Of a stretch of 62,372 bases of DNA, positions 1 to 62,372 are shown piece after piece. How positions within the stretch are numbered: position 1 is the first letter of the stretch; the number at the start of each line of letters is the position of its first letter. The notes below the pieces were generated by a model that worked only from the letters and a program-made list of their open reading frames with translations, was not told the origin of the DNA and ran no database searches. Origin of the DNA: Ilumatobacteraceae bacterium (GTDB taxonomy: Bacteria > Actinomycetota > Acidimicrobiia > Acidimicrobiales > Ilumatobacteraceae); contig JBDTPW010000002.1 of assembly GCA_039932495.1 (NCBI GenBank), positions 1 to 62,372 of the forward strand. The letters run 5' to 3'. The position numbers and the translations under genes are program-made.

Positions 1-1541
1 TGGAGTTCAAGGCGCAGCGGTTCAACCCGATCGACATGATGGTCGGCTCGGGTGCTCGCGGCAACATGACGCAGATGCGTCAGATCGCCGGCATGCGTGG
101 CCTCGTGGCCAACCCACGTGGCGACATGATTCCACGTCCGATCAAGAACAACTTCCGTGAAGGCCTCGAAACATTGGAGTACTTCATTGCCACACCAGGC
201 GCTCGAAAGGGTCTTGTCGATACGGCGTTGCGTACTGCAGACTCCGGCTATCTGACCCGAAGATTGCACGACGTTGCCCAGGAACTCATCGTTAGAGAAG
301 ATGATTGCGGAACAACGCTCGGCGTGTGGGTCGACAACATAGTCCAGGACACCGCCAATACGCGCAGTTACCTGGATACCAAGTTGTTCGGACGAGCCTT
401 GCTCAACGACATTGAGTTGGAAGACGGCACCACCATCGCCAAGAACACGATCCTTTCGGATGATGATGTCGTGAAATTGCGCGATGATTCAAGAGTCACT
501 CGCGCCCGCGTTCGTTCGGTGCTGACGTGTGACGCCGAAGTTGGCGTGTGCGCACTTTGCTACGGTCGCTCGCTCGCCACGGGCTTGTCGATCGAACTTG
601 GCGAAGCCGTCGGCGTTATTGCCGCCCAATCGATTGGTGAACCTGGCACACAGTTGACGATGCGTACCTTCCATACGGGAGGAGTTGCCGGCAAGGACAT
701 CGCCGGTGGTTTGCCACGCGTCGTTGAACTATTCGAGGCACGTAACCCACGCGGCTCGGCGCGACTCGCCAGAGCAAACGGTGTCGTGCGCATTCTCGAA
801 GACGAGGGCAAGGGAATTCCTGTCAAGGTCATCGACGATGAGGGAACCGAACACGAAGTCATTTTGCCAACGGGTAGCCGTTTGATTGTCAAAGACGGTC
901 AGGACATCACCGCAGGCGAAAGACTCACCGATGGTCCGCTCGATCCGAAGGAACTAATGGAGATCAAGGGCCCACGTGAAACCCAGGTGTACCTCGTCGA
1001 AGAGGTGCAAAAGGTGTATCGCGATCAAGGTGTGTCGATTCACGACAAGCACATCGAACTCATCGTTCGTCAAATGACGCGACGTGTTGGTGTACAGGAA
1101 CCGGGTGACACAGGCTTCTTGCCAGGCGAGCGTTCCGACGCGAAGGTATTCCGCGACACCAACCGTCGAATGGTCGAGGAAGGCAAGCGTCCGGCAGAAG
1201 GTCGCCCGGAATTGATGGGTATCACGAAGGCTTCGTTGGCCACCGAATCGTGGCTGTCGGCCGCGTCATTCCAAGAGACCACTCGAGTGCTCACCGAAGC
1301 CGCAATCGACGGCAAGGCGGACAATCTCGTCGGTCTCAAAGAGAACATCATCATCGGCAAGTTGATTCCGGCCGGTTCCGGCATGGATCGTTACAACCTG
1401 TTTGATGTCAGCGCTCCGGATTATGTTCCGATGGCGTACTACTCGAGCGAAGACGAAGATGATCCGGCCTCGTTCTTGGCAGGGTTGCACGGCACGTATG
1501 TGTCGGGTAGCACCGATTCAGACTCTGAAGTGGCTCAATAA
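1..1541 (+). CDS. rpoC: DNA-directed RNA polymerase subunit beta' (C-terminal ~510 aa). The 5' end lies upstream of the window and the reading frame enters at nt 3.
   Basis: The frame is open from the window edge. The translation [21 protein letters not shown]...[16 protein letters not shown]...[15 protein letters not shown] is the conserved beta' C-terminal core. The str operon follows immediately. Confidence 0.97.
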
Positions 1542-1584
1542 CGGCTGCAAATACGACAGACCACGGTTTGTCGTCCATGTCAGG

Positions 1585-1614
1585 TTGCCATAACTAGACA
1601 CTCAGCCGTAGTAT
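1585..1614 (+). promoter_or_regulatory. Candidate sigma-70-type promoter for the str operon (TTGCCA-N18-TAGTAT)
   Basis: Hexamers were read directly in the 160-nt rpoC-rpsL spacer. This is a by-eye match only. Confidence 0.25.
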
Positions 1615-1701
1615 TTCCTTTCTGATTGTTTGGTGTTGTCGGCTAGTCCGATCCACCTGATTTCGTTAGTTCATCTGGTTTAACAAAGTAAAGGTAAACG
1701 T

Positions 1702-2070
1702 GTGCCCACAATTCAGCAGCTGATCCGTCAGGGTCGAAGCACGAAGACGACAAAGACAAAAACACCCGCGCTCAAGGGTTCGCCACAGCGCCGCGGTGTG
1801 TGCACGCGCGTATTTACAACAACGCCAAAGAAACCCAATTCGGCATTGCGTAAGGTTGCCAGAGTGCGTCTAACAAGTGGTGTCGAAATTACCGCTTACA
1901 TTCCAGGTGAAGGCCACAATCTGCAGGAACACTCGATCGTCCTGGTCCGTGGTGGTCGCGTGCGCGATTTGCCTGGTGTTCGGTACAAGGTCATTCGCGG
2001 AGCACTCGATGCAGCCGGTGTGAAAGATCGCAAACAATCCCGCAGTCGCTACGGCGCCAAGAAGAAGTAA
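1702..2070 (+). CDS. rpsL: 30S ribosomal protein S12
   Basis: GTG start. The translation [12 protein letters not shown]...[13 protein letters not shown]...[13 protein letters not shown] is unmistakably S12. Confidence 0.98.
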
Positions 2071-2091
2071 GAAAGAAACTGGTAATTCCAC

Positions 2092-2562
2092 ATGTCACGT
2101 AAAGGTCCCGCAGTTCGCCGCGATATGGTCGCCGATCCGGTTTATCGTTCAGTTCTCGTCACCCAACTTTTGAACAAGGTCATGTTGGACGGCAAGAAGA
2201 GCATTGCCGAACACATCGTCTATGACGCGATGAAAGCGGTCGAAGTAAAAACGGGTAGCGAGCCACTGACAACCGTCAAGCGCGCGATCGATAATGTCAA
2301 GCCGCCACTTGAAGTACGTAGCCGTCGTGTCGGCGGTGCCACGTACCAAGTTCCGGTGGAAGTTCGTCCGCGTCGGGCCACAACTCTTGCCATTCGATGG
2401 GTTGTTGAAAACGCACGCAAGCGTCGTGAAAAGACGATGGCCGAGTGCCTCGCCAATGAGATTCTTGATGCCTCCAATGGATTGGGTGCCTCGATGAAAA
2501 AGCGCGACGACATGCAAAAGATGGCTGAGTCGAACAAGGCGTTTGCTCACTACCGCTGGTAG
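2092..2562 (+). CDS. rpsG: 30S ribosomal protein S7
   Basis: [10 protein letters not shown]...[13 protein letters not shown]...AFAHYRW, located directly after rpsL. Confidence 0.98.
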
Positions 2563-2591
2563 TTAGTTTCGAAGTCTGAGAAAGAACCCCC

Positions 2592-4676
2592 ATGGCACAG
2601 CGTGAATACCCGTTAGATCGTTATCGCAACATTGGCATCATGGCCCACATCGATGCTGGAAAAACGACGACGACCGAGCGCGTCCTCTATTACACCGGCA
2701 AGACATACAAGATCGGTGAGGTGCACGAAGGCGCCGCCGTCATGGACCACATGGCCCAAGAGCAAGAGCGCGGCATCACGATTACGTCGGCGGCAACGAC
2801 TACGTTCTGGCGCGATCATCGAATCAACATCATTGACACTCCCGGCCACGTCGACTTCACAATCGAAGTAGAGCGTTCGCTTCGAGTGTTGGACGGCGCA
2901 GTTGCGGTATTCGATTCGGTGGCCGGAGTCGAGCCACAGACCGAGACGGTGTGGCGTCAGGCCAACAAGTACAGAGTGCCCAGAATGTGTTTCATCAACA
3001 AGATGGATCGCACCGGCGCAAACTTTTATCGCACTTTGGACATGATCAAGGATCGCCTCGGGGCGGTAGCCGCAGTTTTGCAATTGCCATACGGTGCAGA
3101 AGCCGGGTTCAAGGGAATGATCGACATCGTCAAAATGAAGGCAGTTGTCTGGGATGGTGACGAAAAGGATTCGGAATACAAAGACGTAGAGATTCCTGCC
3201 GAGTATCTGGAAAAGGCTCAGCAATATCGCGCGGAGTTGCTTGAACTTGTTGCCGGCGAAGACGAGGCGCTGATGGAGACATTTCTTGCCAGCAACGATC
3301 TTTCCGAAGACGAATTGCGAGCCGGAATTCGCAAGGGAACCTTGGCATTTAGTTTCGTTCCAATTCTGTGCGGATCGGCGTTCAAGAACAAAGGCGTCCA
3401 GCAAATGCTCGACGCGGTCGTTGACTACATGCCATGTCCGCTTGACATTCCACCGGCAAAGGGAACCAAACCAGACAGCGACGAACAGATCTCACGCGTC
3501 GCAGACGAGGCCGGTCCGTTCGCCGCACTCGCCTTCAAGATCGTTGCCGATCCGTTCGGCCGCCTCACTTATTTCCGTGTCTATTCGGGCACTATAAACA
3601 AAGGTGATGAGGTCTATAACTCGACGAAGGAGAAGCGCGAGCGCGTAGGTCGATTGCTGCTCATGCACGCCAACCAGCGTGAGGATATTGACTTCGCCAT
3701 GGCCGGAGACATTGTCGCTGGTCTCGGTTTCAAGGATGTGACGACCGGTGACACCCTGTGCGACCGCAACAATCCGATCGTCCTAGAGCGAATGATTTTT
3801 CCGGAGCCAGTCATCCACGTGGCGATCGAACCAAAGACGAAGAACGACCAAGACAAACTAGGCAAGGCATTGAAGTCGCTTTCCGATGAGGATCCAACGT
3901 TCCGCGTGCGTACCGATGAGGAAACCGCGCAGACGGTTATTTCGGGAATGGGCGAGTTGCACCTGGAAATTCTTGTCGATCGCATGCAACGAGAATTCGG
4001 CGTTGATGCAACTGTCGGTAAGCCACAAGTGGCGTACCGAGAAACCATCACCCGCAAGGTGGAAAACGTTGAATACCGGCACATCAAGCAGTCGGGTGGT
4101 TCCGGTCAGTTCGCCGTCGTCAAAATTGATATCGAACCAAGCGGTGTTGGCAACGGTTACCAATTTGTTGATGACATCACGGGCGGTCGTATTCCTCGCG
4201 AATACATCCAGCCGGTAAACCAGGGGCTGCAATCCGCTCTAGATAATGGAGTGCTCGCCGGCTACCCAACCGTTGACGTCAAGATCACGCTTGTCGACGG
4301 TCAGTATCACGACGTTGACTCGAGCGAAATGGCGTTCAAGATCGCCGGACAAATGGTGTTTCGCAAGGCCGCCCAACTGGCCAAGCCGATCATTCTCGAG
4401 CCGATTATGGCCGTCGAAGTTGTGACTCCAGAGGACTATATGGGCGACGTCATGGGCGACTTGTCGAGCCGTCGTGGCCGCATAGAAGGCATGGAAGCCA
4501 ATGGCAATGCCCAGAACATCAGGGCGCAGGTTCCGCTTTCGGAAATGTTCGGATACAGTACAGACCTGCGTTCACGTACTCAGGGACGTGCAACCTACAC
4601 AATGCAGTTCCATAGTTACCAGCAAGTCCCTGCAGTCATCAGCGAAGAAATTATTAAGCGAGTGCGCGGCGAATAG
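2592..4676 (+). CDS. fusA: Elongation factor G
   Basis: G-domain motifs [17 protein letters not shown] and NKMD. 694 aa, in the str operon position. Confidence 0.98.
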
Positions 4677-4712
4677 TCCACACCAAAGAGGAAGCAACTA
4701 ACAGGAGTAGTC

Positions 4713-5897
4713 ATGTCAAAGGCAAAGTTTCAGCGCAATAAGCCACACGTCAACATCGGCACGATGGGTCACATCGACCACGGCAAGACAACGTTGACCG
4801 CTGCGATTTCCAAGACATTGGCCGGCAAGGGTTTAGCCGAGTACACCCCGTTCGAACAGATCGACAAGGCGCCAGAAGAGAAGGCCCGTGGTATCACGAT
4901 CTCGATCGCTCACATTGAGTACGAGTCGGAGAAGCGTCACTATGCCCACGTTGACATGCCGGGACACGCTGACTACATCAAGAACATGATCACCGGTGCT
5001 GCTCAGGTTGATGGCGCAATTTTGGTTGTTGCCGCCACCGACGGACCGATGCCTCAGACTCGTGAACACGTGCTGTTGGCCCGCCAAGTTGGAGTGCCAT
5101 ACATCGTCATCGCCCTGAACAAGGCAGACCTCGTCGACGACGAAGAACTTCTCGAATTGGTCGAAGTCGAATGTCGTGACCTGCTCACCTCATATGAATT
5201 CCCTGGCGATACCGCACCCGTCGTGCGTGTCTCGGCGTTGAAGGCATTGGAAGGCGATGCAGACGCACAAGAAAAAATCATGGAGCTCATTCGCGCCTGC
5301 GACGAATCTATTCCAGAACCAAAGCGGGAACTGGACAAGCCATTCCTCATGCCAATTGAAGACGTGTTCACGATCACCGGTCGTGGAACTGTTGTAACTG
5401 GCAAAGTCGAGCAGGGTCGCATTCACACCGGCGATGAAATTGAAATTGTCGGATTGCGCGACACCCAAAAGACGGTTTGTACCGGCGTTGAAATGTTCCG
5501 CAAGCTCTTGGATGAGGGTATGGCGGGCGACAACATCGGCGCTCTCTTGCGCGGCACGAAGAAGGAAGATGTCGAGCGCGGGCAGGTGCTTTGCGCGCCG
5601 GGCTCAATTACGCCACACACAACCTTCGAGGGCCAGGTATACGTTTTGAAGAAGGAGGAAGGTGGTCGTCACAAGCCGTTCTTCAACAACTATCGACCAC
5701 AATTCTTCTTCCGCACAACGGATGTCACCGGCACCGTCGAATTGCCAAAGGGCACCGAAATGGTGATGCCTGGCGACAACGTGTCGATGACAGTCGAGTT
5801 GGGCAAGCCGATTGCCATGGTCGAGGGTCTCCGTTTTGCCATCCGCGAAGGTGGACGAACGGTCGGCGCAGGCCGAGTCGTAAAGATTCTCAAGTAG
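4713..5897 (+). CDS. tuf: Elongation factor Tu
   Basis: [17 protein letters not shown] and NKADL motifs. 394 aa. Confidence 0.98.
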
Positions 5898-5932
5898 AGA
5901 ATTACAAGTAAAGAACCGGCCGGCATCGATTC

Positions 5933-6247
5933 ATGACCTCAAGTATTCGCATTCGGCTCAAGGCGTTTGATCATCGCATAATTGATGATTCGTCGAAAAA
6001 GATTGTTGAGACGGTTGCGCGTACCAATGCAACGGTTCGTGGCCCGATTCCGCTACCTACCGATAAGCATCGCTACACGGTGATTCGTGGACCACACGTG
6101 GACAAGGACTCGCGCGAGCATTTCGAGATGCGCATTCACAAGCGACTGATCGACATCATCGAGCCGAATGCCAAGACCATCGACAGCCTGCAGCGAATCG
6201 AGTTACCGGCCGGCGTTGATATTGAGATCAAGCTACAAAACAGTTAG
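5933..6247 (+). CDS. rpsJ: 30S ribosomal protein S10
   Basis: [16 protein letters not shown]...RGPIPLPT...[12 protein letters not shown]. Confidence 0.97.
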
Positions 6248-6759
6248 TTCTGTTTTCGCTCGTGCAGGGTGCACTGCATAAGAGCAACATCGAGCCAGCG
6301 GCCGAACTTGCGCCCAACCTCGCGCTCAACACCAACCAACGTAAATCCGCAAGCTTCGTGCACGGCGCGCGACCCAATTCCCGCGGCGCCAATCCTGGCC
6401 ATAACGGAGTGGAATCCCGACGCGTCTGCCATATCTAACAAATGTTCGAGTATTGCCCGACCAATGCCTTGACGCGTAAATGCCCGCGAGACGTATAGCG
6501 AATCCTCAACGGTGGTGCTGTATGCCGCCCGATCGCGATACACACTCAACGCGCCGAATCCGACAATTTGTTCGGCCGCTGTGGCGACAACAACCGAGAA
6601 CGCACCGCTGCGCTCCATAATCCACGCCTGTTGAGCCTCCAAAGTTCGCGGGACTAGGTCGAACGTGGAGGTTTCATTTTCCACCTCGAAGTTATAGATC
6701 TGGCGAATCGCCTCGGCGTCTTCGATGGTCGCCCGGCGGATGGAAAGATCGTTCACCAA
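6244..6759 (-). CDS. GNAT N-acetyltransferase of the phosphinothricin / methionine-sulfoximine acetyltransferase (PAT) type
   Basis: 171 aa. The [18 protein letters not shown]...RQGIGRAIL...[14 protein letters not shown] pattern is typical of PAT-family GNATs. Its stop codon overlaps the rpsJ stop codon (convergent 4-nt overlap). Confidence 0.8.
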
Positions 6760-6879
6760 TTTCGAACATAGTGCGTTGAACAGGCCAATACTGGTGATTG
6801 CAACTAGGTCTTTAAGAACTAGTCAAGAAAGTGCTCCAACCAATGGTCAAGTTCAAAAAGTTGCGCTAGACATCAAGTT

Positions 6880-8091
6880 GTGACTGACAACTTTCCAGAC
6901 GAACCAAGCAGATGGAATACCGAACCAATTTTCGAACCCGTTAAATCACCAAGTCCATTTGTCTATTCGCCGCCACCCCCGCCTCCTCCCGCGGAGCGGC
7001 AACGTAAACGTGCGCCGTTAGTAGCAGTTGTTGCTCTCGTTTGTGGCTTACTTGGCGCAATCGTTGGTGTTGTTGCGGCCGATCACTGGGATCTCGGTTC
7101 GGACTCGGGATCGACGCGAAACGTTTCGTTTAGCCCTGTCATCACCAGCGCGCTAAGCGCAGATGATCCGAATCTCGGCCAAAGCATTGTCGCCCAGGTG
7201 ACCAACGCACTGAGCGACAGCGTGGTCACGATCTCAAGTGAAGTTACTGATGCGACGGGCAGTGGGGAGGCAGTTGGCACCGGTGTGGTTCTTACCGCCG
7301 ACGGAGAAATCCTGACCAACGCACACGTGGTGGCAGACGCCACAGCCGTTCGCGTTCGATTCGCCGGTGAATCCGAACCCCGCGCGGCCAAGGTCTTGGC
7401 CACAGACCCTGGCAATGACCTCGCACTCATCAAAATAGATGCGACTGGATTGACTCCAGTTACTTTTGCCCAGCCAGGAAGTGTTCGGGTCGGCGACTCC
7501 GTTGTGGCAATCGGTTACGCCCTCGCGTTAGACGGTGGACCAACGGTGTCGACAGGTATCGTCTCGGCGTTGAAGCGCACAATCATCACGGACTCCGGAG
7601 CTTTGAATGGTCTGATTCAGACGGACGCGGCAATCTCTTCTGGAAACTCCGGTGGCCCGCTCGTCAACCTGCGTGGCGAGGTCATCGGCATAAACACGGC
7701 CGTAGCCAGAAGCGACGCCACTTCGTCGGCCAACAACATTGGATTTTCTATTTCGGTGGACGAAGTCCTCCCAGAGATTGACCAGTTACGAATACTGGCA
7801 AACGGCGGTGTGCGCCAAGAGGGATTTCTCGGAGTCGGACTAGCTGGTCGAAGTGATGGCGGCCAGGGCGCGATCATCACAAGTGTTCAGGCCAACTCGC
7901 CGGCTTCGATTGCCGGTATTAAGGAGGGCGACATCGTGCTCTCCGTAGATGGCGAGCCGATCGATGGACAGGCCGCTTTGGTAGCCGCAATTCGTGATTC
8001 GGCGCCGGGGGCGACGGTAACCATTGAAATTCTGAGGAATTCAGAGCGACTTACGCTCACCGCAACCCTGGTAACTCGGACGAACAACTAA
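6880..8091 (+). CDS. Membrane-anchored HtrA/DegP-like serine protease with a C-terminal PDZ domain
   Basis: GTG start. It has a Pro-rich N-terminus (PPPPPPP), one TM helix (LVAVVALVCGLLGAIVGVVAA), and catalytic-triad contexts TNAHVV, DLALIK and GNSGGPL. A PDZ-like GAIITSVQANSPA...GDIVLSVDG follows. Confidence 0.9.
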   Translation: MTDNFPDEPSRWNTEPIFEPVKSPSPFVYSPPPPPPPAERQRKRAPLVAVVALVCGLLGAIVGVVAADHWDLGSDSGSTRNVSFSPVITSALSADDPNLGQSIVAQVTNALSDSVVTISSEVTDATGSGEAVGTGVVLTADGEILTNAHVVADATAVRVRFAGESEPRAAKVLATDPGNDLALIKIDATGLTPVTFAQPGSVRVGDSVVAIGYALALDGGPTVSTGIVSALKRTIITDSGALNGLIQTDAAISSGNSGGPLVNLRGEVIGINTAVARSDATSSANNIGFSISVDEVLPEIDQLRILANGGVRQEGFLGVGLAGRSDGGQGAIITSVQANSPASIAGIKEGDIVLSVDGEPIDGQAALVAAIRDSAPGATVTIEILRNSERLTLTATLVTRTNN

Positions 8092-8346
8092 ATCGGCTAA
8101 ATCGCGAAAAGGGTCCGTTTGTCGTTGGCATATGGCGCCGATAGAGTGACACACCCGTATCCACGACAGATCTGACACGTCGTCAGCGAAGTCCCTAATA
8201 GGTAATTTGACGTCACAACTGGCGTCTGTAAGCGCCCCATCGCGGTGGGGAACCTTACAGCGAAAACGATTTTGGTGCTCCGCCGGCCTCGCCGAGCGGA
8301 GCATTTGCGTGATTAAAGACTTTTACAACAGAAACGGACCGCCTTC
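8092..8346 (+). promoter_or_regulatory. Structured leader upstream of rplC. It contains a possible promoter (TTGTCG-N17-TAGAGT, 8119..8147), a nested hairpin (8226..8260) and a GC-rich terminator-like hairpin (8276..8303 followed by TTTG).
   Basis: Complementary segments were read directly: CTGTAAG/CTTACAG, TGCTCCGCCGGC/GCCGaGCGGAGCA, and GGTCCGTTT (8112..8120) with AAACGGACC (8332..8340). The function is unknown. Confidence 0.35.
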
Positions 8347-8988
8347 ATGGCACAGAAAGCAATCGTCGGCGAAAAGGTCGGCATGACACAGATTTGGGGC
8401 GATGACCAACATGTCATTCCCGTCACTGTGCTGCGTGTCGAACCGGCGCGAGTGGTCCAGGTGAAAACCGGAGAGCGCGATGGTTACTCCGCTTTGCAGG
8501 TCACGTACGGACAGAAAGACCCACGAAAGTTGTCAAAGCCGCAAGCCGGTCACTTTGCCAAGGCAGATGTTGTCGGAGGTCGTCGTGTTGTCGAATTGCG
8601 TTTGGATTCGGTAGATGGATTTCAGGTCGGTCAAGAAATTACCGTCGACACGCTTGTCGCCGGTGAGCGCGTGGACGTTATTGCCGTAAGTCGCGGTAAA
8701 GGTTTCGCCGGTGGAATGAAGCGCCACAACTTCCGCGGTCAAGGCGCATCGCACGGCAACCACAAGCATCACCGTGCTCCGGGTTCGATTGGTTCGTGTT
8801 CGTTTCCTGGTCGAGTACTCAAGGGACTACGCATGGCCGGTCACATGGGTCATCAGCAAACCACAACTCTCAACCTCGAAGTGGTACAAGCAGATCTTGA
8901 GCGTGGGTTACTTCTTGTAAGAGGATCTGTACCGGGTCCAAACGGCGGAGTTGTCATCGTGCGCAATGCGGTCAAGGGAAAGAAGTAA
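8347..8988 (+). CDS. rplC: 50S ribosomal protein L3
   Basis: GEKVGMTQIW...VSRGKGFAGGMKRHNF.GQ.ASHG. Confidence 0.97.
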   Translation: MAQKAIVGEKVGMTQIWGDDQHVIPVTVLRVEPARVVQVKTGERDGYSALQVTYGQKDPRKLSKPQAGHFAKADVVGGRRVVELRLDSVDGFQVGQEITVDTLVAGERVDVIAVSRGKGFAGGMKRHNFRGQGASHGNHKHHRAPGSIGSCSFPGRVLKGLRMAGHMGHQQTTTLNLEVVQADLERGLLLVRGSVPGPNGGVVIVRNAVKGKK

Positions 8989-8991
8989 GCG

Positions 8992-9720
8992 ATGGCCGCC
9001 GCAAAACCTAAGAAAGCAGCCGCCAAGAAGGCCGCTCCAAAGAAAGTTGTGGTCAAGAAGGCGGCGACGAAGAAAGTAGCGGCGAAGAAAGTTGCAGCGA
9101 AAAAAGCCCCTGCCAAGGCCGTTGCCCCAAAGACCGGCAACACGGCGTCGCTTCCCGCTGAATTTTTCGGTATCGAGCCAAACATCTCCGTCATGCATCA
9201 GGTGGTCACCGCTCAATTGGCTCATCGCCGGTCAGGAACACAAAGCACGAAGACTCGCGCAGAGGTTCGCGGTGGTGGATCAAAGCCGTTCAGTCAAAAG
9301 GGAACCGGTAACGCGCGTCAAGGTTCCATTCGCGCCCCGCACTTCAGCGGAGGTGGCGTGGCACTCGGACCAAAGCCACGAAAGTATTCGCAACGAACTC
9401 CCAAGAAAATGATTCAACTGGCGCTGCGTTCGGCACTGTCCGACCGAGCATTGGACAACAAAGTTGTTGTGGTCGACGAATTCACATTCGATGGTCCAAG
9501 TACAAAGGCGGCCTCAAGCCTTCTCGGTGCGCTTGGTTTGGACGGCAAGGTCATGGTGGTAGTCGAGCACACCGATGTTGTCGGTTCGAAGAGTTTCCGC
9601 AACATCAGCAACGTGCAGGTCGTAACAACAGGTGAACTCAATGCTTACGACGTGTTATCCAACGACTGGATTCTGTTCACTCAGGCAAGCCTGCCAAAGA
9701 CATTGGCGGTGGCAAAGTGA
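8992..9720 (+). CDS. rplD: 50S ribosomal protein L4 with a ~50-aa Lys/Ala-rich N-terminal extension
   Basis: The core [44 protein letters not shown] is L4. The ATG lies 3 nt after the rplC stop. Confidence 0.95.
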
Positions 9721-10007
9721 AAGATCCGCGCGACATTATTTTGCGTCCAATTGTCTCGGAGAAGAGTTACTCCCTGATCGATAAAGGCACGTACACGTTT
9801 GAAGTGCACCCAGATGCGAGCAAGCCGGAAATCGGTGATGCCGTCGAATCCATTTGGGGAGTCAAGGTTCGACGTGTCAATACTCTCAACCGCCGTGGCA
9901 AGGTGCGTCAGACCCGCGGAACCAACCGTGTCGGTCAACGACCGAACACAAAGCGGGCCATCGTCACCCTCGAAGCGGGACATGAAATCCCGCTGTTTGA
10001 GAACTGA
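9717..10007 (+). CDS. rplW: 50S ribosomal protein L23
   Basis: GTG start overlapping the rplD stop (GTGA). [12 protein letters not shown]...YTFEV..DA.K.EI..AVE.. Confidence 0.95.
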
Positions 10008-10027
10008 TCGGGACTTAGGGAACGACT

Positions 10028-10864
10028 ATGGGAATTCGCAAACGTAAACCAACTAGCGCAGGTCGCCGTTTTCAAACGGTGTCAGACTTTGCCGACATCA
10101 CCAAGTCGACGCCAGAGCGCACCTTGCTCGTCTCCAACCCAAAGGCCGGCGGGCGAAACGCGCAAGGCCGAATGACGTCACGTCACCAGGGTGGCGGGCA
10201 CAAACAGCAGTACCGATTGATCGATTTCAAACGCAACACCGATACGTACGAGGCAAAGGTAGCGGCAATTGAATACGACCCGAATCGGACGTGTCGGATC
10301 GCGCTGCTGCACTATGACGACGGATCCAAGAGTTACATTTTGGCGCCAAAGGGACTAGAAGTTGGGGCTCGAATTCAAAGCGGCCCAAAGGCCGACATCA
10401 AGGTTGGCAATGCGCTTCCGCTGCGTTTCATGCCAGTTGGCACGGTCGTCCACAACATCGAACTTCGTCCGGGCCAGGGTGGCAAGGTCGCTCGTTCTGC
10501 AGGGATGGCAGTTCAGTTGGTGGCCAAGGAAGGCGTTTACGCAACTCTTCGTATGCCAAGTTCAGAAATGCGCAGAGTACCAATCGATTGTCGCGCCACG
10601 GTTGGCGAAGTAGGCAACGCCGAGCACGAATTGATCAAGATTGGCAAGGCCGGTCGAAACCGTTGGAAGGGTGTTCGTCCGCAATCGCGTGGTGTGGCGA
10701 TGAACCCAGTCGATCACCCGCTCGGTGGTGGCGAGGGCAAAACATCTGGTGGTCGTCCACCGGTATCGCCGTGGGGAAAGCCAGAGCGTCGTACTCGCAA
10801 CAAAAACAAGACATCACAGGAACTCATCATTCGCCGTCGCCGCTCAGGAAAGGGCCGGGTATAA
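10028..10864 (+). CDS. rplB: 50S ribosomal protein L2
   Basis: [24 protein letters not shown]...[13 protein letters not shown]. Confidence 0.98.
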
Positions 10865-10867
10865 ATC

Positions 10868-11161
10868 ATGTCGCGTAGTTTGAAAAAAGGCCCATTCGTG
10901 GACGAGCACTTGCTCAAGAAGCTTGACGCAATGAACGAGAGCGGCGAGCGCAAGGTGATCAAGACCTGGTCGCGCCGTTCGACCATCATTCCCGACATGG
11001 TTGGTCACACCTTTGCCGTGCACGACGGTCGAAAGCATGTACCGGTGTATGTCAGCGAATCAATGGTCGGTCACAAACTCGGCGAGTTTTCACCAACGCG
11101 AATTTTCCGTTTCCACTCCAGTCAAGAAAAGGCTGCTGCAGCCGCGGAAGCGAGCCTGTAA
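10868..11161 (+). CDS. rpsS: 30S ribosomal protein S19
   Basis: [18 protein letters not shown]...[17 protein letters not shown]. Confidence 0.97.
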
Positions 11162-11164
11162 GAC

Positions 11165-11734
11165 ATGACCGGTCCAAAACTCAACGAAGCAACTCGCAGC
11201 GCTGGGGTCTCCAGTGGGACGCGCGCGTCCGCAATGTATGTGCGCATGTCCGCCTCCAAGGTGCGAGTCGTTCTCAACCTCATTCGCGGGTTGGAAGTAC
11301 AGGAAGCCGACTCGTTGCTTCAGTTTCTAGAGCGCGATTCCGCCCATGTGGTGCGTAAGTTACTCGCCTCGGCGGTGGCCAATGCCACGTTCAACGATGA
11401 AAAAGATGGCGACACTTTGTATGTAAAGGCATGCTTCGCCGATGAAGGTCCTACGCTCAAGCGCTTCCGTCCGCGGGCAAAGGGTCGCGCCGGGGCAATT
11501 CTCAAGCGCACCTGTCACGTCACGATCATTGTCGAAACGATGACCGATCGCGCGCTTGCCGTTCGTCAGCAACGCGACGATGCAAAGGGAACGAGTCGAA
11601 CAACTAGCCGCGCGGCTCGTGTTTCGGGAAGTCGCGCGCGAACGCAAAAGAGTGCGCCAGTAGTTGAGGCAAACGAAGTAGTGGAATCTGACGCCGTCGA
11701 TTCTGACGCTAGCGAACAGGTCGAGGAGAACTGA
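11165..11734 (+). CDS. rplV: 50S ribosomal protein L22 with a ~70-aa C-terminal tail
   Basis: The core [18 protein letters not shown]...[22 protein letters not shown] is L22. The tail ends in an acidic run. Confidence 0.95.
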
Positions 11735-12615
11735 TGGGCCAGAAAATTAATCCGTACGGCTTTCGCCTTGGAATTACCACAGACTGGAAGAGCCGCTGGT
11801 TTAGCACGAAGGAATATCGCCAATACCTCACAGAGGATTGGAAGATCCGCGACTATCTCAACGCCCAACTTTCCGATGCAGCCGTTAGCCGCATCGAAAT
11901 CGAACGCACACGGGACAAGCTTCGAATCGATGTTCATACCGCGCGCCCAGGAATCGTCATTGGTCGCAAGGGTCAAAAGGCGGACGAGCTTCGCGCGGGA
12001 CTCACCCAATTGACGGGCAACAACAAGGTTCAGTTGAATATCACCGAAATCAAGCAGGCGGAACTCGACGCTGCGCTCGTCGCCCAGGGCGTCGCCGACC
12101 AGTTGGTCAATCGCATTGCATTTCGCCGAGCCATGAAACGGGCAGTTCAAAACGCACAGAAATACGGGGCGGAGGGCATTCGAATTCAGTGCTCCGGTCG
12201 CCTCGGTGGCGCAGAAATGTGCCGCACAGAGTGGTACCGCGAGGGTCGCGTACCCCTACACACCCTTCGCGCCGACATTGATTACGGATTCCGCGAAGCG
12301 AGCACTTCTGCCGGGCGTATCGGGGTCAAGGTCTGGCTGTACAAGGGCGAGATCTTGCCGTACAAGAGTCAAAGCGATGACCGCATTGCTCGGGAAGCAG
12401 CGATGGCAGTTGGCCAAACATCTGGACATTCTGAAGCGACTCTCAAGGTCGTCACATCGGCCGGTCCTCGTTCGAGCGATCTCGACATCACGGAGATTGC
12501 ACCACTAGTCAAGGAAGCCGATCCAGAGTTTGAACGCTTGCTCGCCGAAGAGGAAGACATTCAGCGTCGCATCGTCGATCCTCATGAAACACCGCACTTT
12601 CGGCGGGAGGACTAG
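11734..12615 (+). CDS. rpsC: 30S ribosomal protein S3 with a ~80-aa C-terminal tail
   Basis: [20 protein letters not shown]...the KH-domain region...[31 protein letters not shown]. Confidence 0.97.
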
Positions 12616-12618
12616 ATC

Positions 12619-13035
12619 ATGTTGAGCCCACGCAAAGTCAAATATCGAAAGCATCACCGCGGTCGTACAGGTGGTCCATCCAAAGGTGGAAACGAACTCG
12701 CCTTTGGCGAGTACGGAATTCAGGCAATGGAGCCCGGTTGGATTAGCCAGCGGCAAATTGAAGCGGCTCGTATTGCGATGACCCGTCACATCAAGCGCGG
12801 TGGAAAAGTGTGGATCAATATTTTTCCAGACAAATCTGTTACTCAGAAGCCGGCAGAAACGCGCATGGGTTCCGGCAAGGGAAACCCAGAATTTTGGGTT
12901 GCCGTGGTCAAGCCTGGCCGTATCTTGTTCGAGCTTTCCTATCCAAGTTCAGCGGTGGCACACCAGGCATTGGATCGCGCCGTACAAAAGTTGCCGATCA
13001 AGGCTCGCGTCATTAGTCGCGATGAGGCTATTTAA
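12619..13035 (+). CDS. rplP: 50S ribosomal protein L16
   Basis: [16 protein letters not shown]...[20 protein letters not shown]. Confidence 0.98.
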
Positions 13036-13036
13036 T

Positions 13037-13255
13037 ATGGCACGCGATCTGGTCGAACTACGCGAAATGGATCTCTCCACATTGGTGGAAGAGCTTCGTG
13101 CCACCAAGCAAGAGGCATTGAATTTGCGATTCCGCAATGCCACTGGCCAACTCGATGACACCGCGGCATTGACAAAGACGCGTCGTCAAATTGCACGAAT
13201 CAGCATGCTGATTCGTCAGCGTGAAATCGCTGCCGCAGAAGCGGCAGGGGAGTGA
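13037..13255 (+). CDS. rpmC: 50S ribosomal protein L29
   Basis: The in-frame ATG at 13037 gives MARDLVELREMDLSTLVEELRATKQEALNLRF. The longer track ORF from 12800 overlaps rplP and is not credible. Confidence 0.93.
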   Translation: MARDLVELREMDLSTLVEELRATKQEALNLRFRNATGQLDDTAALTKTRRQIARISMLIRQREIAAAEAAGE

Positions 13256-13264
13256 GACTTAGTT

Positions 13265-13555
13265 ATGACCGATACAAATTCAAACGAACCTACAGATGAT
13301 TCCGCCCGCAACAATCGAAAATTGCGCGACGGTGTTGTTGTTTCCAACAAGATGGACAAGACGATCGTGATTTCAATTGTCGAGCGTGTCCGTCATCCAA
13401 AGTACGCCAAGTTCATCGCCCGGACGAAGAAGCTCTATGCCCACGACGAAACCAACGATGCCCAGATTGGCGACAGAGTCCGCGTTATGGAGACTCGTCC
13501 GTTGTCCAAGCAAAAGCGTTGGCGTCTGATTGAGATCCTGGAGCGTGCTAAGTGA
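13265..13555 (+). CDS. rpsQ: 30S ribosomal protein S17
   Basis: [33 protein letters not shown]...YAHDE. Confidence 0.96.
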
Positions 13556-13920
13556 TTCAGCAGGAATCCCGTCTCCGCGTTGCGGATAACAGTGGTGCTC
13601 GCGAGGTCCTTGTGATCAAGGTCCTCGGCGGTACCCGCCGACGCTATGCCTCGATTGGCGATGTCTTCATCGCCACTGTGAAGGACGCCATACCAGGCGC
13701 CGGTGTGAAAAAGGGTGAAGTTGTTCGATGCGTGGTCGTTCGCACCGTGAAGGAAAAGCGTCGTCCCGACGGAAGTTACATTCGCTTCGACGAAAACGCC
13801 GCGGTGCTTATCAAGGATGATCTCACTCCGCGCGGTACCCGCATTTTTGGACCTGTCGGTCGCGAACTGCGCGACAAGAAATTTATGCGCATCATTTCGC
13901 TTGCCCCGGAGGTGTTGTAA
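13552..13920 (+). CDS. rplN: 50S ribosomal protein L14
   Basis: GTG start overlapping the rpsQ stop. [19 protein letters not shown]. Confidence 0.98.
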
Positions 13921-13922
13921 TC

Positions 13923-14225
13923 ATGAAACTCAAAAAAGGTGACAAGGTTGTCGTTATCTCTGGCAAGGACAAGGGCAAAGAGGGCGACGTCTCAGAAGTT
14001 TTGCCGCGGAAAAACAAAGTGATGATTGCCGGCGTGAATATCTCTAAGCGACATTTGGCCGCCAGAGGCAACGCCAACACTGGAGGAATCATCGACAAGG
14101 ACATGCCGTTTGATGCATCGAACGTGATGTTTGTGCACAAGGGCAAACCGACTCGTCTCGGTTATTTAGTCAAGGAAGACGGAACAAAGGTTCGCGTCGC
14201 CAAGAGCACGGGAGAAGAAGTCTGA
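13923..14225 (+). CDS. rplX: 50S ribosomal protein L24
   Basis: [21 protein letters not shown] (KOW motif). Confidence 0.96.
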
Positions 14226-14854
14226 TGGCTACCGCGACCGCATACATTCCTCGACTGAAGGCCCACTACAACAACGTCGTGCGGGTCGATTTGGCCAAGG
14301 AAATCGGCGCCAAGAACGTTATGCAAGTTCCCACGCTGGAGAAAATTGTCATCAATATGGGTGTAGGTCGGGCAACACAGCAATCGTCGCTTATCGACGG
14401 CGCGGTCGCTGACTTGACGGCGATCAGTGGTCAAAAACCACAGGTCACCAAGTCACGCACCGCGATCGCCTCGTTCAAACTGAGAGAGAATCAACCAATT
14501 GGAGCCAAAGTCACAATGCGTGGCGATCGGATGTGGGAGTTCCTCGATCGCCTGTTGGCCGTTGCGATTCCGCGTATTCGCGACTTCCGTGGTTTCCCTG
14601 GGAAGTCGTGGGACGGTCATGGCAATTACACGTTTGGTCTCACTGAACAACTGGTCTTCCTAGAAATCAATTACGACAAGGTCGACACGACCCGTGGAAT
14701 GGACATCACAATTGTCACCACGGCAAAGACCGATGTCGAAGGTAAGGCATTACTCGATGCATTCGGTTTCCCCTTCCGTAAGGGCGAGGCTCCGGCATCG
14801 GCCAAGAAATCACGTAGCGGCGCGACTAAGCGCACCGCGAAGAGCAAGAAGTAA
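14225..14854 (+). CDS. rplE: 50S ribosomal protein L5 with a short basic C-terminal tail
   Basis: PRLKAHY...[14 protein letters not shown]...[26 protein letters not shown]. Confidence 0.97.
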
Positions 14855-14872
14855 ATAAGGGGTCAACTGACT

Positions 14873-15058
14873 ATGGCAAAGAAATCTCTCGTTATCAAAG
14901 CGGCGGCAACACCAAAGTTCAAGGTGCGTGGCTATACGCGCTGCCAGAAGTGTGGACGAGCGCGTGCGGTGTATCGCAAATTTGGGTTGTGCAGACTTTG
15001 CCTGCGCAAGATGGCACACGCCGGCGAAATTCCCGGCCTGACGAAGTCGAGTTGGTGA
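14873..15058 (+). CDS. rpsN: 30S ribosomal protein S14, short zinc-ribbon (type Z) form
   Basis: 61 aa with CQKCGR...CRLC (CxxC-N12-CxxC), ending in W. Confidence 0.96.
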
Positions 15059-15065
15059 TCGCGTC

Positions 15066-15467
15066 ATGATGACAGACCCAATCGCCGACATGCTCACCCG
15101 CATTCGAAACGCCAATGCCGCAATGAAGGACGAAGTTCTCATGCCCGCGTCCAAGCAGAAGTCTGCCTTGGCCGAAATCCTCAAAAAAGAGGGCTACATC
15201 CATGACTATGCAGTCGTACCAAACGCCGAAGGTTTTGGTCAGCAACTGAAAATTAGTTTGAAGTATTCGGAGGATCGTCAGCGCACGATCCTTGGAATCA
15301 AGCGCGTTTCGACTCCAGGCCTGCGCGTCTATCGCGCCGCGACAGAGGTGCCTCGAGTACTTGGCGGTTTAGGTGTTGCAGTTTTATCAACGAGTCAAGG
15401 ACTGATGACCGACCGTGAGGCGCGTAGGCGCAAAGTCGGTGGCGAAGTCATGTGCTTCGTTTGGTAA
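15066..15467 (+). CDS. rpsH: 30S ribosomal protein S8
   Basis: [16 protein letters not shown]...GEVMCFVW. Confidence 0.97.
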
Positions 15468-15492
15468 GCGGAAGAATCTAAAGGGAGTCCAT

Positions 15493-16035
15493 ATGTCACG
15501 AATCGGTCAGCAACCTGTCACCATCCCGTCGGGGGTGGATGTCACCATCGCTGGTTCAAGCATTACGGTGAAGGGTCCAAAGGGCACGCTCAATCGCGTC
15601 GTTCCCGTTGGCGTTTCACTTAGTAAAAAAGACGACAAAATTGTTGTGTCGCGAGATAACGACGAGCGCGAAGCACGTGCCAGGCACGGGTTGGTTCGTT
15701 CGCTCATCGCCAATATGGTGCATGGAGTCACCGAGGGCTATACCAAGGAACTCGACATCATTGGGGTCGGCTTTCGCGCCGAAGCACAAGGTGCCAATAA
15801 ATTGAGGCTCGCCCTTGGCTTCTCGCATCCGGTTTTGGTCAACGCTCCGGCAGGAATCACCTTTGAGGTTCCGGTTCAAACCCGAATCATTATTAAGGGA
15901 CCGGACAAGGAAGTGGTCGGTCAGGTCGCGGCAGATATTCGCGAGATTCGCAAGCCGGAGCCATACAAGGGCAAGGGTGTTCGGTACATCGATGAGAAGG
16001 TCCTGCGCAAAGCAGGCAAAACCGGCAAGAAGTAA
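15493..16035 (+). CDS. rplF: 50S ribosomal protein L6
   Basis: The ATG at 15493, preceded by AAGGGAG, gives MSRIGQQPVTIPSGV. The track ORF from 15415 overlaps rpsH. Confidence 0.95.
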   Translation: MSRIGQQPVTIPSGVDVTIAGSSITVKGPKGTLNRVVPVGVSLSKKDDKIVVSRDNDEREARARHGLVRSLIANMVHGVTEGYTKELDIIGVGFRAEAQGANKLRLALGFSHPVLVNAPAGITFEVPVQTRIIIKGPDKEVVGQVAADIREIRKPEPYKGKGVRYIDEKVLRKAGKTGKK

Positions 16036-16053
16036 CCAGGAGATTTCACGGTC

Positions 16054-16422
16054 ATGAAAACAACATCAAGCCAAAGGCACAGCGGACGATTGCGTCGTCA
16101 TCGCAGGGTGCGCAAGAAGATTTCCGGCACAACCGAGCGCCCTCGCTTGGCCGTGTACCGGAGCAATAAGCACATTTCGATCCAAGTGATTGATGATCAA
16201 GAAGGTCGAACGCTTGCCTCTGCATCGACAGTGGAACCAGATCAGCGAAAGCTTGGATCCGGTTCCACGGTCGAGGCGGCCGAGCGCATTGGAATGCTTA
16301 TCGCTAAGAGAGCAAAGGACGCCGGGATAAAGGAAGTTGTTTATGACCGTGGTGGTTTCTTGTATCACGGTCGCGTAGCCGCCGCAGCAGACGCTGCTCG
16401 AAAAGCAGGGTTGGAGTTCTAA
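16054..16422 (+). CDS. rplR: 50S ribosomal protein L18
   Basis: [32 protein letters not shown]...[22 protein letters not shown]. Confidence 0.97.
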
Positions 16423-16983
16423 ATGAGTGAGAAAACACAAACGCGTCCGGCACCAGAGCCGGGCACTCTTCGCGAATCGCGAGTGGTACACATCAATCGC
16501 GTCGCCAAGGTTGTCAAGGGCGGTCGTCGATTTTCATTCACCGCACTGGTTGTAGTTGGCGATGGCGATGGGCGAGTCGGGCTCGGCTACGGCAAGGCCA
16601 AAGAAGTTCCATTGGCGATTCAAAAAGGAACGGAAGAGGCAAAGCGCAACGTGTTCAACGTGCCTCTGACCGGCTCGACGATTACCCACGAAGTCATCGG
16701 AGTAAATGGTGCGGGTCGCGTGTTGTTGAAACCAGCCGCTCCAGGTACCGGAGTCATCGCCGGCGGCGCGGCCAGAATCATTCTCGAGGAGGCCGGCATT
16801 CACGATGTGCTCGCCAAGTCACTCGGTTCGTCAAACTCAATCAACGTCGCTCGAGCGACAATCAATGGTCTACGTTCGTTGCAACGCCCCGATGAGGTCG
16901 CTCGTCGTCGCGGGATTCCCGCGGAGTCGTTTGTGCCAAAGGCCTTGCTCCGCGCCTACAACGAGCGCAAGAAGTCGAGTTAG
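16423..16983 (+). CDS. rpsE: 30S ribosomal protein S5
   Basis: [39 protein letters not shown]. Confidence 0.97.
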
Positions 16984-16989
16984 GAACTA

Positions 16990-17331
16990 TTGATGGCTGC
17001 ATTCAAAAAACCTGGTCGTACCACTCGCGATCGCAAACCAAAAGCGATGAAGGTGAGCGCCGAAAAGCGCGCTGCCGCGGCGTCGGCCAAGTTGGCCTCG
17101 GGTAACACGTCGACCAAAGTTGTGCGCCGCAAGAAGGTTGCACCAAAGGGTCCGACTATCACGGTGACGCAGGTTCGTTCCGAAATCGGCGGCAAGCCAA
17201 AGACACGGGCAACTTTACGTGCGCTTGGGTTGCGTCGCATCGGGCACACCAATACCGTTCCCGATCGGCCGGAAATACGTGGAATGATCGCCCGCGTTCC
17301 ACATCTCATTGAAATTAAGGAAGGCAAATAG
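16990..17331 (+). CDS. rpmD: 50S ribosomal protein L30 with a ~50-aa basic N-terminal extension (the start is probably the ATG at 16993)
   Basis: The C-terminal part ITVTQVRSEIGGKPKTRATLRALGLRRIGHTNTVPDRPEIRGMIARVPHLIEI is L30. Any later start would leave an atypically long gap in this tight operon. Confidence 0.88.
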   Translation: MMAAFKKPGRTTRDRKPKAMKVSAEKRAAAASAKLASGNTSTKVVRRKKVAPKGPTITVTQVRSEIGGKPKTRATLRALGLRRIGHTNTVPDRPEIRGMIARVPHLIEIKEGK

Positions 17332-17333
17332 TC

Positions 17334-17822
17334 ATGCGTGTCGACGAACTTCGCCCAACAAGGGGCTCAACCAAGAAACCAAAGCGCGTCGGTCGGGGTA
17401 TTGGTGGAAAAGGCGGCAAGACCGCCGGTCGAGGAACCAAGGGTCAATACGCACGTAACACCGTCGGTCGTGGATTCGAAGGCGGACAGATGCCCCTCAA
17501 GCAACGCGTTCCAAAATTGAAGGGCTTCAACAACCCGTTCCGCATTGAGTATTACGCGGTCAACCTCGATGTGATCGAGGCGCTTGGAGTCGACGAAGTA
17601 ACACCAGCGATCTTGGTGCAGAGAAGTGCATCGCATAAGGGCAAGCTTGTAAAAGTGCTCGGGCGTGGAAAAATCAAAACGGCGGTGAAGGTTTCGGCGC
17701 ACGCCGTTTCCAAATCTGCCGAACAGGCAATTATTGCTGCAGGTGGCAGCGTGACCATTGTGCCGTTGCCGTTCAAGGGCGTACGCCCGGCGGCTAAGGG
17801 AAGCCAATTTACAAACCGCTAG
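17334..17822 (+). CDS. rplO: 50S ribosomal protein L15
   Basis: LRPTRGSTKKPKRVGRGIGGKGGKTAGRGTKGQ.AR. Confidence 0.96.
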   Translation: MRVDELRPTRGSTKKPKRVGRGIGGKGGKTAGRGTKGQYARNTVGRGFEGGQMPLKQRVPKLKGFNNPFRIEYYAVNLDVIEALGVDEVTPAILVQRSASHKGKLVKVLGRGKIKTAVKVSAHAVSKSAEQAIIAAGGSVTIVPLPFKGVRPAAKGSQFTNR

Positions 17823-17892
17823 TACTGTGCCTAGTTAGGCCACAGCCCAGCGATTTGTACCTCGGCGAATTACAGAGAGAGGAGGAGCCAAG

Positions 17893-19212
17893 ATGTTGTC
17901 GAATGTGAAGAACATCTTCAAGGTTGTTGACCTTCGCAACAAAATCTTGTTCACCTTGGCGATGATTCTGTTGTATCGCTTCGGCGCATCCCTGCGGGTG
18001 CCCGGAATTGATGCGCAGGCGGTCAAGCAACTTCGCGAGGCATCTCAGTCTCAGGGTGCTCTCGGATTCCTCAATCTCTTTTCCGGAGGAGCATTCGGTA
18101 GCTTCTCAATTTTTGCCCTCGGCATCATGCCGTACATCACGGCGAGCATCATCATGCAGGTATTGGGCGTCGTCATTCCAAAACTTGAACAATGGCAACA
18201 GGAAGGCGCCGTTGGTCAGCGAAAGATTACCCAATGGACACGTTATGTGGCAATCGGAATTGCCATTTTGCAGGGCGCAGGTTTGACATTCATCTTCGGT
18301 CAAGGCAGAGGGTCGGCCTTCTTTGGAGCGGCCAATCGAGCGCCAGACGTTGTGTTGCTCAATCCGTTTATGCCAAGAGCCCTGATCGTGATCCCATCGC
18401 TCGTTGCCGGTACGGCATTGCTGATGTGGATTGGTGAACTAATTAGTCAACGGGGAATCGGCAATGGCATGTCGATGCTCATCTTTGCTTCGGTTGTCAG
18501 CAATTTGCCATACGGCTACTACTCGTTGTTGCAGAACAAGAAAATTGTCGTCTTCGCCATCCTGGTCTCGGTGTCGATCGGAATACTCGTGGCGGTGGTG
18601 CGAGTTGAACTCGGCCAGCGGCGGATACCTGTGCAATTTGCTAAACGCGTGGTTGGCCGCAAAATGTACGGCGGCCAAAACACATACATTCCACTGAAGG
18701 TAAACCAAGCCGGAGTTGTGCCGATTATCTTTGCTAGTTCCGTACTGCTCCTACCGGTGTTGATGTCGAACATGTTGGGCAGTGGCCAGGGTTGGCGCGG
18801 GTCCATTGCGGGGTTTGTCAACGATTACCTCGTCAATAGTCAGAACCTCTTGTACATCTCCATCTTCTTCTTGCTGATCATTGCCTTTGCATATTTTTAT
18901 AACTCGATTGCATTCGATCCAATACGCCAGGCCGATCAATTGCGCAAGCAAGGCGGATTCATTCCTGGAATTCGTCCAGGACCGCAAACCGAATCTTTCT
19001 TGGCCAAGACGGTGAATCGAATTACCTTGCCGGGTGCACTGTTCGTCGCCTTTATTGCGGTCTTGCCATACGTCATTTTGTGGGTAGGAGATGTTCAGTC
19101 GTTCCCATTTGCCGGTACAACCGTGTTGATTGCGGTGGGCGTCGCCCTTGAACTCATGCGTCAGATCGATAGCCAACTTATGCAGCGAAACTACGAGGGT
19201 TTCTTGAAGTGA
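17893..19212 (+). CDS. secY: Preprotein translocase subunit SecY
   Basis: 439 aa, polytopic. LRNKILFTL..ILLYRFG..L.VPGID...LGIMPYITASIIMQ. Confidence 0.97.
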   Translation: MLSNVKNIFKVVDLRNKILFTLAMILLYRFGASLRVPGIDAQAVKQLREASQSQGALGFLNLFSGGAFGSFSIFALGIMPYITASIIMQVLGVVIPKLEQWQQEGAVGQRKITQWTRYVAIGIAILQGAGLTFIFGQGRGSAFFGAANRAPDVVLLNPFMPRALIVIPSLVAGTALLMWIGELISQRGIGNGMSMLIFASVVSNLPYGYYSLLQNKKIVVFAILVSVSIGILVAVVRVELGQRRIPVQFAKRVVGRKMYGGQNTYIPLKVNQAGVVPIIFASSVLLLPVLMSNMLGSGQGWRGSIAGFVNDYLVNSQNLLYISIFFLLIIAFAYFYNSIAFDPIRQADQLRKQGGFIPGIRPGPQTESFLAKTVNRITLPGALFVAFIAVLPYVILWVGDVQSFPFAGTTVLIAVGVALELMRQIDSQLMQRNYEGFLK

Positions 19213-19263
19213 CGATTCCGATTTAGGAACGTCACCAAGAAGTTCACGAGGAGTATTGAATTC

Positions 19264-19920
19264 ATGCCTTATGGAGTGCGCGTCATCATGCTTGGTCGTC
19301 AGGGCGCAGGCAAGGGGACACAATGTAAACGTGTTGCGGCACATTACGGGATACCGCATATTTCGACAGGCGAAATTTTGCGCAATGCAGTCCGTCAAGG
19401 AACAGTTGTAGGGCGACAGGTCAAGAAGGTGATCGACGAGGGCCGTCTGGTCGATGACGATCTGATGGTCTCACTTGTGCAAGGTCGGATTGGCGAGGCC
19501 GACGCACGAATCAATGGCTACGTACTCGATGGTTTCCCGCGCACGCTCGCCCAGGCCGAGGCCTTCGATGAGATCACAGAGGTTCGACCGGTGAATGTTG
19601 CCATCAATCTCGAAGTTGGGCGCGATGTCGTGCTCAAGCGACTTTCGGCACGACGAACATGTCAACAATGTGACGCCAACTACGTCTCCAATGGAGATGA
19701 TCCAAACCCGTGGAATTGCCAAAACTGCGGTGGCATCGTTCACCAGCGCGACGATGATACGCCCGAAGCGATCAACCATCGACTCGATATATACGACGAG
19801 ATCACCGCGCCGCTCGTCAGTTATTACCTTAAAAATGCCAAATTGGTCGTTGTTGACGGGCTCGGTAGCCAGGATGACGTCTTTGCCAAACTTATAGCCG
19901 TTGTAGACGCCTGGAGATAG
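19264..19920 (+). CDS. adk: Adenylate kinase (zinc-lid type)
   Basis: P-loop GRQGAGKGTQ and lid cysteines CQQC...CQNC. GAGGAG lies 10 nt upstream of the ATG. Confidence 0.95.
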   Translation: MPYGVRVIMLGRQGAGKGTQCKRVAAHYGIPHISTGEILRNAVRQGTVVGRQVKKVIDEGRLVDDDLMVSLVQGRIGEADARINGYVLDGFPRTLAQAEAFDEITEVRPVNVAINLEVGRDVVLKRLSARRTCQQCDANYVSNGDDPNPWNCQNCGGIVHQRDDDTPEAINHRLDIYDEITAPLVSYYLKNAKLVVVDGLGSQDDVFAKLIAVVDAWR

Positions 19921-19994
19921 GCGGGTAGGGGTTTTGGGCCACCCGATGTCGGCGGTAGCATAACTCTTCGCCTTTAGGAGCGTTTTTCACCTAT

Positions 19995-20249
19995 ATGGCG
20001 GTGAGTTCGTTTGAGGAGAAAACCCTGCCGAAGAATAAAGAAGATGCAATTGTGCTGGAAGGCAAGATCACAGAATCTTTACCTAATGCAATGTTTCGGG
20101 TGGAACTCGAAAACGGACACACAGTTTTAGCCCATATTTCCGGGAAGATGCGCATGAATTACATACGTATTTTGCCGGGCGACAAGGTGCAAGTTGAGCT
20201 CACACCATACGACCTCACTAGAGGACGCATTACCTACAGATTTAAATAA
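19995..20249 (+). CDS. infA: Translation initiation factor IF-1 (the exact start is uncertain)
   Basis: [64 protein letters not shown]. The ATG at 19995 gives about 10 extra N-terminal residues relative to typical IF-1. Confidence 0.93.
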
Positions 20250-20283
20250 TCACCTAATTAATAAAGATGTACGAGGCCAGCAA

Positions 20284-20397
20284 GTGAAAGTAAAACCAAG
20301 CGTCAAAAAAATTTGCGAGAAGTGCAAGGTCATCCGTCGGCACCGCCGCGTCATGGTGATCTGCGAGAACCCACGACACAAGCAACGACAAGGCTGA
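20284..20397 (+). CDS. rpmJ: 50S ribosomal protein L36 (zinc-binding form)
   Basis: The in-frame GTG at 20284 gives [37 protein letters not shown] (37 aa). Confidence 0.93.
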
Positions 20398-20399
20398 TC

Positions 20400-20780
20400 A
20401 TGGCACGAATTTCAGGAGTCGACATTCCGCGCGAGAAGCGCCTCGAGATAGCGCTTACTTATATTTTTGGCATCGGTCGCTCCACGTCGATCAAGATGTG
20501 TAAAGAGCTAGATCTCAATCCGGACACTCGAGTGCGCAACTTGACGGACTCCGAAGTGAACAAGATTCGCACGTACATCGAAAACAAGTTGTCCGTCGAA
20601 GGTGATCGTCGTCGCGATGTGCAGACCGATATCAAACGCAAAGTCGAAATCGGTAGTTACCAGGGCACGCGGCACCGCAAGGGCCTGCCGGTTCGAGGCC
20701 AGCGCACCCACACCAACGCTCGTACCCGAAAGGGCCCAAAGAAGACTGTTGCCAACAAGAAGATGGCGGTGAGGAAGTAA
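20400..20780 (+). CDS. rpsM: 30S ribosomal protein S13
   Basis: The ATG at 20400 gives [26 protein letters not shown]. The track ORF from 20313 overlaps rpmJ. Confidence 0.96.
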
Positions 20781-20782
20781 TC

Positions 20783-21178
20783 ATGGCCAAAGTTGCTGGT
20801 ACACGTCGTCCGCGCAAGCGCGATCGCAAGAACGTCACCAATGGTGTCGTACATATCAAGAGTTCGTTTAACAACACGATCGTTTCGATCACCGATGTCG
20901 AGGGAAACGTCATTGCCTGGGCATCCTCCGGAGGTGTTGGATTTTCCGGTTCGCGCAAGTCGACTCCGTTTGCCGCGCAGATGGCCGCCGAAAAGGCCGG
21001 TCGCGCGGCGATGGATCAGGGATTGCGTCGCGCAGAAGTGCATGTCAAGGGTCCAGGTTCGGGACGCGACACTGCACTGCGTTCGATTCAGAACCTTGGC
21101 ATCGAAGTGTCGGGAATCAAAGACGTCACTCCGGTTCCACACAACGGTTGTCGTCTGTCCAAGCGAAAGAGGCCATAG
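20783..21178 (+). CDS. rpsK: 30S ribosomal protein S11
   Basis: [28 protein letters not shown]...[11 protein letters not shown]. Confidence 0.97.
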
Positions 21179-21180
21179 CC

Positions 21181-21798
21181 GTGGCTCGCTACACAGGACC
21201 AAAGGTACGCATCTCGCGCCGACTTGGAATCAACGTCTTTGAAAACTCAAAGGGAAGCAAGGCCCTCGAGCGACGACCATTCCCTCCTGGCACACACGGT
21301 CGCACCCGTCGTCGTGGCGCTGGCAGCGAATATCTTTTGCAGTTGCAGGAAAAGCAGAAGGCAAAGTACATCTACGGAGTCCTCGAGCGTCAGTTCCGCA
21401 AAATGTATGAAGACTCCGTCCGACTCACGGGCCCAACTGGTGAAAACCTGCTTCGGCTTCTCGAGTTGCGCCTTGACAATGTCGTTTACCGCGCGGGGTG
21501 GGCGAGCACACGGCCCCAAGCCCGTCAGTTTGTCAGTCATGGACTTGTCCTTGTAGATGGCAAGCGCGTGAATATTGCGTCCTACTCCGTCAGCCGAGGT
21601 CAGGTCATCACGTTGTCGGATAAGGCGAAGAACATGATCGTCATTCAGCACAACATCGACACGCTTGACCGTCGAATGGTTGGCTGGATAGATGCGGCCG
21701 AAGGCGGCAAGCAAATCACCGTTCGTGAGTTGCCACAGCGTGAACACATCGATGTTCCCGTCCGTGAACAACTCATTGTTGAGCTTTACTCGAAGTAA
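21181..21798 (+). CDS. rpsD: 30S ribosomal protein S4
   Basis: The GTG at 21181 gives (M)ARYTGPKVRISRRLG, the canonical S4 N-terminus. It lies 2 nt after the rpsK stop. Confidence 0.95.
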   Translation: MARYTGPKVRISRRLGINVFENSKGSKALERRPFPPGTHGRTRRRGAGSEYLLQLQEKQKAKYIYGVLERQFRKMYEDSVRLTGPTGENLLRLLELRLDNVVYRAGWASTRPQARQFVSHGLVLVDGKRVNIASYSVSRGQVITLSDKAKNMIVIQHNIDTLDRRMVGWIDAAEGGKQITVRELPQREHIDVPVREQLIVELYSK

Positions 21799-21831
21799 CC
21801 CCCGAAAAGAACTGGTAACAGGAGACCCCAC

Positions 21832-22761
21832 ATGCTCGTTATTCAACGCCCAACAGTCGATGCGATCGGTATCGAAGAGAACAATCGCCAGAAATTTTCG
21901 ATCGGTCCTCTTGAGCCGGGCCTCGGCCACACAATTGGAAACTCGCTCCGCCGAATGCTGCTTTCCTCTATTCCTGGTAGCGCAATCACCACGGTGAAAT
22001 TCGAGTCTGCACTACACGAATTCGCCACAATTGAAGGCGTTACGGAGGATGTCACCGAAATCATCCTCAACCTCAAAGACATCGTTGTTGTTTCAACATC
22101 GGACGACCCGGTTGTAGTCAGCGTCGATATCAAGGGACCGGCGGAAGTCACGGCAGGCGACATTCGTCTGCCTAGTGAAATTGAAATTCTGAACAAGTCC
22201 CAACACATCGCCACCTTGTCGGCAAAGGGTCGTCTCGTTATCGACCTGACCATCGAGCGCGGCAAGGGGTATCTGTCGTGCGATCGGGAAACCCGCAAGA
22301 TCATCGGTGTCGTACCGATCGATGCGCTATTTTCCCCTGTTCGACGCTGCACGTTTACGGTCGAACCAACTCGAGTCGAGCAGTCGACTAATTACGACAA
22401 GATCGTTCTCGATATCGAGACCGACGGATCGATCACACCGCGCGAGTCACTTGCCTCTGCCGGCGCGACATTGCGATCACTCGTTGATCTGGTTGCCACA
22501 CTGAGCGACGAGCCGATGGCTCTGGAACTTGGCGAGGTCATTGGCTCGGGTGCCGGATCGCCAGATCTCGATCTCAGCATCGAGGATCTCGACCTGTCGG
22601 AGCGTCCACGCAACTGCCTGAAGCGCGCCCAAGTGAACACGATCGGCGAGCTACTCATTCGCAGCGAAGAGGATCTGCTCAACATCACAAACTTCGGTCA
22701 GAAGAGCCTCGATGAAATCAAACAGAAACTCGACGAGCGCGGCTTGTCGTTGCGTGTCTGA
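21832..22761 (+). CDS. rpoA: DNA-directed RNA polymerase subunit alpha
   Basis: GPLEPGLGHTIGNSLRRMLLSSIPG plus the C-terminal domain LSERPRNCLKRAQVNTIGELL. Confidence 0.97.
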   Translation: MLVIQRPTVDAIGIEENNRQKFSIGPLEPGLGHTIGNSLRRMLLSSIPGSAITTVKFESALHEFATIEGVTEDVTEIILNLKDIVVVSTSDDPVVVSVDIKGPAEVTAGDIRLPSEIEILNKSQHIATLSAKGRLVIDLTIERGKGYLSCDRETRKIIGVVPIDALFSPVRRCTFTVEPTRVEQSTNYDKIVLDIETDGSITPRESLASAGATLRSLVDLVATLSDEPMALELGEVIGSGAGSPDLDLSIEDLDLSERPRNCLKRAQVNTIGELLIRSEEDLLNITNFGQKSLDEIKQKLDERGLSLRV

Positions 22762-22763
22762 TC

Positions 22764-23135
22764 ATGCCAGCAACACCACGACGTTCACGAAGTTTTGGCG
22801 GTAGCGCCCACCACCAGCGATTGATGATGGCCAATATGGCCGCGTCATTATTCGCCGCGGAGGGAATTGTCACGACCGAAGCAAAGGCAAAGGCATTGCG
22901 TCCCATTGCCGAGAAACTGATTACCAAGGCGAAGAAAGCCCAAGACACGGGGCTGATGCGGATTCACCGCATTCGTCAAATTCAGGGTTATCTCAACGAC
23001 AAGGAAATGACGAACAAGTTGGTCAATGTGGTCGCGCCAAGGTACATCGAACGCAACGGCGGTTACATTCGAATCCTCAAGATCGGTCCACGCCATGGCG
23101 ACAATGCTCCTATGGCTCGAATCGAACTGGTCTAA
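22764..23135 (+). CDS. rplQ: 50S ribosomal protein L17
   Basis: HQRLMMANMAASLF..E.I.TTEAKAKALRP.AEKLITKAK...GGY.RI.K.GPR.GD.A. Confidence 0.95.
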   Translation: MPATPRRSRSFGGSAHHQRLMMANMAASLFAAEGIVTTEAKAKALRPIAEKLITKAKKAQDTGLMRIHRIRQIQGYLNDKEMTNKLVNVVAPRYIERNGGYIRILKIGPRHGDNAPMARIELV

Positions 23136-23159
23136 GTCGACAAGCGACCTCGGCTTGAG

Positions 23160-23987
23160 ATGTCGGTGGTCAAACCGAAATTTGTAACTCGGCGAGCACG
23201 TCTCCTCATTTCCTACAAGGGTGACGACTTCCACGGTTTTGCGTTAAATCCCGGCGTACAAACGGTGGCCTCCACATTGGAAGGCGCACTTGCCCAAATC
23301 ATGCAGGTGCCGGTGAAACTCACACCGGCGGGTCGGACGGATGCAGGAGTTCACGCGTTTGGGCAAGTGGTAAGCGCAGACCTTCCTGATCGCACCAACT
23401 TGGAAGTATTGGTAAAACAATTGAATTCAATGTGCGGGCCTTCTGTGGTAGTTCGGGATGCAACCTGGGCTGCCGAAGACTTTCATGCCAGATATTCCGC
23501 ACTGTGGCGGGAGTATCGGTACAGCGTATTGAATTCACCGGTGCCGAACCCATTTTTGGCGACAACTTCATGGCACATCACATCACCGTTGAAGATACGT
23601 TCGATGCAACTTGCCTGTGATGCGATTATGGGGGAGAACGATTTTTCGGCATTCTGTCGCCGCCCCAAGTCCGACGATGATCACAACTTTGAGCATTCAA
23701 TGCGACGAATCGTGATCAGCGCCCAGTGGAGAGAATTGGATGACGAGATTTTGCGCTTCGATATCCGCGGCAACGCGTTCTGTCACCAAATGGTGCGGTC
23801 TCTTGTCGGAGTATTCATTGAGATCGGGCTGGGAAAGCGACCCCCAAGCGACATGCGTGGATTAGTTGTCGCCGGTGAACGATCGCAGGCGGCTCCCGTC
23901 GCCCCACCACATGGTTTGTGCCTGTGGAAGGTGGGATACGAAGTGGCCGTTGATGTGGGAATGGCTCAAACACAGCCGTATCCTTAA
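23160..23987 (+). CDS. truA: tRNA pseudouridine(38-40) synthase
   Basis: YKGDDFHGFA.NPG..TV...LE.AL......LT.AGRTDAGVHAFGQV, with the catalytic Asp context. Confidence 0.92.
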   Translation: MSVVKPKFVTRRARLLISYKGDDFHGFALNPGVQTVASTLEGALAQIMQVPVKLTPAGRTDAGVHAFGQVVSADLPDRTNLEVLVKQLNSMCGPSVVVRDATWAAEDFHARYSALWREYRYSVLNSPVPNPFLATTSWHITSPLKIRSMQLACDAIMGENDFSAFCRRPKSDDDHNFEHSMRRIVISAQWRELDDEILRFDIRGNAFCHQMVRSLVGVFIEIGLGKRPPSDMRGLVVAGERSQAAPVAPPHGLCLWKVGYEVAVDVGMAQTQPYP

Positions 23988-23993
23988 AAAGCC

Positions 23994-24440
23994 ATGCGTA
24001 CATACTCACCAAAAGCCAGCGAAATTGAGCGCCAATGGCATCTCGTCGATGCGGATGGCTTGGTGCTTGGTCGTATGTGCACAGAGGTCGCCAATATTTT
24101 GCGCGGCAAGCACAAGCCAACGTTCATGCCCAACATTGATTCAGGCGATCACGTGGTAGTCATTAATGCCTCAAAGATTGTGCTCACTCGGCAAAAGGCG
24201 GATCAGGAACTCGTTTACGACTACAGCGGATACCCGGGCGGCTTGCGCAGCGAAACCTACGGCCGATTGCTACGTCGCAAACCGGAGGATGCGATTCGTC
24301 GATCGATTCGTGGAATGTTGCCAAAAGGTCCACTCGGTCGTCAGATGATCAAGAAACTCAAAGTGCACTCTGGCCCAGAGCATGGTCATGAAGCGCAAAA
24401 TCCGATTGTTCTCAATTTGCCAGACGCGAAATCGCGCTGA
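23994..24440 (+). CDS. rplM: 50S ribosomal protein L13
   Basis: W.LVDA.G.VLGR....VA..LRGKHKP.F.P..D.GD.VVVINA. Confidence 0.97.
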   Translation: MRTYSPKASEIERQWHLVDADGLVLGRMCTEVANILRGKHKPTFMPNIDSGDHVVVINASKIVLTRQKADQELVYDYSGYPGGLRSETYGRLLRRKPEDAIRRSIRGMLPKGPLGRQMIKKLKVHSGPEHGHEAQNPIVLNLPDAKSR

Positions 24441-24483
24441 GCCCAAAAATATTTATCTAATTTTCAAACCTTAAGGAGTCATC

Positions 24484-24879
24484 GTGGGTACTAAGCCGCT
24501 AACTCAGACAACAGGACGACGCAAAGAAGCCGTCGCCCGCGCTCGTCTTCGTCCGGGTACCGGCAAGGTCACGGTAAACGGTCGAGAATTTGCCGAATAC
24601 TTTCCAAGTGAAGTGCAACGCATGTTGGCCAGCGAGGCACTCCATCTCGCGGGTGTCGAAACCGCATACGACGTCGACTGCGATATTCAGGGCGGTGGAA
24701 TTGCCGGTCAGGCGGGAGCGTTACGCATGGCAATTGCTCGCTCGCTGCTCGAACTTGATCCAGACAGGCGTGCCGCATTACGCAAGGCCGGTTTGCTCAC
24801 TCGCGATTCGCGCAAGAAGGAAAGTAAGAAGTACGGCCTGAAGAAGGCCCGCAAGGCACCGCAGTACACCAAGCGTTAA
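24484..24879 (+). CDS. rpsI: 30S ribosomal protein S9
   Basis: GTG start. TGRRKEAVARARLRPGTGK..VNGR...GGG..GQAGA.R..IARSL...KKARKAPQYTKR. Confidence 0.97.
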   Translation: MGTKPLTQTTGRRKEAVARARLRPGTGKVTVNGREFAEYFPSEVQRMLASEALHLAGVETAYDVDCDIQGGGIAGQAGALRMAIARSLLELDPDRRAALRKAGLLTRDSRKKESKKYGLKKARKAPQYTKR

Positions 24880-24900
24880 TTCCCGAAGATCGTTTTTACG

Positions 24901-26229
24901 ATGCTTCAATTTGGAACTGATGGTGTTCGGGGTAGAGCATTTAGCGAACTAACCGAAACCGATGTATTTGCACTCGGTTTTGCTACAACCAAAGTTCTTT
25001 CTCTGAGCGATGTCGTCATTGGCCGCGACACCCGCGAATCTGGCCAACGGTTGGAATCTGCATTTACTTCTGGCTGCCATCTCGCAGGGGCAACGGTTCA
25101 CTCAATTGGTGTCGCCCCGACGCCGGCAATTGCCGCTGTGGCGGCCGAGCGCGGTTGGGCCGGTGTTGCCGTCACCGCTTCGCACAACGAGTATCAAGAC
25201 AACGGCATCAAGATCTTTGCTCTCGGTGGTTTGAAATTAACTAGGCCCCAAGAACTTGCAATCGAATCGCAACTCGCTGTGGATCACTCACTTGCGTCTC
25301 CTCAGTCGGGCAATTTTGAGCGATTTTCGTCGCCCGAAACTTCGGAGTTGCTAGCCACCTACGCCAAGCACATCGTCGATCTGGTTCCACATCTTGCATT
25401 TAAGGGTATGCACATTGTGTTGGACTGCGCCAACGGTGCAATGTCCGATGTGGCCGGCGACGTTTTTGGCACGTGCGGGGCAACGGTCACCGTCATCAAC
25501 GATGAGCCGGACGGTCGCAATATCAATGCCAATTGTGGGGCCACGTTCCCCGACGTCGTGCGTGACGCCGTTCGCCTCCATCTTGGAGATTTTGGTCTCG
25601 CGTTTGACGGCGACGGCGATCGGGTCATCGCCGTCGATCATGCCGGCAACATTGTCGATGGAGATCATCTGATTGCACTCGCCGCTAACGATCTTCGTTC
25701 GACTGATCAACTCGTCCACAACACGGTCGTCGTCACGGAAATGACAAACATCGGTTTCCATCGGGCGATGGCCGATGGAAACATACGAGTGGTGACGACG
25801 CCGGTTGGAGATAGGAACGTCTTAGCCGAGTTGGATGCACATGGCTACGTGTTAGGTGGAGAGCAAAGCGGACACATCATCTATCGCTCCCACGCCACAA
25901 CAGGAGACGGTTTGCTCGCCGGAGTTTTACTTGCCGACATGATTCGCCGCGCTGGCAAACCACTTCAGCAACTTGCGACGACGGCAATGACCAGCTTCCC
26001 CCAGGTATTACTCAATGTGAAAGTTGCACGCAAAGGAATAGATGTAGGTGCTGCGCTCGCCAACGAGATTGGCGAAGCCAAAGTTGAGCTCGGTAGCGGT
26101 GGGAGAGTTTTGATTCGATCAAGCGGAACAGAATCGGTCGTCAGAGTAATGGTCGAAGCAGAATCGGCGGAACGTGCGCGTGAAATAGCCGATCGTCTGG
26201 CAAAAATTGTGGCCCAACGCCTTGGTTAA
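24901..26229 (+). CDS. glmM: Phosphoglucosamine mutase
   Basis: FGTDGVRG, a phosphoserine loop TASHNEYQDNGIK, FDGDGDR and GGEQSGH. It occupies the conserved post-rpsI position seen in Actinobacteria. Confidence 0.93.
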   Translation: MLQFGTDGVRGRAFSELTETDVFALGFATTKVLSLSDVVIGRDTRESGQRLESAFTSGCHLAGATVHSIGVAPTPAIAAVAAERGWAGVAVTASHNEYQDNGIKIFALGGLKLTRPQELAIESQLAVDHSLASPQSGNFERFSSPETSELLATYAKHIVDLVPHLAFKGMHIVLDCANGAMSDVAGDVFGTCGATVTVINDEPDGRNINANCGATFPDVVRDAVRLHLGDFGLAFDGDGDRVIAVDHAGNIVDGDHLIALAANDLRSTDQLVHNTVVVTEMTNIGFHRAMADGNIRVVTTPVGDRNVLAELDAHGYVLGGEQSGHIIYRSHATTGDGLLAGVLLADMIRRAGKPLQQLATTAMTSFPQVLLNVKVARKGIDVGAALANEIGEAKVELGSGGRVLIRSSGTESVVRVMVEAESAERAREIADRLAKIVAQRLG

Positions 26230-26252
26230 CGAGGATCGGTAGCCTAGACATC

Positions 26253-29200
26253 ATGTGCGGGATCGTTTGTGTAGTCACTCGTCCAACCAAACGTTCGGTG
26301 CCAAAGTCGGCGGATTTAATAGCCCAGCTTGATGCCTCGGTTGCGGCTGCAATCGCCGGCGATATTCACAAGTCGGCCGAGTTGGTTCAAAACGTCGACA
26401 CCGCCCTCCGAGGAGATGCCGGCCAAATTGCACTTGCTTACAATCTTGAATTGGCGGCCGGAATCATTGCCAGGGTCGATCAACTCGAGTCAATCGCCGC
26501 CGCAGCTGAGAATTCGCTGGAAGCGCTGGTCGGTACGACTGCGGCACAATTCGAGCGCAGCAGCAACGAAATCATTGCATTGCGCGATGCCGCGTGGTCG
26601 CTACGAAACGATCGCCTACGCACCGCCAGGGCTGTCGATGCGCTCGCCGGGAAAGACGCCATCTCGAGTGCCCGTTGCGCGTACTACGCGATCCAGCAGA
26701 CATTTTCGGCGATCGATCGGATGGAGGTCCGTGGCCGCGACTCGGCAGGCGTGCATCTCATGGTCTGGGGTCACGGGATGTCGCCAACTGACAGTCGCAT
26801 TGCGCCTCTACTTATAGATCGACTGGATGACGAATTATTTGGTTCCGGATCCGTGCGAGTCGGGCACAGCGACACCCGAGCATGGTCATTTGTGTACAAG
26901 GCGGCGGCCGAAATCGGCGAACTCGGCGACAACACGCGGGTCATGCGCAGTGAAGTCGTGGACGATGAATTGTTGCGCATGCTTCTCAGTCAGCCAGGGA
27001 GTCGGGTCGCAGTCCTCGGCCACACGCGATGGGCAAGTGTTGGCATCATTTCCGAACCGAACGCCCATCCCGTTAACAGCGACGAACTGAAGGCACTTGG
27101 CGATTCGCCATACGTCGTAGCCGCGTTGAACGGCGACGTCGACAACCACGCCGATATCAGGGTCGGCAACGATTTAAAATTTGCTGAACCGATAACGACA
27201 GATGCAAAAGTTATTCCCGCGATGATTTCGCGAAATTTCGCCGCATCTGGAGATCTCACCGAAGCATTCAGAGCAACCGTCACGACATTTGAAGGATCTG
27301 TCGCCATTGCCGCGGCGTGTGCCGAACAACCAAACAGCATCTTGCTCGCATTGCGCGGAAGCGGTCAGGGACTCTACGTCGGTCTTGCAGAAGATCGATT
27401 CATTGTCGCCAGCGAGCCATATGGCGTAGTGGAAGAGACGATGGACTATATCCGCATGGATGGGGAGACTCCGACAGACGAAGGTGTCCCAGCGAGTCGG
27501 GGACAAATCGTGACCCTCGATGGAGACCTTGCAGGTGAACTCGCTGGCGTTCGGCTGATGACATATGGCGGCAAAGGAATTGCATTGGGCGAAACCGATG
27601 TCATTCGTGCAGAAGTCACAACCCGGGACATCGACCGTGGCCCACATAAACACTTCTTCCTGAAAGAAATGAATGAGGCTCCACAAAGCTTTCGCAAAAC
27701 ATTACGGGGCAAGATCGTAGAACTCGACGGCGTGTTACGCGCATCACTCGATACGTCGGTCATTCCCCAAGATGTGATGGACAAACTGGTTAAGCGAAGC
27801 TTTGGTCGAATTCGAATCATCGGCCAAGGCACGGCCGCCATCGCAGGGCAGAGTCTCGCCCAAATTCTGCGCACGCTCACCGATCGCAACGTTCTGGTCG
27901 ATGCCTTGCCGGCTACCGAATTGTCCGGTTTTCAACTCGGCCTCGACATGTCAGACACATTGATTGTCGCCATTTCCCAAAGCGGAACTACGACAGACAC
28001 CAATCGAACCGTCGATCTTGCCCGCGCCAGGGGAGCCTCGGTCATCGCCATTGTCAATCGGAGAGGAAGCGAACTCGCCGCCAAGGCCGACGGCGTGCTG
28101 TATACATCGGACGGTCGCGACGTGGAGATGAGTGTGGCCAGCACGAAGGCCTTTTACTCGCAGGTCGCGGCCGGTGCAATTCTGGCCTGCGCATTTTCCG
28201 CGGCGATGGGTAGCGGAAGCGACGAAGAGCGTCATAGTTTGCTCACCGCCTTGCGCACGATCCCCGAAGCATTGAGCAAAGTGCTCGCCCTGCGACCACA
28301 GATCGCCGATGCTGCGCACCAATTTGCTCCGGCTCGCCGCTACTGGACGGTTGTTGGCAACGGATTCAATGCGGTTGCCGCAGAGGAAGTACGAATCAAA
28401 CTTTCCGAACTGTGTTACAAGTCGATTTCATGCGACATAACGGAAGACAAAAAACATATTGACCTGTCCTGTGAACCTTTGATCATCGTCTGCGCCACGG
28501 GACTTATGGAAGGTAACGCCACCGATGTGGCGAAGGAAATCGCAATTTATCGTGCCCACAAGGCGCTGCCGATTGTCATTGCCACGGAAGGCGAACAGCG
28601 CTTCGATGCAGCCGCCGCCGTTATCGCCGTACCTCAAGTAGATCCCCGAATGGCCTTCATCCTGAGCGTCATGGTTGGGCATATTTTCGGATACGAATCT
28701 GCGCTGGCCATCGATTCACTTGCCAGGCCGTTGCGCGAGGCCCGCGAGGTGATCGAACACGCCGTCGAATTAGGCGGGGTGGGAAGTCGCCTACTGCTAA
28801 AGGTTCGCGCCGATATCGGTCTGCCGGCCGGGCGATTCTTCGATGCCTTAACCACCGGAAATTATGACGGCAATCTCGAGGCCTCAACTGCGGTCAAGGT
28901 TGTGACAATGCTCCGAGATGTCATGTCCGGTGATCCGTTACAGGCTTATCAGCACGACTCCGGCAAGGTTGGAACACCAGAGGCACTCCTCGATGACGTC
29001 ACATCCGCGTTGACCCGATCAATCGACGAACTCACCAGACCGGTCGACGCGATCAAGCACCAGGCCAAGACGGTGACCGTTGGAATTTCGCGAAGCGACG
29101 AAGGCTTGCTCGATCGCGCGCTCGTCCAATACGTGCTCAAGTCAGGTGTTTCAAGGGATCGCCTGTCGTATCGAACACTGAAGGTAATCGCAGACCTCGA

Positions 29201-29666
29201 TGCCGCGGTTTCGTCGGTTGTCGGATTCACCCGATATCGCATCGAAGGCGACGCCAAGGCTCGCACCGCATCGGTAAGCATCGTTGATCGCGGGGGAATC
29301 TCGCGCCAACTCGAATCCAGAGTCGATCGCAATAGTTCGCTCGTGGGAACCAAAAATCGTGTGGCAAGCGAGCAAGAGGTATTGGTGGCGCGTGGTCGCC
29401 GCGACGCGCGAACCGTTATTTTCGTGCCAGAAGTCAAGGGTTCTGTGACGACGGGGATCACCTTGTTGCACGTGCTCTTTCATGATCGCCTGCCGGCCGC
29501 GACGATGCGCAATGTGTTGCAGGGATATGACGATCGTTACACGCGACTTGTTGACTGGGTGACTGAAACCGAGGGCTCGTTCCGCGAGGATCGCCTGGCC
29601 GAGGTGTCCGTCGCTGACTTGCTGATCCTGCCGATCAGCGATATGGCCGATCACTGGCGCGCATAG
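26253..29666 (+). CDS. GlmS-like class-II glutamine amidotransferase with tandem SIS domains, greatly expanded (1137 aa)
   Basis: The N-terminus is MCGIV (Ntn Cys). GATase motifs are RGRDSAGV, GHTRWAS..SEPNAHP, LNGDVDNH and TDAKVI. The linker is KHFFLKEMNEAPQS. SIS motifs are VAISQSGTTTDT and MSVASTKAFYSQ, followed by a second SIS-like block and an internal KTVTVG. Canonical GlmS is roughly 600-620 aa. Confidence 0.75.
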   Translation: MCGIVCVVTRPTKRSVPKSADLIAQLDASVAAAIAGDIHKSAELVQNVDTALRGDAGQIALAYNLELAAGIIARVDQLESIAAAAENSLEALVGTTAAQFERSSNEIIALRDAAWSLRNDRLRTARAVDALAGKDAISSARCAYYAIQQTFSAIDRMEVRGRDSAGVHLMVWGHGMSPTDSRIAPLLIDRLDDELFGSGSVRVGHSDTRAWSFVYKAAAEIGELGDNTRVMRSEVVDDELLRMLLSQPGSRVAVLGHTRWASVGIISEPNAHPVNSDELKALGDSPYVVAALNGDVDNHADIRVGNDLKFAEPITTDAKVIPAMISRNFAASGDLTEAFRATVTTFEGSVAIAAACAEQPNSILLALRGSGQGLYVGLAEDRFIVASEPYGVVEETMDYIRMDGETPTDEGVPASRGQIVTLDGDLAGELAGVRLMTYGGKGIALGETDVIRAEVTTRDIDRGPHKHFFLKEMNEAPQSFRKTLRGKIVELDGVLRASLDTSVIPQDVMDKLVKRSFGRIRIIGQGTAAIAGQSLAQILRTLTDRNVLVDALPATELSGFQLGLDMSDTLIVAISQSGTTTDTNRTVDLARARGASVIAIVNRRGSELAAKADGVLYTSDGRDVEMSVASTKAFYSQVAAGAILACAFSAAMGSGSDEERHSLLTALRTIPEALSKVLALRPQIADAAHQFAPARRYWTVVGNGFNAVAAEEVRIKLSELCYKSISCDITEDKKHIDLSCEPLIIVCATGLMEGNATDVAKEIAIYRAHKALPIVIATEGEQRFDAAAAVIAVPQVDPRMAFILSVMVGHIFGYESALAIDSLARPLREAREVIEHAVELGGVGSRLLLKVRADIGLPAGRFFDALTTGNYDGNLEASTAVKVVTMLRDVMSGDPLQAYQHDSGKVGTPEALLDDVTSALTRSIDELTRPVDAIKHQAKTVTVGISRSDEGLLDRALVQYVLKSGVSRDRLSYRTLKVIADLDAAVSSVVGFTRYRIEGDAKARTASVSIVDRGGISRQLESRVDRNSSLVGTKNRVASEQEVLVARGRRDARTVIFVPEVKGSVTTGITLLHVLFHDRLPAATMRNVLQGYDDRYTRLVDWVTETEGSFREDRLAEVSVADLLILPISDMADHWRA

Positions 29667-29674
29667 GTTCCTTT

Positions 29675-30040
29675 ATGTTGGGTCTTGGAATCGACGTTGT
29701 CGATGTTGATCGCTTCCGCAAGGTTCTCGAGCGCACACCCGCAATTCGAACGAGAGTGTTTACCTCAAGCGAAATTAGCGAACTGAGTTCGAAAATGGAT
29801 CAGGCCGCGAGCCTTGCGGCCCGATTCGCTGCGCGCGAAGCAACGATGAAGGTTCTCGGCGTCGGAATCGGCGCGATCGATCTACACGACGTGTCAATCG
29901 AGCGCCAAGATTCGGGCGAGCCGGTTTTGCTCGTCACCGGTCGCGCACATGAACTGGCAAGGGCAAAGGGAATCGCCAACTGGTTTGTTTCGCTTTCCCA
30001 CACGGGGCATGTTGCCGTCGCCGTTGTCGCCGCGGCATGA
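29675..30040 (+). CDS. acpS: Holo-[acyl-carrier-protein] synthase
   Basis: MLGLGIDVVDVDRF...FAAREATMKVLG...SLSHTGH.AVA.V. Confidence 0.92.
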   Translation: MLGLGIDVVDVDRFRKVLERTPAIRTRVFTSSEISELSSKMDQAASLAARFAAREATMKVLGVGIGAIDLHDVSIERQDSGEPVLLVTGRAHELARAKGIANWFVSLSHTGHVAVAVVAAA

Positions 30041-31176
30041 CCGCACAGCGTTGGGCGTGGGCGGACATTGATCTCGCCGCGTTGGAGCGCAATGTTCGAA
30101 CGCTTTGCACACATGTGCACCCTCAACAACTGTGGGCCGTAGTTAAGGCAAATGGATACGGACATGGCGCGGTTCCGGTAGCGACGACCGCCATCGACGG
30201 TGGCGCCAAGGGACTATGTGTCGCCATAGTAGACGAAGGAATTGAACTTCGGGATGCCCAAATAGACGTACCAATCTTGGTAATGAGTGAGCAGCCAAGT
30301 TCGCAACACTTGGCGATGATCGATCATCGACTAACGGCGACCCTGTACAACGCAGAAACCATTGCCCAGTTTGCCCATGTCGCGCGCGATCGCGGAGTAG
30401 TCACCAACGTTCATCTAAAGGTCGACACGGGGATGCACCGCGTTGGTGCATCTCTAGATAACGCAGTGAAGCTGGCACAACAAATAGAAGCCGAGCCTTC
30501 ATTGCGATTGGAAGGCGTGTATACCCATTTCGCCACCGCCGATCTGGATGGTCACCCCGCGACTTCACTTCAATACGAACGGTTCTTTCACATAGTTGAC
30601 CAACTGAAACAAATTGGAATCACTCCCGCGATGACTCACACCTCGAATTCGGCCGCGGCGATACGGCGGCTTGATACACGGTCGACGATCGCGCGTATCG
30701 GCATCGCGATGTACGGAATTGCGACAAATGCTGAAACGGATTCATTTGGGTCGCCATCAGAAGTGGCACTCGAGCCGGTGCTCTCGTTACGCGCACGGGT
30801 TTCACATGTGCGGTGGGTCGAGGCCGGAGAAGGAGTTTCATACGGCTTGAAACGTCCGCTGGCCGCGCGAACCTGCATTGCCACGCTGCCCATTGGCTAC
30901 GCGGATGGCGTTCCTCGCCAGTTGTGGGCGGCAGGTGAGGTGCTGATCGCCGGTCGGCGTCGACGCATTGCCGGAGTCGTGACGATGGATCAGATGATGA
31001 TCGACTGCGGTCAAGAGGAAATCGCGATTGGCGCTGAGGCTGTGCTTATCGGACGGCAAGGTGCGGAGCACATTTCGGCAAACGAAATTGCCCGTCATGT
31101 CGATTCGATTGGTTACGACATCGTGTGCGGAATCAGCGCTCGTGTACCGCGCAACTATGTTCGATCGGCGCATTAA
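30037..31176 (+). CDS. alr: Alanine racemase
   Basis: The PLP-Lys motif VVKANGYGHG. 379 aa. ATGA overlap with acpS. Confidence 0.93.
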   Translation: MTAQRWAWADIDLAALERNVRTLCTHVHPQQLWAVVKANGYGHGAVPVATTAIDGGAKGLCVAIVDEGIELRDAQIDVPILVMSEQPSSQHLAMIDHRLTATLYNAETIAQFAHVARDRGVVTNVHLKVDTGMHRVGASLDNAVKLAQQIEAEPSLRLEGVYTHFATADLDGHPATSLQYERFFHIVDQLKQIGITPAMTHTSNSAAAIRRLDTRSTIARIGIAMYGIATNAETDSFGSPSEVALEPVLSLRARVSHVRWVEAGEGVSYGLKRPLAARTCIATLPIGYADGVPRQLWAAGEVLIAGRRRRIAGVVTMDQMMIDCGQEEIAIGAEAVLIGRQGAEHISANEIARHVDSIGYDIVCGISARVPRNYVRSAH

Positions 31177-31671
31177 ATGACGTCGATCTATCTCCATTCC
31201 CGCGAACCCTCCGAGACGCGCCAGATAGCCGGTGCCGTAGCCAAACTTGTTCGCCCAAGCGATCAGATCGTGCTCGCCGGTGAATTGGGCTCGGGCAAGA
31301 CGCTGTTCACGAAAGCATTTGGTCAAGAACTGGGAGTCAGCGAACCAATTACCTCACCTACGTTCAATCTTGTGCACAGTTATGTAGGTGGTCGACTTCC
31401 GCTTCATCACGCGGATCTCTATCGCCTCGACCGCACGGGAGAGTTGGCCGAACTTGGGCTAGATGAACTAGCGGTTCAGGGTGGAATTGTCATTGTCGAA
31501 TGGGGTGACGTAGCCGGTGAGGCGCTCGGCGAAGCCTTGATTGTGTCGATCAATTATTCGGCTGCGGCTTCGGCTGAAGAACGAACCTTTGAAGTCAAAT
31601 CTCGTGGCGGGCAGTGGACCACAAGATGGTCAAAATTAGTTGCCGCACTTGAGCCCTGGGCGAAGAAATGA
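31177..31671 (+). CDS. tsaE: tRNA t6A37 biosynthesis ATPase TsaE
   Basis: Walker A LAGELGSGKTLFTK, SPTFNLVH..Y and HHADLYRL. Confidence 0.9.
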   Translation: MTSIYLHSREPSETRQIAGAVAKLVRPSDQIVLAGELGSGKTLFTKAFGQELGVSEPITSPTFNLVHSYVGGRLPLHHADLYRLDRTGELAELGLDELAVQGGIVIVEWGDVAGEALGEALIVSINYSAAASAEERTFEVKSRGGQWTTRWSKLVAALEPWAKK

Positions 31672-32381
31672 TCATCCTGGCGATCGACACCGCGACGGAC
31701 TCTGTGAGCGTTGCTGTAGGCGACGGAACTCGTGTGTTGGCCAGCAGCGAGGTGGTCAGCGATCGACAACATTGCGAGGCGTTGACTCCGATGATTTCAT
31801 TTGTTTGCCAACAGGCGGACGTTGGTTTTGCCGAACTTGGGGCGATTGCCGTTGACATCGGCCCAGGTCTATTCACGGGCATGCGGGTGGGAATTGCTTC
31901 GGCCAAGGCCATTGCGTTCAGCCTCGATCTGCCGATAATCGGAATGTGCTCACTCGATGTGCTGGCTGCCGCGGCCACGGCTACAGACTCGGTTGTTGTC
32001 TCGGTCATAGATGCGCGGCGCCACGAGGTCTATTGGTCGATGCATCGGAACATTGGCACTGAACTCACTCAGGTTCTCAAGCCGACCGTTGGCCCTGTCG
32101 CCGAATTAGTCATGGATGTTGTCGAACGTTCGCAGCCGGCGCTCTTCGTCGGCAACGGCGCACTGCGCTATCAAATTGAAATTGTCGAGTCTCTTGAGAA
32201 CTCAAACCTTGCAATCGAATTTGCCGATCTGCGATTGTCGCGACCAAGCGCATCAACCATTGTGTCGATGGCTCATCGTCTGGCCGTTAACGAACAGTGG
32301 CAGACCGCCGATCAGCTGACGCCGCTGTATCTTCGTCAACCGGACGCACAGATCAATTGGTCGATGAGGAGTGCGTCGTGA
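31668..32381 (+). CDS. tsaB: tRNA t6A37 biosynthesis protein TsaB
   Basis: ILAIDTATDSVSVAV...GPGLFTGMRVGIASAKA.A. ATGA overlap with tsaE. Confidence 0.9.
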   Translation: MIILAIDTATDSVSVAVGDGTRVLASSEVVSDRQHCEALTPMISFVCQQADVGFAELGAIAVDIGPGLFTGMRVGIASAKAIAFSLDLPIIGMCSLDVLAAAATATDSVVVSVIDARRHEVYWSMHRNIGTELTQVLKPTVGPVAELVMDVVERSQPALFVGNGALRYQIEIVESLENSNLAIEFADLRLSRPSASTIVSMAHRLAVNEQWQTADQLTPLYLRQPDAQINWSMRSAS

Positions 32382-32941
32382 GCATCCTTGATCGATTGTT
32401 GGGTCGCTCTGTAAACCCAGTTACGAGCATCGATGGTGCGCCACATTTAGTCATTTCCCTCCTGCAGCGTCGACACATTCGCGACGTAATGTCGATTGAG
32501 CAACGGGTGTATCCACGACCGTGGTCGGCAAAAGTTTTCGAAGAGGAAATTGCGATGATGAATCAGAAGCATCGCTACTACCTCGTCGCCCATGTAGGTG
32601 CAGAATTAGTCGGCTATGGAGGATTGTTATTTGCAGCCGATGACGCTCACATCACCAATCTCGCCGTGAGTCCCGAGTGGCATCATCGCGGCGTGGCCAC
32701 CGAGCTTCTCCTTGAGTTGGCTTGGGTGGCACGCGCACGCAAATTCAAGGCGCTCACGCTTGAGGTTCGCCACACGAACGAGGCGGCTCAGGAACTGTAC
32801 CGACGATTTGGTTTTGCCCCGGCAGGCGTGCGCAAGAAGTATTACGAAAACACTGACGACGCCATCGTCATGTGGTGCCAGAATATCCAAAGCGACGAGT
32901 TTGCCTGGCGGCTAAGTGCAATCGAAGGCACACGAACATGA
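32378..32941 (+). CDS. rimI: Ribosomal-protein-alanine N-acetyltransferase (GNAT)
   Basis: GTG at 32378 (GTGA overlap with the tsaB stop). The GNAT motif is HHRGVATELLLEL...LEVRHTNEAAQELYRRFGF. The start is less certain. Confidence 0.85.
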   Translation: MSILDRLLGRSVNPVTSIDGAPHLVISLLQRRHIRDVMSIEQRVYPRPWSAKVFEEEIAMMNQKHRYYLVAHVGAELVGYGGLLFAADDAHITNLAVSPEWHHRGVATELLLELAWVARARKFKALTLEVRHTNEAAQELYRRFGFAPAGVRKKYYENTDDAIVMWCQNIQSDEFAWRLSAIEGTRT

Positions 32942-33948
32942 TTGTTGACGAGACAACCGTCGTGCTGGGAATCGAAACGAGTTGCGACGAAACCGCGGCG
33001 GCCGTGGTCATGGGCGGCAACGATGTGTTGTCGTCCGTCGTTTCGTCACAATTGGAGATCCATGCTCGATTTGGTGGGGTAGTTCCAGAGATCGCCAGCC
33101 GGGCCCATGTTGAGGCTTTGACCCCAGTCATCGCCAGGGCCATCGACAAATCTGGTGTCCCGATCGAGCGAATCGACGCAATCGCGGCAACCGTTGGACC
33201 CGGACTCATTGGAGCCTTGCTCGTCGGCGTGTCGGCGGGAAAAGCGATGGCCCTCGCTTTGAACAAACCATTTGTCGGCGTCAACCACCTCGAAGCACAC
33301 TTGTACGCCGCATTGCTCGACGATTCTTCGGTCGAGTTCCCAATGCTTGTTGTGCTTGTATCCGGCGGCAATACCTTGTTTGTCGACATGCGCGGGCATG
33401 GCGATTACAGCATCATCGGACAGACAATCGACGACGCGGCCGGAGAAGCCTTTGACAAGGTGGCCCGATTCCTTGGGCTCGGCTATCCGGGTGGACCGGC
33501 AATTGATGCGCTCGCTCGCAGTGGCTCCGCCACCGCTATCGAATTTCCCCGTGCGATGTTGCACGACGGTTTGGACGTATCGTTCAGCGGTCTCAAAACG
33601 GCGGTGATCAACCACGTGCGCAAACATCCGTCGGTATCGACGGCCGATGTGGCCGCTTCGTTTCAAGCGGCCAGCGTCGAGGTGTTGGTGACTAAAGCGC
33701 AACGAGCGGCGAAACAAATCGGGGCCAAGACAGTTGCAATAGGGGGAGGCGTGGCGGCCAACTCTCTATTGCGTCACGAGATGACGACCATGTGCGAAAC
33801 CGAGCAGGTGCACTTAGTGTTACCGAGTATGTCGATGTGCACCGATAACGCGGCGATGATTGCATCGGCGGGCTGGTTTCGCCTACGCAAAGATGGGCCA
33901 AACTCATTGAGCACCGGTGCCAATCCAAATCTCAAACTGGCCGGCTAA
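32938..33948 (+). CDS. tsaD: tRNA N6-adenosine threonylcarbamoyltransferase
   Basis: The ATG at 32938 (ATGA overlap with rimI) gives MIVDETTVVLGIETSCDETAAAV...VNHLEAHL...GGVAAN. Confidence 0.94.
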   Translation: MIVDETTVVLGIETSCDETAAAVVMGGNDVLSSVVSSQLEIHARFGGVVPEIASRAHVEALTPVIARAIDKSGVPIERIDAIAATVGPGLIGALLVGVSAGKAMALALNKPFVGVNHLEAHLYAALLDDSSVEFPMLVVLVSGGNTLFVDMRGHGDYSIIGQTIDDAAGEAFDKVARFLGLGYPGGPAIDALARSGSATAIEFPRAMLHDGLDVSFSGLKTAVINHVRKHPSVSTADVAASFQAASVEVLVTKAQRAAKQIGAKTVAIGGGVAANSLLRHEMTTMCETEQVHLVLPSMSMCTDNAAMIASAGWFRLRKDGPNSLSTGANPNLKLAG

Positions 33949-35084
33949 TGGCGCTCCCCCCGCTGCAATTGGGAAAGCATTCCGTTTGGCCACCAGTCGT
34001 CTTAGCTCCGATGGCCGGCGTGACCAATGCGCCATTTCGTTCGCTGTGCCGAGGGTTTGGGCCGGACCTCATCTATGTGAACGAAATGTTGATGGCCACT
34101 GGTCTTGTCAATGGCAGTCGCAAGACCGACACGATGTTGAAGTTCGGGCCCGATGAGACATTTCGAAGTTTGCAACTGTACGGCAGTGATCCAGCGATGC
34201 TTTCCCGAGCGGTTCACAAACTTGGCATGGCAGAGGCGGTGGACCACATCGACCTCAATTTCGGTTGCCCTGCGGCAAAGGTGACACGCCGTGGCGGGGG
34301 AGCCGCAGTGCCTCTGAAACGAAACCTGCTTCGCGCGCTCGTTACCGCCGCAGTCGAAGCAGGAAAAAATTATGGAATCCCCGTGACGTGCAAGTTTCGG
34401 ATGGGGATTTCCGACGATCTGCTCACCTACATCGAAACGGGAATCATCTGCGAGCAATCCGGTGCCGTTGCCATCGCGCTGCACGCACGCACCGCACAGC
34501 AGCATTATGCGCCGAGTGCACATTGGGAGGCAATTGCCGAACTCAAGCAGGCCGTCCAAAGTATTCCGGTGCTTGGCAATGGCGACATTTGGGAAGCGGC
34601 CGACGCAGTGAAGATGGTCGAGCAGACCAATTGTGACGGAGTAGTAATTGGCCGCGGATGTTTAGGTCGCCCGTGGCTGTTTCGTGATCTCATCGATGCG
34701 TTCAGCGGCAGACCGATCAGTCCAAGTCCGCTGCTTGGTCAGGTGTTACCGATCATGATCGAACACGCCACGGCCCTATGCGACCACTTTGATGGCGACC
34801 GAGGAATTCGTGACTTTCGCAAGCACACCGGTTGGTACTTAACCGGATATCCGGTTGGCGGTGAAGTCCGTCGAAAGTTCAGCGAGGTGTCATCGCTAGA
34901 TCAACTACGCATGTTGGCCGATTCGCTCGACCCCTCTATCGCAATTGTGCCCGGCGGCGAACGAATCGCCCGCGGCCATACCAATGGCCCGATCAAAGTC
35001 GTCTTGCCGGAAGGATATGTAGCCGACCGCGATGATATGTCGATACCCGATGATGCCGATGTTTTGCAATTGAGCGGCGGCTGA
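33948..35084 (+). CDS. dus: tRNA-dihydrouridine synthase
   Basis: VVLAPMAGVTNAPFRSLCR...DLNFGCPA.KV...GNGDI. TAATG overlap with tsaD. Confidence 0.9.
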   Translation: MALPPLQLGKHSVWPPVVLAPMAGVTNAPFRSLCRGFGPDLIYVNEMLMATGLVNGSRKTDTMLKFGPDETFRSLQLYGSDPAMLSRAVHKLGMAEAVDHIDLNFGCPAAKVTRRGGGAAVPLKRNLLRALVTAAVEAGKNYGIPVTCKFRMGISDDLLTYIETGIICEQSGAVAIALHARTAQQHYAPSAHWEAIAELKQAVQSIPVLGNGDIWEAADAVKMVEQTNCDGVVIGRGCLGRPWLFRDLIDAFSGRPISPSPLLGQVLPIMIEHATALCDHFDGDRGIRDFRKHTGWYLTGYPVGGEVRRKFSEVSSLDQLRMLADSLDPSIAIVPGGERIARGHTNGPIKVVLPEGYVADRDDMSIPDDADVLQLSGG

Positions 35085-35704
35085 TGGGCGACTCATCACA
35101 GGTAATCGTCCTTGCCTCCCGATCACCGCGACGTGTTGAACTGCTCACTGAATTTCTGGCCCCGCTGCAACTGACATTTGAGACTGTTCCGGCGGACATC
35201 GACGAAACGCCACTTCGCGGCGAAACGCCCGAAGACTATGTACGACGTTGTGCGGTCGAAAAATCATCCGTAGTCGCCAAGCGATTGCACGACGCAAATC
35301 TGTCTGCGGATGTTGTAGTAATTGGTGCCGACACAACGGTCGATGTCGGCGGTCAAATTTTTGGTCAGCCAAATGACGTCGCTGACGCCGCCGACATGTT
35401 GCGTCAACTATCCGGCCGCAGTCACAGAGTGTGGACCGCGGTGAGCATCCGCCGCGGCAACCGGCATAAAGATGGCATCGACAGAGCGATGGTCACGATG
35501 GTGCCGATAACCGAAGAATTGCTCACCTGGTACCTGAACACGGGAGAATCACTTGGCAAAGCCGGTGCCTACGCCGCTCAGGGTGAGGGCAGGCGGCTGG
35601 TGGATCGAATCGATGGAAACCTGGAAACGGTGATCGGCCTGCCCCTTGGATTGGTCCGTGATCTTGCCTCCAGCGTGGGCGCTAGTTGGAATTTGGGCCG
35701 CTAG
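35084..35704 (+). CDS. maf: Maf-like nucleoside triphosphate pyrophosphatase
   Basis: VLASRSPRRVELL...GADTTV...GKAGAYAAQG. TGATG overlap with dus. Confidence 0.9.
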   Translation: MGDSSQVIVLASRSPRRVELLTEFLAPLQLTFETVPADIDETPLRGETPEDYVRRCAVEKSSVVAKRLHDANLSADVVVIGADTTVDVGGQIFGQPNDVADAADMLRQLSGRSHRVWTAVSIRRGNRHKDGIDRAMVTMVPITEELLTWYLNTGESLGKAGAYAAQGEGRRLVDRIDGNLETVIGLPLGLVRDLASSVGASWNLGR

Positions 35705-35715
35705 GACCGTATCAT
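35686..35715 (+). promoter_or_regulatory. Candidate groESL promoter (TTGGAA-N18-TATCAT) abutting CIRCE
   Basis: Hexamers were read directly. The -10 element ends where CIRCE starts, which is the usual arrangement for HrcA-controlled promoters. Confidence 0.4.
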
Positions 35716-35741
35716 TAGCACTCGCACTCGTAGAGTGCTAA
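35715..35741 (+). promoter_or_regulatory. CIRCE operator (HrcA binding site)
   Basis: TTAGCACTC-gcactcgta-GAGTGCTAA is a perfect match to the consensus TTAGCACTC-N9-GAGTGCTAA. It lies 76 nt upstream of groES. Confidence 0.95.
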
Positions 35742-35816
35742 CAGCAAAAATCAAGCCACAATCGCTCACAAAACCGCGTGAACCAACGGTTCACTCTCGA
35801 TGAAGGACTTCAACAT

Positions 35817-36110
35817 ATGAAACTCAAGCCCCTAGACGACCGCATTGTTGTCAAGCCAAATGACGCCGAAGAGCGAACCGCATCCGGCCTCGTCATACCC
35901 GACACGGCGCAGGAAAAGCCACAGCAGGGCACCGTTGTTGCAGTTGGACCAGGTCGTTGGAGCGATGACACAGGCAAGCACTCACCGTTGGACATCAAAG
36001 TTGGAGACACCGTGTTGTACTCAAAGTACGGCGGAACCGAAGTGACCCACGAGGGCGATGATTTGCTCATTCTCACCAGCCGAGACGTGCTCGCAATCGT
36101 CGGCAAATAA
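35817..36110 (+). CDS. groES: Co-chaperonin GroES
   Basis: The ATG at 35817 (GAAGGA upstream) gives [14 protein letters not shown]...[23 protein letters not shown]. Confidence 0.97.
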
Positions 36111-36140
36111 TTTTCACTATTCGTCCGCAATTCTTAATAG

Positions 36141-37790
<1,650 letters not shown>

Positions 37791-37825
37791 CAACCGCTCC
37801 TTCGCGGCCAATACAGTCATACCTC

Positions 37826-38176
37826 ATGTCAACACAAGGCCGAGGCTTCTGGCTCCATCAACTAGTCGAATACGCGATCGCAATCTTGTTGATCGTTATG
37901 TCGGCGCAAATGAGCGAACCACTTGTACCCGTTCTCTTTGGCGTTGCCCTTCTCGTCAACTCCGCGCTGTCCGACGGGACGATGAGCGCTTACAGGTTGT
38001 GGACTCGGCGTGTGCATCGCCTGATCGATTGGGCGATCATCGTGGGGAGTCTCGCCGCGGCAGTGCTCCTTGATCTCGGTGCGACTGGTCGACTTGCGTT
38101 GGTGGCACTCGGTCTTGTGCTCGCCGTGATCAGTTTTGGTACGAACTTCGCCAAGCGTGGTGCGGACGGTCAGTAG
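37826..38176 (+). CDS. Small integral membrane protein of unknown function
   Basis: The ATG at 37826 gives 116 aa with 3-4 hydrophobic helices (YAIAILLIVM, LVPVLFGVALLV, WAIIVGSLAAAVLL, LALVALGLVLAVI). I recognised no motif. Confidence 0.6.
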   Translation: MSTQGRGFWLHQLVEYAIAILLIVMSAQMSEPLVPVLFGVALLVNSALSDGTMSAYRLWTRRVHRLIDWAIIVGSLAAAVLLDLGATGRLALVALGLVLAVISFGTNFAKRGADGQ

Positions 38177-38185
38177 AATGATGAC

Positions 38186-38353
38186 ATGGGTTTTGATCAG
38201 CCGGCGCCGGACATGGAAAAAATTCATCTCGCCTGGCAAACGTGGGAGCGCGGCGAGGAACAGCCTGGCAAGACTCTGGCGACGATGAAGACGGCAGGGT
38301 TCGCCGAAGTGATCAAAGAATTGATTGACAGCGGCTGGAAACCTTCCGCATAG
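38186..38353 (+). CDS. Possible 55-aa soluble protein (shorter than any ORF listed in the supplied track)
   Basis: My own translation is MGFDQPAPDMEKIHLAWQTWERGEEQPGKTLATMKTAGFAEVIKELIDSGWKPSA. It fills an otherwise empty 197-nt gap in a very compact region, and its codon usage resembles the neighbours. Confidence 0.4.
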   Translation: MGFDQPAPDMEKIHLAWQTWERGEEQPGKTLATMKTAGFAEVIKELIDSGWKPSA

Positions 38354-38373
38354 AGGCAGACAACAATTCGATC

Positions 38374-39057
38374 ATGGGGCACAATGTTCCAGGTCGGCGT
38401 ATTGGTGGCGATCAGGTCATTAACCGACCCGCACAATTTCGACCGGGTGTAGAAAACCGATGGGGCAACATCGACGCCTCGGCACTGAGTTCGCTAGATC
38501 GAGTCACCAGCAAGGTTGTGGTCCACGCCGCAACGCTGACACACATTCCTCCGCCACTGGATGCCAAGGCCTCGGCGGTTTTGATCGCTCTGTTTCAGGG
38601 AACGCGCGGTGTCGAGGTTGTCCTCACCCGTCGGTCGCAGCAGTTGAGAAACCACAGGGGAGAGATCTCGTTTCCCGGCGGACGTATTGACGGCGATGAG
38701 CTTGCCGTTGATACCGCCTTGCGAGAGGCCGAGGAAGAAATTGATTTGGCTCGCGCCGACGTCGAAATCATTGGCCAACTGAGCGCCGCGGGAACGATTG
38801 TGAGCAACAGTCACATCGTTCCAATCGTCGCGCGTCTTCATAGCAAACCATCACTTTTCGCGCGCAATGCAGAGGTCGATCGAGTGTTTAGCGTTCCACT
38901 CATTGACTTGATTCGACCGGACACCTACGCGGAGGAATTCTGGGAAGGGCCGGGTGGCGAGCACTGCATCCACTTTTTCCATTTAGACGACGAGACCATT
39001 TGGGGTGTCACGGCAAGAATGCTGTTTCAGCTCCTGTCGGTTGCCCTCGACATCTGA
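38374..39057 (+). CDS. Nudix hydrolase, CoA pyrophosphatase type
   Basis: The Nudix box is GGRIDGDELAVDTALREAEEEIDL. It is preceded by VVLTRRSQQLRNHRGEISFPGG, which fits the CoA-Nudix signature LLTxR[SA]x3Rx3Gx3FPGG. Confidence 0.85.
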   Translation: MGHNVPGRRIGGDQVINRPAQFRPGVENRWGNIDASALSSLDRVTSKVVVHAATLTHIPPPLDAKASAVLIALFQGTRGVEVVLTRRSQQLRNHRGEISFPGGRIDGDELAVDTALREAEEEIDLARADVEIIGQLSAAGTIVSNSHIVPIVARLHSKPSLFARNAEVDRVFSVPLIDLIRPDTYAEEFWEGPGGEHCIHFFHLDDETIWGVTARMLFQLLSVALDI

Positions 39058-39066
39058 CATCTCGCG

Positions 39067-39522
39067 TTACGGGCCGCCTCCGGCTCGGACGGCTGCGTAG
39101 AAAATCTCTGCCCAGGCGGCACAGCGCACCTTGAAGGTGCGGATTTTTGGACCGCACAGCGTGTACATGTCTTGACGAAATTGTTCGTCTAGGCGCAGAC
39201 GCGATTCGGTGGAAAACAATCCATGTGCCTTGTAGTTGCGATAGCCAAAGTCGTGACGGATACACGCATTGCGAAAATTGAAGGATCGCCCAGATTCACC
39301 GACGATAGGGGCCGAGCAACCGTCGGTTGTCCAGATCAATTGGGGATACGTTCGTCGCAAAATTGAGCGCTGTCGAATAAATGTGTCGAGTTCGAGATTG
39401 AAGATCACGGTTTCGATGGTTGCCACGTCGTTGGATGCTTGTGGTGGCGATGTCTCGAGAACCGAACCGCTGAAGGTAATCGTGCCCGCGACTGCGACGA
39501 GCATGCCAACGACAATGCCCAC
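39067..39522 (-). CDS. Secreted prokaryotic/fungal-type phospholipase A2
   Basis: GTG start with AGGAGG upstream, then an N-terminal hydrophobic anchor or signal. DGCSAP...FRNACIRHDFGYRNYKAHGLF...DEQFRQDMYTLC...FYAAV closely mirrors the Streptomyces violaceoruber PLA2 active-site region (C.RHDFGYRNYKA.G.F). Confidence 0.85.
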   Translation of the reverse strand: MGIVVGMLVAVAGTITFSGSVLETSPPQASNDVATIETVIFNLELDTFIRQRSILRRTYPQLIWTTDGCSAPIVGESGRSFNFRNACIRHDFGYRNYKAHGLFSTESRLRLDEQFRQDMYTLCGPKIRTFKVRCAAWAEIFYAAVRAGGGP

Positions 39523-39580
39523 TGAACCCGCCTCCTACGCATCAACGACCCATTCGTTGCTGCGCAGATGTGTGCGGGAC

Positions 39581-40054
39581 TTAATGCTTGTGGCGAATTC
39601 CGTTCAGAGTGTTGACCATCTCGACTGCACCAATGGCCGCTTCCTCACCCTTGTTGCCGGCATCGGGGCCTGAACGGGCAACGGCTTGCTCGACATTTTC
39701 TGTGGTCAGCACGGCGAATCCGATCGGGATGCCGGTTTCCAACTGAATCCTGGCCACGCCATCGGCACACGGCCCGGCCACATATTCAAAGTGCGCGGTT
39801 TCGCCGCGAATGACTGCCCCGAGTGCGACCAACGCGTCGTAATGTCCACTAAGCGCCATCGTTCGAGCGGCGAGCGGTATTTCGTACGCGCCGGGGACCC
39901 ACACGACATCGATGCTCCCTTCGCTGACTCCACATTTTCGAAGACCCCTCTTGGCCCCGTCCAATAATCCGGTGACGATGAATTCATTGAAACGCGAGCA
40001 CACAATTCCGACCCATAGCGTGGAACCATTTGGCGCAGCATCGATTGAGGTCAC
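39581..40054 (-). CDS. ribH: 6,7-dimethyl-8-ribityllumazine synthase
   Basis: [14 protein letters not shown].....G......[13 protein letters not shown]...[15 protein letters not shown]. Confidence 0.95.
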
Positions 40055-41304
40055 TTGCTGTCTCCCTTGTCAGATTTGTAAATATCAGAACCGTCGAACA
40101 CATGACCCATTCGGTCGCGCTTGGTGCGCAAATATAATTCGTTTTCGGGGGTCGAGTCGATGTCGATCGCCACGCGCTCGACGATCTTTAATCCGTAGCC
40201 GGCAATCCCTCCATACTTTGCTGGATTGTTGGTGATGAGGCGCAGTTCGTGGACCCCAAGGTCGGCCAAGATTTGGGCACCGATGCCATATTCACGGCTA
40301 TCGACGGGAAGTCCAAGTTTGGTGTTGGCGTCGACGGTGTCGAAGCCCTCATCTTGTAGCGAATAGGCGCGAATCTTGTGGCCGATGCCAATTCCGCGAC
40401 CCTCGTGTCCACGAAGGTACACGACTACGCCCCGACCCTCGTCGTTAATTCGCTGCATCGCCACGGCAAGTTGTGCCCCGCAGTCGCAACGCCTGCTACC
40501 AAAGACATCACCGGTGAGACATTCGCTGTGCACACGAGTCAGGACAGGAGCGCCGTCGCTCACATCGCCTTTGACGAATGCAAGGTGTTCGATGCCGTCC
40601 ACTGTGCTGCGATAGGCGATGCACGTGAAAATTCCCCACGCGGTGGGAACACTCGCAGAGCCCATTCGCTCCACCAGCCGTTCGTGGCGACGCCGGTAGG
40701 CGATTAGTTCGGCGATCGAGGAGAGCAACAATCCATGGGTGGCGCAGAATTTTTGTAGGTCGGGTAGGCGGGCCATCGTCCCGTCGTCGTTTTGAATTTC
40801 GCAAATGACTCCCGCCGGCTGACAACCCGCGAGCCTGGCTAGATCGACCGCGGCCTCGGTGTGCCCGGCGCGCTTGAGCACGCCACCTTCCCGAGAGCGA
40901 AGGGGAAAAACGTGACCAGGCCTGGAAAATGCGCTGTGTGGAACCGTCGGATCGGCAAGTGCGCGCAAAGTGGCGGCACGATCGGCGGCAGAGATTCCAG
41001 TCGTCGTACCTTCCCGAAGGTCGACCGAAACCGTAAACGCGGTGCGCTGGCTTTCGGTGTTGTTGTCGACCATCAACGGCAGGCGAAGTTCGTCGCACCT
41101 TTCGGCGGTAAGTGGCGTGACAATGACACCTGAAGTGTGGCGCACAACGAAGGCGATTCTTTCCGGCGTGGCAAACTCTGCGGCCATGATCAGGTCGCCC
41201 TCGTTTTCCCGATCCTCATCGTCGACGAGCACAACCATTTCGCCCCGCGAGATTGCGGCGATCACGTCCTCAATTGGTGCCATTGCGGTCTTGGTTGTGT
41301 TCAT
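40051..41304 (-). CDS. ribBA: Bifunctional 3,4-dihydroxy-2-butanone-4-phosphate synthase / GTP cyclohydrolase II
   Basis: [16 protein letters not shown] (the RibB part) and [21 protein letters not shown] (the RibA zinc site). Confidence 0.95.
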
Positions 41305-42320
41305 GATGGTCCTTGCATATTTGCGGGAGGTGGGGGATCAAACGGTTCCAAAACGATTTCCAGGTCATCGCCGAGCCTCGTGGATGAAGTGAAATGTCCG
41401 CGCCACATCTCTGCCATTGTCCGAGCACCTGGGCCACGGAACACGGGATTGGAATCGTCGCCGCCGGCGATGACTGGTGCGATGTGCAAGACGTAACGAT
41501 TGACCAATCCCTGACTGTGAAATTCCGCTGCTACTAGCGGACCGCCCTCAACGAGCAGTTGGAGCACGCCTTCGCCACCGAGTTGGTCGAGCAGACCCGT
41601 GAGCTCGCCGCTGTACTCCAGGCACGGATGAACATGGGCGCCTGCGTCAATCTTGCCCAACACGATTCGTCGTGGCGAGGTACCAGCAACATCGCGCACG
41701 TTGAGATACGGGTCGTCGGCACGTACGGTTCCCGCGCCAACGAGAATGGCATCGCTTTCGGCGCGAAGTTCGTGAACCCGTCGTCGAGCATCTTGTCCCG
41801 TGATCCACTGGCTCGTGCCATCGGCCGCCGAGGTACGCCCGTCGATCGTGTACGCCATCTTCAAAACAACAAACGGTCTCTTGGTGCGACGATGGAATAG
41901 ATACGGGGCGAGTTGAGCAGATACTGCCTCCGTACACACACCGACATCTACTTGAATTCCGGCCAAGCGCATCGCCTCGATGCCGCGACCGGAGACTTGC
42001 CCATCCGGGTCGACAACGCCAACAACCACTCTCGAGATTCCTGCCTCAATGATCGCCTTCGTACACGGGCCCGTGCGACCGGTGTGATGGCACGGCTCCA
42101 AGGTGGTGTACATCGACGCGCCCCTTGCGCGGTCGCCGGCAAGTCGCAGCGCCACAATTTCGGCGTGGGCACCGCCGGGCGCCTCCGTTGCGCCCGTGGC
42201 AATGACGCCGCTTGATGAAGTGATCACTGCACCGACCCATGGATTAGGACGACTGCGCAGGCGTGCTTGAGCGGCGGTCGCCACCGCAAGTTGCATCGTC
42301 TGCTCGTCGATCGTGGTCAC
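41301..42320 (-). CDS. ribD: Bifunctional riboflavin biosynthesis deaminase/reductase
   Basis: [15 protein letters not shown] and TLEPC.H.GRTGPC (the deaminase zinc site), plus a reductase half. The track ORF starts at a TTG at 42383 that sits inside the riboswitch-downstream hairpin. I prefer the GTG at 42320 ([13 protein letters not shown]), which has GGGAAG upstream. Confidence 0.9.
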
Positions 42321-42408
42321 TCGTTTTCGCTTCCCGTCGTTCAGACTCCGCACAGGCACTGAAAGCGGGGACGACGAAAGCAACGCCTCGTAGAGGCGCT
42401 ACCCACGT

Positions 42409-42533
42409 CTTCTTGCTCCCATCCGGACTCTGACCGTCGGCCCTGGAATTTCACCAGATCAGCCCCACGAAAAGCTCGTGGGGGTCGCGGGCTGTAACCG
42501 CCGGTAGGGGATTTCACCCAACCCTGCAAGAAG
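42409..42533 (-). promoter_or_regulatory. FMN riboswitch (RFN element)
   Basis: The minus strand reads CUUCUUGCAGGGUUGGGUGAAAUCCCCUACCGGCGGUUACAGCCCGCGA...GCUGAUCUGGUGAAAUUCCAGGGCCGACGGUCAGAGUCCGGAUGGGAGCAAGAAG. The P1 helix is CUUCUUGC/GCAAGAAG and the conserved RFN core blocks are present. A hairpin GCGCCUC-uac-GAGGCGU (42382..42400) follows. Confidence 0.93.
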
Positions 42534-42581
42534 TTATGAATTTGTACTTCATGTGCATCATTGCGATGCACACCTTCAAGG

Positions 42582-42944
42582 CTACGGCAGGTCCGCCGAC
42601 GTTGCACCACTGAGAAGATCGGCCTCCGCTTCGAGTTTCTTGATTCGATCGGTGCGGATGACACTTCGTGCGATCACCGTCATAATGATCGCGAGACCGA
42701 GAATAATGACCCCAAAGGTGGCGTACTGCATGACGCCTCCGCGATCTCCGGAGAGCACCGGCTCGGTTCCGCAATTCGGTTTCGGATAGAGACCAACGCA
42801 GTCACCAACACTGCCAGGGAGGTTATACGTATATATAGAAGTTGGAGTGGTCTCACCACTTGATGACGACGATGCGAAAACCGGTGGAGCAAGGCAGACG
42901 ATTGCTGCGACGGCCACAAGCACTGCCGAGCGCAGGATTCTCAT
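42582..42944 (-). CDS. Small exported protein with a C-terminal membrane anchor, unknown function
   Basis: The ATG at 42944 is preceded by GGGGAG. The signal peptide is [26 protein letters not shown], followed by two Cys, a TM helix ([19 protein letters not shown]) and a charged tail. The longer track ORF runs into the guaA promoter region. Confidence 0.6.
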
Positions 42945-43005
42945 CTCCCCATCGTCACATCTTCCGAGCCCCAACGCCACTCGCCAACTACAGTCAGTTG
43001 TCACA

Positions 43006-44580
43006 ATGACGCCAACACCAACTACAACGCCAACACATCCTGTCGAGACTGTCTTAATCGTTGACTTTGGTGCCCAATATGCACAACTCATTGCCCGCCG
43101 AGTGAGACAGGCGCAGGTCTATTCGGAAATAGTCCCGCACAAGATCGGCGCCGCAGAAGTCAAGGAACGGGCTCCGGTGGCGATCATCTTGTCGGGAGGC
43201 CCCAAGAGCGTCCACGTCGAAGGCGCCCCGCAACTCGATCCACAGATTTACGAACTGGGAATCCCGGTACTCGGTATTTGTTACGGAGCTCAACTCATCG
43301 CCCAACAACTAGGCGGCTCAGTTGCCCGCGGCGGTCGCGGCGAATATGGTCGCACATCACTTTCGCGGGCTGGCGTTTCGTCGACGCTATTTCCAGATGG
43401 CGTGCCGCAAAGTCTCGACGTGTGGATGAGCCACTTTGACTCGATTGCCCAGTTGCCACCGGGGTTCACGGCTACCGCATCGACGAGCGAAGTGACGATG
43501 GCCGTCATAGAAAATAGTTCGCGCCAGATTTGGGGCACCCAGTTTCACCCAGAGGTCGGTCATACCCAATTTGGTCAGGAGATCATCGAGCATTTTCTGC
43601 ATCGACTGGTCGGCGCCAAGCGCAATTGGACGATGTCGTCGATTGTCGATACTCAGGTGAAGGCAATACGAGATCAGGTGGGTAGCGAACGGGTGATTTG
43701 TGGATTGTCCGGCGGTGTCGATTCGGCAGTAGCGGCGGCTCTCGTCAATAAAGCAATTGGCGGCCAACTTACCTGTGTGTACGTCGATACCGGCCTGATG
43801 CGCAAAAACGAAAGCGCTCAAGTGGTCGACACTTTTCATCGTCACCTCGGCATCGATCTCATCCACGTCGACGCGGCGGACCAGTTCTTTGAAAAGTTGA
43901 AGGGCATCGAGGAACCGGAAGCCAAACGCAAGGTGATTGGCGAGTTGTTTGTCCGAATCTTTGAGCAACACACAGGCGGATTGACCGACGCAAAGTTCCT
44001 TGTCCAAGGAACCCTCTACCCAGATGTCATTGAAAGCGGAGGGGTGGATGGAACCGCCTCGGTGATCAAGAGCCATCACAATGTCGGGGGCTTGCCAAAG
44101 GACATGAACCTGACCCTCATCGAACCCTTACGCAGCCTGTTCAAGGACGAGGTTCGCCAGGTTGGACTCGAGTTGGGTCTGCCAGATGAAATCGTGTGGC
44201 GCCAGCCTTTCCCAGGGCCCGGTCTAGGCGTGCGGATCATCGGCGAGGTGACACGGGAAAAGGTGGCGATTCTCCAGGATGCCGATGCGATCGTTCGCCA
44301 CGAGATCCACCTGGCAGGTCTTGACCGAGAGCTGTGGCAGGCGTTTGCCGTGCTCGCCGATATTCGTTCGGTCGGGGTCATGGGCGACGAGCGAACCTAT
44401 GGCATGCCGATCATTATTCGTGCCGTCACGAGCCAAGACGCGATGACCGCCGATTGGGCCAGGCTGCCCTACGACCTGCTGGAAAAGATGTCTTCACGAA
44501 TTATCAATGAGGTGAGCGGTGTCAATCGAGTCGTCTATGACATCACGTCCAAACCGCCAGGGACCATCGAGTGGGAGTAA
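43006..44580 (+). CDS. guaA: GMP synthase (glutamine-hydrolysing)
   Basis: The ATG at 43006 gives ...[19 protein letters not shown]. Also present are GICYGAQL, the PP-loop SGGVDSAV and a C-terminal PPGTIEWE. Confidence 0.96.
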
Positions 44581-44668
44581 CGCACGGCCGAAATCGTAAA
44601 ACCTAAGCCTGGTAAGGGTTTCCCGACTGCTGCAACATAACCGTAATAATAGGTAAACTTCTCCAATC

Positions 44669-45775
44669 ATGGTGACTCGCGCTTGGGGGCGTTTTCTTCG
44701 TAATGCCCAAAAACTAGTGGTTGCCATCTCGCTGACTTCAGTTATGACCGTGGCGATCAGTCCGCTAGCCGCCCATGGCGCGACCCAGGCCGGCGGGGGC
44801 AGCGGAGGTTCTAGTGAACAGCAACAACGGGTCAACGCGATCATCGACGAATTGGATCGCATAGGCGAACAAATTGACGCCCTCGGCGAGATGTATTCCC
44901 AAGCGGTAAATGATCAAGAGGACTTGATTATCGAGATTGCAGCCGCAGAGGTGCGAATCAAGGAAAAGGAAGCCCAGCTGGCAGCGATGCAAAAGGATCT
45001 GCGGGCGGTGGCGATGAAGTCTTTTGTAAGTGGGGGAATCTCCAACTCGTTGTCAAGCATTTTGAGTTCAACCAACGGACTCACGGATTCGGTGAGTAAA
45101 AAATACCTCACCTCGGTGGCCCTCAACGCCGGGGCCGGTAACACCGACGCCCTCCAGGCTTTGATTGACGACATTGCCAAGGAGAGATCTTCGCTCGAAT
45201 ACCAGCGCAAGAAAGCGGTACGCGTCGCCGACTATGCGGCGGAGCGGTTGACCGCCGCCGAGGCGCTCTCGTCAGATTACGAACGGCGACAGTCCGAAGC
45301 AGAACAACAACTTGGCTCGTTGCTCCGTTCGGAACGTCAACGTCGTGAGACGGCGGCCCTCGCCGCGGCGCAGGCACAAGCGGCAAAGTGGAAGGGGACA
45401 AAGTATCCCAATATCGCGCCACCTTCGTCGCGGGCAAGCGTGGCAATTAAGGCCGCCCTATCGCAATTGGGTGTGCGCTATTCCTTTGGCGCAAAATCGC
45501 CCGGAAACGCATTCGACTGCTCGGGTCTCACTTCGTATTCTTGGGGAGTTGCCGGCCTGGGCATTCCCCGTACTTCGCGAACCCAGTACGCCGGCCTTAA
45601 TCACGTACCTACCGCCGCAGCTTCGCCTGGCGACCTCATATTTTCCGGATATCCAATCCATCACGTCGGCATCTATCTCGGCAACGGCCAGATGGTGCAT
45701 GCGCCGCGAACGGGTGACGTAGTCAAGATCAGTGCCGTGTCATGGTCAAGTGTTGTGGGTGTTGCTCGCCCATAA
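44669..45775 (+). CDS. Secreted NlpC/P60 peptidoglycan endopeptidase with an N-terminal coiled coil (RipA/RipC-like architecture)
   Basis: A signal peptide, then a long Gln/Glu/Ala-rich helical region, then the NlpC/P60 catalytic block FDCSGLTSYSW...GDLIF...HVGIYLGNGQMVHAP. Confidence 0.88.
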   Translation: MVTRAWGRFLRNAQKLVVAISLTSVMTVAISPLAAHGATQAGGGSGGSSEQQQRVNAIIDELDRIGEQIDALGEMYSQAVNDQEDLIIEIAAAEVRIKEKEAQLAAMQKDLRAVAMKSFVSGGISNSLSSILSSTNGLTDSVSKKYLTSVALNAGAGNTDALQALIDDIAKERSSLEYQRKKAVRVADYAAERLTAAEALSSDYERRQSEAEQQLGSLLRSERQRRETAALAAAQAQAAKWKGTKYPNIAPPSSRASVAIKAALSQLGVRYSFGAKSPGNAFDCSGLTSYSWGVAGLGIPRTSRTQYAGLNHVPTAAASPGDLIFSGYPIHHVGIYLGNGQMVHAPRTGDVVKISAVSWSSVVGVARP

Positions 45776-45821
45776 AGTTCGCCAAAAATTGGCAGTGAAG
45801 ACAACGAAGTAGCGTCGAGCC

Positions 45822-46844
45822 ATGCTCGGCATCGACAATGTTCGCGTTTCCCGGTGGCTTGTCGACAACATCGAAAACGTCGAGCCTCCCTTTGAATTCT
45901 TTCCCATCGAGGGCGGTAGATCGAATCTCACCTATCGAGTAGTCGACGCCGCGGGTTTAACCGTTGTGTTGCGCCGGCCGCCACTTGGCCATGTGCTTGC
46001 TACGGCCCACGACATGGCTCGCGAACACAAAATTATTTCCGCCGTGGGCAAAACCGATGTGCCGGTTCCTCGGGCGCTCGGCCTGTGCGTCGATGAATCG
46101 GTGAATGGTGCTCCGTTCTATGTGATGAGTTTTGTCGAGGGAGCAGTGCTCGACTCGCCGGCCAGCGCAGAGCAACTAACCGTCCAAGCGCGCCAAACGG
46201 CGAGCGAGCGCCTCATCGACGTGCTCGCCGAACTGCACCAGCTTGATATCGATGCGATTGGTCTTGGAGATTTGGCAATGCGAACCGGCTATATCGAACG
46301 TCAACTCAAACGATGGTCAACCCAATGGAACCAATCTAAGACCCGCGAATTTCCCGCCGTTGAACTCGCGGAGCAATTGCTACGCCAGCGAATTCCCGAA
46401 CAACAGGGCGTATCAATCGCCCACGGTGACTATCGGTTTGGAAATTGCTTGACGGAAGTATCGAGCGGACAAATCACTGCCGTTCTGGATTGGGAATTAT
46501 GCACGCTGGGAGATCCGCTCGCCGACCTCGGACACCTCGGCGTCTATTGGACAAACCCGGGCGCTGGCCCTGGCCGACACAACGATCCAACCGGTGCGCC
46601 GGGGTTTCCCACCTATGACGCAATCGTTCAGCGTTACGCAATGAGCACAGGTCGCGATTTGTCAAACATCGCCTATTACCGCGCCTTTGCCGCCTGGCGT
46701 CTGTCCGTAGTCAGCGAAGGTGTGTATGCCCGGTACCTGCACGGGGCCATGGGCGACAACGATCTCGATTTGTCGGCGCTCAAACAAGGCACAGAAGATC
46801 TCGCCACTAGCGCACTCGAATCACTGAAAGGAGTCACGCAATGA
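45822..46844 (+). CDS. Aminoglycoside-phosphotransferase-fold kinase (APH/ChoK family, the type often linked to acyl-CoA metabolism)
   Basis: GG.SNLTYRV, HGDYRFGNCL and VLDWELCTLGDPLADL. Confidence 0.8.
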   Translation: MLGIDNVRVSRWLVDNIENVEPPFEFFPIEGGRSNLTYRVVDAAGLTVVLRRPPLGHVLATAHDMAREHKIISAVGKTDVPVPRALGLCVDESVNGAPFYVMSFVEGAVLDSPASAEQLTVQARQTASERLIDVLAELHQLDIDAIGLGDLAMRTGYIERQLKRWSTQWNQSKTREFPAVELAEQLLRQRIPEQQGVSIAHGDYRFGNCLTEVSSGQITAVLDWELCTLGDPLADLGHLGVYWTNPGAGPGRHNDPTGAPGFPTYDAIVQRYAMSTGRDLSNIAYYRAFAAWRLSVVSEGVYARYLHGAMGDNDLDLSALKQGTEDLATSALESLKGVTQ

Positions 46845-47605
46845 ACGAAGACCCCACGAGCGACACCGTCATGAGCGGCTGGGTTCAGGACACGTTTACG
46901 GCAGGTGGAATTACGCACGCCACCTATCGACGCGGGAGTGGTCCAGGTGTTGTCGTCGTCCATGAAATTCCTGGAATCACCCCAACTGTTGCCCGCTTCG
47001 CCAACGATGTTGTCGACGCTGGTTTCACTGTCGTGATGCCACTCCTCGTCGGCCAAGCCGGTCGCGGACCATCAGGTAGATACATGGCTTCATCGTTGTC
47101 AAAGGTTTGCATCTCAAGAGAGTTCACGACAATGGCAATGGGACGCACCTCTCCGATAATCGCCTGGTTACGAGCGGTTGCCAAACATCTGCATCACCAA
47201 GTCGGTGGCGTTGGCGTGGGAGCGGTGGGAATGTGTTTCAGCGGTGGATTTGCCCTTGGGATGATGGTTGACGACATCTTGGTCGCACCGGTGTTATCCC
47301 AACCATCCATGCCGTTTGCGTTTGGAAAGTCTCGTGGCGCCAATCTAGGTCTTTCTGCCGACGATGAGCTGGTTGTCGCGCAACGCGCGCGCGAAGGATG
47401 TCAGGTTCTTGGATTGCAATTTGATCGAGACAAACTTGTCGGTTCTCGTTTCGAATCATTGCGATCGTTGCTCGGTGATGCTTTCGTCGCCATTGAATAT
47501 CCGTCAAGCGCAAAAACCGATCATTCTGTTCTTACCGAGCAACGTCAGGAAGACGGCGTAGCCAAAGTGATTGAATTCCTTCGCCAAAAATTACAACGCG
47601 ACTAG
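46841..47605 (+). CDS. Dienelactone hydrolase family protein
   Basis: ATGA overlap with the upstream kinase. VVVVHEIPGITP and a nucleophile elbow GMCFSGG. Confidence 0.75.
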   Translation: MNEDPTSDTVMSGWVQDTFTAGGITHATYRRGSGPGVVVVHEIPGITPTVARFANDVVDAGFTVVMPLLVGQAGRGPSGRYMASSLSKVCISREFTTMAMGRTSPIIAWLRAVAKHLHHQVGGVGVGAVGMCFSGGFALGMMVDDILVAPVLSQPSMPFAFGKSRGANLGLSADDELVVAQRAREGCQVLGLQFDRDKLVGSRFESLRSLLGDAFVAIEYPSSAKTDHSVLTEQRQEDGVAKVIEFLRQKLQRD

Positions 47606-49216
47606 CGCCATTCGTTTCGCCTCGTCGTAATCGGCCTTGCCATTCGGGGCGCGGGGGACCGTGTTCACAAAGACCACCCGCTTGGGGGTCTTGTACCCGG
47701 CTATCGCGCCCTTAACACCTGCAATGATCGTGGTTTCATCCACCTCACCGTCGCTTGATCTCGAAACAACGGCGGTGACCGCCTGACCAAATTTTTCATC
47801 GGCAATCCCAACGACAAGACAATCTTGAACTCCGGCAATTCGTTTCACCGCCTCCTCAACTTCTTCGGGAAACACCTTTTCTCCGCCTGTGTTGATCACC
47901 TGGCTACCGCGCCCAAGCAAGATGAGAGATCCATCTTCCGCGACCATGGCCATGTCTCCCGGAAACGAGTATCTCTTGCCACCAATCACACGAAATGTTC
48001 GCGCAGACTTTTCCGGGTCTTTGTAATAGCCAAGCGGCACGCTCCCGCCCGCGGCGACCATACCGATTTCCCCTGAGCCCGGCTTAACTTCCCGACCATC
48101 ATCTAGGAACACCTTTGTTGCCGGGTTCTGCACAAACTTTGCCGTGGTCGAAGCGGCGCCGCGAACCGAAATACTCGTGCCCATGCCGCCTTCGGTGCTC
48201 CCCATCGCGTCGATGAGGACGGCCTGTTGAATTCGCTCAAGCAATTGCTGTTTGACCTCGGTCGTCCACATGACACCAGAAGAAATAATGAGTTTTACGT
48301 GTGACGTGTCGTATGGCTTCTTCGCTGCGGTCGCCTCGTCGAGTGCTCGAATCATTGGTTTGACGAACGAGTCACCAACCACCACTAGGTTGGTCGCCCG
48401 TTTGCGTTGGGCAACCGAAAACATTTCGTGAGCATCGAAACTTCGCTGCTCTAGATTGACCACCGATCCGCCGGCAAAGTGAACAAACATTGCGCCCAGC
48501 CACATCCCGGTTCCATGCATAAGTGGACAGCCGGGAATTGAAACTTGTGCTTTTCCGGTTTCGTGCAACACCTTGATCGCCGGAGCAATCTCGCTCGCAG
48601 CGGTCGGGATGGCAAGTCCGGCCAGAGGATACCCACTTCGAATGAACGACTCGGTGAGCGCCCCAACTGGGTACATGACACCCTTTGGCATTCCCGTGGT
48701 TCCGCCCGTGTACAGCATGTAGATGTCGTCTTCACCTCGATGAATCCGCGGCATCGGTTCATGTCCAGCGACGACGTCCTCGTAGCGATATGCCCCCGAA
48801 ACGATTTCGGAAGCTTCGACATCATCGACCTGAATTAGTAAGCGCAGCTTGGGCAAGCGATGGGCAATCTGAGACACCCGGCTAGCTAGCGATGAATGAA
48901 ATACCAGCGCCTCTGCGTCGGCATTCTCGAGCAGGTAGTAGAGCTCTTCATCCAGGTATCGATAGTTCACATTGATCGGCACGCCACGCATTTTGAAGGT
49001 CGCGTATTGCGTTTCCAGATACTCGTTCGAGTTGTATAGAAATATTCCGATTTTGCTGTCAGGCAAAAGTCCGCTTTCGACGAAGGCCGTTGCCAATCGG
49101 GCCGCCCGATTGTCGTATTCTGTCCACGAATGCTCGGTACCGCCGTGAGTCACGGCGGGCGCATCGCCGATCACATCGGAGATGGATTCCCACACGGTCG
49201 CGGCGTGCATCTCCAT
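47591..49216 (-). CDS. Acyl-CoA synthetase (AMP-forming, ANL superfamily)
   Basis: YTGGTTGMPKGVM, GSTE, GEKVFPEEVE and PRAPNGKADY. Its 3' end overlaps the convergent hydrolase gene by 15 nt. Confidence 0.9.
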   Translation of the reverse strand: MEMHAATVWESISDVIGDAPAVTHGGTEHSWTEYDNRAARLATAFVESGLLPDSKIGIFLYNSNEYLETQYATFKMRGVPINVNYRYLDEELYYLLENADAEALVFHSSLASRVSQIAHRLPKLRLLIQVDDVEASEIVSGAYRYEDVVAGHEPMPRIHRGEDDIYMLYTGGTTGMPKGVMYPVGALTESFIRSGYPLAGLAIPTAASEIAPAIKVLHETGKAQVSIPGCPLMHGTGMWLGAMFVHFAGGSVVNLEQRSFDAHEMFSVAQRKRATNLVVVGDSFVKPMIRALDEATAAKKPYDTSHVKLIISSGVMWTTEVKQQLLERIQQAVLIDAMGSTEGGMGTSISVRGAASTTAKFVQNPATKVFLDDGREVKPGSGEIGMVAAGGSVPLGYYKDPEKSARTFRVIGGKRYSFPGDMAMVAEDGSLILLGRGSQVINTGGEKVFPEEVEEAVKRIAGVQDCLVVGIADEKFGQAVTAVVSRSSDGEVDETTIIAGVKGAIAGYKTPKRVVFVNTVPRAPNGKADYDEAKRMALVAL

Positions 49217-49280
49217 CCGTGCAGACTAATCAGTCGATTACGAGAAGAATGTGTGTGTCATCCACCAGTAAGATTCAGCC

Positions 49281-49481
49281 ATGCGCGTCAGGGTGATTGC
49301 CGAAAAATGCCAGGGTCACAACCGTTGTTTCGCCTTGGCGCCCGAATTATTCGATGTCGACGATTTAGGCAACGCACACGCAATAGGGGATGGTGTCGTC
49401 CCGCCCCACTTGGTCGACAAAGCAAAACTTGCTGTGGCCAATTGTCCAGAATTCGCCATTACATATACGGAAACAATGTAA
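49281..49481 (+). CDS. Small ferredoxin (P450-associated, 3Fe-4S type)
   Basis: 66 aa. CQGHNRC...ANCP is the cysteine pattern of actinobacterial P450 redox partners. The P450 gene follows immediately. Confidence 0.85.
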   Translation: MRVRVIAEKCQGHNRCFALAPELFDVDDLGNAHAIGDGVVPPHLVDKAKLAVANCPEFAITYTETM

Positions 49482-50726
49482 ATGACCGACACAGCCCAAC
49501 GCCCACACGATCCAGTTGTGAGAGAAGTTGACAATTGGCAAATTGACTTCGATCACGCCCATCCGTCATATAACGAGAACATCTACGAGATCTGGGACGA
49601 TCTGCGCGAGACGTGTCCGGTTGCCCACTCAGACCGTTACGGGGGTGTGTGGTTGCCCGTGCGCCACGCCGATATCTCTGCGATCGCCTACGACACCGAG
49701 CACTTTTCGTCGGAAGTCGTTGTCGTTTCCAATGCACCTCGCAACGACAATGTCGAATCGCAGGCACCCGTCGGTGGCGCCCCGCCGATCACTTCAGACC
49801 CACCCTTTCACCACGATGCTCGTCGTGTATTGCTACCAGCGTTCAGCCCAAAGGTCATCGATCGATGGGAGCCAGAGATACGCAGATTGTGCCGCGAACT
49901 TCTCGACAAAATCGGTGACGCGCCAACATTTGACGCCGCGGTCGAGTACGCCCAGCACATTCCGGTCAATGTCATTGCGCGGATGATCGGATTGCCTCTT
50001 GAAGACAGCGACTATTTCCGAGAGACGGTGCACCTCGTCCTAGAGGCTGTGGGCGCAGAGTTCGGCGCACGTAAGGATGGCTTTCAGAAACTTGACGCAT
50101 ATCTCTCGGAACATGTGCAGGATCACATCGACAATCCGAAGGATGATCTCATCGGATTTTTGCTTAATGCCAAAATTTATAATCGGCCGCTCAGTCCATC
50201 GCACGTCACCGGCACGATCGTTTTGCTGCTCGTCGCCGGCATTGACACAACATGGAGCGCAATAGGGTCGGCGCTATGGCATCTTGCCGGCCACGCAGAG
50301 GACCGTCATCGTTTGGTTGCCGATCCATCGCTCATGCCGACGGCAATCGAAGAGTTTCTTCGTGCCTACGCGCCCGTAACGATGGCTCGCATGGTGATCA
50401 AGGACACCGAAATTAATGGGTGTCCCGTCAAACGCCTCGATGCGGTGCTCTTGCCGTTTCCCGCGGCCAATCGTGATCCAGAGGTTTTTGAAGACGCAGA
50501 CGAGGTGCATATTGATCGACAGGAAAATCGCCACGCTGCATTCGGCCTGGGTATCCATCGGTGCCTTGGTTCAAATCTGGCCCGTCTCGAGTTGCGTGTC
50601 GCGGTCGAAGAATTTCTCGCTCGGTTTCCGGATTTCGAACTTGCAGATGCGGATGCAGTGACGTGGAGTCTTGGTCAGGTTCGTGGACCGCGAAAGTTAC
50701 CCGTGCGCATCGTGCAGCGCGGCTAG
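49482..50726 (+). CDS. Cytochrome P450 monooxygenase
   Basis: The I-helix LLLVAGIDTT, ExxR (EEFLR) and the heme loop FGLGIHRCLGSNLA. Confidence 0.95.
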   Translation: MTDTAQRPHDPVVREVDNWQIDFDHAHPSYNENIYEIWDDLRETCPVAHSDRYGGVWLPVRHADISAIAYDTEHFSSEVVVVSNAPRNDNVESQAPVGGAPPITSDPPFHHDARRVLLPAFSPKVIDRWEPEIRRLCRELLDKIGDAPTFDAAVEYAQHIPVNVIARMIGLPLEDSDYFRETVHLVLEAVGAEFGARKDGFQKLDAYLSEHVQDHIDNPKDDLIGFLLNAKIYNRPLSPSHVTGTIVLLLVAGIDTTWSAIGSALWHLAGHAEDRHRLVADPSLMPTAIEEFLRAYAPVTMARMVIKDTEINGCPVKRLDAVLLPFPAANRDPEVFEDADEVHIDRQENRHAAFGLGIHRCLGSNLARLELRVAVEEFLARFPDFELADADAVTWSLGQVRGPRKLPVRIVQRG

Positions 50727-50729
50727 TTC

Positions 50730-52973
50730 GTGTCACAAAGCCCGACGAAACAACCTTTCGACCTGTCGGGGCTTAACCCCGACCAACAAGATGCGGTAAT
50801 CCATCCGGGAGGACCGTTACTGATCGTTGCCGGAGCAGGTTCCGGAAAAACGCGCGTGCTCACACAGCGCATCGCCTATCTCATTTCCCAAGGCACGCAC
50901 CCAATGCACATCTTGGCGATTACATTCACCAACAAGGCGGCCAAAGAAATGCGCGATCGCGTGGCGGCACTAGTCGGCCCGGTCGCAAATCAAATGTGGG
51001 TGAGCACATTTCACTCTGCATGCGTGCGAATACTTCGTGCTCAGGCCGATCACATTGGCTATCCAAAATCGTTTTCGATTTACGACTCTTCCGATTCACA
51101 ACGCTTGATCAGCTATGTCATCCGCGACACGAGACTCGACGCCAAACGGTTTCCTCCCCGCGGGGTGCAGGCACGTATCAGTCTGTGGAAGAACGAATTG
51201 GTGACACCTAGTGACGCTGCGATTTCCCCTGACAGCATCTTTGAGGAAAAGTATGCCGAAATCTATCGCGAGTATCAGAAGCGCCTCGAACATGCCGGGG
51301 CAATGGATTTTGACGACCTATTGGTGAACACTGTTCGGTTGTTTCGTTTCAATCCAGATGTGTTGAAGTCGTATCAGGAGCGATTTGAGCACATTCTGAT
51401 CGACGAGTATCAGGACACGAACATGGCCCAGAACAAGATTGTGTTGATGTTGGGCGCGTTGCATCACAACGTTTGCGTCGTGGGCGATACGGATCAATCG
51501 GTGTATCGATTTCGCGGCGCCGATTATCGCAACATCATGCAGTTCGAGCACGCCTTCCCGGAAGTAACGACCGTGATTCTGGCCCAGAATTACCGAAGCA
51601 CTCAGACGATCCTCGATGCGGCCAACGCCGTCATCACGAACAACATTGAACGAAAACCGAAGGATCTGTGGACGGACAAGGACGGCGGAAAGAAGATTGT
51701 TAGATACTTCGCCAACGATGAATTCGATGAGTCGCAGTGGGTGATTTCACGCCTAAAAAAGTTTCACGACAATGACAACCTTGCGTGGAGCGATCTTGCC
51801 GTGTTCTATCGGACCAACGCCCAAAGCAGAGTTCTCGAGGAGTCTCTCGTCTACGCCGGGATGCCGTACAAAATCATCGCCGGTACGAAGTTTTATGATC
51901 GTCGCGAGGTAAAGGACGCGCTGGCCTACCTGAGGTGCGCCGCCAATCCAAATGATGAGATCAATCTCAAGCGAATAATCAACGTGCCAAAGCGAGGCAT
52001 TGGCGAAAGCACGTTGGCCAAACTGGATGCGTATGCCACCGACAACGGCGTAAGTTTTTCGATCTCCATGCGTCGACCTATCGAGGCAGGAGTTGGTAGC
52101 CGGGCGGCCCGCGGCCTTGGCAATTTTGTCAACCTCATCGATGACTTGTCGGCTCGCCTCGAACAAGGGCCAGGCCCGGTGTTGCAATATGCCCTTGAGC
52201 AGAGCGGGTACACAAAGGAACTAGAGGCAGAGGACTCGATCGAATCCGCCGGCCGGTTAGAAAACATCTCCGAACTGATCGGCGTGGCCAAGGAATTCAC
52301 CCATGTCGATGAATTTCTCGAACGAATTGCGCTCGTGTCGGATACCGATCAACTTGACTCAGAAAACCATGTCACCCTGATGACGATGCATGCGGCCAAG
52401 GGGCTCGAGTTTCCCGTTGTGTTCATCGTCGGGATGGAAGAAGGTATCTTTCCCCACAACCGTGCGCTCAATGACATGACCGAACTGGAAGAGGAGCGCC
52501 GACTTGCCTATGTGGGAATCACAAGGGCAAAAGAGCAGCTGATGGTCAGCCATGCATGGAGCCGAAACCTGTACGGCAGTTCCCAGTACAACCCGCCATC
52601 GCGATTTCTCGACGAGATTCCGCAAGACCTTGTCGAACGCGAGGGAAGCGTCGACTCGGGAGTCGATTCAAGCAGGGCAAGTTTTCGCCCTCGGGCAGAA
52701 CGCCCGTCAGCGCAGCGAACGAGTTCTGAATTTATTGACAGAGCGGTGGACGCTGCATTGAGTGCCGGTCGCTCAGGTCCTCATGGCGTTGCCCAACCAA
52801 GCGAGCACGGTTTCCGAGTGGGAGACGATGTCATCCACCCTACGTTTGGCGAGGGAATAATCATCGACATCCGTGGCCAAAATGAAAAGGCCGAGGCCTC
52901 AATACGTTTTGGCGAGGTGGGTACGAAACATCTCTCGCTGTCGTGGGCGCCGTTGAAGAAGGTCCAGCGCTAG
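50730..52973 (+). CDS. pcrA: ATP-dependent DNA helicase PcrA/UvrD
   Basis: GTG start. AGAGSGKT, DEYQDTN, GD.DQS.Y.FRGA, TMHAAKGLEF and VGITRA. Confidence 0.93.
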   Translation: MSQSPTKQPFDLSGLNPDQQDAVIHPGGPLLIVAGAGSGKTRVLTQRIAYLISQGTHPMHILAITFTNKAAKEMRDRVAALVGPVANQMWVSTFHSACVRILRAQADHIGYPKSFSIYDSSDSQRLISYVIRDTRLDAKRFPPRGVQARISLWKNELVTPSDAAISPDSIFEEKYAEIYREYQKRLEHAGAMDFDDLLVNTVRLFRFNPDVLKSYQERFEHILIDEYQDTNMAQNKIVLMLGALHHNVCVVGDTDQSVYRFRGADYRNIMQFEHAFPEVTTVILAQNYRSTQTILDAANAVITNNIERKPKDLWTDKDGGKKIVRYFANDEFDESQWVISRLKKFHDNDNLAWSDLAVFYRTNAQSRVLEESLVYAGMPYKIIAGTKFYDRREVKDALAYLRCAANPNDEINLKRIINVPKRGIGESTLAKLDAYATDNGVSFSISMRRPIEAGVGSRAARGLGNFVNLIDDLSARLEQGPGPVLQYALEQSGYTKELEAEDSIESAGRLENISELIGVAKEFTHVDEFLERIALVSDTDQLDSENHVTLMTMHAAKGLEFPVVFIVGMEEGIFPHNRALNDMTELEEERRLAYVGITRAKEQLMVSHAWSRNLYGSSQYNPPSRFLDEIPQDLVEREGSVDSGVDSSRASFRPRAERPSAQRTSSEFIDRAVDAALSAGRSGPHGVAQPSEHGFRVGDDVIHPTFGEGIIIDIRGQNEKAEASIRFGEVGTKHLSLSWAPLKKVQR

Positions 52974-52987
52974 ATAATTCTTCGGTT

Positions 52988-53521
52988 TTATGGTGACGAA
53001 GTGGTTGTTGAAGTTCCGCGCAGATCAATGAGTAGCGTCGTTCCGTTTTCGACGATTGGTCGAACATCGGTCGGGGGTTGCAATTGATCGGCATTCACCG
53101 TGCGACCGTCGCAATCGACGAAGGTGTGGGTGTGTTTAATTTGCTTGACGAGACAGGTTGGGTCCTTATCCGCCGGATACGCGAAATACACCTGCCAACC
53201 CTTGGCCGGCTCATCACCAAAGTGTTCAATGACAATCGATCTGCTGCCATTTGAATCTCGTAAGTCTGGGTACATCACTGGTCCGTTTTCGGCAATCGAC
53301 TTGGCGATATCGACGACGGGACCGACGACGAACGTGCCGGCGCCGGATTCAGTTTTCACCTCACGGTGATTCGTGATGTAGACGGCCATGAACCATGTCA
53401 TTCCGAACAGTGCGGCAAAGAAAGCAATTCCTCCAATGATCGGGAGGATCGCGCGTCGAAAAGGAGAACGCAAGTTGGGGTTCACCACGTAAGTGTGGCG
53501 CAGATCGCTGCAAATATCCAT
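52988..53521 (-). CDS. Membrane-anchored protein of unknown function
   Basis: There is one TM helix (ILPIIGGIAFFAALFGMTWFMAVYI) followed by a ~130-aa extracytoplasmic domain with 2 Cys. I chose the ATG at 53521; the track ORF starts at a TTG at 53566. I recognised no motif. Confidence 0.55.
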   Translation of the reverse strand: MDICSDLRHTYVVNPNLRSPFRRAILPIIGGIAFFAALFGMTWFMAVYITNHREVKTESGAGTFVVGPVVDIAKSIAENGPVMYPDLRDSNGSRSIVIEHFGDEPAKGWQVYFAYPADKDPTCLVKQIKHTHTFVDCDGRTVNADQLQPPTDVRPIVENGTTLLIDLRGTSTTTSSP

Positions 53522-53587
53522 GCGCTGAATACATGCATAAGGTCGGGTTGGTACGGGCGCTACCAAAGGGCGTAAGGTCTAATACTC

Positions 53588-53989
53588 GTGAATCGTACGT
53601 ATCGTGTTGTCGTCGCCAAACCAGGTTTGGATGGTCACGATCGGGGTGCCAAAACCATCACGCGAGCCTTGCGCGATCACGGTTTCGAGGTCATCTATAC
53701 AGGTTTGCATCAGACACCTGAACAGATAGCCGAGACTTCGCTGCAGGAAGATGTCGACGCGGTCGGGCTTTCGCTTTTGTCGGGAGCACATCTCACCCTA
53801 TTTAAGAGAGTGATGGACGAACTTCGAGCGAGGGACATGGCCGACGTACTTATCTTTGGTGGCGGCGTGATACCGGACGCCGACGCACGAGAATTGCGCT
53901 CTCAGGGTGTCGCTGAAATTTTTGGTCCGGGTACGCCGTTGCAAGACATCGCGACTTGGCTCGAAGCAACTCTGGATAAACGAAAGTAG
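53588..53989 (+). CDS. Stand-alone cobalamin (B12)-binding domain protein of the methylmalonyl-CoA-mutase C-terminal type
   Basis: GTG start. [33 protein letters not shown] carries the DxHxxG B12 motif, and GLSLLSGAH is also present. 133 aa. Confidence 0.88.
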
Positions 53990-53993
53990 AACA

Positions 53994-55139
53994 ATGGATC
54001 TCGATGAATATCAGGGCAAGCAATATTTTGCTCGCTACAACATTCCGGTTTCGGCGGGCGGAATCGCGACAACGGTTGACGAAGCTGTCAAAGCGGCCAA
54101 CAATGCGCAATACCCGGTCGTAGTCAAGGCCCAAGTACAGGTTGGAGGTCGTGGCAAAGCAGGCGGCATCAAGTTGGCTCACAATGAAGACGAGGTTCGG
54201 CTTCACGCCGCAAATATTTTGGGCATGGATATAAAGGGTCACATTGTCAAACGGGTGTGGGTTGAACACGCCTCGGACATTGCAGACGAGTATTACGCGT
54301 CATTCACGCTCGATCGCGCCGCAAAACAGCATCTACTCATGATCTCGGCCCAGGGCGGCGTCGATATCGAAGAGGTCGCCGCGCACGACCCAGCCGCAAT
54401 CGTCAAGTTGCATATCAATCCGATCGTCGGACTAAGCGTCGAAAGTGCAAGGCGAGCGGCGATCGATGCAAAGATTCCGGACCGGGCGCTCGACGGCGTT
54501 GCCGATATTTTGGTCAAACTGTACGAGTGCTTTACAAAAGGCGACTGCGATCTCGCCGAAATTAATCCGCTCATATTGAAACCAAATGGCGAGGTCCACG
54601 CGCTCGATGCAAAGGTCAGCCTCGATGGAAACGCGGCCTTTCGCCATCCGGAGTGGGAGGAATTCAGCGCAACCGAGGAACTTGATCCGCGAGAGAAACT
54701 TGCTCGCGAAAAGCACCTTCAGTACATCGGCCTTGACGGCACGGTCGGAATTATCGCCAATGGCGCAGGGCTAGCGATGAGCACTCTCGATGTGGTCAAT
54801 CAGGCGGGCGGTACGGCGGCAAATTTTCTAGACATTGGCGGTGGGGCGAATGCCGAACTTATGACCGCCGCTCTCGAAGTGATCAATTCGGACACCAAGG
54901 TTCGGAGCATCCTGATCAATATTTTTGGCGGAATCACTCGGGGAGACGAGGTAGCCAAAGGAATAGTCGCGGCTATGGCAAGAGTGCAACTTCGGGCGCC
55001 AATTGTCATTCGCCTGGATGGCACCAACGCAAAAGAAGGTCATCAGATCCTTGTTGACGCCGGAATCCCAGCGTCCCAACTGTCGACTCGTCCTACCATG
55101 CTTGACGCGGCGCGTGCCGCCGTCGAGCTGGCCAAGTAG
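53994..55139 (+). CDS. sucC: Succinate--CoA ligase subunit beta
   Basis: The ATG at 53994 gives MDLDEYQGKQYFARYNIPV...VVKAQVQVGGRGKAGG...ANFLDIGGGA. The track ORF from 53907 overlaps the upstream gene. Confidence 0.95.
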   Translation: MDLDEYQGKQYFARYNIPVSAGGIATTVDEAVKAANNAQYPVVVKAQVQVGGRGKAGGIKLAHNEDEVRLHAANILGMDIKGHIVKRVWVEHASDIADEYYASFTLDRAAKQHLLMISAQGGVDIEEVAAHDPAAIVKLHINPIVGLSVESARRAAIDAKIPDRALDGVADILVKLYECFTKGDCDLAEINPLILKPNGEVHALDAKVSLDGNAAFRHPEWEEFSATEELDPREKLAREKHLQYIGLDGTVGIIANGAGLAMSTLDVVNQAGGTAANFLDIGGGANAELMTAALEVINSDTKVRSILINIFGGITRGDEVAKGIVAAMARVQLRAPIVIRLDGTNAKEGHQILVDAGIPASQLSTRPTMLDAARAAVELAK

Positions 55140-55151
55140 AGGTCGCTGATC

Positions 55152-56051
55152 ATGGCAATCTTCGTCGATCAACACACCAAGGTGATCGTCCAGGGACTAA
55201 CCGGAGGACAGGGACGATTTCATGGACTGCGAAACCGTGACTACGGCACACAAATAGTTGGCGGAGTCACTCCCGGCAAGGCGGGTCAAGATGTCGACGG
55301 CATTCCAGTGTTTGACACGGTCGCCTCTGCTGTCTCAGCCACAGGCGCAAGTGCATCGTTCATCGCCGTGCCACCGAAAGCCGTGCCGGCAGCAATTCTC
55401 GAGGCCGCAAGGGCGGGTATCAATTTTGTCGTATGCATAACCGAAGGTGTTCCGGCGCAAGATGAGGCCCGCATTTTTGCCACGCTGCAGCGCGACTATC
55501 CGATGACGCGATTGCTTGGACCAAATTGTCCAGGAATTATCAGTCCAGGTAAGTGCAACATCGGAATCACGGCGGGAGAAATTGCACTACTCCCATCTGA
55601 CACTGGCCCAAATGTCGGCATCGTCTCGCGATCCGGAACGCTGACATATCAGGCGCTGTACGAACTAAAGCAGCAGGGGATCGGCGTTAGCACCTGCGTC
55701 GGAATTGGTGGCGATCCCGTACCGGGGACTTCATTTGTCGATTGCTTGGCACAGTTTCAAGTCGATCCCGAAACACACGCGATCATGATGATCGGTGAAA
55801 TCGGTGGATCGGCAGAAGAAGAGGCCGCAGATTTCATTAGTTCGCACATCACCAAACCGATGAGCGCGTACATCGCAGGAGTGACCGCACCAGAGGGCAA
55901 AAAAATGGGACACGCCGGAGCGATCGTCTCTGGAGGCAAAGGAACTGCGCGCGGCAAAATGGATGCGCTGAGACTCGCCGGAGTACAAATCGGACTAAAC
56001 CCAACTGAAGCAGGCGCGCTTATGGGACGCATCGTGAAGTCAATTCGCTAG
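55152..56051 (+). CDS. sucD: Succinate--CoA ligase subunit alpha
   Basis: VIVQGLTGGQG.FH...SRSGTLTYQ...and the phosphohistidine loop GHAGAIVSGG. Confidence 0.96.
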   Translation: MAIFVDQHTKVIVQGLTGGQGRFHGLRNRDYGTQIVGGVTPGKAGQDVDGIPVFDTVASAVSATGASASFIAVPPKAVPAAILEAARAGINFVVCITEGVPAQDEARIFATLQRDYPMTRLLGPNCPGIISPGKCNIGITAGEIALLPSDTGPNVGIVSRSGTLTYQALYELKQQGIGVSTCVGIGGDPVPGTSFVDCLAQFQVDPETHAIMMIGEIGGSAEEEAADFISSHITKPMSAYIAGVTAPEGKKMGHAGAIVSGGKGTARGKMDALRLAGVQIGLNPTEAGALMGRIVKSIR

Positions 56052-56083
56052 CACCACTGACTACCCTTAGTCGTGGCTTTTCA

Positions 56084-58000
56084 ATGAGACAACCTGGTTC
56101 GCTTCCCTATTTACCGAGTCTGGACGGTCTACGTGCCGTCGCAGTCATTTCGGTCATCATTTACCACGCCAATAAGGCTTGGCTCGGCGGAGGTTTTCTA
56201 GGCGTCGAAGTCTTTTTCGTCATCAGCGGCTATCTGATCACCACATTGCTCGTCACCGAACGGGCGACCACCGGCCGAGTGAGCCTCAAAGCCTTCTGGT
56301 TACGCCGTGCGAGAAGGCTTTTGCCCGCGCTGTGGACGCTTTTGCTTGCCGTCACGATCTATTGCGCCCTGTTTGAACGTGACGCGCTTGGCGCATTGCG
56401 TGGAGACGTCATCGGTTCGCTTGTGTACGGATTCAACTGGTTTCAGATCTGGTTTGGTTCGTCATACTTCAGCGCCTTTGGCTTCGTTCCGCTGCGTCAC
56501 CTGTGGTCGCTGGCCGTTGAAGAACAGTTTTACTTTGTGTGGCCGCTTGTCATGTTGGTGCTACTCAAGGCGGGACGCCGCTACCTACATTCGATTGGTC
56601 TCTTGTTTTTCCTCGGGGCGGTGGCGATCAGTATTTATGTAGCGGCGGTGTACCAACCGGGAGCAGCCGGGACGCTGCAAGAAACGCCCAAGCAGTATCT
56701 ATCTCTCGTCGGCCATCCGGTCTTACGCCTTGATTATTTATTCTTGGGAACCCTTAGTCGTGCCGGTGGGTTATTGATTGGTGCCGCTCTCGCCATGTTC
56801 TGGCGACCCTGGGAACGGATACGGCCGGGACGACCGAGTTTGCGACGCGGCGTTGATGTTGTAGGTCTCGGCGGGATTGTCGCACTCGGCGTGATGATGT
56901 GGAAGTTCCGCAATGTCATCGAAGGTTCGGCGGAAGGCGGCTCCCGCGGTTACGACCTGCTGTACCGCGGTGGTTTCCTGCTCGTCGGGCTTGGCAGCAT
57001 TGCCGTGATCACGGCGGCGGTGTATCCGGGTAGAAGCCTTACCCATTTCATCCTTGATTTTCGGGTATTTCGATGGATCGGTTTGCGGTCGTACGGTTTG
57101 TACTTGTACCACTGGCCGATTTTTCAGTTCTATCGACATTTTGCCGGCAAACCATTGAACGCAGGGGAGTTCGGTGGCTTGATGTTGGTAGCGCTAATCG
57201 TCACAGGATTGTCGTATCGCTATATCGAAATGCCGGTACGCACGGGAGCGCTCTCGGCGTGGTGGAACAACATGAGAAATCCACGGCTCGATTCCGAATA
57301 CCGACGACGCCGACGATTCTTTGCGCTTGGATCGTTATTTGCCTTGTTGCCAATGTTTGCCTTGGTCAGCATGGCCACCGCCGAGGTAAAACTTGACGAA
57401 ATCGCCCAAAGCCTCAAAGACAACGAAGATTTCGTTGTCGACGTGATGACGTCGACAACAGTGGCCGTCAGCACAACCACGCTGGCGCCGTTCGTGACGA
57501 CAATTCCAGCAGTCACAACCACTGTCCTAGACGGCCAAATTATCGATATTTTGGCCATCGGCGATTCGGTCATGCTCGGCGCGGCAGACATCCTTACCGT
57601 GCGGGGGATCGTCGTTGACGCACTGAAGAGTCGACCCTTTACTCAGGCATTGGAAATCGTCAACTACATGAAATCGGTGAATCGATTGGGCGAGGCCGTC
57701 ATCATTCACCTCGGCACGAACAATTACGTCAGCCAAGAAACTCTCGATTCGATCATGGTGCCGCTAGCCGATGTGCCAATCGTGTTGTTCCTGACAACGC
57801 ACGTGCCGGAAAAGCCTTGGCAAGATCCGAACAACAAACTGCTCAACGCGTTGCCGGAAGAATACGGGAACGTCAAGATTCTCGATTGGTACGCCGTCGC
57901 CGAGGCGCATCCGGAATACCTGTATCACGATGAAGTCCATCTCAACGAAGAAGGTCAACAGGTGTATTCCGATCTCATCTTGCAGGCGATCGGACGGTAA
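56084..58000 (+). CDS. Acyltransferase-3 family membrane protein fused to a C-terminal SGNH domain (OatA-like O-acetyltransferase)
   Basis: LDGLRAVAV..V..YH begins about 10 TM helices. The C-terminal SGNH blocks are AIGDSVMLG, HLGTNN and DEVHLNEEG. Confidence 0.85.
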   Translation: MRQPGSLPYLPSLDGLRAVAVISVIIYHANKAWLGGGFLGVEVFFVISGYLITTLLVTERATTGRVSLKAFWLRRARRLLPALWTLLLAVTIYCALFERDALGALRGDVIGSLVYGFNWFQIWFGSSYFSAFGFVPLRHLWSLAVEEQFYFVWPLVMLVLLKAGRRYLHSIGLLFFLGAVAISIYVAAVYQPGAAGTLQETPKQYLSLVGHPVLRLDYLFLGTLSRAGGLLIGAALAMFWRPWERIRPGRPSLRRGVDVVGLGGIVALGVMMWKFRNVIEGSAEGGSRGYDLLYRGGFLLVGLGSIAVITAAVYPGRSLTHFILDFRVFRWIGLRSYGLYLYHWPIFQFYRHFAGKPLNAGEFGGLMLVALIVTGLSYRYIEMPVRTGALSAWWNNMRNPRLDSEYRRRRRFFALGSLFALLPMFALVSMATAEVKLDEIAQSLKDNEDFVVDVMTSTTVAVSTTTLAPFVTTIPAVTTTVLDGQIIDILAIGDSVMLGAADILTVRGIVVDALKSRPFTQALEIVNYMKSVNRLGEAVIIHLGTNNYVSQETLDSIMVPLADVPIVLFLTTHVPEKPWQDPNNKLLNALPEEYGNVKILDWYAVAEAHPEYLYHDEVHLNEEGQQVYSDLILQAIGR

Positions 58001-58009
58001 GGTTTTTCC

Positions 58010-58996
58010 ATGGCTTCACCAGTGAGAGTCGCCGTCACTGGCGCGGCCGGGCAAATCGGATACAGTCTGCTGTTTCGTATCGCCTCTGGGGCGATGCTGG
58101 GGCCAGACACACGTGTCATCTTGCAGCTTCTAGAGATAACTCCGGCACTTGGAGCGCTCGGCGGAGTGAAAATGGAACTCGACGACTGTGCATTTGCGCC
58201 ACTCGCCGATGTCATTTTGACTGACGATCCGAATGTCGCCTTCGGCGATGCAGACATTGCCATGCTCGTCGGTGCTATGCCCCGCAAGGATGGCATGGAA
58301 CGCGCCGATCTGTTGGCGGCGAACGGTGGAATCTTCAAACCTCAAGGTCAAGCGATTAGTGCCAACGCCAAAAAAGATGTGAAGGTGCTCGTCGTTGGGA
58401 ATCCGGCCAACACCAATGCGCTTATTGCGATGAGCAACGCTAAAGACATTGACCCTCGACAATTCACCGCCATGACTCGTCTGGATCACAATCGCGCGAT
58501 ATCTCAACTCGCTGCGCACCTCGGCAAGCCGGTTTCGTCTGTCAAAAAAATGACAATTTGGGGAAATCACTCCACCACCCAATATCCCGATCTTTTCCAT
58601 TGCGAAGTCGACGGAAAAAATGCGGCAGCGCTTGTCGGCGATCAAAATTGGATAAACGAAACGTTTATCCCGACGGTTGCAAAGCGCGGGGCAACCGTGA
58701 TTAAGGCGCGAGGCTCGTCATCCGCCGGATCGGCGGCCAACGCGGCCATGGAACATGTTCGGTCATGGGTGCTTGGAACATCATCGGGAGACTGGGTCTC
58801 GATGGCGGTGCCATCCGATGGAAGTTATGGAGTTCCCGAAGGACTCATTTCTTCGTTTCCATGCACTTGTGTCAATGGCGCTTTCAGCATCGTCAAGGGA
58901 CTTGAAATTGACGAATACAGCAGGTCCAAGATCGATGCTTCGGTAAAGGAATTGGCAGAAGAGCGCGACGCTGTGCGCCAACTTGGTCTTATCTAG
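58010..58996 (+). CDS. mdh: Malate dehydrogenase
   Basis: [32 protein letters not shown] and WGNHS.TQYPD. Confidence 0.95.
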
Positions 58997-59004
58997 TTAA
59001 TGAG

Positions 59005-59691
59005 CTAGCCGCCGCCACGGTTTTGCGTCTCGCCACGAAAGGATTCGGTGGCTTCGGCACAGCCATTTGGGGTGAGATTGATCAGCCTGTTCTTCGCCTT
59101 GCGTGGAGACATTTGAATCCCCGCTTGCCAGGCATCCAGAAATCTCCACGGCCATAATTCACCCTGCAACAGAGAAATTTCCGCCAACGGACAGATTCGC
59201 GACATGCCCAAATGAACGTGGCAGACCGTGATTCGGGCATTGCCGGATGATCCGATGACTCCAATCCAGTCTCCGGCCTCGACATGCTGTCCAATTTTCA
59301 CCTTGACCCTTCCCAAATGGGAAAAGAAATAGCGAACGGTGTCGTCGCCGATCAAGGTGATTGTTTTTCCGCCACGAGTGCCGATTTCGTCGATCCCTTC
59401 GACCCACGTGTCTTTGCGACGGGTGTGAACGATTGTTCCCGAAGTTGGAGCGAGAATTTTTGCGTAGCAACCTTCAACATCGGTTGCCGGATAATTGAGG
59501 TGATCATGACTATAGGAAACAGAGACTCGTGAAAACGGAAACACATATTTCGGTGCAGTCGTTGTCGTCGGGGCGACCACATTTCCGTTGTCATTTGAGG
59601 TTTGCCAATTGGCGCGGGCTTGACCTGGGAAAGTTATCAACAGGGAAGCGATCGCAGCGCACGTCATCGCTCTTAGCCCCTGTTTCCCCAC
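59005..59691 (-). CDS. Secreted M23-family (LytM-like) metallopeptidase
   Basis: The signal-like N-terminus is (V)GKQGLRAMTCAAIASLLITFPGQARA. M23-like elements are HDHLNYPATD, FFSHL....VKIGQHVEAGDWIGVIGSSGNA and HVHL. The start is either the GTG at 59691 or the ATG at 59667. The longer track ORF overlaps the divergent gene. Confidence 0.75.
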   Translation of the reverse strand: MGKQGLRAMTCAAIASLLITFPGQARANWQTSNDNGNVVAPTTTTAPKYVFPFSRVSVSYSHDHLNYPATDVEGCYAKILAPTSGTIVHTRRKDTWVEGIDEIGTRGGKTITLIGDDTVRYFFSHLGRVKVKIGQHVEAGDWIGVIGSSGNARITVCHVHLGMSRICPLAEISLLQGELWPWRFLDAWQAGIQMSPRKAKNRLINLTPNGCAEATESFRGETQNRGGG

Positions 59692-59719
59692 TTGATCAAG
59701 GATAGGCGAGAAGCAAAAA

Positions 59720-60670
59720 ATGTTACGGTTGCACACCGTGACGCGACCATTTTTCATTGATACGGACACCGCGAGCGACGATGCAGTTGCGCTAATTATT
59801 GCCCTGCGCCATCCAGACATCGATGTCGTCGGTATCGGGATCGTGGCGGGAAATGTGCCACTTGAGATGGGCGTACAGAATGCGCTGTACACAGTCGAGT
59901 TATGTGGTTCATCCGTTCCGGTCTATGCGGGTGCCAGCCGACCGCTTGTGCGCGAGTTGATGACCGCCCAGGTAGTCCACGGATTTGATGGCCTCGGTGA
60001 TATTGGATTGCCGCTTAGCGGGCGCACCCCAGCAAGTGGGAGTGCCATCGATGCCTTGCTCGCCGCCGCAGATGCTTACGCCGGTGAACTGACCCTCGTC
60101 ACTCTTGGCCCACTGACCAACATCGCCATGGCGTTGCAACAGGATCCGACACTGCCAAACAAGATCGCCCGCTGCGTGATCATGGGTGCGGCCGCAGATC
60201 ACATTGGCAATGTCACTCCAGTCGCCGAATTCAACATGTGGTGTGATCCGCACGCGGTCGAAGTTGTGTTGGGATCGGGAATGAGACTGGAGTTCGTTGG
60301 CTGGGACATTTCGAGGCTGTACGGGACAATCTCGCCGTCAGAGGCGCGCAAGATTCGTGACGTCGGGACGCCGCTGGCCGAATTTGCGATTGACATTCAA
60401 AAGACACTTAGAGAATTCTGCGCCAACGTCACCAATATTGATGGGTTCGATCTACCCGATCCGATTGCGATGGCGTACGCCATTGAAGGCAACATCGCCA
60501 CAGAATGTAGAGACATGTATTTGACGGTGGAGACGAGTGGCATGCAAACTCTCGGAATGGTCGTGATGGACACCTTGGGTGTGATGGGTCAGTCTCCCAA
60601 TGCAAGGGTTGTTACCCGGGCCAACAGCAAGTTATTTCAGTCGATGCTCGTCGATGCGTTGCGGGACTGA
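59720..60670 (+). CDS. Nucleoside hydrolase (inosine/uridine-preferring family)
   Basis: The N-terminal FIDTDTASDDAVAL (the DxDxxxDD calcium/ribose motif) and EFNMWCDP. Confidence 0.88.
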   Translation: MLRLHTVTRPFFIDTDTASDDAVALIIALRHPDIDVVGIGIVAGNVPLEMGVQNALYTVELCGSSVPVYAGASRPLVRELMTAQVVHGFDGLGDIGLPLSGRTPASGSAIDALLAAADAYAGELTLVTLGPLTNIAMALQQDPTLPNKIARCVIMGAAADHIGNVTPVAEFNMWCDPHAVEVVLGSGMRLEFVGWDISRLYGTISPSEARKIRDVGTPLAEFAIDIQKTLREFCANVTNIDGFDLPDPIAMAYAIEGNIATECRDMYLTVETSGMQTLGMVVMDTLGVMGQSPNARVVTRANSKLFQSMLVDALRD

Positions 60671-60673
60671 ACT

Positions 60674-61651
60674 GTGACGTCCGCGTCTCCGCTCAATTCG
60701 GCATTCGTCGAACTCGCCGTCACGACCCGCAGCGGACGCGATGAGTCGCTTCACTTCGGGGCCGTCGTCATTCTCGGCAAGGACGGGAGTATCGAGACCG
60801 CGTTGGGAGATTCCGCCGTAGTCATCTATCCGCGCTCTTCGAACAAACCAATGCAGGCGACCGCAATGGCGTCGCGCGGCCTGGCGTTGCCGCCGCGATT
60901 GCTTGCCCTGGTTTGTGGAAGTCATGACGGCCTGCCGGAACACATTGCAGGGACGCGAGAAATTCTGTCGACGGTAAACCTCACGGAGCAGTCGCTACGC
61001 AACACACCAGATCTGCCACTCAATTCAAAGGCGGCGGAAGAAGTATTGCGCAACGGTGGATCTCGCTCGCCAGTGCAAATGAATTGCTCAGGAAAACATG
61101 CCGGGATGCTGGCCACGTGCATGCACAACAACTGGACACACGACGAGTCGTATTTGCAATTCGATCATCCATTACAAAGGCACATCACAGAAACGATTCA
61201 GGACCTGGCAGGGGAACAGGTCGATCACATCGGAGTCGACGGGTGCGGTGCGCCGGCCCACGCATTCTCGCTCGCTGGTTTGGCACGAGCGTTTCGTGCA
61301 ATCGTCATGTCGAGTGACGGTTCGCCGGCCGGTTCGGTGGCTTCCGCCATGCGCGCACATCCGCAGATGGTTGGCGGACCAACACGAGATGTCACCTTGC
61401 TTATGCAGGGAATTCCAGGTTTGATGGCAAAGGACGGCGCCGACGGTGTATTCGCCGCTGCGTTACCAGACGGTCGAGCCGTCGCGCTAAAAATTTCAGA
61501 CGGAGCCAATCGGGCACGTAGTCCGGTGATGAAAGCCGCGTTACAAATTCTCGGCGTTGACCTCAGCGCGGTCGATCCGCGCGCGTTTGCCTCACCGATT
61601 TTTGGTCACGGAAAACCGGTAGGCGAAGTCAGAGTTATTGCAGACTTCTGA
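60674..61651 (+). CDS. L-asparaginase of the Asparaginase_II (Rhizobium etli AnsA-like) family
   Basis: GTG start. PRSSNKPMQA, CSGKHAGMLA, GVDGCGAP and AKDGADGV. Confidence 0.8.
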   Translation: MTSASPLNSAFVELAVTTRSGRDESLHFGAVVILGKDGSIETALGDSAVVIYPRSSNKPMQATAMASRGLALPPRLLALVCGSHDGLPEHIAGTREILSTVNLTEQSLRNTPDLPLNSKAAEEVLRNGGSRSPVQMNCSGKHAGMLATCMHNNWTHDESYLQFDHPLQRHITETIQDLAGEQVDHIGVDGCGAPAHAFSLAGLARAFRAIVMSSDGSPAGSVASAMRAHPQMVGGPTRDVTLLMQGIPGLMAKDGADGVFAAALPDGRAVALKISDGANRARSPVMKAALQILGVDLSAVDPRAFASPIFGHGKPVGEVRVIADF

Positions 61652-61656
61652 TTTCT

Positions 61657-62372
61657 CTAAGGGTGTAGCCCGCGCATCCGATGGGCATCGGCGATTGTCT
61701 TAACACCTAACACTGATGTGGCAAGTCGGTAGGGAAGCTTGGTGGTCTCTGCAAATGTGTAGAACCTGTTGAATGCTGCGCGCATGAGATCGGTAACGCG
61801 AGCATTGACCTGATCCTCATCCCAACTGAGGTGGGCAAAATTTTGGCACTGTTCAAGATATGAACATGTGACTCCGCCCGCGTTGGCCAACACGTCGGGC
61901 ATGATGATGATTCCTCTATCGGCAAGAATTTCGTCGGCGGCCGGAGTGAGGGGTCCGTTGGCGCCCTCCACGACGAGTCGTGCCTTCATCGACAGTGCTT
62001 CCTTGTCGTGGACCGCACTTTCCAGCGCGCACGGCATCGCGATATCCGCATCCAGTGCAAATAATTCGCGCGACCCGTTTATTCCCTTGGCCACGACATC
62101 GCCGATACCTGTTTCGGTGACGCTTGTTGCGCCGCCGTGCAACGCGAGATCGATGCGTCCTAGGTCTAGACCGTTCGTCTGATACACGGTTCCACCGACA
62201 TCGGCGAGTCCGACAATGACTGCTCCTCGCTCGGACGCCAATTTGGCCGCCCACGAACCCACCTGACCGTAACCCTGAATCACTATCCGCTGGCCGGCAA
62301 GCGACTTGCCCAATTTCTGCAAGATCAGCTCGGCAACCTCGACCACTCCGCGACCAGTTGCCGATTCGCGAC
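61657..62372 (-). CDS. gdh: Glu/Leu/Phe/Val-type (glutamate) dehydrogenase, C-terminal NAD(P)-binding part. The 5' end lies beyond the window.
   Basis: The frame stays open to the window edge (...RESATGRGVVEVAE...). It has the Rossmann motif IQGYGQVGSW and EGANGP.T..AD.IL..RGI...PD.LANAGGV. Confidence 0.9.
   Translation of the reverse strand, partial: RESATGRGVVEVAELILQKLGKSLAGQRIVIQGYGQVGSWAAKLASERGAVIVGLADVGGTVYQTNGLDLGRIDLALHGGATSVTETGIGDVVAKGINGSRELFALDADIAMPCALESAVHDKEALSMKARLVVEGANGPLTPAADEILADRGIIIMPDVLANAGGVTCSYLEQCQNFAHLSWDEDQVNARVTDLMRAAFNRFYTFAETTKLPYRLATSVLGVKTIADAHRMRGLHP

Follow-up and report, generated by a model that had tools for sequence, protein, structure and literature searches.

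A long glmS gene between glmM and acpS

The gene of interest lies on the forward strand of a 62,372-nucleotide stretch of Ilumatobacteraceae DNA, here called the window. It runs from an ATG at position 26253 to a stop codon at 29664–29666 with no interruption, and encodes a protein of 1137 aa. This is the single open reading frame of about twice the usual GlmS length that had been described in an earlier note on this DNA. The genes truA, rplM, rpsI and glmM are found upstream, and acpS, alr, tsaE, tsaB, rimI, tsaD, dusB, maf and groEL downstream. The features of the gene and of its immediate neighbours are as follows (aa positions are those of the 1137-aa protein):

24901–26229 (+), glmM (phosphoglucosamine mutase); TIGR01455 450 bits, above cut-off; ends 23 nt upstream of the long gene
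26253–29666 (+), long-form glmS open reading frame, 1137 aa plus stop, from the ORF list and translation
26253–26279 (+), Met, Ntn nucleophile Cys and first beta strand (aa 1–9); family-conserved MCGI, AF2 strand E4-9
26280–26663 (+), module 1, a predicted helical bundle from strand beta1 to the helix before RGRDSAG (aa 10–137); AF2
26664–27632 (+), class II (Ntn) glutaminase domain, with small insertions at several places (aa 138–460); GATase_6 match and invariant site residues
27633–28727 (+), isomerase domain, consisting of SIS1 (aa 461–660) and SIS2 (aa 661–825); SIS Pfam match and Foldseek
28728–29036 (+), module 2, a predicted helical bundle from the last SIS2 helix to the catalytic tail (aa 826–928); AF2
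29037–29102 (+), internal C-tail homologue RPVDAIKHQAKTVTVGISR (aa 929–950); conservation and local hhalign
29103–29663 (+), module 3, a predicted alpha/beta domain with PAS/GAF-like strand order, then a helical subdomain (aa 951–1137); AF2
29675–30040 (+), acpS; NF000832 above cut-off; starts 8 nt downstream of the long gene

The motifs quoted in the earlier note were all located in the translation, which carries MCGIV at aa 1, RGRDSAG at aa 160, GHTRWAS at aa 256, NAHP at aa 270, LNGDVDNH at aa 292, TDAKVI at aa 316, KHFFLKEMNEAPQ at aa 466, ISQSGTTTDT at aa 574, VASTKAFYSQ at aa 628, KLSELCYKS at aa 716, EDKKHID at aa 731 and HQAKTVTVG at aa 936. The proposed identity as a GlmS-type amidotransferase was borne out by Pfam matches to GATase_6 (aa 253–388) and SIS (aa 518–645), and by a PDB sequence search in which E. 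coli GlmS ranked first (E = 4.8e-25). The NCBIfam glmS profile aligned to aa 248–819. The curated cut-offs were missed (TIGR01135, 220.6 versus 418 bits; NF001484, 248.5 versus 381 bits), and the next NCBIfam match was NagB-II (2e-18). Foldseek comparison of the AF2 model gave E = 1.6e-25 and TM 0.77 against E. coli GlmS 2j6h, and E ~4e-25 against eukaryotic GFAT/Gfa1. The 2j6h structure is that of E. coli GlmS with a bound sugar and a glutamine analogue. Database names for family members go no further than 'SIS domain-containing protein' or 'putative' GlmS, and searches of the literature turned up no relevant account of a long GlmS. The long form is a previously uncharacterised variant of a known enzyme, GlmS.

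The same architecture, at about 1070–1280 aa, is present in hundreds of independent assemblies (NCBI, ENA, JGI and Logan), in some cases on contigs of 2.4–4.9 Mb. Among Acidimicrobiia, the long form is carried by at least 342 GTDB species genomes; it also occurs in MAGs of Planctomycetota and Riflebacteria. A survey of orthologue lengths, which the earlier note had suggested, returned (i) more than 120 homologue clusters of 64–97% identity, all ~1130–1170 aa long, and (ii) 28 distant full-length representatives of 38–56% identity, with lengths of 1073–1277 aa.

The gene's position, previously described as the canonical glmS slot, is retained among relatives: glmM is the immediate upstream neighbour in 60 of 61 related loci, acpS is the immediate downstream neighbour in 76 of 78, and the glmM–long-form glmS–acpS order extends to distant Acidimicrobiia. 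The Planctomycetota gene is not adjacent to glmM, and its surroundings there were uninformative. Gene context in Acidimicrobiia, with the long gene of the window following glmM at an operon-like distance of 23 nt, is indicative of the GlcN-6-P pathway. The 62-kb window contains no second GlmS-like sequence, nor do the flanks of the gene in 80 related genomes, examined out to 6 kb. Rfam showed neither a glmS ribozyme nor any other RNA element close to the gene; its sole match, an FMN riboswitch, lies in another part of the window.

An intact catalytic core with an internal tail

The two-domain engine of GlmS is intact: the protein has an Ntn glutaminase and a double-SIS isomerase, and the AK(T)VTV motif is kept, within the chain. 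Cys1 comes directly after the initiator Met in almost every long-form member, wherever the N-terminus is complete, and Foldseek matches to the isomerase domains of GlmS and GFAT reach TM 0.82–0.89. Conservation was checked at 21 active-site residues (E. coli numbering, tail excluded) in 29 long-form sequences down to 38% identity, and 19 of the 21 are conserved. Residues invariant in 29/29 include (i) R26, D29, R73, W74, H86, N98, G99 and D123 of the glutaminase site, (ii) T302, Q348, S349, T352, V399 and S401 of the isomerase domain, and (iii) isomerase catalytic residues K485, E488 and H504 (K716, E719 and H735 in the long form). The phosphate loop S347-Q348-S349-x-x-T352 is conserved, with S347 retained in 28/29 sequences; A400 is likewise kept in 28/29. 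The exceptions are S303, which is Ala, and H77, which is Val, Ile or Asn; T76 is Ser. The glutaminase domain also contains smaller insertions at aa 177–213, 229–253, 279–287 and 424–449, amounting to ~100 extra residues in all.

On the isomerase domain, the earlier note required correction in two respects. Firstly, the two 'SIS blocks' that it reported both fall within SIS1; the second SIS subdomain is aa 661–825. Secondly, it described the region of the isomerase catalytic helix as looking diverged; K485, E488 and H504 are all kept, and a functional divergence is not supported. In GlmS, E488, H504 and K603 are catalytic, and the C-tail contributes to closing the site, to the ammonia channel and to signalling between the domains (PMC10087520; PMC3224219).

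The counterpart of this tail lies within the long-form chain. The RPxDAIKHQAKTVTVG region is the best conserved C-terminal stretch of the family (mean identity 0.84), with R929, D932, H936–G944 and R947 invariant. It includes A938-K939-T-V-T-V943, which is invariant in the family and matches the A-K-[ST]-V-T-V tail motif, and local hhalign pairs the region with the E. coli tail, DVDQPRNLAKSVTVE. On this alignment, K939 probably corresponds to E. coli K603. Global hhalign had placed R831 opposite K603; this candidate was rejected because its column is unconserved (R23/L4/K1/V1), whereas K939 is invariant and is the choice of the local alignment. The internalised GlmS tail proposed earlier is thus upheld by a KTVTVG that is invariant across the family. 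A free C-terminus (…VTVE-COOH) was looked for and is absent: the tail continues with Gly944, an invariant residue at the place of the terminal Glu of the canonical tail, and a further 193 residues. The AF2 model leaves the tail unplaced, at a pLDDT (22–42) that is low, as in the mobile GlmS tail.

Three additional modules

Three extra segments had been proposed from the sequence, and all three exist; their boundaries are corrected here to aa 10–137, 826–928 and 951–1137. The segment of ~130 aa placed after the second SIS block is present, but proved to be ~103 aa long and to lie at aa 826–928, before the internal tail. None of the three modules has a Pfam, NCBIfam or PDB sequence match. Pfam searches with each segment alone (E <= 10), and with 12 distant full-length members, returned noise only (EspC 0.36, MMR_HSR1 0.09). 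The possibility, raised in the earlier note, that the extra segments are already characterised domains found no backing in these databases or in the literature. Nor was internal duplication detected: profile–profile comparisons of the extra segments with each other, and with the SIS and GATase parts, all gave probabilities below 1%. All three modules are present together in every full-length member, and all three are under purifying selection. Since dS is saturated (~2 or more), the comparison relies on dN, with approximate ratios taken from the closest pairs only.

Module 1 (~128 aa) is missing from E. coli GlmS. It is modelled as helices at aa 19–34, 38–51, 54–61, 65–90 and 97–132, with pLDDT mostly 90–98. 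Its sequence conservation is very low (0.24), its only invariant residues are D112 and D120, and dN is 0.15–0.20 against a dS of ~2. Module 2 is modelled as helices at aa 825–840, 844–867, 877–891, 895–903 and 909–928; its conservation is low (0.32), and dN against close relatives is 0.04–0.08, with dS ~2.

Module 3 (187 aa), when modelled alone by AF2, gave a pLDDT of 92.3 and a pTM of 0.89. Its elements are ordered beta-beta-helices-beta-beta-beta, followed by five helices. The top Foldseek match is 7jsr, in the region of L-GDH180 that contains ACT/PAS domains (E = 2e-3, prob 0.99, TM 0.43–0.46); matches to GAF, PAS and Cache domains are weak (E 0.03–0.4, TM 0.25–0.44), and there is no match at E <= 1e-3. 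At the sequence level, no Pfam PAS/GAF profile matched the query or 12 distant members, and a profile of the module found nothing among PDB sequences at E <= 10. A stand-alone or differently fused copy was sought in 657 clusters, which contained only full-length long forms or evident fragments of them. Around 16 residues of the module are invariant, many of them charged or polar, and the polar residues Y995, S1022, R1023, K1034, D1051, R1053 and H1073 are grouped on the strands and an inter-strand connector. With dN 0.04–0.08 against dS ~2, the module evolves as slowly as the catalytic core. For the helical motifs and ACT/PAS-type domains of L-GDH180, roles in metabolic sensing and at oligomer interfaces have been proposed (10.1101/2020.11.14.381715); judging from the model, a sensor role is plausible for the C-terminal domain of the long form.

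Function and relation to known systems

Because the two-domain engine is intact and the tail motif is kept, the ordinary GlmS reaction is the most likely one. The gene most likely encodes a functional GlcN-6-P synthase with built-in accessory modules, and these are probably regulatory. We consider it somewhat better than an even chance that the open reading frame is a functional GlmS (EC 2.6.1.16) of a conserved long form, whose accessory modules control the tail and the coupling between sites. Glutamine would be hydrolysed at Cys1, and the ammonia channelled to the sugar site for conversion of Fru-6-P to GlcN-6-P, the product passing to the adjacent GlmM. Around this engine would sit three co-inherited modules: the post-Cys1 bundle, a helical spacer before the tail, and a PAS/GAF-like domain after it. 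The tail, free in canonical GlmS, would here be tethered at both ends, and its closure, together with glutaminase–isomerase coupling, may be under the control of the accessory modules. The sensor-like C-terminal domain could serve as a cis-acting allosteric switch, taking over the part that RNAs or partner proteins play in GlmS control in other bacteria. A candidate ligand is a phosphorylated metabolite of the amino-sugar pathway (e.g., UDP-GlcNAc or GlcN-6-P).

A more specific proposal, which we advance tentatively, is that of a self-regulating GlmS with a metabolite-gated internal tail, acting as the sole GlcN-6-P synthase of abundant freshwater Acidimicrobiia and some Planctomycetota. A metabolite reporting on the pathway or on nitrogen status would bind to the PAS/GAF-like domain, which, in concert with both helical modules, would restrain the tail or set it free, turning ammonia channelling and closure of the sugar site on and off. 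If true, GlmS control would here be intrinsic to the protein, and distinct from the glmS ribozyme, the GlmY/GlmZ sRNAs, GlmR and eukaryotic UDP-GlcNAc inhibition.

Alternatively, an active GlmS may carry modules that are purely architectural, promoting a different oligomer, stability or partner docking, with neither sensing nor tail gating; we regard this as rather unlikely, though worth serious consideration. The low conservation of the two helical bundles (0.24 and 0.32), with almost no invariant residues, is typical of scaffolds and interfaces, and the sensor fold matches are weak. Furthermore, the extra domains of L-GDH180, the best structural analogue, form inter-subunit contacts (10.1101/2020.11.14.381715), and E. 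coli GlmS is itself regulated via a dimer/hexamer equilibrium (PMC10087520). Against this, the C-terminal domain changes at the slow rate of the catalytic core, and many of its ~16 invariant residues are charged or polar and lie where PAS/GAF domains bind ligands. A catalytic lid between two extra modules is also hard to square with a role unrelated to catalysis.

It is improbable that the protein is a neofunctionalised paralogue, acting on another sugar phosphate or in the other direction while a normal glmS elsewhere makes GlcN-6-P. Such a paralogue could account for the scores below the curated GlmS equivalog cut-offs, the substitutions at S303 and H77, a C-terminus that no longer reads …VTVE, and the missing glmM linkage in Planctomycetota. 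However, the remaining glutamine-site, phosphate-loop and isomerase catalytic residues are conserved at 38–56% identity, the gene occupies the glmM-to-acpS slot in nearly all related Acidimicrobiia, and the searched regions of the window and of the 80 related genomes hold no second GlmS-like sequence. Conserved catalytic residues and maintained synteny tip the balance towards a functional GlcN-6-P synthase. Finally, an assembly error, frameshift or gene fusion joining glmS to its neighbours, a concern of the earlier note that nothing but the unusual length invites, is refuted by the comparative data and has a negligible chance of being correct: the uninterrupted 1073–1277 aa architecture recurs in hundreds of independent assemblies, every segment is under purifying selection in one frame, and GC3 is even along the gene.

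GlmS is a textbook example of ammonia channelling and a target for antibiotics, and its free C-tail (…KSVTVE) is regarded as essential for sugar-site closure and for coupling of the active sites. The assumption that this tail has to be terminal is challenged by a widespread natural GlmS that carries it as an internal loop flanked by extra domains; this form also offers a new system for studying the control of lid closure and domain coupling. Since the long form fails the GlmS HMM cut-offs and its NCBI name is generic, metabolic reconstructions of abundant freshwater acIV/Ilumatobacteraceae and some Planctomycetota may wrongly lack the first step towards UDP-GlcNAc and peptidoglycan.

Several known systems share parts of this arrangement. 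The SIS-only sugar-phosphate enzymes (NagB-II, GlmD, AgaS, FrlB and KpsF/GutQ) have the SIS fold and the phosphate-binding loop, but are without a glutaminase domain, Cys1 and C-tail; the long form has all three, and is therefore not one of them. L-GDH180 of M. smegmatis (7JSR) is likewise a housekeeping metabolic enzyme much enlarged by helical motifs and ACT/PAS-type domains. Its catalytic domain and reaction are unrelated, the fold likeness is weak and there is no sequence similarity, so that the resemblance is one of analogy rather than family membership.

Eukaryotic GFAT/Gfa1 (human GFAT1, 6R4E; Candida Gfa1) likewise extends the GlmS core, through insertions in its glutaminase domain that are lineage-specific, and is under UDP-GlcNAc allosteric feedback at the protein level, partly through C-tail dynamics (PMC3224219). 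However, GFAT is ~680–700 aa long, retains the …VTVE end and has neither the post-beta1 bundle nor the spacer nor the C-terminal domain; the regulator of GFAT binds within the isomerase domain, rather than to an appended sensor domain. With E. coli GlmS (2J6H/1JXA; TIGR01135) the long form shares the Ntn Cys1 glutaminase, the double-SIS isomerase and the AK[ST]VTV tail motif, and with bacterial GlmS the adjacency to glmM. To the 609 aa of the E. coli enzyme, the 1137-aa long form adds a ~128-aa bundle after beta1 and a ~103-aa bundle before the tail, and its tail is internal (…KTVTVG-ISR…), followed by a 187-aa alpha/beta domain.

The long-form gene, its relatives and its neighbours

The long-form GlmS gene is a single unbroken ORF on the forward strand, running from an ATG at window position 26253 to a stop codon at 29664–29666 and encoding 1137 aa with the N-terminus MCGIV (ORF list and translation). 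The earlier note had proposed a double-length, GlmS-like ORF, and this description holds: the top sequence match among solved structures is E. coli GlmS (E = 4.8e-25), and a check of the translation recovered every GlmS motif that had been quoted, in the same order and at the same positions. Pfam recognizes only GATase_6 (aa 253–388) and one SIS domain (aa 518–645). The NCBIfam glmS models align over aa 240–819, with scores under their curated cut-offs (248.5 vs 381 and 220.6 vs 418).

An origin of the ORF in misassembly, frameshift or gene fusion, raised as a possibility in the earlier note, is excluded by the recurrence of the same architecture at equal length in independent assemblies and by GC3, which is uniform across the whole gene. 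Searching 5.8 billion proteins yielded >120 homologue clusters (64–97% identity, all ~1130–1170 aa), named "SIS domain-containing protein" or "putative glucosamine-6-phosphate synthase" and drawn from independent NCBI, ENA, JGI and Logan assemblies of Ilumatobacteraceae or Acidimicrobiia MAGs. When one genome per GTDB species was scanned with the C-terminal 193 aa only, the region was found in at least 342 genomes; the best 80 are all Acidimicrobiia, Ilumatobacteraceae or acIV MAGs, with some contigs as long as 4.9 Mb. Exhaustive HMMER searching of 1.84 billion representatives gave 657 clusters matching aa 826–1137. Among the best 150 of these, all complete proteins are 1073–1277 aa long with the region at the C-terminal end, the remainder are clearly fragmentary, and none shows a different architecture. 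With a profile built from the most distant members, the long form also turned up, its architecture unchanged, in MAGs carrying the labels Planctomycetota and Candidatus Riflebacteria. One 404 aa protein of the representative library (P0128) joins a GroES-like N-terminus to the long-form C-terminal domain, and is probably a chimeric or misassembled ORF rather than a true fusion.

The gene is linked to glmM. Upstream lie truA, rplM, rpsI and glmM, the last of which stops 23 nt short of the ORF; downstream are acpS (starting 8 nt past the stop codon), alr, tsaE, tsaB, rimI, tsaD, dusB, maf and groEL, in agreement with the neighbours originally listed. Across 80 related species loci, glmM is the immediate upstream neighbour in 60 of the 61 whose flank is long enough, and acpS the immediate downstream one in 76 of 78. 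The order rplM-rpsI-glmM-long gene-acpS-…-alr-tsaE is shared with the locus of a 65%-identical homologue, and the same rplM-to-tsaE order occurs on a 2.6-Mb contig of a far more distant Acidimicrobiia-type genome; on Planctomycetota-type contigs, the long gene is not adjacent to glmM. The order in M. tuberculosis H37Rv is rplM-rpsI-glmM … glmS … alr-tsaE-tsaB-rimI-tsaD-groES-groEL, and the long gene presumably occupies the slot in which other Actinomycetota keep canonical glmS. No second GlmS-like sequence was found in the 62-kb window or within 6 kb at the 80 related loci, and Rfam gave neither a glmS ribozyme nor any other element near the long gene.

Several further features of these neighbourhoods were recorded. 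The window's glmM (24901–26229) scores barely above its equivalog cut-off (TIGR01455, 450.2 bits vs 447.55). In two relatives (loci L002, 11409–14320, and L086, 10451–14203), a YjeF_N/Carb_kinase (nnr) gene lies between acpS and alr, accompanied in L086 by a CBS-domain gene; in the window (29675–31176) acpS directly overlaps alr, and this lineage lacks nnr at that position. On a non-actinobacterial contig (L087, 7001–11289), the long glmS and the HAD-family hydrolase gene downstream of it share 4 nt, with murD ~3 kb away; this arrangement may be another sign of a functional tie to amino-sugar or cell-wall metabolism. Elsewhere in the window, a full-length FMN riboswitch (RF00050, 42407–42535, reverse strand, 113.5 bits) lies directly upstream of ribD (41301–42383, reverse) and ribBA (40051–41304, reverse).

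Anatomy of the protein

A full-length AlphaFold2 model from 68 family sequences (pLDDT 79, pTM 0.70), read alongside a profile alignment with E. coli GlmS, divides the protein as follows.

Segments of long-form GlmS (forward strand; amino acid positions)
1–9: Met-Cys and strand beta1
10–137: helical bundle (module 1), missing in GlmS; pLDDT 90–98
138–460: glutaminase domain, with small insertions at 177–213, 229–253, 279–287 and 424–449
461–825: two SIS subdomains
826–928: second helical bundle, or spacer (module 2)
929–950: tail loop with RPVDAIKHQAKTVTVGISR; low model confidence
951–1137: alpha/beta, C-terminal domain (module 3)

The long form has the GlmS fold: its complete model fits E. 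coli GlmS with Glc-6-P and DON (2j6h; E = 1.6e-25, target TM 0.77) and also human GFAT1, and against isolated isomerase domains it reaches TM 0.82–0.89. The three extra segments perceived in the earlier note do exist, but they are not the whole surplus: once the small glutaminase insertions (~100 aa in total against E. coli GlmS) are added to the three large modules, all 528 extra aa are explained. These insertions lie at window positions 26781–26891, 26937–27011, 27087–27113 and 27522–27599.

Catalytic residues and the internal tail

Residues were compared across the query and 28 full-length representatives (38–56% identity; n = 29). The catalytic inventory is conserved: in E. coli numbering, R26, D29, R73, W74, H86, N98, G99, D123, T302, Q348, S349, T352, V399, S401, K485, E488 and H504 are invariant in 29/29 sequences, and S347 and A400 are retained in 28. 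The long form carries Ala for S303 and Ser for T76, and H77 is variable. Since K485, E488 and H504 are invariant, the impression of a diverged isomerase catalytic helix does not extend to the catalytic residues.

In GlmS, the C-tail closes the isomerase site, forms part of the ammonia channel and takes part in inter-domain signalling; E488, H504 and K603 are catalytic, and the final four residues are critical (PMC10087520; PMC3224219). The long-form tail is internal, as the earlier note had recognized: K939, within HQAKTVTVG and the likely counterpart of K603, is invariant, and local profile alignment to the E. coli tail matches PIDAIKHQAKTVTVG to DVDQPRNLAKSVTVE. An invariant Gly stands where GlmS normally has its terminal Glu. 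Mean identity in the tail is 0.84, the highest of the C-terminal half, against 0.41 in the C-terminal domain, 0.32 in the spacer and 0.24 in the N-terminal bundle. Global hhalign placed R831 opposite K603, a choice we rejected given that the column is variable.

Two look-alike motifs bracket the helical spacer: ARPLREAR (window 28722–28745, aa 824–831) and TRPVDAIK(HQAKTVTVG) (29034–29084, aa 928–944). ARPLREAR and TRPVDAIK are each similar to DQPRNLAK, with which the E. coli C-tail begins, and conservation is confined to the second motif; the pair may be a scar of spacer insertion.

The extra modules and comparison with known enzymes

The three modules lie outside all Pfam and NCBIfam models, and searches with the query and 12 distant members gave them no Pfam, NCBIfam or PDB sequence hit, which speaks against already characterized domains. 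They are not copies of other parts of the protein, and no description of them was found in the literature searched. The modules are inherited together and are under selection, on all of them purifying as judged from substitution rates: against the two closest relatives, dN is 0.02 in the tail, 0.04–0.08 in the spacer, 0.05–0.06 in the C-terminal domain, 0.05–0.10 in the catalytic core and 0.15–0.20 in the N-terminal bundle, with dN/dS ratios that are rough because dS is saturated (~2).

Modelled alone, the C-terminal 193 aa (pLDDT 92.3, pTM 0.89) form three helices, beta-beta, helices, beta-beta-beta and five helices, a secondary-structure order that suggests a PAS/GAF-type strand order. Foldseek matches are weak: the best is the M. 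smegmatis 180-kDa glutamate dehydrogenase, L-GDH180 (7jsr; E = 2e-3, prob 0.99, TM 0.43–0.46), followed by GAF, PAS and Cache sensor domains (E 0.03–0.4). For the helical motifs and ACT/PAS-type domains of L-GDH180, roles in metabolic sensing and in contacts between subunits have been proposed (10.1101/2020.11.14.381715). Over the deep family, Y995, S1022, R1023, K1034, D1051, R1053, H1073, E1105 and several Gly are invariant, located on the strands and on the stretch that joins strand 2 to strand 3.

The best-supported reading is that long-form GlmS is a predicted bona fide GlcN-6-P synthase, a conserved long version that is orthologous to glmS by position. The proposed role of its extra modules is to control (i) closure of the doubly tethered tail and (ii) coupling of the two active sites, the PAS/GAF-like domain being a putative allosteric sensor. 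The strongest alternative gives the modules a purely architectural role. In its favour are the low conservation of the helical bundles and the part that the analogous domains of L-GDH180 play in the oligomer; against it stand the invariant polar residues of the C-terminal domain and the placement of the tail. Invariant active-site residues and conserved synteny make a neofunctionalized GlmS paralogue less likely.

For GlmS enzymology, the long form matters because an internal lid contradicts the presumption that a tail has to be terminal. Also affected is how abundant freshwater Acidimicrobiia are annotated, the NCBI name for the gene being just "SIS domain-containing protein".

The long form is predicted to work like GlmS/GFAT, with which it shares most defining features. 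Two are absent—a free C-terminal tail and a score above the curated equivalog cut-offs—so the protein is better treated as a long-form subfamily of its own than as a standard GlmS/GFAT member. Eukaryotic GFAT, which is allosterically regulated, is likewise lengthened; unlike the long form, it keeps its tail terminal and lacks all three modules.
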